Source: Heptranchias perlo (lineage: Eukaryota). Taken from it: a stretch of 64,000 nt of DNA. Below the pieces are notes generated by a model that made no database searches, had not been told where the DNA came from, and saw nothing but the letters and a program-made list of their open reading frames with translations. Below, in pieces: positions 1 to 64,000 of the stretch (within the stretch, counting starts at the first letter, position 1; every line of letters starts with the position of its first letter). Made by a program: the position numbers and the translations under genes. The stretch lies in NCBI RefSeq assembly GCF_035084215.1, contig NC_090326.1:11160001-11224000 (forward strand). The letters are read 5' to 3'.

Positions 1-849
1 TGAATCTGCCTCCACCATCACCCCAGGCAGTGCATTCCAGATCCTAACCACTCGCTGTGTAAAAAGATTTTCCTCATATCACCGTTGGTTCTTTTGCCAA
101 TCACCTTAAATCTATGCTCTCTGGTTCTGACCCTTCTGCCAATGGGAACAGTTTCTCTCTATCTACTCTGTCTGGACCCTTCATGATTTTGAACACCTCT
201 ATCAAATCTCCTCGCAACCTTCTCTGTTCCAAGGAGAACAAACGCAGCTTCTCCAATCTACCCATGTAACTAAAGTCCCTCATCCCTGGAATCATTCCAG
301 TAAATCTCTTCTGCACCCTCTCTAAGGCCTTCACATCTTTACTAAAGTGCGGTGCCCAGAACTGAACACAATACTCCAGCTGTGGCTGAACCAGTGTAAA
401 GCCCAGGATCCCGTATGCTTTATTAACCACTTTCTCAACCTGCCCTGCCACCTTCAACAATTTGTGCACATACCCAGATCTCTCTGTTCCTGTACCCATT
501 TTAGAATTGTGCCCTCTAGTTTATATTGCCTTTCTTTGTTCTTCCCACTGAAATGTATCACTTTGCATTTCTCTGCGTTAAATTTCATCTGCCACGTGTC
601 CGCCCATGCCACCAGCCTTTCCATATCCTCTTGAAGTCTATCACTATCCTCCTCAATGTTCACTACCCTTCCAAGTTTTGTGTCATCTGCAAATTTTGAA
701 ATTGTGCCCTGTACACCCAAGTCCAAGTCATTAATATATATCAAGAAAAGCAGTGGTCCAGGTACTGACCCCTGGGGAACTCCACTGTACACCTCCCTCC
801 AGTCCGCAAAACAACCGTTCACCACTACTCTCTGTCTCCTGTCACTTAG
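1..849 (-). mobile_element. CR1-clade LINE, ORF2 reverse-transcriptase C-terminal fragment (frameshifted, runs off window edge)
   Basis: ORFs 454..855 and 101..499 give [32 protein letters not shown] and QLEYCVQFWAPH..LERVQKRFTGMIPG, the standard CR1 RT C-terminal motifs. Confidence 0.93.
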
Positions 850-857
850 ATGCATTT

Positions 858-1497
858 AAGGGAACATAGGAACAGGAGTAGGCCATTCAGCCCCTCGAGC
901 CCGCTCCGCCATTTGATAAGATCATGGCTGATCTGTGATCTAACTCCATATACCTGCCTTTGGCCCATATCCCTTAGTACCTTTGGTTGCCAAAAAGCTA
1001 TCTATCTCAGATTTAAACTTAGCAATTGAGCTAGTATCAATTGCCGTTTGCGGAAGAGAGTTCCAAACTTCTACCACCCTTTGTGTGTAGAAATGTTTTC
1101 TAATCTCACTCCTGAAAGGTCTGGCTCTAATTTTTAGACTGTGCCCCCTACTCCTAGAATCCCCAACCAGTGGAAATAGTTTCTCTCTATCCACCCTATC
1201 TTTTCCCCTTAATACCTTATAAACTTCGATCAGATCACCCCTTAACCTTCTAAACTCTAGAGAATACAATCCCAATTTGTGTAATCTCTCCTCGTAACTT
1301 AACCCTTGAAGTCCAGGTATCATTCTGGTAAACATACGCTGCACTCCCTCCAAGGCCAATATGTCCTTCCGAAGGTGCGGTGCCCAGAACTGCTCACAGT
1401 ACTCCAGGTGCGGTCTAACCAGGGTTTTGTATAGCTGCAGCATAACATCTGCCCCCTTGTGCTCTAGTCCTCTAGATATAAAGGCCAGCATTCCATT
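858..1497 (-). mobile_element. CR1-clade LINE 3' end (5'-truncated) with 3' UTR tail
   Basis: ORF 940..1491: LYKTLVRPHLEYCEQFWAPH..RRLRGDLIEVYK..FYTQRVVEVWNSLP. The tail (reverse complement of aatggcctactcctgttcctatgttc) lies at 860-900. Confidence 0.95.
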
Positions 1498-1825
1498 TGC
1501 CTTATGTCAGCACTCCTTTGTGCCAGCTGGAGTCAAGTAGGAGCTGGCAGCTTAAATCAGGTCAATTAGGGGGATGTGGCCCCATCCCTAAATCTGCAAC
1601 GGTGCCTGTTAGTTTTGTGTTTAAACTTTGACACCTCACACTTCCTTTCTAAAACTAATTCTCAGGTCTTAAGTTGGGATCAACCTTCATATTTATACCA
1701 AATCTATAGGAGTTTGTCTTCTTTTCCTTTTACCAAGAATTAAAGCAGGAATCTCCAAGTATCTTGCTTTCCTCCACTACCGGTACAGATCGTGAAGCCT
1801 CATGGGCTACCGACGAAGTCTTCAC

Positions 1826-1885
1826 ATCTTCACACAAAGGGTAATGGAAATCTGGAACACTCTCCCTCAAAAAGCTGTTGAGACC
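1826..1885 (+). mobile_element. short CR1 ORF2 3' fragment
   Basis: Encodes FTQRVMEIWNTLPQKAVE, the CR1 ORF2 terminal motif. Confidence 0.7.
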
Positions 1886-1896
1886 AAGTCAGTTGT

Positions 1897-2270
1897 TTGG
1901 GCGCTACACGGCCTCTCCAACATCCAAGATGGCGTCTTGGCTGCGCACGCACGTTTCCAGCGTGACATGCACCGGACGCCATCTTGGTATAGGAGTTAGC
2001 GCAGGCACAAATACCGAATGCTGGAAGCCATGTAAAGTAAGGAGAAAATGGATACAATCAGTGTGCAATGCCGATTTAAAGTGATAAGTCCCAAAATGGT
2101 GTCTAACATTCAACTCAACGCACAGTCTTAATCCCGATTATCTGAACGTGTTTTAGAGTGCCTGGAGGACCCCAACCAGCACTATTTAAAGGGACCATGC
2201 AGGATTTACAGGTTAGTGGCTGGATTATTGCTTCTGGCTACCGAGACATTTGTAACTGTTTTTGGAGGTC
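1897..2270. mobile_element. CpG-rich DNA-transposon-like segment (probably PIF/Harbinger-associated)
   Basis: CpG-rich, with a 13-bp perfect inverted repeat ccaagatggcgtc (1924-1936) / gacgccatcttgg (1975-1987). Lies just upstream of the Harbinger Myb relic. Family assignment is inference. Confidence 0.35.
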
Positions 2271-2282
2271 TCCTAGACTTGA

Positions 2283-2512
2283 ATACGAGGACTAGGGGAC
2301 ATAGCCTAACATTTAGAGCCAGGACATGCAGGAGTGAAGTTAGGAATTGCTTCTACTCGCAAAGGGTGGGAGAAGTTTGGAACAATCTTCTGCAAACGGC
2401 AATTGATGCTAGCTCAGTTGTGAATTCTAAATCTGAGATTGATATATTTCTGTGAACCAAGGGTATTAAGGGATATGGGGCTAAGGTGGGTATATGGAGT
2501 AAGGTCACAGAT
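2283..2512 (+). mobile_element. CR1 3' fragment whose tail is locally inverted
   Basis: Encodes TRTRGHSLTFRARTCRSEVRNCFYSQRVGEVWNNL. Plus-strand homology stops at ..aggtcacagat and the expected tail follows in reverse orientation. Confidence 0.85.
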
Positions 2513-2772
2513 TTAGAAACATAGGAACAGAAGTAGGCCATTCAGCTCCTCGAGCCTGTTCTGCTATTCAATTAGATCATAGCTTGGTTCTATGGGGGAA
2601 AAAAATTGGATAGGGCCTATTAAAGGGCGGGGGTAGTGCAATCCGCTACTACCCCGCGCCCAATGGCCCCTGCGCAGGCAGGACGAGACTTTCGTGAGGC
2701 CTGAGGACTTACCTTCAAGCAGCGTTCCGAATCAGCGTTGACATGAGGATTCAATGCAATTCGCACTTTCCA

Positions 2773-2786
2773 CCAGCAGGGGGAGC
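2773..2786 (+). promoter_or_regulatory. CTCF-like motif
   Basis: ccagcagggggagc matches the CTCF core CCASYAGRKGGCRS with one mismatch. Motif match only, no evidence of binding. Confidence 0.3.
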
Positions 2787-3039
2787 CCAATCTCTTAAAG
2801 GCAGGCTCTTAAAAATAGCTCGTGCCTGTTATTTGTTGAAAATAACAGTCTACTGTCTGCACAGAGTCTGAACGGAGATCAGACATCGCACACGTAAAAC
2901 ACAGATGCAGCTCCCATCCCTCTGTTTACAAACTGATGAGTTACGTTAAAACATTGAATAAAGGTTGCGCACTACTAAATCCCACATCCTCCAATCTGCA
3001 CGCCAGACCTCACCAATCTGCCGATCTGAGTTGGTACCA

Positions 3040-3545
3040 GGCCCGCGAGAGTACATGCACCAAGGTTCTCTGCTGATGCATTAGAGGCAAGAGGTGGACA
3101 GAAGGAGGGGCATCTATACCCTTGGGGGGTAGGGGGGCAAGAGGCTGTCCAGACATATACCCAAAAGGCAGCGGCAGGCAGCGGGGGATGAAGTCAATGC
3201 CAGACGCACAGCATCATGAACATGGATGCAGTGCAAGAAGAAGTTCAATGCTTTGACACGAGTGGTCAAGGTGAGTGAGGTCAACTGTCAAGTGGCGTCT
3301 CCTACCAACTGCACCACGCACTACACCCCCATCACCCACATACCAACAAACTCTTTCCATCAGTACTCAACTCTTCCAATCAGATGCTTCCTCCCACCCT
3401 TACACATTACCACTGTTGCAAGCCACCCACCCACAACTCACAGGCCACACACACTGGCAGCTATTCAACCATGTCAGGCACATCACCCAGACGAATGTCC
3501 CGCTTTCTTGCAGGAGAAGGTGGCGCATATCAGGAGGCAGCAAGT
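3040..3545 (+). pseudogene. PIF/Harbinger Myb/SANT-like DNA-binding protein gene relic (NAIF1/MSANTD-like), two exons
   Basis: Frameshifted APRFSADALEA..EVDRRR..EVNARRTAS*TWMQCKKKFNALTRVVK, then donor AAG|gtgagt at 3270/3271. Acceptor ctttcttgcag| at 3513 is followed by EKVAHIRRQQ. This matches the Myb/SANT-like (Myb_DNA-bind_5-type) pattern; an in-frame stop is present. Confidence 0.75.
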
Positions 3546-5389
3546 GGTAGTGGCATTTAGCCCCTCGAACCTGTTCCACCAGTTAATAAGATCTAATTGA
3601 ATAGCAGAACAGGCTCGAGGAGCTGAATGGCCTACTTCTGTTCCTATGTTTCTAAATCTGAATTGATGTACCCATTAATTTGCATGTATCTAAAGTGGCA
3701 TAATAGTTGATAATAACATGTCTTGATGTTCTGATCTTGGATTTATCTACCAATGGGGTAACAGTGCTAAAACAGTCCTTTGCAAACCTCCAGGTGCATG
3801 AAATTAAAACAGAACAAACCAGTGAACGAGAAATCTAGCTGCAAATAGAACAGAAATCCCTGATTTCCAATGCCTCGTGGACAACATGGCTTACGGTCAT
3901 AGTCAGGGCACCACTGGACTAAGCAGTCCTTAGCAAGCAATTTTATTCCTGTGGGCTAACTTTCATAAACTTCCATAAACACGTTTAAGCACAGGATGTA
4001 CGTGCAAACTTGTCTGCATTTGATGTTGGCGGTCACCGTTTTTGGGGGCCAGTCCATATGTCCGTGGTTGTGGGTGTAACTCAGACAGACTGCCTCTCCT
4101 CTCCCCTCTTTGCACCGCTTCAGGGCTCCGACCCCCTGCTACTGCAAGCCAAAGCAGTTGAATGTGGCTGCATACTGTGGGCAAGAACTCCTGCTTGCAT
4201 ATTGCAGCTGCTTTCAATCACTTAGGCTTTTACAGTAGCAGCAGCAGCAGCAGGACGCTGGGAGGAGAGGGGAGAATCAGAGTGATGGTGTGGGGTGAAG
4301 AGAATGGCAACATGAACTGGCGGGGTGGGGGGGTGGGGAAGAGTGCGAGCTTGGGCTACCTGGTAAAGGAAAGTGAAACACAACTTGGGGTAGAGGCGGA
4401 ATAAAACATTATTGAGGGGAGAGGGAAAAGAGTTCCAGCATAAACTAGGAGGGTTGGAAGGGGAACGAGTGACTTTTTAAACAGAATGGGCATGTGGTTG
4501 AAGGGGGTTGGAATGTCTGAACTGTGGGAAGAGGGTGGAGGGAGAAAGTAAGTGTTGAGGAAATAATGGTCTGATTGGCCTGTTGAAAACCCAAAGATCA
4601 CTTATTTGTCCTGTTTTTTCAGTTTGTTGTAGCCTGCAAAATATTAGGAAAAAGCATCCCAAAGTGTCAAAAGTCAAAATGTTCTGGGGGCAAGCTTCCA
4701 GATCCCTCCGGAAAATAAATCTTGTGCCTTCCACACTGGTATTCCTCTTCAAGGTTTTGTGTATTATAGTTTGTTTCCTCTGATACGAGTAAAGAAACGT
4801 TGGGTTTACCTACAGCTTAAGTTATAAGCCTTGTGTCCCCCTGCACTTTCCATTTAATTAATTTTTGAGCTGTCAGCCTTCTTGGAGATGTTAGTCAACT
4901 TTTATTGGTTTTCTAAGTCGGCGTGTGTGATGGGAACTAGAATGGGTCGCAGTATAAATGGAGAACTCCACTACCATTTGCTGCTTCTCTTAAACTTACT
5001 TTTGCGAAACTTTAGTGTGGAGGATAAAGTAGCCCTAAGGGAGTTCTATGATCTCGCTGTACGTGTGACAGAAATATGTCGGTAGGAATATATTTCATAT
5101 TCTTCAATATCCCATTCCCTCTAAGTGTAGACAATTCCCCTTGCCCCATTAAAATTCTATTGATAGTGCTTCTAACACAAATGTTTTTATTAAAATCCTT
5201 TTTTTTCCATTTGTGCCTTCAGTGTGGAATTCAAATTGATTGAATCTGTGTTGTAACCAGTCTAAAGTAGAAGCAATCTACACTCACTTTCTGTGGGAGA
5301 TTTCAATTATACACTGTTAATTGGATGGTCGTGTCAACATAAAATACTGGGAACCTTAAAGTTTTGTAGTCAAACAAAATGATCTATCC

Positions 5390-5760
5390 CCCGATGGCTC
5401 AGTGAGTTAATTCAGTTAGTAGCTGAGCCAAAAAAACAGTCCCAGGTCTGTATTGAATTAGCTTTTCTCAGCCAGGGTGACAGAAAAGGGCCTTGGAATT
5501 AGCCTCAATATTACTGGGTTAGGGAGAGGGTAAAATTTAGCCGGGGTTCCTACCCTTGATTGCTCTGCAGAATTTCACATTTGCGAAAGTCGGATAAGGA
5601 CAGGATTGGGCCCGCTGTGATGCTCCCTCATCGTCAAAATAGTTTTCCAACACTCACTGGGTTCACAGATGAATATGGCAAATTAGAGAAGGTACTGAAC
5701 GACAGCTGACACTTGTGGAATAGTACACCAGCAAGGAACCTGAACCTTCAAGAGGAGGGG
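5390..5760 (+). mobile_element. old tRNA-derived SINE
   Basis: A-box-like gatggctcagtgagt head; body (gaattagcttttctcagcc..ggacaggattgggc..cactcactg) shared with the inverted copy at 40905-41165. Confidence 0.55.
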
Positions 5761-6204
5761 AGAAAATTGGCAGTGAAAAATTAAGAAAAAAGAATTGGTA
5801 CAGTCATTCACATAGTACGTACTCAAAATAAGGACGGTTTATCACTATTGCCTAAATAATTATATTAAAAATACGTGGGGCTGATTGAAAAGGACACTTT
5901 TGTATTTGAATTTTTAACGTAACTTTAGAGAATTGAAGGCTGATTTTTCATTGTAGCTATTTTGTGGGAGGGAAAGTTATTGTTGCATCTGATCATAGTT
6001 TTAATGGCAGAGGAAGTTATTCAAACTGAAATTTCACCTGCCGTCTAAGCAGAATTCAGGATCCATAGCACATGTTGGGGTGGTGTGTTTCCTTGCTGTC
6101 ACCAGCTCATTGCTATTGATTAATCTTGTCTTTCGTCAGGCCCAACTTTAGTGTCTCCCCATAGCTTGGCTTTTAGTGCTAAGCTCTTACTACAGACCTC
6201 TATC

Positions 6205-6312
6205 TATTTCTCTCTCTCTCTCTCTTTCTGTCTCTCTCATGGACACACATTCGCTCTCTTTTCTCTCTTTTTCTTTCCACTTTTCACTGTCTCTCTTTTT
6301 CTCTCTCTGCCT
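6205..6312. repeat. CT-rich low-complexity / (TC)n tract
   Basis: tctctctctctctctctttctgtctctctc and following polypyrimidine runs. Confidence 0.8.
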
Positions 6313-9145
6313 CTGTTTATCCAATTTCTATACCAGTTCTTATCCTTCCACTCATAGCATGCAGGAGCAGGACAGCATCTGTTCAATATCACTCTTTAAC
6401 ACTGCTTGTCACCACACTTCCATTAATTTCTACACGCTCTGCTATCCATCCATCCAATAAACATTTTTTCATTAAAATATACTTTTTTTGAAATGGAGCT
6501 ATGCATATGTCAACTCAGACGGTAAATTCATAGCTGCTGCTTGTACTCCACATTACTAGTGTCAAGTTAAATGAGTCATAGTACGGTTTCCAGCTGATGC
6601 TTTGAAGTTAGATGACAGTTTAAGAGCATCAATAAATTCCAGCATAAAGCTTTACATTGCCCTCATACTGTGCAAGCTAATTGCCTGATCTTTGACTTAA
6701 TAGGAGTCACTGGGCTAAATAATTTGTCAAATTTGTAGTCCACAGTAAATATTCTGACTGCCCAGTTTATGAGTCCTTTTATTGTGAAGCTGTATTGGTC
6801 CCATTTGGATGCTGTCATTTGCAGTTAACAGCAACTATGTCAAGTGATGGCATTATTCTCCAGGGTAAGTTTATGTATATAGAGAGGTTCTTATTATGCA
6901 CAGTTAAGTTCCACGTGATTTTGCATGTTCATTAAGACTGCGCATAGATGAAAACAAAGCAGGTCTTTTATTTACAGTAAGCGTTTTGAAGTACAAGAGC
7001 AATTGAAAGCATATGTTTAAATTCTCAGGGTAATGGACTAGCTCATGCTGCTAGAATACATTTCTCAAAGTTTAATTCTTTCAGAAGTTCCAATTTCCTT
7101 CATGAGTTTATTGTTACAATGAAAGTATTGTCACCATACGTTTACAACAGATCTGACTCGATAATACTCGGATGATTTCTGTGTCCAGCGGGACAGTTAG
7201 AAAAGCTTTGACATTTATTTTGGAATTGATTTTCAGGAATATCAGTTCACAACAATTCAAAATGCCTTGAGACTGGCGATGATATGGGAATCAGCTACTT
7301 GCTTGTAATATCCCTTAGTGTCTATGTGGAGTCGCTGGGCCTGTGACAGTGAATTAATAAACAAATGCTTCTCCATACGTGCTGCATGCAAAAGTTCTAT
7401 TTCAGATTACCAACATTTCAGTTTACCTTTCTTTTTATCTCTACTCTTTGGAAGTGTGCAAGTATTTTCTGGCTCTTTAGTTATCGCCACAAGCTTTGCT
7501 GCATTCTATGTGGACTGTTGCCACCAGTTTGATAATACTATTCAATGTGGTTATATCATTAAATTTGTTAAGAGGAATATCCCGATTAATCCTCAGTTCT
7601 TTATTTGATTTAATTTAAACTTGCGTTAGCCATGTTAGTTTGATGTAAGAAAATAGCCCAAGGCCTTCCCTTCATCCCTCCCGTGACTTAAATAATAGGG
7701 TTGTTTTCCATTTAAAATGTTGCACATTCGTTTTTGGAAGTTGCTTTGGCCTGCCATTTTATTTTTAATTCTTTTGAGACAAGAAATTGTAAGCTGAAAT
7801 ACGAATGAAGATAAAGACTGAATTTCTCTTTTATGCCTCTTTTTTCTTTGCCAATTTATGTGCACTCATATATCATCACATATAGGCTGCACTGAAATGT
7901 TGTAAATTCAGACAACTGTAGTTGGAACAATCCAAAAAAACTGAACCAGGTTTTGTGTTCCCTGTGTCAAATGCAGGAGACAATGGCATCGTAGAAGTCC
8001 CGTGACTTCATGTTGTTTCAGAAAGCGTAAGTAAGTGGTGTATGGTTCCAGAAAATCTTGCTGAACTGTGGGTTCCATTTTAATGAATAGTAAATTAAAG
8101 TTCATTAACAAACAATGAATACTTACTCAAACCAAATTATCCATCCCATAAAATCTAATTGTCATCTTCCTCTGTAAAACAGTATAAATAGATGCATCCA
8201 ATTAACTCTTCTGTAGAGCAGTATAAATAGCTGTAACAAATTGACCATCCTGTAAATTGATATAAATACCTGCGTTCAGTAGACCATCCCTGTGAAGTGA
8301 TGCAAAAAGTTGCATTAAATGGCTTTCTTATAGTTATGAGATGAGCGAGCAAGTGTTATTGGAATTTAGGAAGCCTGCCTCACTAGTTCTGGCCTGGTTG
8401 TGTTGCCCCAATTTGTGACACCGGTTTTCTATGAAGCTCAGAGTGCTGCTGCACCTATTCTGGCATTCACTATACTGTGCATATGGAGTGGCACTCTGAG
8501 TTTCTGAGAAAACCAGAATGTCTGGTTTGCATGGCTGCTTTTACATGTTTGATCCTTTCCTTTTATACCTGCTAGTTGCAAATACCATATGCTATTTATA
8601 GAAATGCTTGATATTTCTTTTAATATTACTACCATCCAAACTTAATTTTCTATTTTGTTATCCTGCCCCGTTATACCTTATTTTTATTTTTGTCTTGGTC
8701 CACCATGCTGCCTGTAGCTTTATACTTTGAGAACAGTTTTTTTGTGAAATTCCCTGCATTATCTCCATTGTTCCCCCCATCGTTTTTTTCCCTCTTTTAC
8801 ATTTCTTCCCCAGTGCTATGTATCTGATCTGACCTATGGGTATAATATCTCTGAATATGATCATTTTCCTGCCATGATTTCCTCCTCTAACACTGCTTCC
8901 GGTCCAATTTCCTACTCCTCATCCCTTCAAAATCAGCCTTTCTAAAGTTGAACATTTCCATTGTACTCATCCTCTTTTCCATCATAAGCCTAATCTTAAA
9001 ATCCACCTTATTGTGGTCTCAATTGCTAAGGCATTCTTTAACTCTGACCTACTCGACCATCTCCTGCATGCTGCTTAAAATCAGGTCCAGTAACACTGTT
9101 GGTCAGATGGCTGAAAATGTGTTCCATTTAGCAATCCAGTATTTA

Positions 9146-9355
9146 TGTAATAAACTGGATAGCCAGGTGGTGTAGGATAGAATACTAGAGCCTGGTCTTC
9201 AGTTGCTTCCAAGCCTTTATTCACAGAGATCCACATTATACACACCACACCCTAGATAAGCTCGCTCATAAATGGATATGAGAGATCCCAATTGATACGC
9301 ACCACCTGAATACAATTAACTCTAATTGATATAAATCATATGGATACAATTAACA
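9146..9355 (-). mobile_element. candidate solo LTR (210 bp, Gypsy-like)
   Basis: Bounded by TGTAA..TTAACA (TG..CA on both strands); AATAAA on the minus strand about 70 bp from the 3' end. No clean TSD found. Confidence 0.5.
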
Positions 9356-9395
9356 TTGTATCCAGGAATATGCGTTCACTCCTAGTGCATCATTT

Positions 9396-10612
9396 AAGAA
9401 CATAAGAAATAGGAGCAGGAGTTGGCCATACAGCCCCTCGAGCCTGCTCCGCCACTCAATAAAATCATGGCTGACCTTCGACTTCAACTCCACTTTCCCG
9501 CCCGATCCCCATATCCCTTGATTCCCTTAGAGTCCAAAAACCTATCAGTCTCAGTCTTGAATATACTCAACGACTGAGCATCCATAGCACTCTGGGGTAG
9601 AGAATTCAAAATATTCACGACCCTCTGAGTGAAGAAATTCCTCCTCATCTCAGTCCTAAATGTCCAACCCTCTCCAGCCAGGGGAAACATCCTCTCAACA
9701 TCTACCCTGTCAGGCCCTCTTAGAATATTATATGTTTCAATGACATCACCTCTCATTCTTCTATACTCCAGAGAGTATAGGTCCATTCTATTCAATCTTT
9801 CCTCATAGGACAACCCTCTCATCCCAGGAACCAATCTAGTGAACCTACGTTGCACCGCCTCTGAGGAAAGTATATTCCTCCTTAGATAAGGAGACTAAAA
9901 CTGTACACAATACTCCAGGTATGGTCTCACCAAAGCCCTGTACAATTGCAGCAAGAAGTCCTTACTCTTGTACTCCAACCCCCTAGCAATAAAGGCCATC
10001 GTACCATTTGCCTTTCTAATTGCTTGCTGTACTTGTATGCTAACTTTCTGTGGTTCATGTACAAGGATGCCCAAATTCCTCTGAACACCAATATTTAATA
10101 GTTTCTCACCATTTAAAAAATATTCAGTTTTTCTATTGTTCCCACCAAAGTGAATAACCTCACATTTCCTCACTTAATCCACTTAATCTGTCTATATCCC
10201 TTTGCAGACTCTTTGCGTCCTCCTCACAGCTTACTTTCCCACCTAGCTTTGTATCGTCAGCAAACTTGGATACATTACACTCGGTCCCTTCATCTAAGTC
10301 GTTAATATAGATTGTAAATATCTGAGGCCCAAGCACCAACCCTTGCAGCACCCCACTAGTTACAGCCTGCCAACCCGAAAATGACCCGTTTATTCCTACT
10401 CTCTGTTTTCTGTCCGTTAACCAATCCTCAATCCATGCTAATATATTACCACCAAATCCATCTTGTGTAACAATCTCTTGGTGTGGCAGCTTATCGAATG
10501 CCTATTGAAAATCCAAATACGCCACATCTACTGGTTCCCCTTTATCTATCCTGCTGGTTACACCCTCAAAAAACTCTAATAGATTTGTCAAACATGATTT
10601 CCCTTTCATCAT
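9396..10612 (-). mobile_element. CR1 LINE, RT through 3' tail, with internal deletions
   Basis: ORFs 10160..10351 ([25 protein letters not shown]), 9895..10173 and 9484..9855; tail (plus-strand aagaacataagaaataggagcaggag) at 9396. Confidence 0.95.
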
Positions 10613-10614
10613 TT

Positions 10615-12110
10615 ATAGATTTCCAATCTATCGCTGGTGCAGTGAAGTCACCGATAACAACTGCATCTTTTCATGTGCTCACTTCCCTTAATTGAGTGCA
10701 GAGTTCATGGTCCGATCCTCCTGGTGCCTATCTAAGATACCCATAGTTTCCTTCCTTCTCTTCACATCCCTCATCCTTATCTGTAAGGTTTCAACCTTAT
10801 CTGCACCTGGGCCAGTTAGGTTCATCTGTTATAATCAAGTTTCTTTTCACATAAAAGGCTACATCCTCTCCCAGTTTGTTTTTCTACCTCTAAGTAACGT
10901 TATCCCTGTACGTTTACCCAATCAGTGCCATTGTCGAAGCAGATCTCTCATGCCTTTGATATCAAAGCTTCCCTTCTAGCAAGGATCTTCACATTTCCCA
11001 TTTTATTTCTACGATTCCTAGCAATCATGTATAGGACTTTGAGGCTGATGTGGTTATTCACTTTGTCATTATTTCTCTGTGTGTTCATATCCTTAAATGC
11101 TGCACACTTACCTTCTATATCAGTATCTGCACTTGAGCCATCACCTACCAGCCCCTGCTCTGTACTACAACATATAGCTTCTCGTATCTTTTCCACCTTC
11201 ATTCCTTTTTCCTAGTTGAGCTATGTTTGCCCCTCCCCCGCCATACTGGTTTAAATCTTCCCCATTGCCTTACTTGCCTTCTCTGTAAAGACATTGGTAC
11301 CAGTCTGATTCAGGTGATGTTTGTCCCATCCATAGAGCTATCCTCTGCCCAGAACTTGTCCCTATGTCCTTGGAATCAGAAATCGTCTGTTCTACACATT
11401 TTGCTACTCACAAATTAAAGTATTTAATCCATTTCTCCCTAACGTATCCAGTACATGGCACCAGGAGTAGCTCTGATGTAACTGCTCTTGAAATCTTGCA
11501 TTTTAATCTAGAACCTAGTTTCTCAAACTCTCCCGACAAGACATTTACCCTGCTCTTTCTTATGCAATCAGTTCCTATGTGAACTATGACTTCTGTTTGT
11601 TTTTTCTCCCTTTTCAGAAATTCCAATGTGTGCTTTGCCCTGAACCTGGGAGGCAACATCCCATTTGGTATTCCCAGTCATCGCTGCAAAACAGATTGTC
11701 TATCTCCATAATTATAGAATCTTTGCAGCTCCCACTCTCCTGTTCTCAAGGCTTGTGTCTCTCTTGTCTCAATGGTGAGAACCTTGCTCCATTGTGGCAT
11801 GTTTTGTTCTGTCTTGTGCTTCCATCCTTGTACTCATCACATGTGTCGAGGGCTATTTGCCTATTAGATACATGCAGACCCACAGGTTTTTCCTGTACTG
11901 CTTCCTCCTCCTTCCCCTACAGGCAGTCACCTATGTCCCTTACTTTACTACTTCTGCCCACCTGTGGAACGACCAGCTTCTGGGACATATGTTGTCTACT
12001 GTTGACCCTCGAGCTCAGCATTTCGCTCCTCAGAACAGCACAACTCTCTGATACTTCATCCATATGTATCCCTGAATACTTTGGCGATCCAACATATCCC
12101 ACATCAAGCA
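10615..12110 (-). mobile_element. highly degenerate CR1 5' region: ORF1 SGNH-esterase-like domain and start of ORF2 AP-endonuclease
   Basis: ORF 11408..11659 EVIVHIGTDCIRKSRVNVLSGEFEKLGSRLKCKISRAVTSELLLVP resembles CR1 ORF1 VVVHIGTND..LKSRTSRVVISGLLPVP. ORF 10948..11202 LKVLYMIARNRRNKM resembles APE motif I (LY.NARS..NK). Confidence 0.72.
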
Positions 12111-14094
12111 TGCTTATACAGGAAAACTATACGGCATTTTCCCTCGAGAGTCGGTTGAGGGATCCAAGAGGGTGTTAGAGAAAGTAAGTACAGGCTCTCA
12201 GTATGCACAGTTGGATTATGGAAAAGTCCTTGTCCATTGATTTCAGTGGGACTTGGAGGGTGGGAATGTTGATTTCCCTTAATTATAGTGGACTAGGGAG
12301 GAAGAATGTTCATACCCATTGATTATAGTGGGATTGGTGCCAACCATGGAACATTTAGCAAGCAAATCATTGCTTGAGATTCTGGCCCTTAACTAAAATT
12401 AATGAGTACTTTCAGTGCATTTTCTGTTGATTCCTAGTTACTGAAAAAATTTCATTATAAGAGAGAAGAAGGTGGTATTAATCTTACATTGAAATGAGCT
12501 GCCTTGGCATTGCAGAGAGAACTTCAAGGTCATAACTCATTTGAATGATTGCTCTGAACCTCCTCGGTATTCTTATTTTATAAAATATCTAATTGAGAAG
12601 CCCAGGTGAAAAGCCAAAGCTCATAATGCAGGGCACCACCAAGGTTGAAAGCTAACTCAAATTAGATGAGACTAACCTTGGGTTTTAAAAACTTGTAGAT
12701 TGTAGGAGAAGGGAAAGACTGGGACATAAGGATTTGAAAACAATGAGTCAGAGCAGGAGACATAGGCCTGATAGTTCAAGGACTGAAGTGATTGTAGCAT
12801 CGTTAATGGGAACTCTGTACATCTGTTGGTGTCTTGCACTCATCCTTTGTTTCTGTGCTTTATCCTTGAAAAATGCTGGTCACAGCTAGCCGGAGAACAA
12901 GCATTTATCGAGAAATATCCTTTTCCTCTTCAATGACATCGCAAATGAAGAGCATCGCTTCCGACTATAGATTTGTATGTATTTTCTAGATTTACTTGGA
13001 GCCCCACCTTAAAGTTTCAGAAGCCACCAGTTGTAGATATAAAATGGCAATGGTCTGGAGGACAGTTTATACACAGTCCTTGCTTTCAGAGTCTGGCATT
13101 GCTCGCAGAATCTTACAGGATGAGGAGTCAGCGATCTAGTATATAAGCATAAATTCCCACTTAAGAAGCCACTTTTGTCAATGATACCAGAGCTTCCAGG
13201 CTGCCTCTGACCAGCAGTTTTAAAGAATAAACATGGAATCACAGTAATCCAAGAGACAGCAGAATAGTTTCCATTGTACTACAATTGATGGGTTTACAGT
13301 AGCAATTTATAGGTGTCACACGTTGCTGCCTTGTACTCCTTCTCCAAGCTTTCTCTTGTTATAGGCACTGACTATTATTTCTGCATTCCCTTTCTCACTC
13401 ACTTAAAATTACTCAATACCCATTTTTCTTGTCTGTATCGCAGCCTGCCTATTATTCTGAAGAGTCTCAAAGGATTGCATCACGAGATTTATTAATCCCT
13501 ACACCATCCGACCTTTGTAGGAAAAAAAATGACGATGTTACTTGCTTTTAAATCATGCAGGAAGTGACTTAAAAATATATTTCTTGAGGTAGACACGTAG
13601 CATTTGTGAGTCACATTCAGTGATTTACCACTCAGTGGTTATTCTACTTGAATTAACATGAATTCTGCATTTGTAACATTTACATTTTACTTAGCTCTCG
13701 GATGAATACAGTTCCCCTTTAACCCACAGGATAGCTAGGAAGAGTACTGCCATGTAGTCCCTGTTGCTATCAGCTGTTTTTCAAGTGAAGCCAATGTTTT
13801 TGAACATTGCATAACATTTCTTCCATTTATTTCATCCCAGCTGCAGAATCTTTTTGTTTCCAATAGCCTTCGTGATCCATTCCGTATTTAGATACCCAAG
13901 TGTGTGATACATGAGACCTACATGCTAAATTTCTAGCTGAAGTACCTCCTCCTGTTTGTCGAGTACCTTTATACTGGTTAATGGGAACCAAATTGACCTC
14001 AAAATGGGTAATTTAATTCCTTTCACTGTGTATTTGTGCACTACGATTGAATTTCCATGGCCTGCTTCTCAGTGATATAAAATAAAATAGGACA

Positions 14095-15055
14095 TTAGGA
14101 CATAGGAACATAGGGAAATAGGAACAGGAGTAGGCCATTTAGCCCCTTGAACCTGTTCCGCCATTCAGTGAGATCATGGCTGATTTGTGACCTAACTCCA
14201 TATACCCGCCTTAGCCACATATCCCTTAATACCTTTGGTTAACAAAAATTTATCAATCTCAGATTTAAAATTAACAATTGAGCTAGCATCAACTGCCGTT
14301 TGCAGAAGGGAGTTCCAAACTTCTACCACCCTTTGCGTGTAGAAGTGTTTCCTAACTTCACTCCTGAAAGTCCTGGCTCTAATTTTTAGGTTATTTCCCA
14401 TAGTCCTAGACTCCCAACCAGCGGAAATAGTTTCTCTCTATCTACCCTATCAGTTCCCCTTAATATCTTGAAAACTTCGATCAAATCACCCCTTAATCTT
14501 CTAAATTCCAGGGAATACAGCCATAGTTTGTGTAATCTCTCCTCATAATTTAACCCTTGGAATCCAGGTATCATTCTATTAAATCTACGCTGCATTCCCT
14601 CCAAGGCCAATATATCCTTCCTAAGGTGCGGTGCCCAGAACTGAACACAATACTCCAGCTGTGGTCTAACCAGGGCTTTCTATAGCTGTAGCATAACTTC
14701 TACCCCCTTGTATTCTAATCCTCTGGATATAAAGGCCAGCATTCCATTAACCTTTTTGATTATTTTCTGTACCTGTCCATGACATTTTAATGATCTATGT
14801 ATGTGGACCCTTAAGTCTCTTTGGGCCTCCACTGTTTCGAGCTTTTCACCATTTAGAAAGTACTCTGATCTATCTTTTTAGGTCCAAAGTAGATGACCTC
14901 ACACGTACATACATTGAAATCCATTTGCCTCAGTTTTGTCCATTCACTTAATCTATTAATATCTCTCTGTAATTTTATGCTTCCATCTACACTGCTTACA
15001 ATGCTGCCTATCTTTGTGTCATCGGCAGACTTGGATATGTGGCTATCATCCAGCT
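14095..15055 (-). mobile_element. CR1 LINE 3' portion
   Basis: ORFs 14853..15065 (SKSADDTKIG), 14386..14610 and 14192..14401 (FYTQRVVEVWNSL); same subfamily tail as 858-1497. Confidence 0.94.
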
Positions 15056-15334
15056 TAAAATCCATTGTTCCATTCCATCTGTTGTACCATACTGCACTGG
15101 GTTCTGTTTAAGTATAACAAATAATCAGTGTGCAATATTTTATCTTGAGCCTTCACAACCTTGCGAATTATATCCTCTGAGCATTTAGAACAGAATCTCA
15201 TACATTACTTTGATTTCTGCAGTGGTTCCAGTTTCATCAACATGGCGAATAAATATTATGAATTTGGAAGACAAAATCCACTTTTTGATTTCTTTTTTGT
15301 TGATCTAAATTTTCAAAATGTAGAGTTGTCACCA

Positions 15335-15525
15335 GAAACAACAAAAAAAACTGACAATGTTGAAAATCTAAAACATGAACAGAAAATGCTGGAAACATTT
15401 AACAGGTCAGGCAGTATCTGTGGATGAGTTAACATTTCAGGTGATCAAGCATCTACTGAAATGTCAACTCACTCATTCTCTCCACAGATGCTGAATGACC
15501 GGAGTTGTTGCCAGCATTTTCCGTC
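15335..15525. mobile_element. Penelope-derived fold-back (two terminal repeats head-to-head)
   Basis: cagaaaatgctgg..atctgtgga..gagttaacatttcag is mirrored by ctgaaatgtcaactc..tccacagatgctg..ccagcattttccg. Homologous to the tail of the GIY-YIG element at 43240-43316. Confidence 0.7.
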
Positions 15526-15902
15526 AGGGTTATCACCAGTTTAGTTTCTGGCAAGCTCTACATGTACATAGGACGTGTGTGGCGGTGTTTCCCGGGATAA
15601 GGATGGTGGCCAGGTGGGTGTTTGGGTTGGGAACCCCCTCCTGTCAGAACTCTGTGCTGATGGGGTGGTCTGCACCCTTGGTATCGACCTATTTTATTCT
15701 TCCTGATTCCTAGGCCGGTGCAGCCTGCCAGTTATTTATGCTTCCCATTCCACTTATCTATCCCTCTTTCGCTCTCTCACATTCATGGTCTTATAAATGT
15801 CTTTTATTTTTTTGATTTCCCTCATTCTGCCTCCTTTTGTCTCCTGCGCATATCACTCCTGCCCTTTGCCTGATTCTTGGTCCCCACCATAGCCCTTTGC
15901 AG

Positions 15903-16775
15903 GTCATTCTCAAATCCCTCAGATAATGAAGCAGTCCGTGCCCTCATGCAACAAGACCTGGACGACATCCAGGCTTGGACTGATAAGTGGCAAGTAACAT
16001 TCGTGCCAGACAAGTGACAGGCAACGACCATCTGCAACAAGAGAGAGTCTAACCACCTCCCCTTGACATTCAAAGACATTACCGTCGCCGAATCCCCCAC
16101 CATCAACATCCTGGGGGTCACCATTGACCAGAAACTTAACTGGACCAGCCACATAAATACTGTGGCTACAAAAGCAGGTCAGTGGCTGGGTATTCTGTGG
16201 TGAGTGACTCACCTCCTGACTCCCCAAAGCCTTTCCACCATCTACAAGGCACAAGTCAGGAGTGTGATGGAATATTCTCCACTTGCCTGGATGAGTGCAG
16301 CTCCAACAACACTCAAGAAGCTCGACACCATCCAGGACAAAGCAGCCCGCTTGATTGGCACCCCATCCACCAACTCAAACATTCACTCCCTTCACCACCG
16401 GGTGTACTGTGGCTGCAGTGTGTACCATCTACAGGATGCACTGCAGCAACTCACCAAGGCTTCTTCGACAGCACCTCCCAAACCCGCGACCTCTACCACC
16501 TAGAAGGACAAGAGCAGCAGGCACATGGGAACAACACCACCTGCACGTTCCCCTCCAAGTCACACACCATCCCGACTTGGAAATATATCACCGTTCCTTC
16601 ATCGTCGTTGGGTCAAAATCCTGGAACTCCCTTCCTAACAGCACTGTGGGAGAACCTTCACCACATGGATTGCAGCGGTTCAAGAAGGCGGCTCACCACC
16701 ACCTTCTCAAGGACGATTGGGGATGGGCAATAAATGCCGGCCTTGCCAGCGACGCCCACATCCCATGAATGAATT
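15903..16775 (+). mobile_element. second LINE family (CR1/L2-group), ORF2 C-terminus and 3' tail
   Basis: Encodes MQQDLDDIQAWTDKWQVTF, TIYKAQVRSVMEYSPLAWMSAA..KLDTIQDKAARLIG and SFIVVGSKSWNSLP; tail gggcaataaatgccggccttgccagcgacgcccacatcccatgaatgaa. Confidence 0.9.
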
Positions 16776-16799
16776 TTTTAAAAATTCTATGCCATTTCC

Positions 16800-17020
16800 T
16801 GTGTGTGTGGTTGTTGTGTGTTTTCTCCCCTTTCCCTTTTTCTATTCCATTTTAAAGGCTTTTCATCTGTAACATCTTTCAGTTCTGAGGAAGGATTTAC
16901 ACCTGAAACGTCAACAGATTTGTGCTCTCTCCATAGTTGCTGCCTGACCTGCTGAGTGTCTCCAGCATGTTCTGTTTTTGTTTCAGATTTTCAGTGCCTG
17001 CAGTATTTTGCTTTTTGTTC
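16800..17020 (+). mobile_element. Penelope-like element terminal repeat
   Basis: aacatctttcagttctgaggaagg..cctgaaacgtcaac..ctctccatagttgctgcctgacctgctgagt..ccagcatgttctgtttttgtttcagat is homologous to 43195-43316. Confidence 0.78.
16882..16915 (+). ncRNA. minimal hammerhead ribozyme motif (Penelope-type)
   Basis: GUU-CUGAGGA-AGG(atttaca)CCU-GAAA-CG-UC-AAC: core boxes intact, GUC cleavage triplet, short stems I and II. Confidence 0.55.
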
Positions 17021-18714
17021 TACACATGAGCTGATAGCCATGGGCCTGTTGCTTCACAGCTGCAAGTAATGCTTACTCCCCATTTTACTTATTTTCTTCC
17101 AGTTGCTCTCAAAGCACTTTCAACACAAACCACTTGCTGTGGCACCTCTTGCTTTGATCAAAAATGAAGCTAAAATGTTGAGACAAATAAGTTTATAAAA
17201 TAAATCAGCACTCAGTGTGGCTTCACGGTGTGTGTTTTTATTTTAAAAGATTTTTCATTTTTATTTTATTATCTTAGATTACACAAAGAAGAGCCACATT
17301 CAAGCTCAGCCCTGTGAATCATTGCTCAAAGGGTGGCAAAAGCAGACAATGGCCATTTTTTGGCGTCATTGCCATGTGTGCCTTCTGTTTGCGGGTGAAG
17401 TAGCCTGACAGTGGCTATGAAGCTGATGACTATGCAATTCCAGTTACTTTTAGATGTCTTCCAAGTTTCTTTGTAAGATATTTCTCTTTCCAGATATCTC
17501 AGCCTAGCTACACAATCTTTTTAATTCCAATAATCTGTATATATTTCTTTTTTAGTATCCACGAAACAGAAAGGTCATGTGAATGGGGCATCACCAATAA
17601 GAGGGAGTGCTCACAAACGATTCTCTGCAGCAAAACCTGGGTCGAAAAGCTGTGTGAGAAAGCTTGCAGAGAATCCAGTGGGTCTGCCTAATGGATGTTA
17701 GATCATCTGTTTTCCTCAGTCCGTGTGTTGCACCCAGTTTTCCATGATCTGCTTCTCTATGGTGTGAAGTCAAATTCCTACCATTCTGCTTAAAAATCCG
17801 CTATTTTGTTAATATTCTATATGGAGTTCCATTCAGCTGTGAGTGCTAGCTGCCGGCTTGTTATATTTACTGAAGGCCTTCACACCCTCATGAATTTCAT
17901 TCACCTGAAGTGTTTAGAACAGATTCTCATTTCTTTCTTTTATTTCTGCAATGGTTCCTGTCTCATCAGGAGTATTTGTTGGCAATTTTCCAACAGAGGA
18001 ATGCTGAGAGATGGTAGCGGAGTGTCCTGCCCCTGTGATTCCTTTTTTGATTTTGTTTTCAGGAACTCGGGCAACTTGATTCACTCCAGCAATTTCTCCA
18101 TTCCCAGTCTCAGATGAAGACTACAATGATTCGGCCCTGATCCATTCAAACTGACATAATCATTAAAGGAGAGCCCAACAAGTTCTGAATTTAGGACTGG
18201 ACTGCAAACCAGCGTGGAAGCAAAGGGGTCAGACATTGGACGTCAGAGTTTAGTAGTCTTGTCACATCTTTTTGATCAATGTCTCGTGGAGATTGATTAA
18301 ATTACATTGTGATGACTTTGAGTAATGCAGTGGATAGATAGACTCTGCCATTTTAGTGAAGAACAACTAAGTGGTTAAAGGGTGACTTTATTTAGTTTCT
18401 TCTCCTCTGTAACTTGCCAGTACTTGAACAGAGCAGTGTATGAATGAAGGGCAGTAATTCATTGAAATATTTGAAAAGTGACTAATCCCTCAAACCATTC
18501 TCTCATCTACTACAATGCATGTGATTAAATCCTATTTCATTCTTTCGAAAGACATGCAATGCATAATCCTGTTTAATTCAGTGGTTTACCATGACAGTTT
18601 AGGATCCTGCATGATACTAAAACTTTAAAAAGGAAATTAAAGATCTCATGGCATTATTCAAAAGAATATTCCTGCCTCAACCAATACCATCAAAAGTTAA
18701 CTAACTTTGAGAGA

Positions 18715-18880
18715 ATGCTGTCCATAATTATAGACAATACTAAAACAGGAGGCATAACGAACAATTCTGAGGAACACAGGAAGCTGCAAGGGGATATTGA
18801 TGAGATGCTGGAGTGGGCAAGAAAGTGGCAAGTTGAATTCAATGTCCGTAAATGTGATGCGGCACATTTTAGTAAAAAAT
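18715..18880 (+). mobile_element. old CR1 RT fragment
   Basis: DNTKTGG..LQGDIDEMLEWARKWQVEFNVRKC. Confidence 0.75.
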
Positions 18881-18932
18881 TATACTTTGGAAAGAGCAGA
18901 GGGATTTGGGGGTTTGGTTTCACACACAAGCC

Positions 18933-19355
18933 AGGGTACGGTAGCTTTATGTTACTGGATTAGTAATCCGGTGGCCTGGATTAATAATCCAGAAAACGTG
19001 AGTTCAAAGGATTAATAATCCAGAAAACGTGAGTTCAAATCCCACCATGGCAGTTTGAGAATTTGAATTCAGTTTAAGGAATCTGGAAATAAAAGGCTGA
19101 TTGCAGTAAAAGTGACCATAAAGATGTTGGATTGCTGTAAAAATCCAACTGGTTCACCAAAGCCCTTTAGGAAAGGAAACCTGCTGTCCTTACCCAGTCT
19201 GGCTTATATGTGAATCCAGACCCACACCAACATGGTTGACTCTTAACTGCCTTTTGATGTGGCTTAGCAAGCCATTCAATTGTTCAAGGGCAACTAAGGA
19301 TGGACAATAAATGTCGGCCTTGCCAGCAATGCCCACATCCTGAGAATGAATTAAA
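18933..19355 (+). mobile_element. tRNA-derived SINE sharing its 3' tail with the LINE at 15903-16775
   Basis: B-box gagttcaaatcc (19031-19042); tail caagggcaactaaggatggacaataaatgtcggccttgccagcaatgcccacatcctgagaatgaa matches 16707-16774. Confidence 0.8.
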
Positions 19356-19499
19356 AGCAGCCATCTTAAGTGGATAAAGCCATTAAAAAAACTCTTATGG
19401 CCACAGGTCTATAATATAAGAGTTGAGATGTGATGGTGAATCGATATAAAACTTCAGTAAGGCCACACCAAAGGAAGGACATATTAGACAATATCGTAG

Positions 19500-20015
19500 A
19501 TTCACTCGCAGGCTGCCTGGTATGAGGAAATACAAATACGAAGAAAGACTTGAAAAATTGGGGCTGTTTTCGTTAGATTCTGAAGACATGGGGATGAATT
19601 TCATCTACATATATTTCAAGAATTTATTCGACAGAGAAAGCCTGGATGCCATAAAAACTGATTTTTCTTAAAATCAAGCAGTGTAACTTGTACAGTTATC
19701 CACTCCATTCAAACAAGGGCTAGAAACATTTTCCAGTGGTTGAGGGGTCTAAAATGAAGGGAAATAAACATAAGGTTACATGTAAAAGTTTTAGGACAGA
19801 GAACAGGAGAAACTTTTTTACACAGAGGGTTGCGAGACTGTTGAATGCACTAGTAATTGAAGCAACTTTTAAGAATAGGTTAGCTAGGTGGTTGAAGGAA
19901 AGAGAAATAAAGGGATATGGGAACAGGGCAGGCACAAGGGATCAGCACCACCGTTCGTGTGGAGGATTAAAGCCAACGTGGACTGATTGGCCTAAATGGC
20001 CAGTTTCCGTATCAT
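19500..20015 (+). mobile_element. old CR1 3' fragment
   Basis: YEERLEKLGLFSL at about 19535; ORF 19736..20017 RRNFFTQRVARLLNAL..GYGNRAG. Confidence 0.8.
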
Positions 20016-20029
20016 AATTCTGGTAATTT

Positions 20030-20175
20030 ATATCATTGCTGTTTGTTGGACCTTCCTGTGCTGCCACATTTGCTTTCTTAAAAACAATGACTGCTCTTCA
20101 AAAAGTAATTCATTGTATGAAATTCTTTGGGGTGTTTGAGAGAAATGATGAAGCACTGCAAGTCTTCTTTCTTTC
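20030..20175 (+). mobile_element. Deu-SINE/L2-type tail fragment
   Basis: cattgctgtttg..acaatgactgctcttcaaaaagtaattcattg..ctttggg..gcaagtcttctttc is homologous to the tail of 21560-21983 (inverted). Confidence 0.55.
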
Positions 20176-21559
20176 CAAAGGGGAGTGGATGATTTCCTCT
20201 GTGTATTTGTAGCAAAACCGTAAGCATGTTCTTTATAAGGACATTTTCACTATATATAGCACACTGAGGAAGTCCTCCTCAGTTGTGAACAGCAATTTGC
20301 AGGGCTCCTCTGTGTTGAGCCATTTTGGAGGAGTAGATAAGCTGTCATATACCAGAGGTTTTCCTTGCATAACACTTGTGTCAATCTGCTTTTGAAAAAT
20401 TCAGCCTCCACTGAAAGTGGTGGTGTATCGCCCAACACATTACACCACATAGTTGGTAGCGCATGGATTTATGTGTTCAGTGAGTTCCCGACCTCAGCCA
20501 TGCTATCCAGGGGAGGCGTCAAGAGAATTTGGGCTCCTTCTCCCCCTCCGCCCTCAATTGGAAGAGAGGAGGCAACAATCAGGGAGCTCGTAACCTTTGG
20601 CCAGGCTGCTGCATTTTGTTGCAAGCGGCCACAAAGCTGGATTAGTAGAAGCTTGGAAACTGTTGTCCAGCCTGTCCACTTAGCTGTGAAATACAGAAAG
20701 ACCAGGCAGAGTTAAAACAAAAAAAATACATTTAAATACAGAATCTGTCAAATGTTTGCCAAAATGTCACAAATATTTGGCAGAAATTATTTAGCGGGGG
20801 GAAAAAGAACAGGCCTGTTCCACCCGTGTGGTGGAAAAGTGCTTTAAAGAGATCCCCTAATCCTACTTTGCTCTGCCTTGTCTGCTTCATGAAATGGTTG
20901 AACACAGAGCTCCAGAGTCCCGCCTATAACTAGAATTATTTACACAGTGAGTAGTTATGGGTTGTTTATTGAAACTAATAGTTTCCACTTATCTAGGGGT
21001 AAGTGCTTAAGTTCCTCATACTTAACCCTACTCTGCAATTCCTTTTTGCTTCTCATCATGGCCTGCCAGGCCAGAGTACGGCAGGGGTCCCCATGCTGTA
21101 CACTGCGATAGCGAAATAAAACTGATTTACTCATAAGAACCCTGGCGCCGTCACACTTGTCAAATCATTCAACTCCACTGTCGCTTCATGCGATGTAAAG
21201 AGGTGGGCAGTGGCAGTAGGACATAGGTTCATGGCAACAGTTCATGGCTGGCAAATTCCTGTTATCGCCCATGTGTTCGGGAAGACAGGGGATAGGTGCA
21301 GAGGTTATACCCAATGGGAATAGTAAAGAGAATCAGAAAGCATGTCACGAGGGCCCCGTTCCCATATTGCCTGTTGGCTAACTCAAGCAAGGCATTGGCA
21401 GAGGTTCAGAAGCAAGTCACCTGTTCACCTACTTGGCTGGTGTGTTGTGCTGGTACCTGAAGAGAGGGAAAAAATAATGGTGGGGGCTGGGGGGGGGGGT
21501 GGGCGGGCAGAGAATTAAAACATCTATATGGTGGTTAATTAGTTCACTTATATGTAAAA

Positions 21560-21983
21560 AAGAAAGACTTTAATTTATATAATGCCTTTCATGACCTCAG
21601 GATGTCCCAAAGTGCTTTACAGTGAAGAACTTTTCAAGTGTCGTCACTGTTGTAATGTAGGAAACATGGTAGCCAATGAGCTCGCAGCAAGGTCCCACCA
21701 ACAGCAATGAGGTAATGACCAGATCATTTGTTTTTTTTGCATGATCTTGCTCCTCTTTGAAATAGTGCAATGGGATTTTTTTTGCATCCACCTGAGAAGG
21801 CAGATGGGGCTTCGGTTTAACTTCTTACCTGAAAGACAGCACTTCTGACAGTGCGGCACTCCCTCAATGCTACACTGCAGTGTCAGCCTAGATTTTACGC
21901 TCAAGTCTCTGGAGTGGGGACTTGAACCCACAACCTTCTGACTCAGCGGCAAGAGTGCGACCCACTGACCCACAGCTGACACT
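21560..21983 (-). mobile_element. Deu-domain SINE (SacSINE1/AmnSINE-like), near full length
   Basis: Minus strand starts gtgtcagctgtgggtcagtggg..gtgggttcaagtcccc (A and B boxes), then a Deu core (tgtcagaagtgctgtctttc..ttaaaccgaagcccc..ggtggatg) and an L2-like tail. Confidence 0.85.
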
Positions 21984-22809
21984 TCAGAGTGTTTGCTAGG
22001 CTGTGGGGTCCATTATTGTCCATTGGGACTGTACAGTCCAACATAATAGTCTTTTTAAAGATGGTGGTAATTTTATATCCTATGACAAGAAGGTGTTGTA
22101 TTGAAATTTATGATGAAAGTCCTACGAACAGGAAGGATCATTGATTCAGGAGAAATTGTCACCATGCAAAAGTGAAAAATGAGCTGTGCCATATATATAT
22201 TGCGTATTGGTACTTTGCTCGGAGCAATGTGTCGCTGCAAAATACACAGATTAATCTGGCATAAATCAAAGTTATTTATAAATTGTGCACTAACACAGCA
22301 GCCCTTATTGAACCCAAGTTTGTGTGTATAAGGTGTGGCAGTGTCTGATTTATTGCAACAAAGGAGGTTTTGAGCAGATTATGCTCCCTCGGCCCACTTC
22401 TAGTAGCTCTATGTGCCGAGTTTGTGGTGTGAGGAGATATGAAACAGCATGTTCTGACTTCCACGGCAAACAATGTAGCCTCTGTTGCCCAGACCTCTAG
22501 TTCCTGTCTTATTGGGTTGGAATGGTTAGTGAAGCCTAAGTTCAAAGCTCTTGGCGTGTACATATATCAGTTTTGAAGTTTTATGTATTTTGCTTTTCTT
22601 AAACATCTGCTTTTTTACTTTTACCTTCTGAGCTCCCATTGTTATTCCAGCTGATAGAATGAGTAATTTGATAACTAAATTTCAGTTAATCAAACGTGTA
22701 CTTGAGAATTTTGGAATTTAAATTGAAAACGCCATTCAGCCACTGTTGTCAAACACAAGGTATTTTTATATTGAAAGGGATGGAGTCTCATTTTGGACTG
22801 CAAGAACTG

Positions 22810-23090
22810 TAAGGACAAGGGCAGCAGGCGCATGGGAACAACACCACCTGCACGTTCCCCTCCAAGTCACACACCATCCCGACTTGGAAATATATCGCCG
22901 TTCCTTCATTGTCGCTGGGTCAAAATCCTGGAACTCCCTTCCTAACAGCACTGTGGGAGAACCGTCACCACACGGACTGCAGCGGTTCAAGAAGGCGGCT
23001 CACCACCACCTTCTCAAGGGCAATTAGGGATGGGCAATAAATGCCGGCCTTGCCAGCGACGCCCACATCCCGTGAACGAATAAAAAAAAA
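22810..23090 (+). mobile_element. 5'-truncated young copy of the 15903-16775 LINE family with A-tail
   Basis: RTRAAGAWEQHHLHVPLQVTHHPDLEIYRRSFIVAGSKSWNSLP..HHHLLKGN*; CpGs retained; poly(A) at 23082-23090. Confidence 0.92.
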
Positions 23091-23799
23091 GTTGCTCTAT
23101 GAAAAATCATATCCATGTCAAGTATGTTCCCAAAAATATCCCTGCCCTTCTCAGTTTTGATTATTTTTTAAATATTTTAGTGACACAAGGAGTCATCTAA
23201 CAGGCCTGTGTAATGAGAAACTGATAGATAAAGAACAAGACAACAGGTCCGAAATGCGTTTGTTGCAAAAGTGGGGTAATTACTGATGTAGGGGACCATA
23301 ATATGGGGTGTACGTGAGATGCGGCAGGATTACACTTGTTCTAAAATACATGAGCAACTCTGATAGAATTGGCTACTGTCCTGTCATTTGTATGCAAATG
23401 ATAGAATAATGAGGGCCAAAGCTTCTGTCCCAGAAATTCTGCCATTTACTCTAGAATCGCACATAACTTAAGCTTGTAGAAAGGAGGGGAGAGCTATCTG
23501 CAAACAAAGAAGTGATTGAGTTCACAGGCTTTGAATGTCCACAGACTTTGTCCGGATTATCAGCTTTGACTGATGCAATTAGAAAAATGTTTTCTCTGCG
23601 TTGTAGCTAAGAAAGGATTCTGCGGGCTGCCTTTCAGCGGTTTTAGGCAAGGAAATCTTTGGCTTCCCACCCTTTCTGTCATGAAGCCCTTATCATAGGG
23701 TTCACCATGGGCAGTCCCCATGTTTGTCCTTATAATGGAAGCAGAACAGGAACAGGGGGAAGAGGAAATGTGAGAGGATGAAGGATAATTACCTTGGAG

Positions 23800-23950
23800 A
23801 AGATGACCAACTATGAGGCACACTTCCGCCAGAGTCTACAGACCATGCTGTCCCTCGATAACGTCCTAGAACTAGTTTGCTTAGGGAGACAATGGTTCAG
23901 TGAGGAGGCATAGACCAAGCTCTCTCTCCTGTTGCAAAATGACCTCCAAA
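23800..23950 (+). pseudogene. degenerate Harbinger (HARBI1-like) transposase N-terminal fragment
   Basis: Manual translation RVYRP / SLDNVLELVCLGRQWFSEEA*TKLSLLLQNDLQ resembles the N-terminal RVYR..L..LSE..CLRRLRFS.E....LC.LL..DLQ pattern. Confidence 0.5.
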
Positions 23951-24559
23951 CATCTTCTCAAACAACAAAAAAACAAAGAATAAACATAGTTCAGAACACT
24001 AGACTTTGTATCATAACTTGGCTTTACTGCACACATATATATTTACAGCATGCTTCTTATTACCATCAAGTCTCTCTGCGTTGCTCTTAACCCTATCTTG
24101 GTGCTCCGCCAAGATGATAAGTTAGGGCCAAAGACACCAGCAGTGTTTGGCTGCGCTGTGGTATCATGAGCTTCTCGAGCCCAGTAGGACTCTTCAGCAT
24201 GCTGCATGGACATTGCAGCTTTGTGAGCAGCCTATTCCTGTATCCTGACACCTACATGAGCAGGCATCTGAGCGGGCTGGCTAGGAAGGTCACATGAGCT
24301 GCCACCTGGAGAGAGGATAGAATCCTGAAGGTGGATTTTGTACTGTGTTCTAGATCTGAATGCCATCTCATCAGCAGGGGCGAAGACCTGATGGTATCAG
24401 TTAGATCCTGCAGACCCTGAGAGATGTTGCCCTGAAGCTGTTGAAAGTCACTTTCCATCTTCGGCCTGGGGTTTCTGACATTAAGATCGGGATTCGGGGT
24501 GAGTGGAGGAGGGGGGCGGTGAGGGACATTGAGATCAGGACTCGGTGTTGGGACACTGA

Positions 24560-25515
24560 AATTGGAATGGGGGGGGTCGGGAATTTGGGACTGGGGGGGG
24601 GGGGGTCAGGAGACTGGGACTGGAGGGGGCGGTCAGGAGACTGGGACTGGGGGCGGTCAGGAGACTGGGACTGGGGGTGGTCAGGAGACTGGGACTGGGG
24701 GGGGAGGTCGGGAGACTGGGACTGGTGGGGAAGGTCAGGGGACTGGGACTGGTGGGGGGGGTCGGGAGACTGAGACTGGGTGGGAGGGAGGTCGGGAGTC
24801 TGGGACTGTGGGGGGAGGTTGGGAGTCTGGGACTGGGGGGGGGAGGTCGGGAGTCTGGGACTGGGGGGTGTCGGGAGTCTGGGTCTGGGGGGGGGATCGT
24901 GAGACTGGGACTGGGGAGGGGGGACGGGAGACTGGGACTGTCGGGGGAGGTCGGGAGTCTGGGACTGGGAGGGGAGGTGTTGGGAGTCTGGGACTTGGGG
25001 GGAGGTCGGGAGACTGGGACTGGGGGGGGGGAGGTCGGGAGTCTGGGACTGGGGGCGGGAGGTCGGGAGTCTGGGACTGGGAGGGGAAGTGTTGGGAGTC
25101 TGGGACTGGGGGGTGTCGGGAGACTGGGACTGGGTGGGGATTTGGGGGACTGGGGGGGTGATCGGGGGACGGGGTGGGCGTCGGGAGACTGGAACTCGGG
25201 GGGGGTCGGGGGACTGGGACTGGGGGGATGGGTCGGGAGACTGGGACTTGGCGGGGGGGTCGGGAGACCGGGACTGGGGGGGGGTCGGGAGACCGGGACT
25301 TGGGGGGGGGGTCGGGAGACCGGGACTGGGTGGGGTCGGGAAACAGGGACTGCGGGGGGTCGGGAGACTGGGACTGGGGGGGTCGGGAGACTGGGACAGG
25401 AGGAGGGTAGGGAGATTAGGACTGTGGGGGTGGGGTTGGGAGACTTGCACTGGTGGTGGGGGGGGGGATCGGGAGACTGGGCCTGGGGGGGGCGTCGGGA
25501 GAGTGGGACTGGGGT
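24560..25515. repeat. G-rich minisatellite, ~25-bp unit GTCGGGAGACTGGGACTGGGGGGG(AG)
   Basis: About 35-40 tandem units estimated from length/period; explains the Gly/Pro-rich pseudo-ORFs 24401..25531. Confidence 0.95.
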
Positions 25516-25519
25516 CCTG

Positions 25520-25669
25520 ATCCATTGCTGATTTCAGGCAGCTGCCAGATCCGCCTAAAAACAGTGAGGGCCAACAGCGCAGATTAGGTGCAGGACCTTA
25601 CGCCCAGGAATTGGTATGCATTGCGCCCGCTTTATGCCCGAAAAACGGGCCCCTGGCAAGTTCTACCCC
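25520..25669. mobile_element. Harbinger-like MITE terminal segment
   Basis: CpG-rich, ending ..gcaagttctacccc, similar in style to the right ends of the MITEs at 40379 and 63951. Confidence 0.35.
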
Positions 25670-25834
25670 TGGTGTGCCCAAATAACCTTTGCTGAATGTG
25701 CCCCATGCCAAGTGCCAGGATGTCAGATCAGGCCCACCATGTAAATTGAGTTTGACAGTCCTGGTGTAAAGGCAACACTTTCAGGACCCACCCCCCCACC
25801 CCTCTCTACGCATTAAGAAGGTGAAAGGATTGCA

Positions 25835-26250
25835 ATGGCCTATCCACTGGGTATTTCCCTGTTCTTGATCATCATGAACGACCAGGAGGAGCAGCAGCAG
25901 AGGCAGGAGGCACGTGCGGTGTTTGAGACACCATGGCTGGAGACTGCACCGAACCTGCTTCTACAGCCCCCTGAGAGTGCACATGGAGCGCATGTCATTC
26001 AGGCGCTGTCAGAGAAGTTGTGCGTTCACCGACTGCGCATCACCTGGAAGACCTGAAGCGCAGGGTCCACCTCCCACAGGACCTTGTCGGCAGGAATAAA
26101 GGTGACGACAGCCCTCAACTTCTACGGCCCTGGCTCTTTCCAGACACGGTACTGGAGACCTGTAAGCCAGGGAGCTGTAAGGGCACGCATTCAACAGGTG
26201 ACAGATGCCCTCTTTCACAGGGCGTTCAGCCTCATTAAATACGGCCAGTT
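25835..26250 (+). pseudogene. PIF/Harbinger DDE transposase (HARBI1-like) N-terminal relic
   Basis: LSEKLCVHRLRI (ORF 25835..26056) and IKVTTALNFYGPGSFQ..VSQGAVRARIQQVTDALFHRA (ORF 26084..26308) match the HARBI1 helix-turn-helix region (AL.FY..GSFQ..ISQ..V..VT.AL). Frameshifted. Confidence 0.85.
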
Positions 26251-26741
26251 TCATTTCTGCTTTACCTCAACAAAAAGGGGCCCGCAGGTCCTTATCCCCA
26301 AATCTTAGCCATTTTCTTCGCCTCTTCCTGTGCCATATCTGTGGAAAAGGGGATGTGCACACACTGGAAATTACTTCTTGCAGTGTTTACAACAGTTTTT
26401 AACTAAAATCAACTGCCATATGGTAGGTTTGCAGGGAAAGCCATTGGCCGCACCGCGAATGAGGTGTTGACATTGAGCGTGCCGCACATTGTCGAATTGA
26501 TTTTCCAGGAAATTTTGGCATAACTATAGTGTGAAAGGATCAAAGTGCGCAACTGTCTGATTCACGGCATGCGTCGTATGTCGTGACGTTTCAGATAATT
26601 CTGAGCCATTGTCTCCAAATACTTCTTCAAAGCTTGAAGATCAGCAATCAGTGCATTCATTTTGGATGCAATGACGAGCCTGGACACCTCACAACCGAGC
26701 ACGGATGCAGATATTCATGGTGCCACCACAAGTTCCAAGTT

Positions 26742-27185
26742 CACAGAATCTTACAAAAGAGAAGGAGGCCATTCGGCCCATTGTGCCTGTGCCAGCTCTT
26801 TGAAAGAGCTATCCAATTAGTCCAATTCCCCTGCTCCTTATCCATAGCCCTGTAAATTTTTGCCCTTCAAGTATTTATCCAATTTCCTTTTGAAAGTTAC
26901 CACTGAATCCGCTCCCACCACCCTTTCAGGCAGTGCATTCAAGATCATTATAACTCGCTGCGTAAAAAAAAATTCTCCTCATCTCCCCTCTGCTTCTTTT
27001 GCCTTAAATCCGTGTCCTCTGGTTACCGACCCTTCTGCCACTGGAAACAGTTTCTCCTTATTTACTCAATCAAAACCCCTCATAATTTTGAATACCTCAA
27101 TTAATTCTTCCCTTAACCTTCTCCGCTCTAAGGAGAACAACCCCAGATTCTCCAGTCTCTCCACATAACTCAATCCTCCTGGTAC
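26742..27185 (-). mobile_element. CR1 3' end
   Basis: Reverse complement of gagactggagaatctggggttgttctccttagagcggagaaggttaagg..tttacgcagcgagttataatgatcttgaatgcactgcctgaaagggtgg and tail atgggccgaatggcctccttc. Confidence 0.9.
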
Positions 27186-27307
27186 CAAGTGGCACTGCAT
27201 TGTTTGAATCCTTCTTAGATATTGGCACTGAGGATGGCATTTATCTCCAGCATAACCCCTGCTATCTGTCTCAGGTCCTCGAGATGGTCCTCAGCACCCT
27301 ATCCACT

Positions 27308-30300
27308 CTCCCCACCCCCACGTGCCCCTCACTCCCCCACTATGTGCCCCTCACTCCCCCCAAGTGCCCCTCATTCTCTCCCCCCCACGTGCCCCTCACT
27401 CTCTTTTTCCCCCATGTGCCCCTCACTCTCTCCCACACTACACGTGCCCCACTCTCTTCCCCCCCACGTGCTCCTCACTCTCCCCCTCCTCCCACCCCAC
27501 GTGCCCCACTCTCTCCCCCCCCATGTGCCCTTCACTCTTTTCCCTCCCCACGTGCCCCTCACTCTTTCCCTCCCCACGTGCCCCTCACTCTCTCCCCCCC
27601 CACGTGCCCCTCACTCTCCCCCTACCCCCACCCCACGTGCCCCACTGTCTCGCCCCCACGTGCCCCTCACTATGTCCCCCACCACGGGCCCCTCACTCTC
27701 CCCCCCTCCCCCCACCCCACATGCCCCACTGTCTCCCCGCCACGTGCCCCCCACTCTCTCCTCCCCACGTGCCCCTCACTGTCCCCCACCCCACGTGCCC
27801 CTCACTGTCCCCCACCCCACGTGCCCCTCACAATCCTCCACCCCACGTGCCCCTCACTCTCCCCCACCCCACGTGCCCCCCACTGTCCCCCACCCCACGT
27901 GCCCCTCACTCTCCCCCACCCCACGTGCCCCTCACTCTCCCCCACCCCACGTGCCCCCCACTCTCTCCACCCCACATGCCCCTCACTCTCCCCCACCCCA
28001 CGTGCCCCTCACTCTCTTTTCCCCTCACGTGCCCCTCACTCTCTTCCCCCCCCCAGGTGCCCGTCACTCTCTCCCCCCCCACCAGGTGCCCCTCACTCTC
28101 TCCCCCGCTAGGTGCCCCTCACTCTCTTCCCCCCACCCCCAAGGTGCACCTCACTCTCTATCCCCCCCCCCAGGTGCCCCTCACTCTCTTTCTCCCCCCC
28201 CCAGGTGCCCCTCACTCTCTCCCCCCTCCCCACGTGCCCCACACTCTCTTCCCCCCCCCAGGTGCCCCTCACTCTCTTTCTCCCCCCCCCCAGGTGCCCC
28301 TCACTCTCTCCCCCCTCCCCACGTGCCCCACACTCTCTTCCCCCCCCAGGTGCCCCTCACTCTCTTTCTCCCCCCCCCAGGTGCCCCTCACTCTCTCCCC
28401 CCTCCCCACGTGCCCCACACTCTCTTCCCCCCACAGGTGCCCCTCACTCTTTCCCCCCCCCAGGTGCCCCTCACTCTCTCCCCCCCCACCAGGTGCCCCT
28501 CACTCTCTCCCCCCCTCCCCACGTGCCCCTCACTCTCTCCCCCCTCCCCACCTGCCCCTCACTCTCTCCCCCCCACGTGCCCCTCACTCTCTCCCCCCCC
28601 ACTCTCTCCCCCCCATGTGCCCCTCACTCTCTCCCCCCCACGTGCCCCTCACTCTCTCCCCCCTACGTGCCCCTCACTCTCTCCCCCCCACTCTCTCCCC
28701 CTCACGTGCCCCTCACTCTCTTCCCCCCCCCAGGTGCCCGTCACTCTCTCCCCCCCCCACCAGGTGCCCCTCACTCTCTCCCCCGCTAGGTGCCCCTCAC
28801 TCTCTTCCCCCCACCCCCAAGGTGCACCTCACTCTCTATCCCCCCCCCCAGGTGCCCCTCACTCTCTTTCTCCCCCCCCCAGGTGCCCCTCACTCTCTCC
28901 CCCCTCCCCACGTGCCCCACACTCTCTTCCCCCCACAGGTGCCCCTCACTCTTTCTCCCCCCCCCCAGGTGCCCCTCACTCTCTCCCCCCTCCCCACGTG
29001 CCCCACACTCTCTTCCCCCCCCCAGGTGCCCCTCACTCTCTTTCTCCCCCCCCCCAGGTGCCCCTCACTCTCTCCCCCCTCCCCACGTGCCCCACACTCT
29101 CTTCCCCCCACAGGTGCCCCTCACTCTTTCCCCCCCCCCCAGGTGCCCCTCACTCTCTCCCCCCCCACCAGGTGCCCCTCACTCTCTCCCCCCTCCCCAC
29201 GTGCCCCTCACTCTCTCCCCCCTCCCCACCTGCCCCTCACTCTCTCCCCCCCACGTGCCCCACACTCTCTTCCCCCCACAGGTGCCCCTCACTCTTTCTC
29301 CCCCCCCCAGGTGCCCCTCACTCTCTCCCCCCTCCCCACGTGCCCCACACTCTCTTCCCCCCACAGGTGCCCCTCACTCTTTCCCCCCCCCCCAGGTGCC
29401 CCTCACTCTCTCCCCCCCCACCAGGTGCCCCTCACTCTCTCCCCCCCTCCCCACGTGCCCCTCACTCTCTCCCCCCCTCCCCACCTGCCCCTCACTCTCT
29501 CCCCCCCCACGTGCCCCTCACTCTCTCCCCCCTACGTGCCCCTCACTCTCTCCCCCCCACTCTCTCCCCCCCACGTGCCCCTCACTCTCTCCCCCCCACG
29601 TGCCCCTCACTCTCTCCCCCCCACGTGCCCCTCACTCTCTCCCCCCACTCTCTCCCCCCCACGTGCCCCTCACTCTCTCCCCCCCACGTGCCCCTCACTC
29701 TCTCCCCCCCACGTGCCCCTCACTCTCTCCCCCCCACGTGCCCCTCACTCTCTCCCCCCCATGTGCCCCTCACTCTCTCCCCCCCACGTGCCACTCACCT
29801 CTCTCCCCCCACGTGCCCCTCACTCTCTCCCCCCCACGTGCCCCTCATGCGCTCTTCCCCCCACGTGCCCCTCACTCTCTCCCCCCCACGTGCCCCTCAC
29901 TCTCTCCCCCCCACGTGCCCCTCACTCTCTCCCCCCCCACGTGCCCCTCACTCTCTCCCCCCCACGTGCCCCTCACTCTCTCCCCCCCACGTGCCCCTCA
30001 CGCGCTCTTCCCCCCACGTGCCCCTCACGCGCTCTTCCCCCCATGTGCCCCTCACGCGCTCTTCCCCCCACGTGCCCCTCACTCCCTTTTCCCCCACGTG
30101 CCCCTCACTCTCTTCCCCCACGTTCCCCTCACTCCCTTTTCCCCCACGTGCCCCTCACTCTCTTTTCCCCCACGTGCCCCTCACTCTCTTTTCCCCCCAC
30201 GTGCCCCTCATGCGCTCTTCCCCCCACGTGCCCCTCACTCTCTTCCCCACTTGTCCCTCACTCCACCCCCCCCCACCCTCCTCCCCCCCCCCGCCTCCTC

Positions 30301-30315
30301 TTGCCCCTCACTCTC
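27308..30315. repeat. C-rich minisatellite, ~26-29-bp unit CCCCACGTGCCCCTCACTCTCTCCCC (CAGGTG variant in the middle)
   Basis: Roughly 100 units estimated from length/period; explains the 1031-1035 aa Pro-rich pseudo-ORFs open in several frames. Confidence 0.97.
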
Positions 30316-30584
30316 TTGGACTTTATTAAAACTACCTTACATCATTTTACATCATTCTCCTGTCCCTACTCTGCCCATCTTTACATTTTTAACTGTCAGA
30401 AAAGAGTTCTTACATGAGTGTATCCAAGCATAAACAGAGTTCTCTCCTAAACAGGATAGTTGAAGTTCCATCTCGGTAGAAACTAAGCACTGTAAACAGG
30501 GTTCTACCTGGCTGGAGCCCAAACTGCAGCGTTCCTTCTCAGACCAGTAATTAAAACACAGTTTGACTTCAGTCAACAGCAATA

Positions 30585-32925
30585 ACTTGAATATTTATAA
30601 CACCTGTAATGTAGAAAAAAATAAAATAGTTGAAGGAAAGGATGCTTCGCCATAGAGGGAGAGTTAGGAGAAGTGACTGAAAGCTTGGACGAGAAAATGG
30701 ATATTGAAAAGGAGTTAAAGGTGGAAGGAGATGTGGAGTGGCATAGGCGTTTAGGAAGGCAGTTTCAGAGGTCGAGGTAGCTGAAGGCTATGTCACCAGT
30801 GGTGGGGGAAAGCAAGGGGCAGGATGCAAAAAGAACAGAGTCAAAGAGGACCACTGGGTGAGGGAGGAGATAAAAGGCTGGAGGAGGTTGCAGAGATAGG
30901 TTGTGCTAAGACCATGGGGATTTAAAATTCAGGGTGTTAGGGACAAGGAGCCAATATAGGTCAGCGAGCACAGGGATGATGGTCGAGTGGAACTTAGTCT
31001 GCGACAGGATAGGGGCAGCTGAGTTTTGGATAAGTTGAATATACAAGACGGGAGGCCAGCGAGGCGCATGTTGCTGCAATTAAGTCTAGATGTAAGGGTT
31101 TCAGCGACGGTGAAGCTGTGATAGGGGAAGAGGAAGGCAATGTTACTGAGATGGAAACAAGCAGCCCTAGTAATGCATAGGATGTGGGGTTTGAAGATCA
31201 TCGCTGGGTCCAACAGGATGCCAAAGTTTCCCATCGCCTGCTTCAGCTTGAGCAAGTGGCCAGGAGTGGGGTGGAGTCAGTTTAGCGAGGATGACAAACA
31301 CAATGGCTTCTGTTCTATCATTGTTCAGTTGGTTGGCATTTTGATGTCAGAGAAGCAGTCTGATAGCACAAAGTTGATCATGGTATTGAGGGAAGTGGTG
31401 GAGGGGTAGAGCTGGGTATCATCAGAATGCACACTGAAGCAGATCCCGTACCTGTGGAAGATGTCACTGAGGGGTTGCATGTCGTTTAGGAAGAGGAGAT
31501 TCCTGTGGGACTCCAGGGGGGATGAAGAGAAACCATTGCTGGAGGTACGCTGACTATGTACAGGCAAGGAGTAGTTGAACCACGTGAGGGCAGTCCCACA
31601 GAGTGGGACAATGGAAAAAGATGGTGTGGTCGACAGTGTCAACTGCTGCAGAAAGGTCGAGGAGGACAAAAAGAGATAATGTATAGAAGATGTCATTCCT
31701 GACTTTGGCCAGGGTGGTCCCTCTGCTGTGAATAGGGTAGAAGCTGGGCTGATAGGGATTCAAACAGCAAGTTTTGGAAGAGATGAGCATGGAGCTAGAT
31801 GGCAATGACACATTTGATGACCTTGAAGAAAAGAAGGTTTGAGATGGGGCGATAGGTGAAAGGTGGGTTTTTTGGGGATAGCATGATGGCAGTTTTGGAA
31901 TGTAGAAGAACAGTGCCCGTGCAAAGGGAGCCATGGAGAATGTCAACTAGCATAGGAGGGGGAGTTGAGCGAGGAGGGAATAGAGGGAGCAGGAGATGGG
32001 TCTCATGGGAGAGATAAACTTAGAAAGGGCAGATGGGGATATGGAAGAGAAACTGCAGAGCAACAGGAGATCAGAGCTAGATTGGGTGACGGGGGTGGGC
32101 AGGAGGAGGAGGCCAGAAGCCTGGGGGAGAGGAAGGGAAGATAGCAGCAAAGACATGGATGGTCCCAATCTTAGAAATGAAAAACATCTATGAGCTCTCT
32201 GCACTGGGTAATATGTACAGGGGCACGGGAAAGAGGTTTGAGGACGTGGTTAATCATGGAGAAAAGGAGCCTAGCATTGTTCTTGTTTTCCAGTTTAATC
32301 CTGGAGCAATCGCAGGATTTGCGCTGAGCAGTGTGAGGCACATTGTCAGGACACGTGTCAAGCCAAATCTGAAGATGAAAGGCTCGGTCATCTGTGTGCC
32401 AGGCTCACTCAAGTACAGCCCTCTGACTTATGGGAGTGAAGATAGGAACTGTTCCCAGGGGTGGGAGATGTTGAGTGGTTTCATGGGAATGAGGGCGTCA
32501 AAGGCAGAGGCAGCAGAGTATTGTGATGGGTATAGAGATTTAGAAGAGAGGGTTTGAGAGTGAATTAACGAGGAAACTGGAGGAGAGTTTTTCCCATGGG
32601 CAAAGACTAGTGGGATTAGGGAAAGTAGGGGAACGTGGGTGGTGAGGGAGATGAGGAAATGGTCAGAGCTAATCTTGTTGATGATCAGGACCTTGGAAGA
32701 GGAGAGGCCTTCGAGAGATGGTAAGATCAATGGGGTGGCCGTGGGTGTGGGAGGACGTTTTTTTGTGAAGGCTGAGATTGAGCAATGATAGGAGGACGGA
32801 GAATTCAGAGGAGACAGGGCTAGAGGATTTAAGGTATGGACTGAAGGCTGAGGAATCGCTATTTGAAGAAGCTGAAGGATGAGAGAAGGGAGGAGATCTT
32901 AGGGACGTTGGGATGGGACTTGACA
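30585..32925 (-). mobile_element. degenerate L2 LINE ORF2 (endonuclease end, RT, C-terminus, tail)
   Basis: HTHGHPIDLTISR (32669..32941), SDHFLI (32428..32730), LLDLSAAVDTVDHTI (31554..31946), HSDDTQLY (31325..31696), FKPHI..ITRAACFHLSNIA (30929..31255). Confidence 0.88.
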
Positions 32926-32929
32926 AAGG

Positions 32930-33450
32930 AAGAAATTGCATTTATATAGCACCTTTTTTGTCCAAGGCTCTTAACAACCAATGGATTACTTTTTGAAGTG
33001 CAGTCCTTGTTACGTAGGCAAAAGTGACACCCAATTTACATACAGCATAGTCCCACAACCAGCAAATGAATGAATGACCAGACAATCTGTTTTTGGTGGT
33101 ATCTATTGAGGGAAGGAATATTTGCCAGTGCACCAGGGAAATTCCCTGCTCATCTTCAAATAATAGCATTGGTTCTTTTACATCCACCTGAATTGGATGT
33201 AAAAGATTGCATGGCACCATTCAAAGAAGAGCATGGGAGTTTTCCCGGTGCCCTGACCAATATTTACCTCTCAACCAACACCACAAAAACAGTATAATTC
33301 ATCATTTATCTCATTGCTGTTTGTGGACAATTTGGCTGCCCGTTTCCCTACATTACAACAGTGATTACACTTCAAAAATAATTAATTGGCTGTGAAGTGC
33401 TTTGGGATTCCCGGATTGTGAAGGCATTATATAAATGCAAATCCTTTCTT
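32930..33450. mobile_element. two Deu-SINE 3' halves fused head-to-head
   Basis: 32930-33190 is a minus-strand copy and 33194-33450 a plus-strand copy; centre tcttttacatcca-cctgaat-tggatgtaaaaga. Confidence 0.8.
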
Positions 33451-35028
33451 TTTTTTTAAAAGGCTTATTTTACCACCAATCACATGTAAGATTGAAATAA
33501 TCACATGATTTGTGTAATTAGATCATTTTGGACGTGCCAAGACAAGAAGATACTGAAGATAAGTAAGCTCGAGAATGGTTCTTGGAGCCCAACCACGGTT
33601 GGACAAATAAACTTGTCTGTGGTGCTGAAAAGGTTAATGCCAAAGCTCCTATTTGTTTCAAACATGCCACATGTCAGATAGCTTTCCTGCTTTTCAACTG
33701 TACTCTTGCTATTTCAGCATCAGGTTTCTGAGGGGAGGGGAAAGAGATTGATTTTTGATTTTTATTCATTGTCACTCAATCATTGTCAGAAAGATCAAAC
33801 CCATAATTTATCACTAAAGGATACAGAAATGCTAATTAGTATCCCAAATCAATTTCCCGGGTATGAGGTTGGAGCTGCAGGGTAGAAAGGTCAGCCTTCA
33901 GATAAGAAGCATCTCCCACCTTACTGCCTGAGGTCTGTTTTTCCAGTTTTCATTCTGTGTTAGCTGTTAGTGAGTAGTTTCAGCACTGTCAGAGAGCAGT
34001 CACCGTTTCTATACGTGCAAATCCTTGTCTCTGAGCCCTAAAAGAGTGTTACTATAAAAGAGTACGGTTTGATGCCAGTGCCTCCATCTACAGTTGCAAA
34101 AGACACAATCCTTGAACTACATAAATCTTTTTTAGCACTACATTAGGAGCAGTTGCATCTGAAAGTAGGTTGGTGCCCATTTTCCTCCCATATGCCGGGC
34201 TGACTGAGGTGAACGTTAAACAGAGTGGAAATGTGATTGCCTTTAGTGTAAGCAACTGTGTGTTGATGGTAGTTTGAGGGGGATGGGCTGGGGAGAATAT
34301 TCCAATTCCCATGACATTGTCACACTGTGTACCATTTAAGTCAACAAAAAGACATTTGCATCTCTGTCACACATATGGATCAAATTCTCAGAGCATTAAG
34401 ACTGATTTTACTGTGGGCACTAATCCAGTTAAATTAACCACCACAGGGATTTTCCACTGCTGCAGTAAGTCCCGATTTTATGTCTTCATATATTCCACTG
34501 ACATTATTCTGATGTTTTTACACAGGAATGTGGGAATAGTGCTGGTGGAAATGTAGGAGTGGGATGTCTGGCACAACCAGTCCAGAGGGCCAGATGGGAA
34601 AACTAAAAATATCTTTTTACCCCCTCTCTTCTAAATCCCAGTTAAAACAGAACCAAAATCCTAACCATATTGAGAACAGAATTCTCAACTGTGCCTGATA
34701 TGAAAGGGGCTATTTTGAAAAACTGTGTTGTGATAAAGTTGTCATTTTCAGGGGTGTTTTGGAAAAGAGTCAGAACACGGGAGTGAGTTGTGAATTTCTC
34801 CACCTCGTCCTGGAGGGAGAAATTAGATGAAAATGGAGAATTAACATGTAGCCAAGGGAATTGGGAGGAAGAAAAGTACAGTCGTGAAACCAAGGCAAGA
34901 GGAAAGTTACAAAGAAAAGTAGAAGTAACAGGTAAGCGGAAATAAAGAAAGAGAGAATAGGATAAGAGAGGTGGACAATAAGAGAGAAGAGGAAAGGAAG
35001 AGTCTGGAGGAATGAGGAAAGATTTTGA

Positions 35029-35170
35029 GGGTGAATTTTCTCAGGGCTTCTCCCACTGTGCTGCTTTAACTTTGATGGAACTTTAGCAGAAACCCTGTTT
35101 TTAGCGTGTAAACGGGGTTTCTGCCGAAGTTATGGCAACACAGCGGGCGAGGCCTTGAGGAAATTCACCC
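35029..35170. mobile_element. small palindromic MITE
   Basis: TIRs gggtgaattttctcagggc / gccttgaggaaattcaccc; inner arms gcagaaaccctgttt / aaacggggtttctgc. Confidence 0.7.
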
Positions 35171-35837
35171 ACTTTGTACGTATATGAGAGTAAGATTTAG
35201 ATCCCGAGAAACAGTCCACACTATGAACTAGCACTGTTTCTAATTGTATAAGCATTCCTGCAATTTTACAATTTACCATAATGCTATTTGCAAATTCAGC
35301 AAAGAATGTGCAAAAGTATCTAACATTTGATATAAGATGCCTAATTTCTGTTCCAGTGAGAAGCAGCCTATACTTTATCCAGGAATTCAGGGCAGAATGA
35401 AAGACAGTTTAAAAAGTCAAGACTGTCAATCAACCTGATATCATTATTTCCCTGGTACAATTGGGGCAGAAAGAGCTACTACTATTTGATCATAGTGATT
35501 CAAACAGCTGCATAAATAATTCCATGTATCTGTTTAGCAGTGTTCACACAGAAATGTGTAAGCTCAGACAGTAGTACAGAGCTCTCCATTGACACCAACC
35601 ATTGCGCTGAAGATTGTCAGTAGAAGTAAGTGGTTGGTACCTCTCCCATATTGGAGGACATCCTCAAATTGTATCTGACTGTCCTCAGTTGAGTTTGACC
35701 ATGCAGTATTTAGCCAATCAGAATACATTTTTGTGGAAGATGCTCCAATACTTTGCTGAGTCACAAGTCCCTGAATCTTTTCTCTGCAGTTATGGGACTG
35801 CCTGCCTTTGCCTCTTCCTGCAAATGTTGTTACCACT

Positions 35838-37090
35838 ATAGAACTATTGAAGTTTACAGCATAGAAAAAAGCATTCGGTCCATCATGTCTATACTAGCTC
35901 TTTGCTGGAGCAATACAAAAATAATCCCACTGCCCAGTCCTTTCCCCATCACCCTGTATCTTTCTCACCTTCAAATATTTAATCCAATTTTTTCTTAAAA
36001 CATGGTCTAGTCTCTGCCTCAACCATTCCCTGTGACAACATCCATCTGCATAAAGAAATTTCTCCTAACGTCTCCTTTCACTGTTTTAGTGTCGATTTTA
36101 AATTGACTCCAGAGAAAATAGTCATTCCCTGTGCACTCTATCAAAACTCTTCATAGTTTTAAAAACCTCAATTAAATTTCCTCTTAGTCTTCTCTGCTGC
36201 AGTTTGAAATAGTCCCAGTATTTCAAGTCTCTCCTCATATCTATAATTTCCCATCCCTCGAATCATCCTAGTCAATCTACGTTGTACGTTTTCTATGACT
36301 TTAATGTCCTTTCTATAATGGGGTGGCCAAAACTGCACACAATACTCTTACTTAGGCCTAATTTAGCATTACTTTTTACTCATATATTTTATGCCCCATT
36401 TATAAAACTCAAAATGCTGTTGGCATTTTTTATGGCTTTATCTACCTGTACTCTCATTTTCAGGGAATTATATATTTGAACTCTGGTCTTTTTCTTCATC
36501 CAAACCCTTCAGCATCTTTCCATTTACTGTGTATTCCCACTCCTTATTTTTCTCCCAAAATGTATTACCTCACTTCTGCACACAAAATTGCATCTGCCAC
36601 CTGTCTGCCCATTGTGCTAAGCTGTATCTCTTCCTGAAGTCTTTTGCAGTACTCCTTACTGCTTCCCAAACCCCCTACTTTTGTGTCATCAGCAAATTTC
36701 AAGATTGTGTTTCCTATACCCAAGTCCAAATCAACTATGCATATTGCAAAAGTGAATCCAGCACTGATCCCTGGGGTACACCACTTTCAATCCAAGCAAC
36801 ACCCATTTACATTAACTCTTTATTTCCTGTATGTCAGCTAACTTTTCATCCCTATTGCTGCACTTCCTCTTACAACATATGCCTGAATTTTTCTAACAAG
36901 TCTCATGAGACACCTTATTGAATACCTTCTGAAAATCTATATCCACTACATCTAATGCATTCCCTTTATCCAATTGGTCACTTCTGCAAAAAACTCTTCT
37001 TAAATTTGTCAAACATGAATTGCCTTTAACAAATCCATGCTGGCTATCCTTAATTAACTGTGCATTTTTAAATGCACACTAATTTTATCT
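35838..37090 (-). mobile_element. old CR1 RT-to-tail fragment
   Basis: Plus strand shows the antisense signature cagcactgatccctggggtacaccact (SGVPQGSVL), ttttgtgtcatcagcaaattt (KFADDTK) and tttaacaaatccatgctggct (SQHGFVK). Confidence 0.85.
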
Positions 37091-37718
37091 ACTTTACTTG
37101 AGTGTGTTGTCCTTGCACAGTGACAGACTCAAGTACCAGTGCAACCTGATACCCATTCACTCCTGCAGCAGATTGTTCAGCAAACATCAGAATTAATAGT
37201 TGCAGCAAATGTTAGCTTTGTATAATGTCATTGAAGCTTTCCAATGTAATAAACTTGACACATCAAGAATGTGCTCTAACTAGAGTGAAATTTTCACAGA
37301 TGTTTTCAATAAGGTATCTGTAGTCCAATGTAACTTTTAACATATTGATGCTGGGAACACTGTTGCCTTTTATCCATCTAAATAGTGCAGCTTAACAAAC
37401 TTAGGGTTTAGGGGCTTTCTCTGTGGTTTTGTGGGTGTCCCTGTCAAAACTTTCCATACCAAAAAACACTTCAGCCATCATGTACGTGTGTGTCTATATT
37501 GCTTGATTGTTGTGATTTACTTTTGAGTATCAAAGGATTTATTTTCTTTGAAGATGACTAACTGGATTTGTCATGTTAGAAAATCTTGAACAACAGATAA
37601 TCAGTGATTATATATACGCTGATTGGGGTTAGGCAAATATGGAGGCATTTTTACAATTGCTGTGTATTTGCACTGAATTAGAGCTGCAGTTACATAATTG
37701 AAGAGATTACATTAGACG

Positions 37719-38050
37719 TTTTTTTTTATTCGTTCATGGGATGTGGGCGTCGCTGGCAAGGCCAGCATTTATTGCCCATCCCTAATTGCTCTTGAGAAGG
37801 TGGTGGTGAGCCACCTCCTTGCACCGCTGCAGTCCGTCTGGTGAAGGTTCTCCCACAGTACTGTTAGGAAGGGAGCTCCAGGATTTTGACCCAGCAACGA
37901 TGAAGGAACGGCAATATATTTCCAAGTCGGGATGGTGCGTGACTTGGAGGGGAACGTGCAGGTGGTGTTGTTCCCATGTGCCTGTTGCCCTTGTCCTTCT
38001 AGGTGGTAGAGGTCGCGGGTTTGGGAAATGCTGTCGAAGAAGCCTTGGCA
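37719..38050 (-). mobile_element. 5'-truncated copy of the 15903-16775 LINE family
   Basis: ORF 37782..38051 PRLLRQHFPNPRPLPPRRTRA..HHHLLKSN; T-run at 37719-37727 marks the A-tail. Confidence 0.92.
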
Positions 38051-38912
38051 ATTTGCTGCTGTTGGATTGTTATGGCTGTTGGATTGTTGGTTTTTCTCTA
38101 CCTAGAGGGGATGGTTTTGCATCACTTGGGTTTCACAATGGCTGCACTACAACTGCAACTTTAACGTTTGGTTTTAAAGTTTAAAAAGTTCCTATAGGCT
38201 ATGTTTCATTTTCAAATGTGAGGAAGGAACTATATTATAAAAATAAATGAGTAACTCTACAGACCTTCCATAAAACACCTGCAAAGATATTTAAGGACAA
38301 TTACTGAAGAGCATGCAACATATTGTACTTAAGAACAAATCCAGGTTTATTTATTTTTAAAAATCCCCTTTCATTTCAATAGGACTGAGTTCCTGATGAG
38401 AGCATGAAATTCCTCTTATGAACAGTCTGTTTCTTTAATTACAGCGTGCAAACTGATGTTTGGAAAGGTTGGTTCATCAGTGAGATTCATAACTTTTCTC
38501 TGTTGTACATATTATGCTGTCAGCATGAGAAAGACACAGTACTCTGCTTTAAAGGTTTTTCCAATTAAAATTAAGGTTTACAAAGAAATTTATCTCAACA
38601 CATCAATTTGTAACCATGAAAAGTGGAATTTCTCTCGTGTAAGTTTCTTTTTTTTCCTTCACAAATTAAACTTACTGCAAACAATATTTTTCAATATAAA
38701 AAGTCCTAAATTTGGTAGTGAAAAAATCAATGCTTCTGGTGCTGGAGTGGACTCTGGAGGACGACTGTCATCGAATGATATGGAATTTTGTTGTTCCATG
38801 TTCTGTTGGTGGGTGATTTCTCTGATCCTGGAGAGTCAAAAGAATCAGTGGTGGGGATCAAATCCCTTTTCTTCGTGCTCTGCTTAATAGAGTTGCTTAT
38901 GCAGTCCCTTAC

Positions 38913-38963
38913 CTCTCCCAGTTTGTAATAATGAGGTTCAACAGTAGATTGCTGCAATGAAAC
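38913..38963 (-). other. candidate 51-nt internal exon of an unidentified transcript
   Basis: Minus strand tatttcatttcacgttttgtttcag|GTTTCA..GGAGAG|gtaagg: strong acceptor and donor, length divisible by 3, two frames open, unique sequence. No homology recognised. Confidence 0.35.
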
Positions 38964-39669
38964 CTGAAACAAAACGTGAAATGAAATAGTTTGAAACTTG
39001 GGACCAGGATTTAATATAATTGCATATTTTTGTTGCTTTTAACGTAAACAAAAAGTGTCCCAGAATAAAAAGAGTCCCTGCAATTTAATTTTTTCCAGTC
39101 TTTCAGATTATTTTATGAAAAATAAATACTGCAGCAGTTATTCAGCTTGTATATTTGAAGAGTCAGATGAGAGGTCATATGATGCATTGAGGAATGTAAT
39201 GAAAATTTAATTCGAGTACATTCTTTTTGAAAAACAAAACAGAATTTTTTTTGGGGGGGGATATTTTTGGCCCCCATTTTGTAATTATTGGTAGCTAGTC
39301 CTTAGCCGCACAGCTGTGTATAATCTTTGTCGGTCTGAACCATACTGGATCAGTTTCAAACATCCCTCAGGACACTTGAACATGCAGCAAAGTGTTTGCT
39401 AACCTGAATTTGAATTCTGTTATTGGCTGGCGAGCAGAGTCTCTGGTTGTTTGCTAATTTTCAAACCAATGTTCTGGTCAAGTTCTTATTTGAAGAAATG
39501 ACTTAGAAAAACAATTTTGAAAATCATTGCCGAGCCACCATCACTCATACTCCCAGCATTTGTGAGACATACTTTGAATATTGCCACCTTTTTCAGATTA
39601 TATTTTCATGATTTAAATGCACTGATGCATGCTGGGTTGTCTGTCAAATGATAAGGACTGGAAAATATT

Positions 39670-40379
39670 GGCCCAGAATTTGCTGGAGTGGGGCATCTGG
39701 GGGCGAGTGCCGTGAGTTCGAATTTTTTTCCTCAACCTTCAGCTCCAATTATTTTTGCGCTGCAAATTGCTGGAAGTGCGAGGTCAATGGGGCATCTGGG
39801 TGAACGTCGGGACCAACAGTCTACCTCCTTAACCAGCGAAATTTAAGGATAGGAAAAGCAACGGGGCGAACGACGGAGAAAGAAATAGTGTGAATTAGAG
39901 TCAAATCAGGTACTGAAAGAGAAATAGAGGGAAAGATTGATCTGGTTACGCGAGAGAGGAAAAGTAAGAATTTTTTTTTAAAAAACCTCCAGGAACAATT
40001 TACCACCTGCAGGAGCGAGACTCCTTACTTTAAATTGTTTCCTTTCTAGGCCTCCAAGGTTGAGTGGCAATGCAAGAACATAAATCACCCCATTAACAGA
40101 GTCCTTACAACGTGAAATATCAAGCCTAATTTTCTGTGGCGAGTTCAATTCCTATTTACGGCCCAAATCCAGCAATTTCTTGATACTCACGGGGAGATCG
40201 ACGGCGAGATCCCTTTTTTTGCAAGGCTAACGGCGGAGCGGCGCAAATCGTCCAACAATTTGTGGTGATTCGCAAATCACACTGTATATCTTCCTCGCCA
40301 CATAAGTACTGGGTCTTTTGCGCGTTAACAACAGCGAACACCGTGAACTCACCTTTATTTTCCTAGCAAATTCTAGGCC
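39670..40379. mobile_element. PIF/Harbinger-type MITE, complete
   Basis: TIRs ggcccagaatttgctgg / ctagcaaattctaggcc; 3-bp TSD att (39667-39669 and 40380-40382). Confidence 0.82.
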
Positions 40380-40904
40380 ATTGTTTCACCATCAGAACAA
40401 CTTTTGGAAATGAAATGTTTGCAAAGAATCAACTTCACATCCTTTGGTATTCTCTGTTTCTGTTTATTGCTATTATGGTTAAGTACTGCAAAATGAATCT
40501 GGTTGCTGGTGCATTTGAATTAGCAAGCCTGACAGCATGAAAGAGATAGATTAGCAAACATAGGTGAAGGGTCATTTTCATTGAAGCACACTAGGTAAAT
40601 GTAGCTAACTAAAGTTAGTTTTGCTTCTTCATACTGGGGGCTCCAGAACTCCCCCAGGCCATATCCCCCAGTGATGTAATTAACACTCCATATTTAAACA
40701 ACAACATTCCTCCTCTCAATAAAACCTTAATGGAAAGAAAACATTAAAATTAATCTTAATTATTTGCAACTGATTTTTAAAAGAAGCTATGAGAGCTAGA
40801 TTTCCGCTTTAAAAAAGGGATGTATCAGTAGAATTATTACAAAATTATGAAAATGCCCCATTATTTTTTATAATTGCATTACATAATTGTGTTTTTGTTC
40901 TTTA

Positions 40905-41165
40905 GTTTCCTCCCCTCATGCTGGGATACATGCCCACGGACATCAGCAGCTCCCTGGTTCCTCACTTAAGTCACAGTCATTCAATTATGAGCCTGTACAA
41001 TGAGTGGCAGTAGGCTTTTCTGAATGTTGGGGGTCCTCACACAGATGCTAAGGACACTGAGATCAGCAAACTCAATACAAACCAAGTACTGAAATAGGGG
41101 TTTTCTGATTTGTACGCTTAGTGCAACACCAATGCAATGTACTTACCTACGAGCCACCAGAGGTG
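40905..41165 (-). mobile_element. old tRNA-derived SINE (same family as 5390-5760)
   Basis: Minus strand ctggtggctcgtaggtaagt..ggtttgtattgagtttgctgatctcag..cactcattgtacaggctca..cccagcatgagg. Confidence 0.5.
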
Positions 41166-41361
41166 TAATCATATTCTAATTTTCCTTCAAAGTACTTATA
41201 AAATTCCTGTTTCTGGTTCTCCCCACCACCCCCCACTCCCTCAGTTATGGGAAATAGTTTAATGTTGTTGTCATAGTTACTGGTTAAATTTAAAACCATT
41301 AAAATTTGTTATTTTCAAGGACCGTAGAACAGGCTGTCTTTTAACCACCATTAAAGACACT

Positions 41362-42079
41362 GGGCCAGATTTTGCCCCCGCCACTCATTAGACTTGGACT
41401 TCCCCATAAACTTTTCATGGGCTTTTGCGCTGCACGTTCCACTCACGGGGCCCTCAATCCAACATGGCGCCCTCTCCCGGGCATTTGGGACCTGTGTGAA
41501 CGGGGCAAGCAGCTGTGTATCCCCTTAACCAATCAGATGTTAATAAGCAGCGCAGAGTCAAAACCAGGAAGTGTAAGTTGAAATAGTAAATTCAATCAGA
41601 TACAGAAAGTGAAATAAAGAGAGGGAAAGAAAGATTGAATTGACAAAGAAAAAGTAAAAAAAAAATTTTTTAATTTTAAATATCCAACAACAATTAAAAT
41701 GCGAAGAAATTATTCTCCATGTTTTTAAGAGTTAATTTTCAGTGCCAGAGAGGTTGTTTGGCAGTCATCAAGACTTACTACGCTGTTAAAATTTTGGTTC
41801 ATTTGAAAAACTTGACGTACCTTTTTCTGGCGAGATTACTTTGTTTCCATCAGGGCAGTGCAGGAACTTTGCGTTGTTGCAGTCATTTCAATGGTGAGTC
41901 AGCCGACGAGGTGTCTTTCCCGGGAAGCTTCTAGAGGAGCAGGGCATCTGGTAGAGGAACTTCCGGATTTCCACGTTTAACTTGACACGTGCGGCCGCCA
42001 GAAGTTGCTGTACCATTTGCAATGGAATAATGGTGAGCGCCGTTAGACTCACTGTTATTTTTGGAGCAAAATGCAGCCC
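41362..42079. mobile_element. PIF/Harbinger-type MITE related to 39670-40379
   Basis: Ends gggccagattttgc / gcaaaatgcagccc; shared interior (ttaaccaatcagat..aatcagatacagaaagtgaaataaagagagggaaagaaagattg); flanks act/aat. Confidence 0.7.
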
Positions 42080-42636
42080 AATGTCTTTTTCACCAAGATC
42101 CTAAGTTTCAATACAGCGAAAAGGATAAATCATCAAATTTCTTACTAATGAGGATCAAGTTTAAAATCTCATCTGACAACATTAATCTAGCCCATAGCTG
42201 TGCTGGTTTGGCAGCGTTGAATTGCCCTTTCTTCAGCAATTACACTGATGAGAGATCTGGTTTAAATTGTACAGCAAATAATGGCATTTAATGAACAACT
42301 GAGTTTTGATGGGTTGGGACGCAGTATGGATTGCAACACTTTTGGCTTTTTCCCTACTTCTCTTGGGGTATAATCAGAATACAACAAGTCTTTAAGCTTC
42401 AGATCTGTCAACTCAAATATCACTAATTAAATAAAATTTGAAATTGTGTTAATGGAGATGTCACTGTACACTTTAGCATGTCTGTTGCTGATTATATACT
42501 GTAACTTGACTGTATATTAGTACAACAGCAACTTGCATTTATGTAGTGTCTTTAACATAGTAAAATGTCTCAAGGCGCTTCACAGGTGCGTCATCAAACA
42601 AAATTTGACACTGAGCCACATAAAGAGATATTAGGA

Positions 42637-43316
42637 TACTGTATTCGCTGCTCACAATGTGGTCTCCTTTACATTGGAGAGACCAAACGCAGATTGGGTG
42701 ATCGCTTTGCTGAACACCTACGCTCTGTCTGCAAGCATGACCCTGACCTTCCGGACGGTTGGCATTTTAATTCCACGACCCACTCCCACTCTGACCCCTC
42801 TGTCCTCGGCCTCTTACACTGTTCCAGTGAAGCTCGACGGAAACTCGAGGAACAGCACCTCATCTTTCATTCAGGCACTTTACAACCTTCCGGACTCAAC
42901 ACTGATTTCAATAACTTCAGATCATAACCACTGCTCCCATTTTTTTTTCCCACTTTTTTAATTATTTATTGGACTGCAGATGCTGGTAATGGTTCTGCTG
43001 TGGCCATGCACAGCTCCCCTAGACCAATCTTTTGTTTCTTCACTTGTCCCATTACACCCTCCTTGCCTGGCACCATCATCCCTTTTCTCATTTAATCACT
43101 CTTGCCCTCTATTCTATCACAGACCTTCCCTTATGTTCTTTCTTTCCCTCCCCTCCCTCTCCTCTTTTCCTGGCTCTGTACTTGCTTAAAAAACTTTAAC
43201 TCTTTAACATCTTCCAGTTCTGATGAAAGGTCTTCGACCTGAAACGTTAACTCTATTTCTTTCTCCACAGATGCTGCCTGACTTGCTGAGCTTCTCCAGC
43301 ATTTTCTGTTTTTATT
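42637..43316 (+). mobile_element. Penelope-like retroelement, 5'-truncated: GIY-YIG endonuclease C-terminus plus terminal repeat
   Basis: YCIRCSQCGLLYIGETKRRLGDRFAEH..HFN..H..RKLEEQHLIF..GTLQPSGLN, stop at 42927. Imperfect ~17-bp TSD ataaagagatattagga (42620-42636) / ataggagatgttagga (43317-43332). Confidence 0.93.
43216..43252 (+). ncRNA. minimal hammerhead ribozyme motif (Penelope-type)
   Basis: AGUU-CUGAUGA-A-AGGUC(UUC)GACCU-GAAA-CG-UU-AACU: canonical core, 5-bp stem II, 4-bp stem I, palindromic ACGU in place of stem III. Confidence 0.78.
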
Positions 43317-44376
43317 ATAGGAGATGTTAGGACAAGTGACCAAAAGCTTGGTCAAAGCTATAGGTTTTAAGGAGCATCTTAAAACAGGCAAGGGAGATAG
43401 CGAGGCAACGAGGTTTAGGGAGGGAATTCCAGAGTTTGGGACCTAGGCAGCTGAAGGCACAGCCGCCAATGGTGGAGCGAAGAAAATTGGGGATGTGCAA
43501 GAGGCCAGAATTGGAGGAGTGCAGAGATCTCGGAGGGTTGTAGGGCTGGAGGAGGTTACAGAGATAGGGAGGGGCGAGGCCATGAAGGGATTTGAAAACC
43601 AGGATGAGAATTTTAAAATCGAAGTGTTGCCAGACCAGGAGCGAAAGTAGGTCAGCGAGCACAGGGGTGATGGGTGAACGGGACTTGATCAGAATTAGGA
43701 TACGGGCAGTAGTGATGTAAACGGGAGCAGCAGTTCCACCGCCCACTTGTATTGGTGTGGAGTGCGGAAAAGCATTTTTTTGCATACGTATCTTCAGACT
43801 GATGTATAGAAAGTTATTTACTAGCCTCTGTCTGAGGTTAGTCCTCATCAGTTGAGGTAAGATGGCACTGTTAGCTCCTTTCAATTGGTAGAATAGAATA
43901 AAAAATGGTATAATATATTGTAAGAGCTTTAGCAGGTTACTTTTAAAAAGGGGAGTTAGCATCAATGTCCATTCTACTGCTGCTGGTACAAATTGAAAAC
44001 AGTGAGGCCATCTTCTGGAGATGTTCCCTTTTACCTGTACTTTGCACTGCCAACTTTGTCCTATTGTTTTGGCACCAAGTGACAAAAATCAGTGTGGCAC
44101 TGCCACCAAAGGTGCAACATAAGTATGGCATAAAGCCACACGTGAATGCTGTTTCATTGAGATATATATTGTACATAAGAGAGGATAGAAGAATTTTGTT
44201 GTATCTTCTCACCATGCCCCCCTCCTCCTTTAATTTGAGGCGAAGATTATTCATCCAAAGAAACAGAAAATAGAGAAAGTGGTAATGGGGGGTTGGGAGA
44301 GGGGAGCAAAATCAAGAAAAAAGGAGGTAAAAACAAAGCATTACTAAAGACTATCTAAATAGCCACAATAACAATG

Positions 44377-45153
44377 GTAGGTCGAATCGGGCCAGGACCT
44401 ACTCCGTTAATGGTAGGGTGTTGGGGAGAGTTATAGAACAAAGAGATCTAGGAGTACAGGTTCATAGCTCTTTGAAAGTGGAGTCACAGGTGGATGGGGT
44501 GGTGAAGAAGGCATTCAGCATGCTTGGTTTCATTGGTCAGAACATTGAATACAGGAGTTGGGATGTCTTGTTGAAGTTGTACAAGACATTAGTAAGGCCA
44601 CACTTGGAATACTGTGTACAGTTCTGGTCACCCTATTATAGAAAGGATATTATTAAACTAGAAAGAGTGCAGAAAAGATTTACTAGGATGCTACCGGGAC
44701 TTGATGGTTTGACTTATAGGGAGAGGTTGGATAGACTGAGACTTTTTTCCCTGGAGAGTAGGAGGTTTAGGGGTGATCTTATAGAAGTTTATAAAATAAT
44801 GAGGGGCATAGATAAGGTAGATAGTCAAAATCTTTTCCCAAAGGTAGGGGAGTCTATAACGAGGAGGCATAGATTTAAGGTGAGAGGGGAGAGATACAAA
44901 AGGGTCCAGAGGGGCAATTTTTTCACTCAAAGGGTGGTGAGTGTCTGGAACGAGCTGCCAGAGGCAGTAGTAGAGGTGGGTACAATTTTGTCTTTTAAAA
45001 AGCATTTGGACAGTTACATGGGTAAGATGGGTATAGAGGGATATGGGCCAAGTGCAAGCAATTGGGACTAGCTTAGTGGTATAAACTGGGCGACATGGAC
45101 ATGTTGGGCCGAAGGGCCTGTTTCCATGTTGTAAACTTCTATGATTCTATTCT
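44377..45153 (+). mobile_element. young 5'-truncated CR1 (HER1-like tail), ORF2 C-terminus uninterrupted
   Basis: ORF 44418..45071 (217 aa, no stops) RDLGVQV..LYKTLVRPHLEYCVQFWSP..FFTQRVVSVWNELP; tail gggccgaagggcctgtttcc..ttctatgattcta. Confidence 0.96.
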
Positions 45154-48100
45154 AAAACAATCTATTTATGAATTATATTGTGAGACCAGCAACTTTAACC
45201 AGTAGCCCAGAAAAATGTATTTTTAATCTGTTTGTTTTTGTTCAATGCTTCATTGTCTTATTTTTATTACTTCTTACCAACCAGACTCTGTGGGGTGGGG
45301 GGGATTTGCATGAGCAAATTCAATCAATCTTTAGTAAATCCGCTAATACAGTAGCTGGTGTCAATTGTGAAAGCTGTATTGTCTTTATTGAAGCATTCTT
45401 TATCTGTTATCTGCAAAAAGCTTCCTTTATCTACAATAGCTTCCTCTTTCTAAGATAGAGACTTTGATTAATGAGGAGTTAATAACACTTCTTAGCATTT
45501 GGCAGCCCTGACTGCTTATTGTATGTTTAGCTCAGTGTTTATCGCTGTTTACACTGGTGTAATCTGTGGGATTGTACTGTGCGCAGTACATTACTGAAAT
45601 CCCACTGAGCACCATCAACCTGGGTGTTCTACCATTGGTGGTTACGCTTTATAATTTTGTGGTCGAGCGAGCATTTGGAATGGAAGAAAAAGGGAGAGAC
45701 AAAATGCATTGCCAGCTCAGTTAAAGCACTCTCAGCAAACAGGTTTGAGCAATAACAGTGTTTCTGAGGGTAGGCTAATGACACTTAAGTGGGGTTGGTC
45801 CCAGTAATGTAATATATACAAAGCAGTTGCAGAGCTGGATCCAATAATGTATCATTTACCACGTCTGGAATAGATCGTCTGGGTGAATTAACTGAACTCT
45901 TGCCCTGCTGTGCGCTTTTGCTCCCTGCTCATTTGTTTGTTAGCCTTCTACCCTGTAACTTGACCTCTTTGCCCTCTTGCACGAATGCATCTCGACCTCA
46001 GAACCTTGAGATTCTGCTATCTCACATGTTTCTTCGTTTCCATATGATGTGGTTAGGAAATAGCTTGAAATTTTTAAATGTTTGCCCCAGGCAGAATTGA
46101 CAGGTGCATTGGGGAGCTAAGGGAAAAAGTTCATTGCTTGCAGAGCATGGGCTCAGCCAGGTGAGCGGAGTGACCTGGTTGAAACTCAAAAGGATCATCA
46201 AATCTGTGCTCACGTGTCTGGAGGTGGAAGGAACAGGCGCTGACAGTTCAGTATTGTTAGCTGCAAAGGTCATGAGATCCTGTCTTCAGCTTGTTTCTTC
46301 TCTTTCTACATCACTCACGAAGAATGTTGAGGCACAAATGGTGGAAACTTGCAATAAATCAAATCGCAGCTTGAGGGTCATTTGACTGCTGCACACATTG
46401 TATGGGCACTTAGTAAATGAATTGTGTCAGAGAAAAGGCTACTTGTACTCAAGGCTGCGCTAGTCAATAAACCCAAATCAGCGCACTTTTCTTAATCCAC
46501 GGGAAAGTTGCTTCCAAAAGCAAATCAATTTAACTGAACATTCAGCCAGTTTTATTTCAGTGTTTGCATTGAATGAACGCAGCCATCTTTAATCAGGAAA
46601 TCATTCTCGCAGTAGACTATGAATTGCAGTACGCTGGTTTTAAGTAAGGGGGATGTTCACCTGTGGCTGGATTCCTTTGCATGTGCAAATCTAAGGCTGA
46701 TTTCTCCCAATTTGATATGGAAACATCTTCTAGTAGTCTGTTACTCGTAACATACTCTCCAATTATTTTCAATGACAAGGTTATTTGTTTAAGGATGATA
46801 AAGAAGAATAAATTCAACAAGTTTTTTTTGTATGTCTGATACCCCATTTATGTTGAAAGCTCTTTGACAACAGCAGTACTTCAGTCAGACGCGACACACA
46901 CCATTGAAGTCGATGGTGTTCAGCTGTACCTTTGATGACACCACTGCCTTAGCCTTCAATGTTAATGCCAAATAGCACTGCCCTTAGAGGCAAAGTGATC
47001 AAAAACATGGCGGCACTCTTGCCTCTGCTCAAGCAGTAAAATGGTTTTGCTACTGCTTGCCTGCAGATCTCTCCCAACCATTGGGATAGGTACAGGCACT
47101 AAAACATGCATAACACACAAATATTTAGTTCATGATCTGTTTGACACTCAAAAGCTCAGAAGTACTTCAGTTGTTGAAGGGTTAGTTTTCACAGTTAAAA
47201 GTGAAATGTTTAAAACCAGGATTTGTAATTGCACCCATTTTATTCAATATACCAATGGGTGATGTGTAATTTATGGGCAGTCTAAAGCCATTTTTTATAC
47301 GGCCTTATGTGGGATGCTGGAACTACCCGCTGACATGCAAATCTGACGCAACTGCCGACATCCCCAGAATAAGGTTGCCAACCCTCCCTGATTGTCTGGG
47401 AGTCTCCCGGAATTGAGGATTGATCTGCTGTGAGCAACCCCCGAGAAGATAGGGAAGTACAGTTGATGGGCCAGCGCCGTGGGAGGAGGGCGAGCTGTGA
47501 TGGGTGGATGCGGAGGCCAGTCCTCGGCAGCGTTTATTCAGTACGTATGAATGGACCAGTGAGCTGTGCGTGAGTGGCAGATAATCCAGCGAAATTGGAA
47601 TTTAATGTAACCAAGCAGAGCAGCCCATCACTCACCACCCGGCAATGGATGGATGAGGAGGCAGATACTCACCGACTGTGAAAAGTCTGTGAAACTATCA
47701 TGCAGGCGGGTAATGGTGCCAGCACTGCGGCCTGGCTTGAAGGACGGCAGCATGGCCGGTTTACATGGGTGTGTACAGGGGCTGGGTTGGGGCTTCGCTC
47801 GTGATGGGGATGAGTGTATGCAGCGCACAGAGCGGGGGCAGGTTTACGACAGCAAGTTAGACTGTGCTGGTGCATGCCTCAGCACAGTCGGCAGTAAAAT
47901 TCCCAAATAATAGATGTTTGTATTTTGGCTGCAGTAGTAGCCACTATCCATTTGTTCCCTCCCACTCCTCCCCCCAACATTTGCTCCGTCTTTTCCCAAA
48001 TCTGTAGCCTACCTGTGAGGGAATTATCAAGAAATTTTGGAAAGGAAGTGTTTGAAAACCAGTGCAGGACTTTTTTCCCGGTCTGAATAAACATTTCTTT

Positions 48101-48204
48101 TCCCTTTGTCATTTTTCATTGAAGTGGAGGGTGAAATGGCATTTAAATTCTCGCCCTTCAGCAACCAGTGCCTGTATATGTGGCGGGATTTCGAATGCTC
48201 CCAG

Positions 48205-48265
48205 ATTACAGATGCTGCCCGATTTGCTGAGTGTTTTCAGCATTTTCTGCACTTGTTTCAGATAA
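48205..48265 (+). mobile_element. Penelope terminal-repeat fragment nested in the hAT-like element
   Basis: cagatgctgcccgatttgctgagtgttttcagcattttctg..tgtttcagat matches 43268-43312. Confidence 0.65.
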
Positions 48266-48294
48266 AAAGAATTGACCACTTCCAGTTTCTTGAA

Positions 48295-49147
48295 GGTGAT
48301 GGGGGATCAGAGACCCCAACTCTCAGGGTGATGGGGGATCAGAGACCCCAACTCTCGGGGTGATGGGGGATCAGAGACCCCAACTCTCAGGGTGATGGGG
48401 GATCAGAGAGCCCAACTCTCGGGGTGATGGGGGATCAGAGAGCCCAACTCTCGGGGTGATGGGGGATCAGAGAGCCCAACTCTCAGGGTGATGGGGGATC
48501 AGAGAGCCCAACTCTCGGGGTGATGGGGGATCAGAGAGCCCAACTCTCGGGGTGATGGGGGATCAGAGACCCCAACTCTTGGGACGATGGGGAATAGAGA
48601 GCCCAACTCTCGGGGTGATGGGGGATCAGAGAGCCCAACTCTCGGGGTGATGGGGGATCGGAGACCCCAACTCTCAGGGTGATGGGGGATGAGAGAGCCC
48701 AACTCTCGGGGTGATGGGGGATCAGAGAGCCCAACTCTCGGGGTGATAGGGAATCAGAGAGCCCAACTCTCGGGGTGATGGGGGATCAGAGACCCCAACT
48801 CTCGGGATGATGGGGGATGAGAGAGCCCAACTCTCGGGGTGATGGGGGATGAGAGAGCCCAACTCTCGGGGTGATGGGGTATCAGAGAGCCCAACTCTCG
48901 GGGTGATGGGGGATCGGAGACCCCAACTCTCGGGATGATGGGGGATCGGAGACCCCAACTCTCGGGGTGATGGGGGATCAGAGATCGCAATCTCGGGGTG
49001 TTGGGGGATCAGAGCCCAAATCATGGGGCACAGGGGATCAGAGAGCCCAATGTCGGGGTGATGGGGGATCAGAGACCCCAACTCTCGGGGTATTGGGGGA
49101 TCAGAGCCCAAATCATGGGGCACAGAGAGCCCAACGCTTGGGCTCTC
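48295..49147. repeat. 32-bp minisatellite GGGGTGATGGGGGATCAGAGAGCCCAACTCTC
   Basis: About 26 head-to-tail units estimated from length/period; degenerate at the right end; no unique spacers. Confidence 0.96.
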
Positions 49148-49659
49148 GATGTGGGAACCATCGTTTGGCAATTGGAAAATTTCCCGACAGCCAGTCCTAC
49201 CCTGCTCGTGAGTTAAAACATTTTTTTATAGGCTCACAGGGAAATAAGACACTCAACTCCAGGGGACCAACCTTTATAAGGTAAATGGAATAACAGTTGC
49301 AAACTGCGGGCTGGTGTCACATGATCGAGTGTCATGTGATCAAACCTTCAGCAATACATTCACCAGAATTGGCAATTCTACCCCAGACTAACCTTGCCAG
49401 AGTTGCTAAGGCCGACCTCAGGGGAAACCTTTTTTTTCACCGGGCTTCACCAGGAAATCTAGAAGGTTTACTGTGAGGTTGCTACTGGCTGCACAACACC
49501 CGAATGTTGGGAGCCAGTGGCTCTACCACCTCAGTGCAATATAAAAACAGCTTAGGTTACTGCAAATGTTTTTTATTACTGTATAACATATGGTACTTGC
49601 ATGCACCTATAGGCAACTGCTAAAGATTGTGACCATTTTACAAGGATTTATCTATGGAC

Positions 49660-49745
49660 TTTTTTTCATTCATTCTTGGGAGGGCATCGCTGGCAAGGTC
49701 AGCATTAATTGCCCATCCCTAGTTGCCCTTGAGAAGGTGGTGGTA
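49660..49745 (-). mobile_element. 3' tail of the 15903-16775 LINE family
   Basis: Reverse complement of ccaccaccttctcaagggcaactagggatgggcaattaatgctgaccttgccagcgatgcc. Confidence 0.8.
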
Positions 49746-50359
49746 TCACCTAGTAGACAATAGGCACTTTTATATTGATGGAGTGCTGTCGATAGTAGCT
49801 GCACCGCAGTATGCCATCGATAGCACTCCTTCAATATAACATAAAAGAGGACCTCTGCAATCTCAACACGTCTCTGCACATTCTCATGGGTCTCATAGGT
49901 CTCCACTTAACAGTAAATGCACGGAGCTTGATTCCATTGCTTGTTTCCCCCGAGGACGACAAGCCAGATATCTGAAAGAGAACTGATTTTGATGCATTAT
50001 TTTATTTACTACAGCTTTGAAATGAACTCTGTCACAAAAGAGCGTTACAATTGCATTAACTACAATCAAGTGCAATATAGGGACATCTATACCTCCAGCT
50101 ACATACTTGGGATTACCTTAAGGAGATTGTATTTTTTAAATCTATATTCTTAGTGGGTTGTAATGCACACCAGTAACAAATTACATTTGTATAGCATTTC
50201 AATATTACAAACGACAGCAATAACAAACTTTAACTATAGTTTCATTTGTTGAAGGACCTTTGATAAGCAATTGAGCCAAATGTCAAGCTCCAGGATCTAA
50301 CTGACAGAGTGAATACTCCTTGTAACAAAGCACAGACAAATACCGTATTCAGAATAAAC

Positions 50360-50505
50360 ACAAAACAAAATACTGTAGATGCTGGAAATCTGAAAGAAAA
50401 ACATAAAACGCTGGATACATTCAGCAGGTCAGTCAGCATCTGTGGAGAGAACAGATAGGTCAACATTTTAGTTATAGACCCTTTGTCAGAACTGGAAGAA
50501 ATTAC
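50360..50505 (-). mobile_element. Penelope terminal repeat with decayed hammerhead core
   Basis: Minus strand ccagttctgacaaagggtctataactaaaatgttgacc..ctctccacagatgctgactgacctgctgaatg..ccagc; core boxes mutated. Confidence 0.75.
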
Positions 50506-50711
50506 AGGTAAACAGTCTTTAAAAAGGAACAGAATAAAAAGAAGGGAGATAGAGGATGCACGCACACACACAAGAGAGAAGTAGGATGAGCTGAAAAGTG
50601 CTTAAATAAAAACCAGGAAACTGTTAAATGGCTGAAGTGATATTGACATGAGGCACTAGGAGACATAATGAAAAAAATTGAGGACATTTACCAGACACTG
50701 CTCTCTTAGCC

Positions 50712-52402
50712 GAGGAATAGCAGAGATGTTAAACAAATATTTTATATCTGTCTTCACAGTAGAAGACACAAAAAACATACCAGAAATAGTGGAGAACCAA
50801 GGGTCTAATGAGGGGGAGGAACTTAAACTAATTAAGATTAGTAAAGAAAAAGTTAATGGGACTAAAAGCCAACAAATCCCCTAGACCCGATGGCCTGCAT
50901 TCTATGGTTTTAAAAGAGGGGGCAGCAGAGATACTAGATGCATTGGTTGTGATCTTACAGAATTCCCCAGATTGTAGAACTGTCCCAGCGGATTGGAAGG
51001 TAGCAAGTGTAACCCCGCTATTCAAGAAAGGAGGGAGAGAGAAAACAGGGAACTACAGGCCAGTTAGCCTGACATCAGTCGTCGGGAAAATGCTGGAATC
51101 CATTATTAAGGAAGTGGTAACAGGGCACTTAGAAAATCATTATATGATTAGGCACAGTCAACACGGTTTTATGAAAGGGAACTCATGTTTGACAAATTTA
51201 TTAGTTTTTAGAGGATGTAACTAGCAGGGTAGATAAGGGGGAACCAGTAGATGTAGTATATTTGGATTTTCAAAAGGCATTCGATAAGGTGCCACATAAG
51301 AGGTTGTTACACAAGATTAGGGCTTGTGAGATTGGGGGTAATATATTAACATGGATTGAGGATTGGTTAATGGACAGAAAACAGAGAGTAGGAATAAACA
51401 GGTCATTTTCAGGTTGGCAGGCTGTAACTAGTGGGGTGCTGCAAGGATCAGTGCTGGGGCCTCAGCTATTTACAATTTATATTAATGACTTAGATGAAGG
51501 GACAAGTGTAATGTATCCAAGTTTGCTGACTATACAAAGCTAGGTGGGAAAGTAAGCTGTCAGGAGGACGCAAAGAGTCTGCAAAGGGATATAGACAGAT
51601 TAAGTGAGCGGGCAAGAAGATGGCAGATGGAGTGTAATGTGGGGAAATGTGAGGTTATTCACTTTGGTCGGAAGAATAGAAAAACAGAATATTTTTTAAA
51701 TGGTGAGAAACTATTAAATGTTGGTGTTCAGAGGGATTTGGGTGACCTTGCACATGAAACACAGAAAGTTAACATGCAGATACAGCAAGCAATTAGGAAG
51801 GCAAATGGTACTTTATTGCAAGGCAGTTCGAGTACAAGAGTAAGGAAGTCTTGCTACAATTGTACAGGACTCTAGTAAGAGTCCTGGAGGACTTGCAGTT
51901 TTGGACTCCTTACTTAAGAAAGGATATACTTGCCTTAGAGCCGGTGCAGTGAAGATTCCTGGGATGAGAGGGTTGTCATATGAGGAAAGATTGAGTAAAT
52001 TGGGCCTATACTGTCTGGAGTTTAGAAGAATGAGAGGTGATCTCATTGAAACATATAAGATTGACAGGGTAGATGCTGAGAGGATGTAGAGTCTAGAGCT
52101 AGGGGACATAGTCTTAGGATAAGGGTTCGGACATTTAGGACTGAGATGAGGAGGAATTTCTTCACTCAGAGGGCTGTGTATATTTGGAATTCTTTACCCC
52201 AGAGGGCTGTGGATGCTCAGTTGTTGAGTATATTCAAGACTAAGATGGATGGATTTTTGGACTCTAGGGGAATCAAGGGATATGGGGAACGGGCGGGAAA
52301 GTGGAGTTGAGGCCGAAGAAAGAGCCATGATCTTATTAAATGGCGGAGCAAGTTTGAGGGGCCGAATGGCCTACTCCTGCTCCTATTTCTTACGTTCTTA
52401 TA
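50712..52402 (+). mobile_element. CR1 ORF2 RT domain to 3' tail (frameshifted)
   Basis: [66 protein letters not shown]; tail gccgaatggcctactcctgctcctatttctta. Confidence 0.95.
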
Positions 52403-53425
52403 GTATGTGGCAGATAAGCCCCATAGAAGAAAAATAATTTTAAAATGAGGCCATGTCTCTTCTATAGTGGCTTTGCATACAGTAAGTCATTCTAAACATA
52501 AACTGACAAAATGGAATTGGCCGTTAACAGTGCAGTTGTTCCTTCTGAGTTGAAGTGAGGTTTTGAATGAATATTTTCCATATACTGAAGAGCTCCCAAC
52601 TTTTTTGACGATAGGAATTTGCTTTGATTTAAAAAACATGTGTTCCTCAATAGGTTATTTGTTCCTCATTGAGCCCTGAATACATTCTGATTTTGTCTTA
52701 CCAGCATGGGGGAAGCAATATTGGATGGTGGGGCATTTTAGTTGCGTCCATTCCACTTTTGGTGAGCATAAGCCTTGTGCCAGTTATCTATTGCTGGCCC
52801 ACATTAGGGGAGAAAAGTCCTGGGTTACTGTTCCTGGTACAACTCCTTCATTTGTATCTGCATCTGTGGGGAAATGCAATTGATTTTCTCCGCCCATGAA
52901 GCTCCTGATATTTTGCGTGAGAAGACACAAAGCAGGCGTCAGGCAATTGCTCACAGTGAGAAAATCCGAGTGGTGAAAGCATCCATGCTGCTTTCATGCA
53001 GCTCCTAGCGGCTCCCTATAAAGCAGCATTGACGGAGGCCTGGGGTGAGATCTGGCCTTTAAGGCAACGTGAGAGAAAGGGAGAAAATGTTGTTTTTGAA
53101 AAAAGAAAGGGGATTGCACTGATAATGGGAAGTTGGTGACTGGAAGAATGCTGTGTGTGAGGATTCAGAGAACTGAAATGGCAGAGGGAGTCAGAGCCTG
53201 CAGTGTTATCTGGAGTGGGGTTTTATGATCTGACAGGTAATAAAAGCAAGCCTGCGAGCAGTGAGTGTATTTAGCAGGTCATACACAACTCTGACCATGG
53301 TAATGTTCAGCATTTAGAGCACTAAGTGTTTTGACATGCAGCGTTAGCCCCAGATTTATGATGTTGAGGTGTCATTGCTTGAATGCTATTGCTCAAACAG
53401 CCTGACCTCAGTCTCTAATGATCAA

Positions 53426-53659
53426 GATGTGGAGATGCCGGTGATGGACTGGGGTTGACAATTGTAAACAATTTTACAACACCAAGTTATAGTCCAGCAA
53501 TTTTATTTTAAATTCACAAGCTTTCGGAGATTTTCTCCTTCCTCAGGCAAATGTTTCAGGAGCTCTTGAAACATTTGCCTGAGGAAGGAGAAAATCTCCG
53601 AAAGCTTGTGAATTTAAAATAAAATTGCTGGACTATAACTTGGTGTTGTAAAATTGTTT
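53426..53659. mobile_element. young Penelope-derived palindromic insertion with TSD
   Basis: 194-bp palindrome 53466-53659 with one G/T mismatch (53559/53566) and central gagctc; 40-bp unique leader; TSD ctaatgatcaa at 53415-53425 and 53660-53670. Confidence 0.88.
53573..53613 (+). ncRNA. minimal hammerhead ribozyme motif (mirror copy on minus strand at 53512-53552)
   Basis: AUUUGC-CUGAGGA-A-GGAGA(AAA)UCUCC-GAAA-GC-UU-GUGAAU: core boxes, 5-bp stem II, 6-bp stem I with two G.U pairs, palindromic AGCU. Confidence 0.68.
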
Positions 53660-53856
53660 CTAATGATCAAAACATTGTAAATAGCTGGTTACTAAAGGAA
53701 TAGCTAACCGTCTAACTCCCAATTGTCACATTTTCCTGCTTATGAAAAGTTTTTCTCTGTTTAATTAGAGCTAATGTTCCATAATCAATAATCAATGCAC
53801 AGTAATAGCTTTCTGATTCAAATTAACGAGGTTTCACAATTAAAATCACAGTAACT

Positions 53857-53998
53857 TACGGGGAGCGGGCAGGAAAGTGGACATGAATTTAGATTTGAGG
53901 TTAGGATCAGATCAGCCATGATCTTATTAAATGGCAGAGCAGGCTCGAAGGGCCGATTGGCCTACTCCTGCACCTATTTCTTATGTTCTTATGTTCTT
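53857..53998 (+). mobile_element. CR1 3' tail only
   Basis: ttacggggagcgggcaggaaagtgg..gatcagccatgatcttattaaatggcagagcaggctcgaagggccgattggcctactcctg..ttcttatgttcttatgttctta. Confidence 0.88.
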
Positions 53999-55736
53999 AA
54001 CTTTATTTTTCCACCAGAGCCTTGTTCAAAATATAATCTTCCCTCCAATTGCTTGTCTCCTCAACAGAATGCATTAACCCCTGTTGAGAAACAGTTCCAC
54101 TGCTACCTGCAGCCTCTAGTTCCGAGCCCAATACAAAATTTAATGATTTGCATCAAATTAAACAGTATTTAATAAAGATGGTATGATCCATCCTCTGTAT
54201 TTTCAGAGTGATTTAAGTCTTAAAAAAAATCGAACTGGAACAGTTTCTCACTGAAAGCTTTGTTGGAATACTGTTTATTGCTGATGCTGTTGCTAGGTCA
54301 GCCAGAGTACACAGAGCCTACTGGTTGGTTCCTGCTGAATGTGAGGCGTTGATCTGAAATTTTCCAACAAAGACGATACAGCAGCTCAGTTGGGGGCAGT
54401 TTAATTTCTGACGATACAGCAATTTACAAAAAAAAAATGGATTTTAGCCATACTTGGTGGACACAACCAAATTCCAAGTTGGCAAGCCTCATGGAGTCAT
54501 GGGTCAAAGGTCAAAGTTATACCAGGCGACATTTGAAGAACACTGTTCACAATTGAACCAAACATGTTGTTCGTCCAATTGAAATAAATTGGCAGCTGAG
54601 AGACAGATTTAGATTCTCGTCTTTTTGAGGTTAGGAGGGCATGCAGACGATTGCTCAAGGCATACAGTTGTTAACATAACTGGAAAATAATCCATTATTT
54701 TCAGTCAGTTTGATTGAGGTAGTAATGTATGATGGCAATTTGAGCTGATAAACTTTCAATGATTATGGAGCAAAGGTCTTGTTCAGTATGTCACCTATAT
54801 CTGCTTCACTTTTATGTCTGGATTTGTTATTTGCCAGTGTGTGGTGTTAGAAAGAAGAACATTTTTTAACTATATATGGGCTCATGTCACTCAGGATTAG
54901 TAATGAAGGTAAAAATGGTATCTGCTTTAAAAAATAAATTCAGTTTAATATTTTTAACTTTGTTAACTTTAAAGTCAATAAAGAAAAGAAAAATAATCCA
55001 GTGCTTTCATAATTGCAACTAATCATAAAAATGTGAATGATTTATTTGTAGAACGATCTCCAAAGTGACCCTTTAGGATCCAGCGAGTCTTATATTTTTA
55101 CAAAGTAATAGAAATTCCTGTATTCCTGTGTCATAAAACTCTGTGAAACAAATACAAGGGTAGATTAAGCTCAAGTATCGAGTTCTGTTTTTGCAGCCTA
55201 TCATTTTAAAACCTATATTTTTTCTGGGAGGCCGTGTGGTGCAGCTGGCAAATGCAACGTTTACACAATGATCCGAGAATGAGTTTGCTCCACTTCATTC
55301 TCCGTCCTGGCAGACCATGGGTCTGGAACAACCTCATTCACTGTTTGTTCCCATTCAGAAGACACTGCTAAGTGTACTCCACCACCCCCCCCCCACACCA
55401 CCACCTCGTCCGCCTCCACTTCCCAACCATCAAGTCCGCATGCATTCGCTCCTTGCACACTATAGGGTATCCCAAGTAAGCATGCTATGTTACATGAGTA
55501 TGTGAGGTAATATGGTATGCTGGCAATCTGTTTAACAAAAAAAAAAGAAAAAACAGTCTGTCACATTGTTATTCTGCTAGCCTTTTGTACGAAGCAGAAA
55601 ACACCCTTTTGCTTAATTCGTTCCATGGTTTTGGTATCAAGATAGGACGATGGGGCAGGACTCAGCTGGACTGACATAGAGTGATTGTCCCAGTTGCCTA
55701 CATGCTCAGTTCTCAACTCAAGTGGAGGGGTGGAAA

Positions 55737-55740
<4 letters not shown>

Positions 55741-55768
<28 letters not shown>
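55741..55768. repeat. (AG)14 microsatellite
   Basis: Perfect dinucleotide run. Confidence 0.95.
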
Positions 55769-55771
<3 letters not shown>

Positions 55772-56361
55772 AAGAAAGAACGAGAATGTTCCCTGCACCT
55801 TCGGGGATACTTGACGAAGAGCATTTTTGGCAGAAGGCTGGCATCAAGTTGTTTCCCTGCTCTCCAAGCCAAGGCATGATGTGTGGTATTGAGAGAAATC
55901 TGGAATAGCGCACAATCTCCAGTGTGTTAAAGGAGGATTAAGTTGACATATCAGATCACAAAACAGGATTGTAGTTTCATCTTCTTGCAATGCACGTTAT
56001 AGCCTTCAAACATACCCACAGTGGCTTTTTCTCTGGAATTATACAAAGACTTCGCAATTACTTACCACAGTGTCCATGTTTTCTGAGGGTTAAGTTCGGT
56101 GATATACTGTACATCTAAGAGGGTCTGGGGAATGCTTCCCTAGAAAATATTAATTTTTGACACTTCATTTGGTGCATTTTCCAGCATTTGGAGTGCAATT
56201 TATTATATTCTTTGTGTGAGATAACAGAATCCGCTAACCTGAAAAGTCAACTTTAATGATGGCTGAAGTACATTGTGGTGATTATTAGCAAAATACAGGT
56301 TTGCCACACACACCTTCACCCCCCACCCACGCTGCCAACCCGCCACCATTGAAAAATTGAG

Positions 56362-56803
56362 CCTTTTGTGTCCTCGCAGCTTACTTTCCCACCGAATTTT
56401 GTATCATCAACAAACTTGGATACATTACACTCTGTCCCTTCATCTATGTCATTAATATAGATTGTAAATAGCTGAGGCCCAAGCACTGATCCCTCCAGCA
56501 CTCCACCAGTTACAGCCTGCCAACCTGAAAATGACCCATTTATCCCTACTCTTTTCTGTCCGTTAACCAATCCTCTATCCATGCAAATATATTACCGCCA
56601 ATGCTATGAGCCTTTATTTTGCGTAGCAACATTTTATGTGGCTCTTCATCAAATGCCTATTGGAAATCCAAATATACTACATCCACTGGTTCCCCTTTAT
56701 CTACCCTGCTAGTTACATCCTCAAAGAACTCTAAGAAATTTGTCAAACACGATTTCCCTTTCATAAAACCGTGTTGACTATGCCTAATCATATGATTTTC
56801 TAA
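56362..56803 (-). mobile_element. CR1 RT internal fragment
   Basis: ORF 56316..56582 [47 protein letters not shown]; same subfamily as 50712-52402. Confidence 0.92.
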
Positions 56804-57149
56804 AGTTAATTTTCAGAGCCAGCGAGGTTGTTTGGTAGCCATTAAGACTTTAACCACGCCTTTAAAGGTTAGTTTAGATCTAAAAAAAACCCAGCGTACC
56901 TTTTTTCTGTGCAGATTAGTTCATTTCCATCTGGGCCGTGCAGCAACTTCACGGGCTGGTCCATTCACTTCGCCGGCAAGCTGGCCTTCTTGCGCAGCTT
57001 TCGGAGGAGCAGGCCAAACGGTGGAGCAATTTCCAGATTTCCGCTTTGACTGAGCATGTGTGCTTGCCGGGACTTGCTCTTCCATTTGCCCTGAAATAAC
57101 AGTGAGCCCTGTTCGCATCGCCGTTATTTTTTGAGCAACTTCTGGGTCA
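56802..57149. mobile_element. right half of a MITE related to 41362-42079
   Basis: agttaattttcagagccagcgaggttgtttggtagccattaagact matches 41730-41776; ends ccgttattttttgagcaacttctgggtc. Confidence 0.65.
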
Positions 57150-57231
57150 TTGTTGTGAAGAATAATTAAAACTGGTCCCCTTACAAAGGAACTACTGGGG
57201 GAATTGAAAGCTTTTCTTTTGACGGGGGGGA

Positions 57232-57695
57232 TATTCTGGGCACTCTACCTTAAGAAAGATGTCAATACCATGGAGAGTGTGCAGAAGAGTTTTGCCAAGG
57301 TAATAACACAGAGGCGTATAATAGGAGATCTGATACAGCAGTTCAAAATTCTAAAGAGTTTTGATATGGTAAATATGGAAAAATTATTTTCACAGGTCTG
57401 TGACTCTATAAGTAGCGGCATATCTTTAAGATGATGACCAAAAGAATGAAGAGCGAGGTCAAGAGAATTTTTTATACAGAATTGTTAGGACATGGAATGC
57501 CCTACCACTAATGGAAGCAGAATCTACAATAGCTTTTAAAGGAGAAATGAATAAATAGTTGACATTTCTTTTTAAAGAATTTGGGGAAAGGCAGGGAATG
57601 CGACTAAGTGGACAACTCTTTCAGAGAACCAGAACCAGCACAAGCACAGTGGGCCGAATGGCCTCGTGTTGTGCTGCAAGATTGTATGATTCTAG
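57232..57695 (+). mobile_element. old CR1 3' fragment
   Basis: FWALYLKKDVNTMESVQKSF..GDLIQQFKILK; tail gggccgaatggcctc..gattgtatgattct. Confidence 0.8.
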
Positions 57696-57989
57696 CAGTG
57701 GTGAACAAAAGCGAGATCAAAGAGATCCGTTTTGAGAAGGTGGTTTAAGGAGATTGTTCCAGGTGTGAGGCTGAAGCAGCTGAATGATCTACAGCCGAAG
57801 GTGAAACAGTGAAGGAGGATGTAAAGGAGGCTAGAATTGGAAGAGTACTAAGTAACACAAGTAAGAGCCGTACTGCTGCTATTCACCAGTCACACTACTA
57901 GTTTCACCATACTATTAGTGTCCAATGATTCAAATTAATGACCTTCTCTCTGATCCCACTTTCCAAACCAGACACACAGGATCAGTTAG

Positions 57990-60900
57990 ACAAAAAAAGA
58001 TTAAGGTCCATCTAGTCCGCCTTCTACCGTCCTGGTAGTCGCACGATAATGGAGTTGTTGACTAATCATGGCACTCAATCTCTATCAATTAGTCAACAAC
58101 ACACCCAGACATGAGACGAGGACGATCCATCTGTGGTAGAAAGCTTTGGGAACCATGGGTCCAGAGTCACCTGCTCCTCCGAGTCATGTTACACTTATCA
58201 TGTATCATGTCTCAAATTACTCATATCCCAAAACATTATCTTCTTAAAAGATATCTATCAAATTTTCTTTTGAATTAATCAACATTTTCTGTTTCCACCA
58301 TCAATTTAGGGAGCCTGTTCCAAAGATTTACCACTCGCTCACTGAAATAATGTTTCTGCAGATTAGTTTTGAATTTACCCCCCTTCAAGCGCAGGCCTTG
58401 TCCTCTGGTTCTACTGTTCTGGACAAAATGAAACAGCTTGTCATGGTCTACATTATCTAGTCCCTCGAGAATCCTAAAAACAATCATATCACACGTCAAA
58501 CTTCTCTTTCCAGTGAGAAGAGCATGTAAAGAGTAAACGGGTAGTAAGAGGAGGGGTGGGGCTGATTGGGGACCAAAAGTGAGATCTACTCATGGAGGGG
58601 ATGGCTGAGGTACTAAATGAGTACTTTGCATCTGTCTTTATCAAGGAAGAAGATGCTACTAGAGTCTCAGTAAAGGAAGATGTAGTTGAGATAGTGGATG
58701 GGCTAAAAATTGATAAAGAAGAGGTACTAGAAAGGCTAGCTGTACTTAAAGTAGATAAGTCACCTGGTCCGGATGGGATGCATCATAGGTTGCTGAGGGA
58801 AGTAAGGGGGGAAATTGCAGAGGTACTGGCCACAATCTTCCAAACATCCTTATATACGGGGGTGGTGCCAGAGGACTGGAGAATTGCAAATGTTACACCC
58901 TTGTTCAAAAAAGGGTGTAAGGATAAACCCAGCAACTATAGTCCAGTCAGTTTAATCTCGGTGGTGGGGAAACTTTTAGAAACAATAATCCGGGAGAGAA
59001 TTAGCAGTCACTTGGACAAGTGTGGATTGATTAGAGAAAGCCAGCATGGATTTGTTAAAGGCAAATCGTGTTTAACTAACTTGATAGAGTTTTTTGATGA
59101 GTTAACAGAGAGGGTAGATGAGGACAATGCAGTCGATGTGGTGTATATGGACTTTCAAAAGGCGTTTGATGAAGTGCCGCATAATAGGCTTGTCATCAAG
59201 ATTGAAGCCCATGGAATAAAAGGGGCAGTGGAAGCATGGATACAGAATTGGCTAAGTGACAGGACACAGTGAGTAGTGGTGAAGGTTGTTTTTCGGTCTA
59301 GAGGGAGGTGTACAGTGGTGTTCCCCAGGGGTCGGTGCTGGGACCACTCCTTTTCTTGATATATATTAATGACTTGGATTTGGCTGTACAGGGCACTGTT
59401 TCAAAATTTGCAGATGACACAAAACTTGGAAGTGTAGTGAACAGTGAGGAGGATAGTGATAGACTTCAAGAGGACATAGACAGACTGGTGGCATGGGTGG
59501 ACATGTGGCAGATGAAATTTAACGCAGAAAAATGCGAGGTGATACATTTTGGTAGGAAGAATGAGGAGAGGCAATATAAACTCAGGGGCACAATTCTAAA
59601 AGGGGTACAGGAACAGAGATATCTGGGGGTATATGTACACAAATCGTTGAAGGTGGCAGGGCAGGTTGAGAAAGCGGTTAAAAAAGCATGCGGGATCCTG
59701 GGCTTTATAAATAGAGGCATAGAGTACAAAAGTAAGGAAGTCATGATGAACCTTTATAAAACACTGGTTCGGCCACAACTGGAGTATTGTGTCTAGTTCT
59801 GGGCACCGCACTTTAGGAAGCATGTGAAGGTCTTAGAGAGAGTGCAGAAAAGATTTACTAGATTGATTCCAGGGATGAGGGACTTCAGTTAAGTGAATAG
59901 AGTGGAGAAGCTTGGGTTGTTCTAGTTAGAGCAGGGAACGTTGAGAGGAGATTTGATAGAGGTATTCAAAATCATGAAGGGTCTAGACAGAATAGATAAA
60001 GAGAAACTGTTCCCGTTGGCAGAAGGGTCAAGAGCCGGAGGGCATAGATTTAAGGTGACAAGAACCAGAGGGCATAGATTTAAGGTGACATGAGGAAAAA
60101 CTTTTTTACACAGTGAGTGGTTATGATCTGGAATGCACTGCCCGAGAGGGTGGTGGAGGCAGATTCAATCATGGCTTTCAAAAGGGAACTGGATAAGTAC
60201 TTGCAAGGAAATAATTTGCAAGGCTACAGGTATAGGACGGGGAGTGGGACTAGCTGGATTACTCTTGCATAGAGCTGGCACGGACTCGATGGGCTGAATG
60301 GCCTCCTTCCGTGCTGTAACCTTTCTATGATTCTATGAGAACATGTTCAATTTATGTAGTCGCTCCTCATAATCCAATCCTTCCATCCGCTCGATCATTC
60401 TGGTTGCCCTCTTCTGAATCCTCTCAATATCTGCAATATCCTTTTTATACTGAGGTGACCAGAACTGTAGACAGTATTCTAAAAGCGGTCGAACCAATGG
60501 TTTATAAAGTGGCAGGATTACCCCACTATTTCAGCATTGTTGCGATAGCTTCAATATATTGTCAATCAAGACCCCCAGATCTTTTTCATTTTCTATACAC
60601 ATTATTTTCTTTCCATTTAAGTAATAGTCCATTTTTGGATTTTTTTTTGTCCCCATGTGATGCATTTTGCATTTCTTTACGTTGAATTTTATCTGCCTTC
60701 TGTCTGCCTAATTCCCAAGTATATTTAATCCTGTTCAGTTTTGCAATCTGCCACCTTCATTAGCTTAGTGTCATCTGCAAATTTATCCATTGTGCATATG
60801 ACGCCTAACTCCAGATCATTTATGAAGATATTAAAAAGAAGTCCCAAAACAGACCCCTGGGGGACCCAGCTGGTAACATTTTCCCAGGTTGATGACAATC

Positions 60901-62060
60901 CCTGCAGCACCACCCTCTGGATTCAATTATGTATCCAATGTAAAATATTTCCACTGATTCCTACTTTCTTTATTTTCACTACCAGCCTTTCCAGAGGAAC
61001 TGTATCAAAGTCCTTTCTGAAATCGATGTATACCACATCCATTGCCTTACCCTTATTAAGTTCCTTTGGCATACCCTCAAAGAAAACCAGTAAATTAAAT
61101 TCTTCCCTTCGTGAACCCATATTGGCTATCTTTTATGATTTTATTTCTATCCAGATGCTCTTATCTTTAATAAAGGTTTCCACAACTTTACCCACAATGG
61201 GACGTCACACTCACTGGTCTGTAGTTTCCTGAGTCATTTTTGCTACCTTTTTAAAAATAGGAGTAACATCTGCCTTTCTCCAGTCCCCAGGCACCTCTCC
61301 AGTATTCAGTGATTTCTGGAAGATTTGTGCCAGAGTTCCTGCAATTTCCTCCCATGGTTCCTTAAGGATCCTTGGATGCATCTTATCTGGCCTCTGAGAA
61401 TTATTTACCTTAAGTTTGCACAGCTGTTCAACAACCATGCCGGTAGTAATGTGAATAGTGCTACAACTAACCTCTACAACAACCTCTAGTTCCCTTTCAA
61501 GGTAAATAAGTTAACTGCCTCCTTGGTAAACACTGAGGCAAAAAAACGTATTTAGCACATTTGCAGCTTGTGCAGCATCAGTTGTCATACCCTCACCCGA
61601 TCCCGCTTTCAGTGGCCCTCTTCCTCATTTTTCTTTTTCTCTTAATATAACTAAAAAATGCTTTATTACTATCCCTCACTTCTCTTGCCATATTAAATAA
61701 GAAATTTTTCTTCGCCATCTTGATGCCTTTTTTACAATCCTGGCATGCATTTTGGTCTTAATTCTGTGCCATTTTCCTTCATGGCCTTAAATGCCTTTTT
61801 ATTTCTTTGAGTTGCTTGGTAGTTCCGCTCAACCAGGCAGGAGTGCTTTGCATGGGTGCACATTGGTCCATTGCAGTCGTAGTCATCTTCTTCAAGCAAC
61901 TCCATAGTTCCTTCACTCCTCGAGCCATATTCCTACCTGCCAGGCCCACTCTGACCAGACTTCTCAAGCAAATAAAATTGGTCCTCTTAAATTTTTTATA
62001 ACCTCACACCAGTCTTTGTAATATCAAATGTGATCACTGGTACTTAAAACCTCACCCAAT
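57990..62060 (-). mobile_element. old CR1 ORF2 split by a younger CR1 (pieces 57990-58527 and 60338-62060)
   Basis: ORFs 61211..61438 (DWRKADVTPIFKK), 60923..61120 (DVVYIDFRKDFDTVP), 60725..60913 ([16 protein letters not shown]) and 58275..58499 (FSERVVNLWNRLP) are colinear across the insertion. Confidence 0.85.
58528..60337 (+). mobile_element. CR1 (HER1-like tail), RT domain through 3' end; same subfamily as 1-849
   Basis: ORFs 58592..59272 and 59308..59796 cover the RT motifs with stops; tail gactcgatgggctgaatggcctccttccgtgctgtaacctttctatgattctatg; probable TSD agagcatgt / agaacatgt. Confidence 0.96.
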
Positions 62061-62074
62061 TATAACTAAAACTT

Positions 62075-62440
62075 GCACCTTTAAGTTGTAAAATGTTCCG
62101 AGATGCTCCACAGGAGTGCAATCTGACAAAAATTGACACCGAGCCAAAGAAGGAGACATTAGGACAGGTGAACAAAAGCTTGGTCAAAGAGGTAGGTTTT
62201 AAGAAGCATCTTAAAGGAGGAGAGGGAGAGGGAGATGGAAAGGTTTAGGGAGGGAATTCCAAAGCTGGACAGCTGAAGACACGGCCAATGGTGGAGCAAA
62301 GGAAGTGGGGAATGCACAAGAGGACAGAATTAGAGGAACGCAGAGATCGTGGAAGGTTGTCGGGCTGGAAGAGGTTACAGGGTTGGGGGGGTTGGTGAGC
62401 CTACGGAGGGATTGGAACATAAGGATGAGAAGTTTAAAAA
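62075..62440 (-). mobile_element. L2 3' end fragment
   Basis: aaaattgacaccgagccaaagaaggagacattaggacaggtgaacaaaagcttggtcaaagaggtagg is homologous to the joined 42522-42636 + 43317-43712 element; QLWNSLPKP. Confidence 0.88.
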
Positions 62441-63529
62441 CGAGACAAGATCGTCCATATTACTCAATCAAATCCAAGATGCTTTCTTCCCTTGTTGGCT
62501 TTTACTAACTGAGTCATAAAACAGTTTTCTATTAATTCCAGAATCTTCATCTGTTAATGCACACTCTAACTAGAGTGCTACAAAGTAGCCCCAACCAGGT
62601 AGGGGAAGAGGTTGGGACCAGGAAAAGGCCTGGGGGAGGGGGAGAGCTCAGGACCTGGATGAGGGTTGTGACCTTGAAACCTGGAGAAGGCTGGAGCAGA
62701 GCTTGAGACTTGAAGGAGGTCTGGCGGAGAGCTTGGGACCTGGAAATAGCCTGGGGGAGAATTTGAAGAATGGGACTTGGAAACTGCGGGATCAGGAATA
62801 GTCTGAACATGGAGCTGGAGGTCTCAGTGGAAAAGTCGAGAGCTGAAGCCTGCAGGGAGGAAATATCAGTACCTGAAGTTGGAGACTGCAGGAAGAATTT
62901 GATTCCCTTAACTGTGGAAGAAATTGAAATTAACTGCAGTAATTATTACACTGCAGCTTACCAGGAAGAAGGAAGCCTGGGGTTACAGAAATGGATTTCT
63001 AATGGTGAGAACAGCTTGCAGGACCAACCATTGGTTGTACACTACAACTCAATATGGCCCATGGAGAAGTACAGAGGTATTTCAATGCAAAGTTCTGGCT
63101 GTCAGAAGGGAAGAAACAGCTATGCCCCCAATTTCAAAACCTGTAATTGTGTGATAAAGGCATGCCACCGATTTTAGCAACTGAAAGGCAAGTGTATGTT
63201 TGTCTACAAAAATTAAAAGCGGATATACGCCGTGTACCCATGCACACCCTCTATTCCACTCCTGAATAGATCACTAGCCAGGGTATCATGGCAGACATCA
63301 GTAGGCAGGGGGCTACTTTAAGTGAATCATATGTTTTGACAAGGATTTATATTATACTATTTGACAAAGGAATGATATTAGAATTTAAGTGACTAAATAT
63401 GAATATCATAATAACAAATGGGACCAAGGGAATGAGATGGGCGCAGAGAGTTCACAATGCTGTTGGGGTGCAACAAACTTGGGGGGTAATCAGGAGAGAG
63501 GGAGGGAGCAAAGCGGGAGTCAGCAATGA

Positions 63530-63951
63530 TCTTTGACACTGCAGTGGCTCCGGGAGGAGTACTCTTGCTCCTCCGGGCTCCACGTTCAGATAAGTTTTTT
63601 TTTTATTGACCTTTTTGGCAGCGGCTTCCAGACGTCCCTTTAAGAAACTCCAGTTAGGCCGCATGTCGAGCGCATTTTACTGATCACAGCCAGCCTGGCG
63701 CCGGCTATGTCCAGGGCAGCCCAATTTTGCGAAGGGGGCCTCAAACAAGAGTCAGATCCCCTATTTGCATATACAGAGAGCCTGTTTTAGGTGTGGGCCC
63801 TGGACGTCTCTTTTCCTGCCTTTACAAAATATGGTGGGCAGCACACTTCTGGCGCGTAATGAGTGCATGCACCTCACTCACCATATTTGTTGCTTAGGCG
63901 CCCATTTTGCGCTTGAAAAATGGGGGCAAGGTGCCATCCAATTTCTAGGCC
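63530..63951. mobile_element. Harbinger-like MITE segment
   Basis: CpG-rich; internal hairpin aatatggtg..caccatatt; ends aatttctaggcc like the MITE right end at 40379. Left boundary uncertain. Confidence 0.45.
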
Positions 63952-64000
63952 TGTGTCTTTATCCTTCACCTCCTCCCCACGATCATCAGGAACACAACGT

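Follow-up and report, generated by a model that had tools for sequence, protein, structure and literature searches.

A young, non-coding mirror-image insertion in Heptranchias perlo, made of two head-to-head leader copies of a Penelope-like element and likely twin-primed in origin

Penelope-like elements (PLEs), the sister group of telomerase reverse transcriptases (RTs), leave insertions of a published layout, in which an inverted truncated end, a tail on one side only, palindromes at the junctions and a target duplication occur together (PMC3846280, PMC8557442). The structures of Penelope in D. virilis and its promoter have also been described (PMC2377424). How the tandem and inverted structures of PLEs are formed is named as an open task in PMC8557442, and in PMC3846280 the junction palindromes are read as a product of self-priming, a model of the fold-back kind. 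Tail is used below as defined in PMC11167929 and PMC3846280, and endonuclease-bearing (EN+) PLEs and their clade-specific linkers as defined in PMC8557442.

The protein of PAc, a Poseidon element of Anolis carolinensis, cuts and extends both strands in vitro (PMC11167929). In that system two RT start sites bound the tail, one of them located at a stem-loop, and the start site is alike on both strands, which is counted against strand-specific sites. The protein is a predicted dimer and uses uncleaved RNA, the hammerhead being positioned upstream and not needed (PMC11167929). As for the ribozymes themselves, pairs of hammerheads on opposite strands, 100-700 bp apart, have been attributed to truncated PLEs, and minimal hammerheads are weakly active, needing dimers or a partner on the same strand (PMC4209133).

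We analysed a 64,000-nucleotide stretch of H. perlo DNA (the window) and found in it a mirror-image insert of 233 bp, or 234 bp with the last T, which is common to the element and the repeat. It is the only palindrome listed by a scan of the window for arms of at least 25 bp. The arms (53466-53562 and 53563-53659) measure 97 bp each, are separated by no spacer and differ at a single position (53559 G vs 53566 T). A first-pass annotation had reported this 194-bp spacerless palindrome with its one mismatch, as well as direct repeats of 11 bp (12 with the shared T), and both are confirmed here (Table 1). What it took for a 40-bp leader does exist as an unpaired stretch of that length, but is really the 3' tail of the RNA-sense strand, that is, a PLE tail, and it ends one base before the parent ATG (+123). 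The insert consists of two head-to-head copies of the 5' leader of an abundant Penelope-like element. Its arms reproduce the leader of a coding parent exactly, which bears out the earlier suggestion of an extremely truncated Penelope insertion; as they match the parent without a mismatch, the insertion is very young. An inverted 5'-truncated end, a one-sided tail of 30-40 bp and a target duplication, which together characterise EN+ PLE insertions, are all present. The insert is thus real, young and non-coding, the by-product of an element of known kind.

Table 1. Features of the insertion (positions are those of the window)
Feature	Position	Strand	Remarks
Left target-site duplication, 12 bp	53414..53425	+	Direct repeat TCTAATGATCAA
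40-bp Penelope tail, unpaired	53426..53465	-	Parent +83..+122, between two inferred RT start sites
Tailed arm	53426..53558	-	Parent leader -11 to +122, mismatch-free
Minimal type I hammerhead, tailed arm	53512..53552	-	Predicted cut after 53518; from pairing and energy
Junction, 10-bp parent near-palindrome AGGAGCTCTT	53558..53567	.	Contains the sole arm mismatch
Untailed arm	53558..53659	+	Parent leader -20 to +82, mismatch-free
Minimal type I hammerhead, untailed arm	53573..53613	+	Predicted cut after 53607; from pairing and energy
Right target-site duplication, 12 bp	53659..53670	+	Direct repeat TCTAATGATCAA

In the 3.25-Gb assembly we counted 13,669 exact matches to a 33-base pattern that represents the hammerhead core. 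Among the first 100 of these (four being left out as repeat copies of one locus, L079) are direct tandems 3,081 bp apart with a hammerhead in each unit, and one locus (L061) carries three hammerheads at the same 3,081-bp spacing together with two complete, identical-looking open reading frames (ORFs) of 902 aa. The parent ORF contains an RT domain (RVT_1, E = 3e-10) and the motifs DKG, YIDD, a CX4CXXC linker (residues 753-761) and VY..C...C...YIG. The last of these marks a GIY-YIG with two cysteines between GIY and YIG; this assignment is motif-based, and Pfam at an E-value of 0.01 did not call a GIY-YIG domain in the protein. A PDB sequence search with the 902-aa protein at the same threshold (E 0.01) gave no match and no relative of solved structure. 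In parent numbering, where +1 is the first C of CCTGAGG, a TATA box at -39 (-38 in one haplotype) is followed by the hammerhead and then by the RT and GIY-YIG ORF, whose ATG stands at +123. A single ORF with RT (DKG, YxDD) plus GIY-YIG at its C-terminus, and tandem pseudo-LTRs carrying a hammerhead, are what is expected of an EN+ PLE, and the CX2-5CxxC linker between RT and endonuclease that is typical of the Neptune/Nematis clades is present as well. By the definitions of PMC8557442, therefore, the parent is, on its linker motif, an endonuclease-bearing PLE of Neptune/Nematis type. An assignment to Penelope/Poseidon was dropped, as that clade lacks the linker zinc finger whose motif the parent has. 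Contigs of four presumed-RNA runs cover the parent, such contigs carrying no start, strand or cleavage information.

A second family, B, likewise has an intact 902-aa ORF (L156, 788-3496, minus strand), with a different spacing from promoter to ribozyme. Judging from these ORFs, at least two lineages, the parent family and family B, would have been recently active. Older families (L191-L220) have the downstream leader in common and very different promoter regions; 16,688 tailed arms match the leader pattern.

A complete minimal hammerhead motif in each arm, as claimed in the first-pass annotation, was found with its pairing in both: stem I of six pairs, including two G-U pairs, then CUGAGGA, one additional A, a five-pair stem II and GAAA, with a loop-less helix III (AGCU) and a predicted cut following CUU. 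The hammerhead pattern used has two matches in the window, both in the insert; an Rfam search considering matches up to E = 10 (30 in all) returned no hammerhead, the best being sub-threshold miRNA hairpins. Stems I and II stay paired through substitutions in 72 long arms, which are related copies rather than independent ones, pair 5 of stem I being broken in 15 of them, and the hammerhead fold thus appears to be conserved in the parent families. A single arm in a plain fold does no better than shuffles (z = -1.45; 22/200). The whole element, folded as RNA, reaches -157.4 kcal/mol (z = -26.5), a stability equalled by none of 200 shuffles. Constrained to the hammerhead fold it reaches -88.0 kcal/mol, a penalty of ~69 kcal/mol, which makes the switch between rod and ribozyme envisaged in the first-pass annotation unlikely, and the ribozymes in the mini-element are predicted to be passengers. 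A small hairpin precedes the untailed end, and substitutions at pair 6 and, in one case, at pair 5 leave its pairing intact. Around this hairpin (53439-53496, minus strand; parent +52..+109), two short complementary pairs, seen with a search pattern of fixed letters, interleave in the manner of an H-type pseudoknot, which may be a protein-binding structure setting both start sites.

The first search for sister insertions returned 40 scored candidates, ranked by likeness to the query, and all 40 were near-full-length look-alikes of the insert. Nearly all of the 30 examined have a target duplication of their own; their arms are constant, their centres are variable, and diagnostic variants are mirrored in both arms. 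The exact centre of the window insert is found at nine genome places, amounting to eight independent insertions, and relative to this centre the tail lies on the left in four and on the right in four, unlike the copying of one master unit. The two places counted as one (L003 and L004) have identical flanks, are separated by 183 kb of the window's contig and represent either a segmental duplication or an assembly duplicate. It had been proposed that a genome-wide search with the centre junction would reveal a family if many copies shared the centre, and ordinary truncation and inversion if the centre was unique and fold points varied. The search does return the nine places, but with centres that vary and a shared centre lying four times each way it defines no family; the opposite outcome is largely what is seen, with fold points that vary among near-identical copies, although the centre is not unique.

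The general layout of the window insert is shared by 343 insertions. In the first 50 of these, read by eye, the commonest centre is AAGATCTT (19 copies), a perfect palindrome of the commonest parent haplotype, and AAGCTT is the centre in 16 of the first 50 of 224 shorter copies, also by eye. Centres sit at self-complementary spots of the parent and follow its haplotypes; the same centre was found on two hammerhead haplotypes, each mirrored in both arms. Both forms of the window centre can be read as the two strands of a 10-bp duplex with two mismatches, and the fully corrected form occurs as well. Many joints contain short templated insertions, which are typical of microhomology-mediated end joining. 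Genome-wide, a looser pattern that includes related families counts 5,518 pairs with 6-36 bp between cores, and the spacing of pairs grades from 10 bp to 3 kb and more while the ends stay unchanged. In 11 long pairs (L062 and L067/68, which are complex, omitted) the two arms differ by 0-0.6% over the part that they share, compared with medians of 2.0-4.9% between insertions. At one of these loci (L075) an arm of another insertion was closer than the partner arm, and at three (L063, L064, L066) equally close.

The 3' ends of the arms are bimodal. Among 96 arms, sampled by position on one contig and with end calls that include chance matches and target microhomology, 51 end at +81..+89 and 37 at +119..+129, five are internal to tandems and three are other. 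Head-to-head pairs, whether short or kilobases long, have one tailed and one untailed arm in 27 of 28 cases (p = 1e-7 against 0.5), these 28 being the pairs with both ends readable out of 30 loci (the second end of L062 and L109 was unreadable). In an older family, half of 30 tailed arms (15) are accompanied by an inverted arm no more than 1.5 kb upstream, and all but one of these inverted arms are untailed (14/15). Target duplications measure 11-14 bp in 56 of 59 rows and exactly 12 bp in 34, short and long pairs alike; two of the remaining three rows are mis-paired extras of loci that have a correct row too. The parts follow one another on the top strand in a constant order (duplication, then the antisense arm, the sense arm and again the duplication), as expected if both nicked 3' ends are extended with antisense cDNA. 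Exceptions exist: one locus has the tail on both arms (L128), one of family B has it on neither and carries a third, tandem hammerhead core (L173), and one-armed insertions with duplications occur. This indicates that twin priming is not obligatory.

From these genome patterns we consider it probable that the insert arose in one twin-primed event, with both nicked strands priming RT and the short cDNAs annealing at the near-palindrome. The endonuclease, likely as a dimer, would nick the two strands 12 nt apart, as the constant duplication suggests. Priming by one 3' end would occur at about +122 to +126, just before the ATG, and yield the tail; the second 3' end would prime at about +82 to +89, where the small hairpin has its foot. 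The two clusters of arm ends are observed, and priming would account for them. As both cDNAs are antisense, they would face each other. They would derive from the same source, possibly one RNA molecule, and the level ends together with the haplotypes common to both arms hint at a single molecule read twice. The cDNA ends could then pair at any self-complementary spot of the leader. In the window copy the ends probably annealed at the junction near-palindrome, where the parent sequence -20..-11 would pair along 10 bases, with mismatches at two of them, and the strands of this heteroduplex would give rise to both centre forms seen in the genome. The product is predicted to be a dead end, being devoid of the TATA box and locked in a 97-bp rod, and it is likely a by-product that arises afresh with every insertion, not a ribozyme element that spreads by itself.

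In the twin priming of L1, both target strands prime as well, and the inversion lies inside the target duplication. In L1, however, the second primer acts further 5' and the two parts do not overlap, whereas here the starts are ~35-40 nt apart and the same sequence is covered twice. Whether these steps amount to a two-primer rule for PLEs in general, namely an RT-endonuclease dimer with a 12-nt stagger, a single RNA copied twice from fixed sites 35-40 nt apart and cDNAs joined head to head, we regard as evenly balanced. If true, the rule explains three traits of the whole class: its inverted pseudo-LTR, its palindromes at the junctions and the restriction of the tail to one side.

The 5' stops of the arms bear on the template. 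The first-pass annotation was right that truncation is extreme, but it is not random: of 102 family A arms sampled, 46 extend as far as the TATA box, and the other 56 end within the 39 nt that separate this box from the core. These stops peak at -9, which is 30 nt past the first T of TATAAA (14/56). In family B the TATA box is at -45 or -43, and 38 of 48 arms stop short of it, six of them at -16 (TATA+29) and 13 at -14..-18, although the highest single bin is -6 (7/38) and not -16; some of these stops are partner arms or haplotype mis-calls, and a few arms were put in the wrong family. The -16 stop falls on TCATTT, presumably an initiator-like motif. Genome-wide, 6,864 arms pass the TATA box, about half of the core matches, the two being counted with different patterns. 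The position of the stops follows that of the TATA box, not that of the ribozyme, which suggests run-off at the RNA start; the comparison of the two families (Fisher p = 0.04) is a weak one, with windows chosen post hoc. The stop point 29-30 nt past the TATA box is likely the RNA start, and the distribution suggests run-off there in cases where the protein starts at the sites in the first leader. Among the very short insertions, the class that is most frequent would have arisen in this way. Run-off alone does not explain the window copy, which reaches -20, upstream of the -9 peak; extending 11 nt upstream of the run-off point on one arm, it would belong to the palindrome-joined class, and its source may have been a read-through RNA or a minor upstream start. 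If the two-primer rule is true, thousands of mini-palindromes map the RNA start, and the hammerhead lies only a few bases past the cap.

Several other origins have to be weighed against a twin-primed one. In fold-back self-priming, a tail-primed cDNA folds on a palindrome, copies itself and stops before the tail, after which central deletions make the arms unequal. This accounts for identical arms and for joints at hairpin-like spots, and it agrees with the level 5' ends in three of the 11 long pairs (within 14 nt) and in L076-L080, as well as with the full hairpin joint of the parent, present in three of the first 50 centres (of 343). Against this, a simple fold-back cDNA is never longer than its template and cannot yield a longer untailed arm, yet it is the untailed arm that extends further upstream in six of the 11 long pairs (the tailed one in two). 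An untailed cDNA cannot template a tail, so that only later deletion rescues the model; long spacerless palindromes may indeed lose part of one arm, and equal arms could in this way become unequal. The untailed end is moreover the end of solo untailed arms with duplications of their own, which suggests that it acts as a priming site, and the centre in the window leaves an intramolecular fold without a loop and is found either way round, 4:4. We therefore find fold-back unlikely, though not to be neglected. The assumption that the palindrome is an assembly artefact or due to chance carries a negligible probability: spacerless palindromes are prone to mis-assembly, but this one is bounded by a clean 12-bp duplication, its tail is asymmetric, independent loci show the same central mismatch, and it has 343 look-alikes.

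Very unlikely, too, is a self-contained non-autonomous family of MITE or retrozyme type, as the first-pass annotation had considered, in which palindromic RNA made from masters, perhaps able to alternate between rod and ribozyme, would be put back in one piece by the Penelope protein. The 40 look-alikes, with duplications of their own in nearly all of the 30 examined, would fit it, as would the frequent recurrence of some centres, and non-LTR retrozymes have been reported from Penelope ends (bioRxiv 10.64898/2026.07.22.740005). Those look-alikes were, however, picked for likeness to the query, and variable centres, with an asymmetric centre occurring both ways round, do not make a constant unit of the MITE kind; the arms copy a coding parent, one centre sits on two hammerhead haplotypes with variants mirrored in both arms, and sizes form a graded series (spacings of 10 bp to 3 kb) in which the ends do not change. 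The insert moreover lacks the TATA box, its ribozyme fold lies 69 kcal/mol above the rod, and the head-to-tail units with hammerheads on the same strand by which retrozymes are defined are absent from it. That a hammerhead cut of the RNA sets the 5' end of the copied template seems to us extremely unlikely. The paired stems of the 72 long arms suggest that the fold is conserved, and 224 pairs join in or behind the core, with two of the first 50 joining within 2 nt of the predicted cut on both arms. Both window arms, on the other hand, hold the whole core plus 11-20 nt upstream, most of the 50 listed joints retain bases 5' of the cut, pairs joined upstream of the core number 5,518 against the 224 (a rough ratio, from different patterns), and cleavage is unnecessary in PMC11167929. 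Twin priming thus remains the reading that we prefer.

The value of the insert, itself an ordinary by-product, lies in the data that it offers on PLE insertion. The family is very young, has intact ORFs and has left thousands of insertions with clean boundaries, whose ends lead to exact, testable predictions on cut stagger, both priming sites and RNA start. Hairpins of this type are also liable to be mis-annotated as MITEs, miRNA precursors or retrozymes.

Elsewhere in the window, 42637-42909 holds an old fragment of the endonuclease domain of another PLE (38% identical to the protein of the parent across 94 aa). There are long tandem arrays, C/T-rich and G-rich, as well as an array with a 64-bp period, at 27300-30320, 24400-25600 and 48295-49156, and the open frames in them seem to be due to low complexity. 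At 52281-52401 and 53857-53992 an abundant repeat end is present twice, the copies being 83-90% alike and one of them lying 186 bp to the right of the insert.

Among known systems, the insert is closest to PLE insertions such as Pen2a_Av, which share with it head-to-head 5'-truncated pLTRs, an optional tail of 30-40 bp, joint palindromes, a target duplication and a TATA-like box (PMC3846280, PMC8557442). Unlike Pen2a_Av and the other PLE insertions described in PMC3846280, it is devoid of any ORF sequence, and the duplication is almost fixed at 12 bp, compared with 8-10 bp in the rotifer cases of that paper. The asymmetry of the tail is counted here (27/28), unlike in the accounts given in PMC3846280 and PMC8557442, where the layout is explained by self-priming or endonuclease resolution and not by two primers. 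Our search of openly accessible papers found nothing on a two-primer model or a shark mini-family of this kind.

The stem-loop of PMC11167929 resembles the small hairpin before the untailed end. PAc, however, belongs to the Penelope/Poseidon clade, whereas the parent here has a linker of the Neptune/Nematis type, and the start sites lie inside the ORF in PAc but in a 5' leader ending at the ATG here (PMC11167929). The main text of that paper does not link extension of both strands to inverted arms, a point on which its figures S1-S2 may bear.

As regards the ribozymes, the minimal hammerheads of metazoan PLEs (PMC4209133) have the same loop-less palindromic helix III and the same extra nucleotide before stem II. 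In contrast to the opposite-strand pairs of that survey, the two hammerheads here are 30 bp apart within a rod in which neither is predicted to be able to fold. Non-LTR retrozymes (bioRxiv 10.64898/2026.07.22.740005) are likewise short, non-coding and derived from PLE ends, with a type I hammerhead. They are, however, head-to-tail tandems with two ribozymes on one strand, whereas the units here stand head to head, with one ribozyme per strand and no sign of a lineage of their own.
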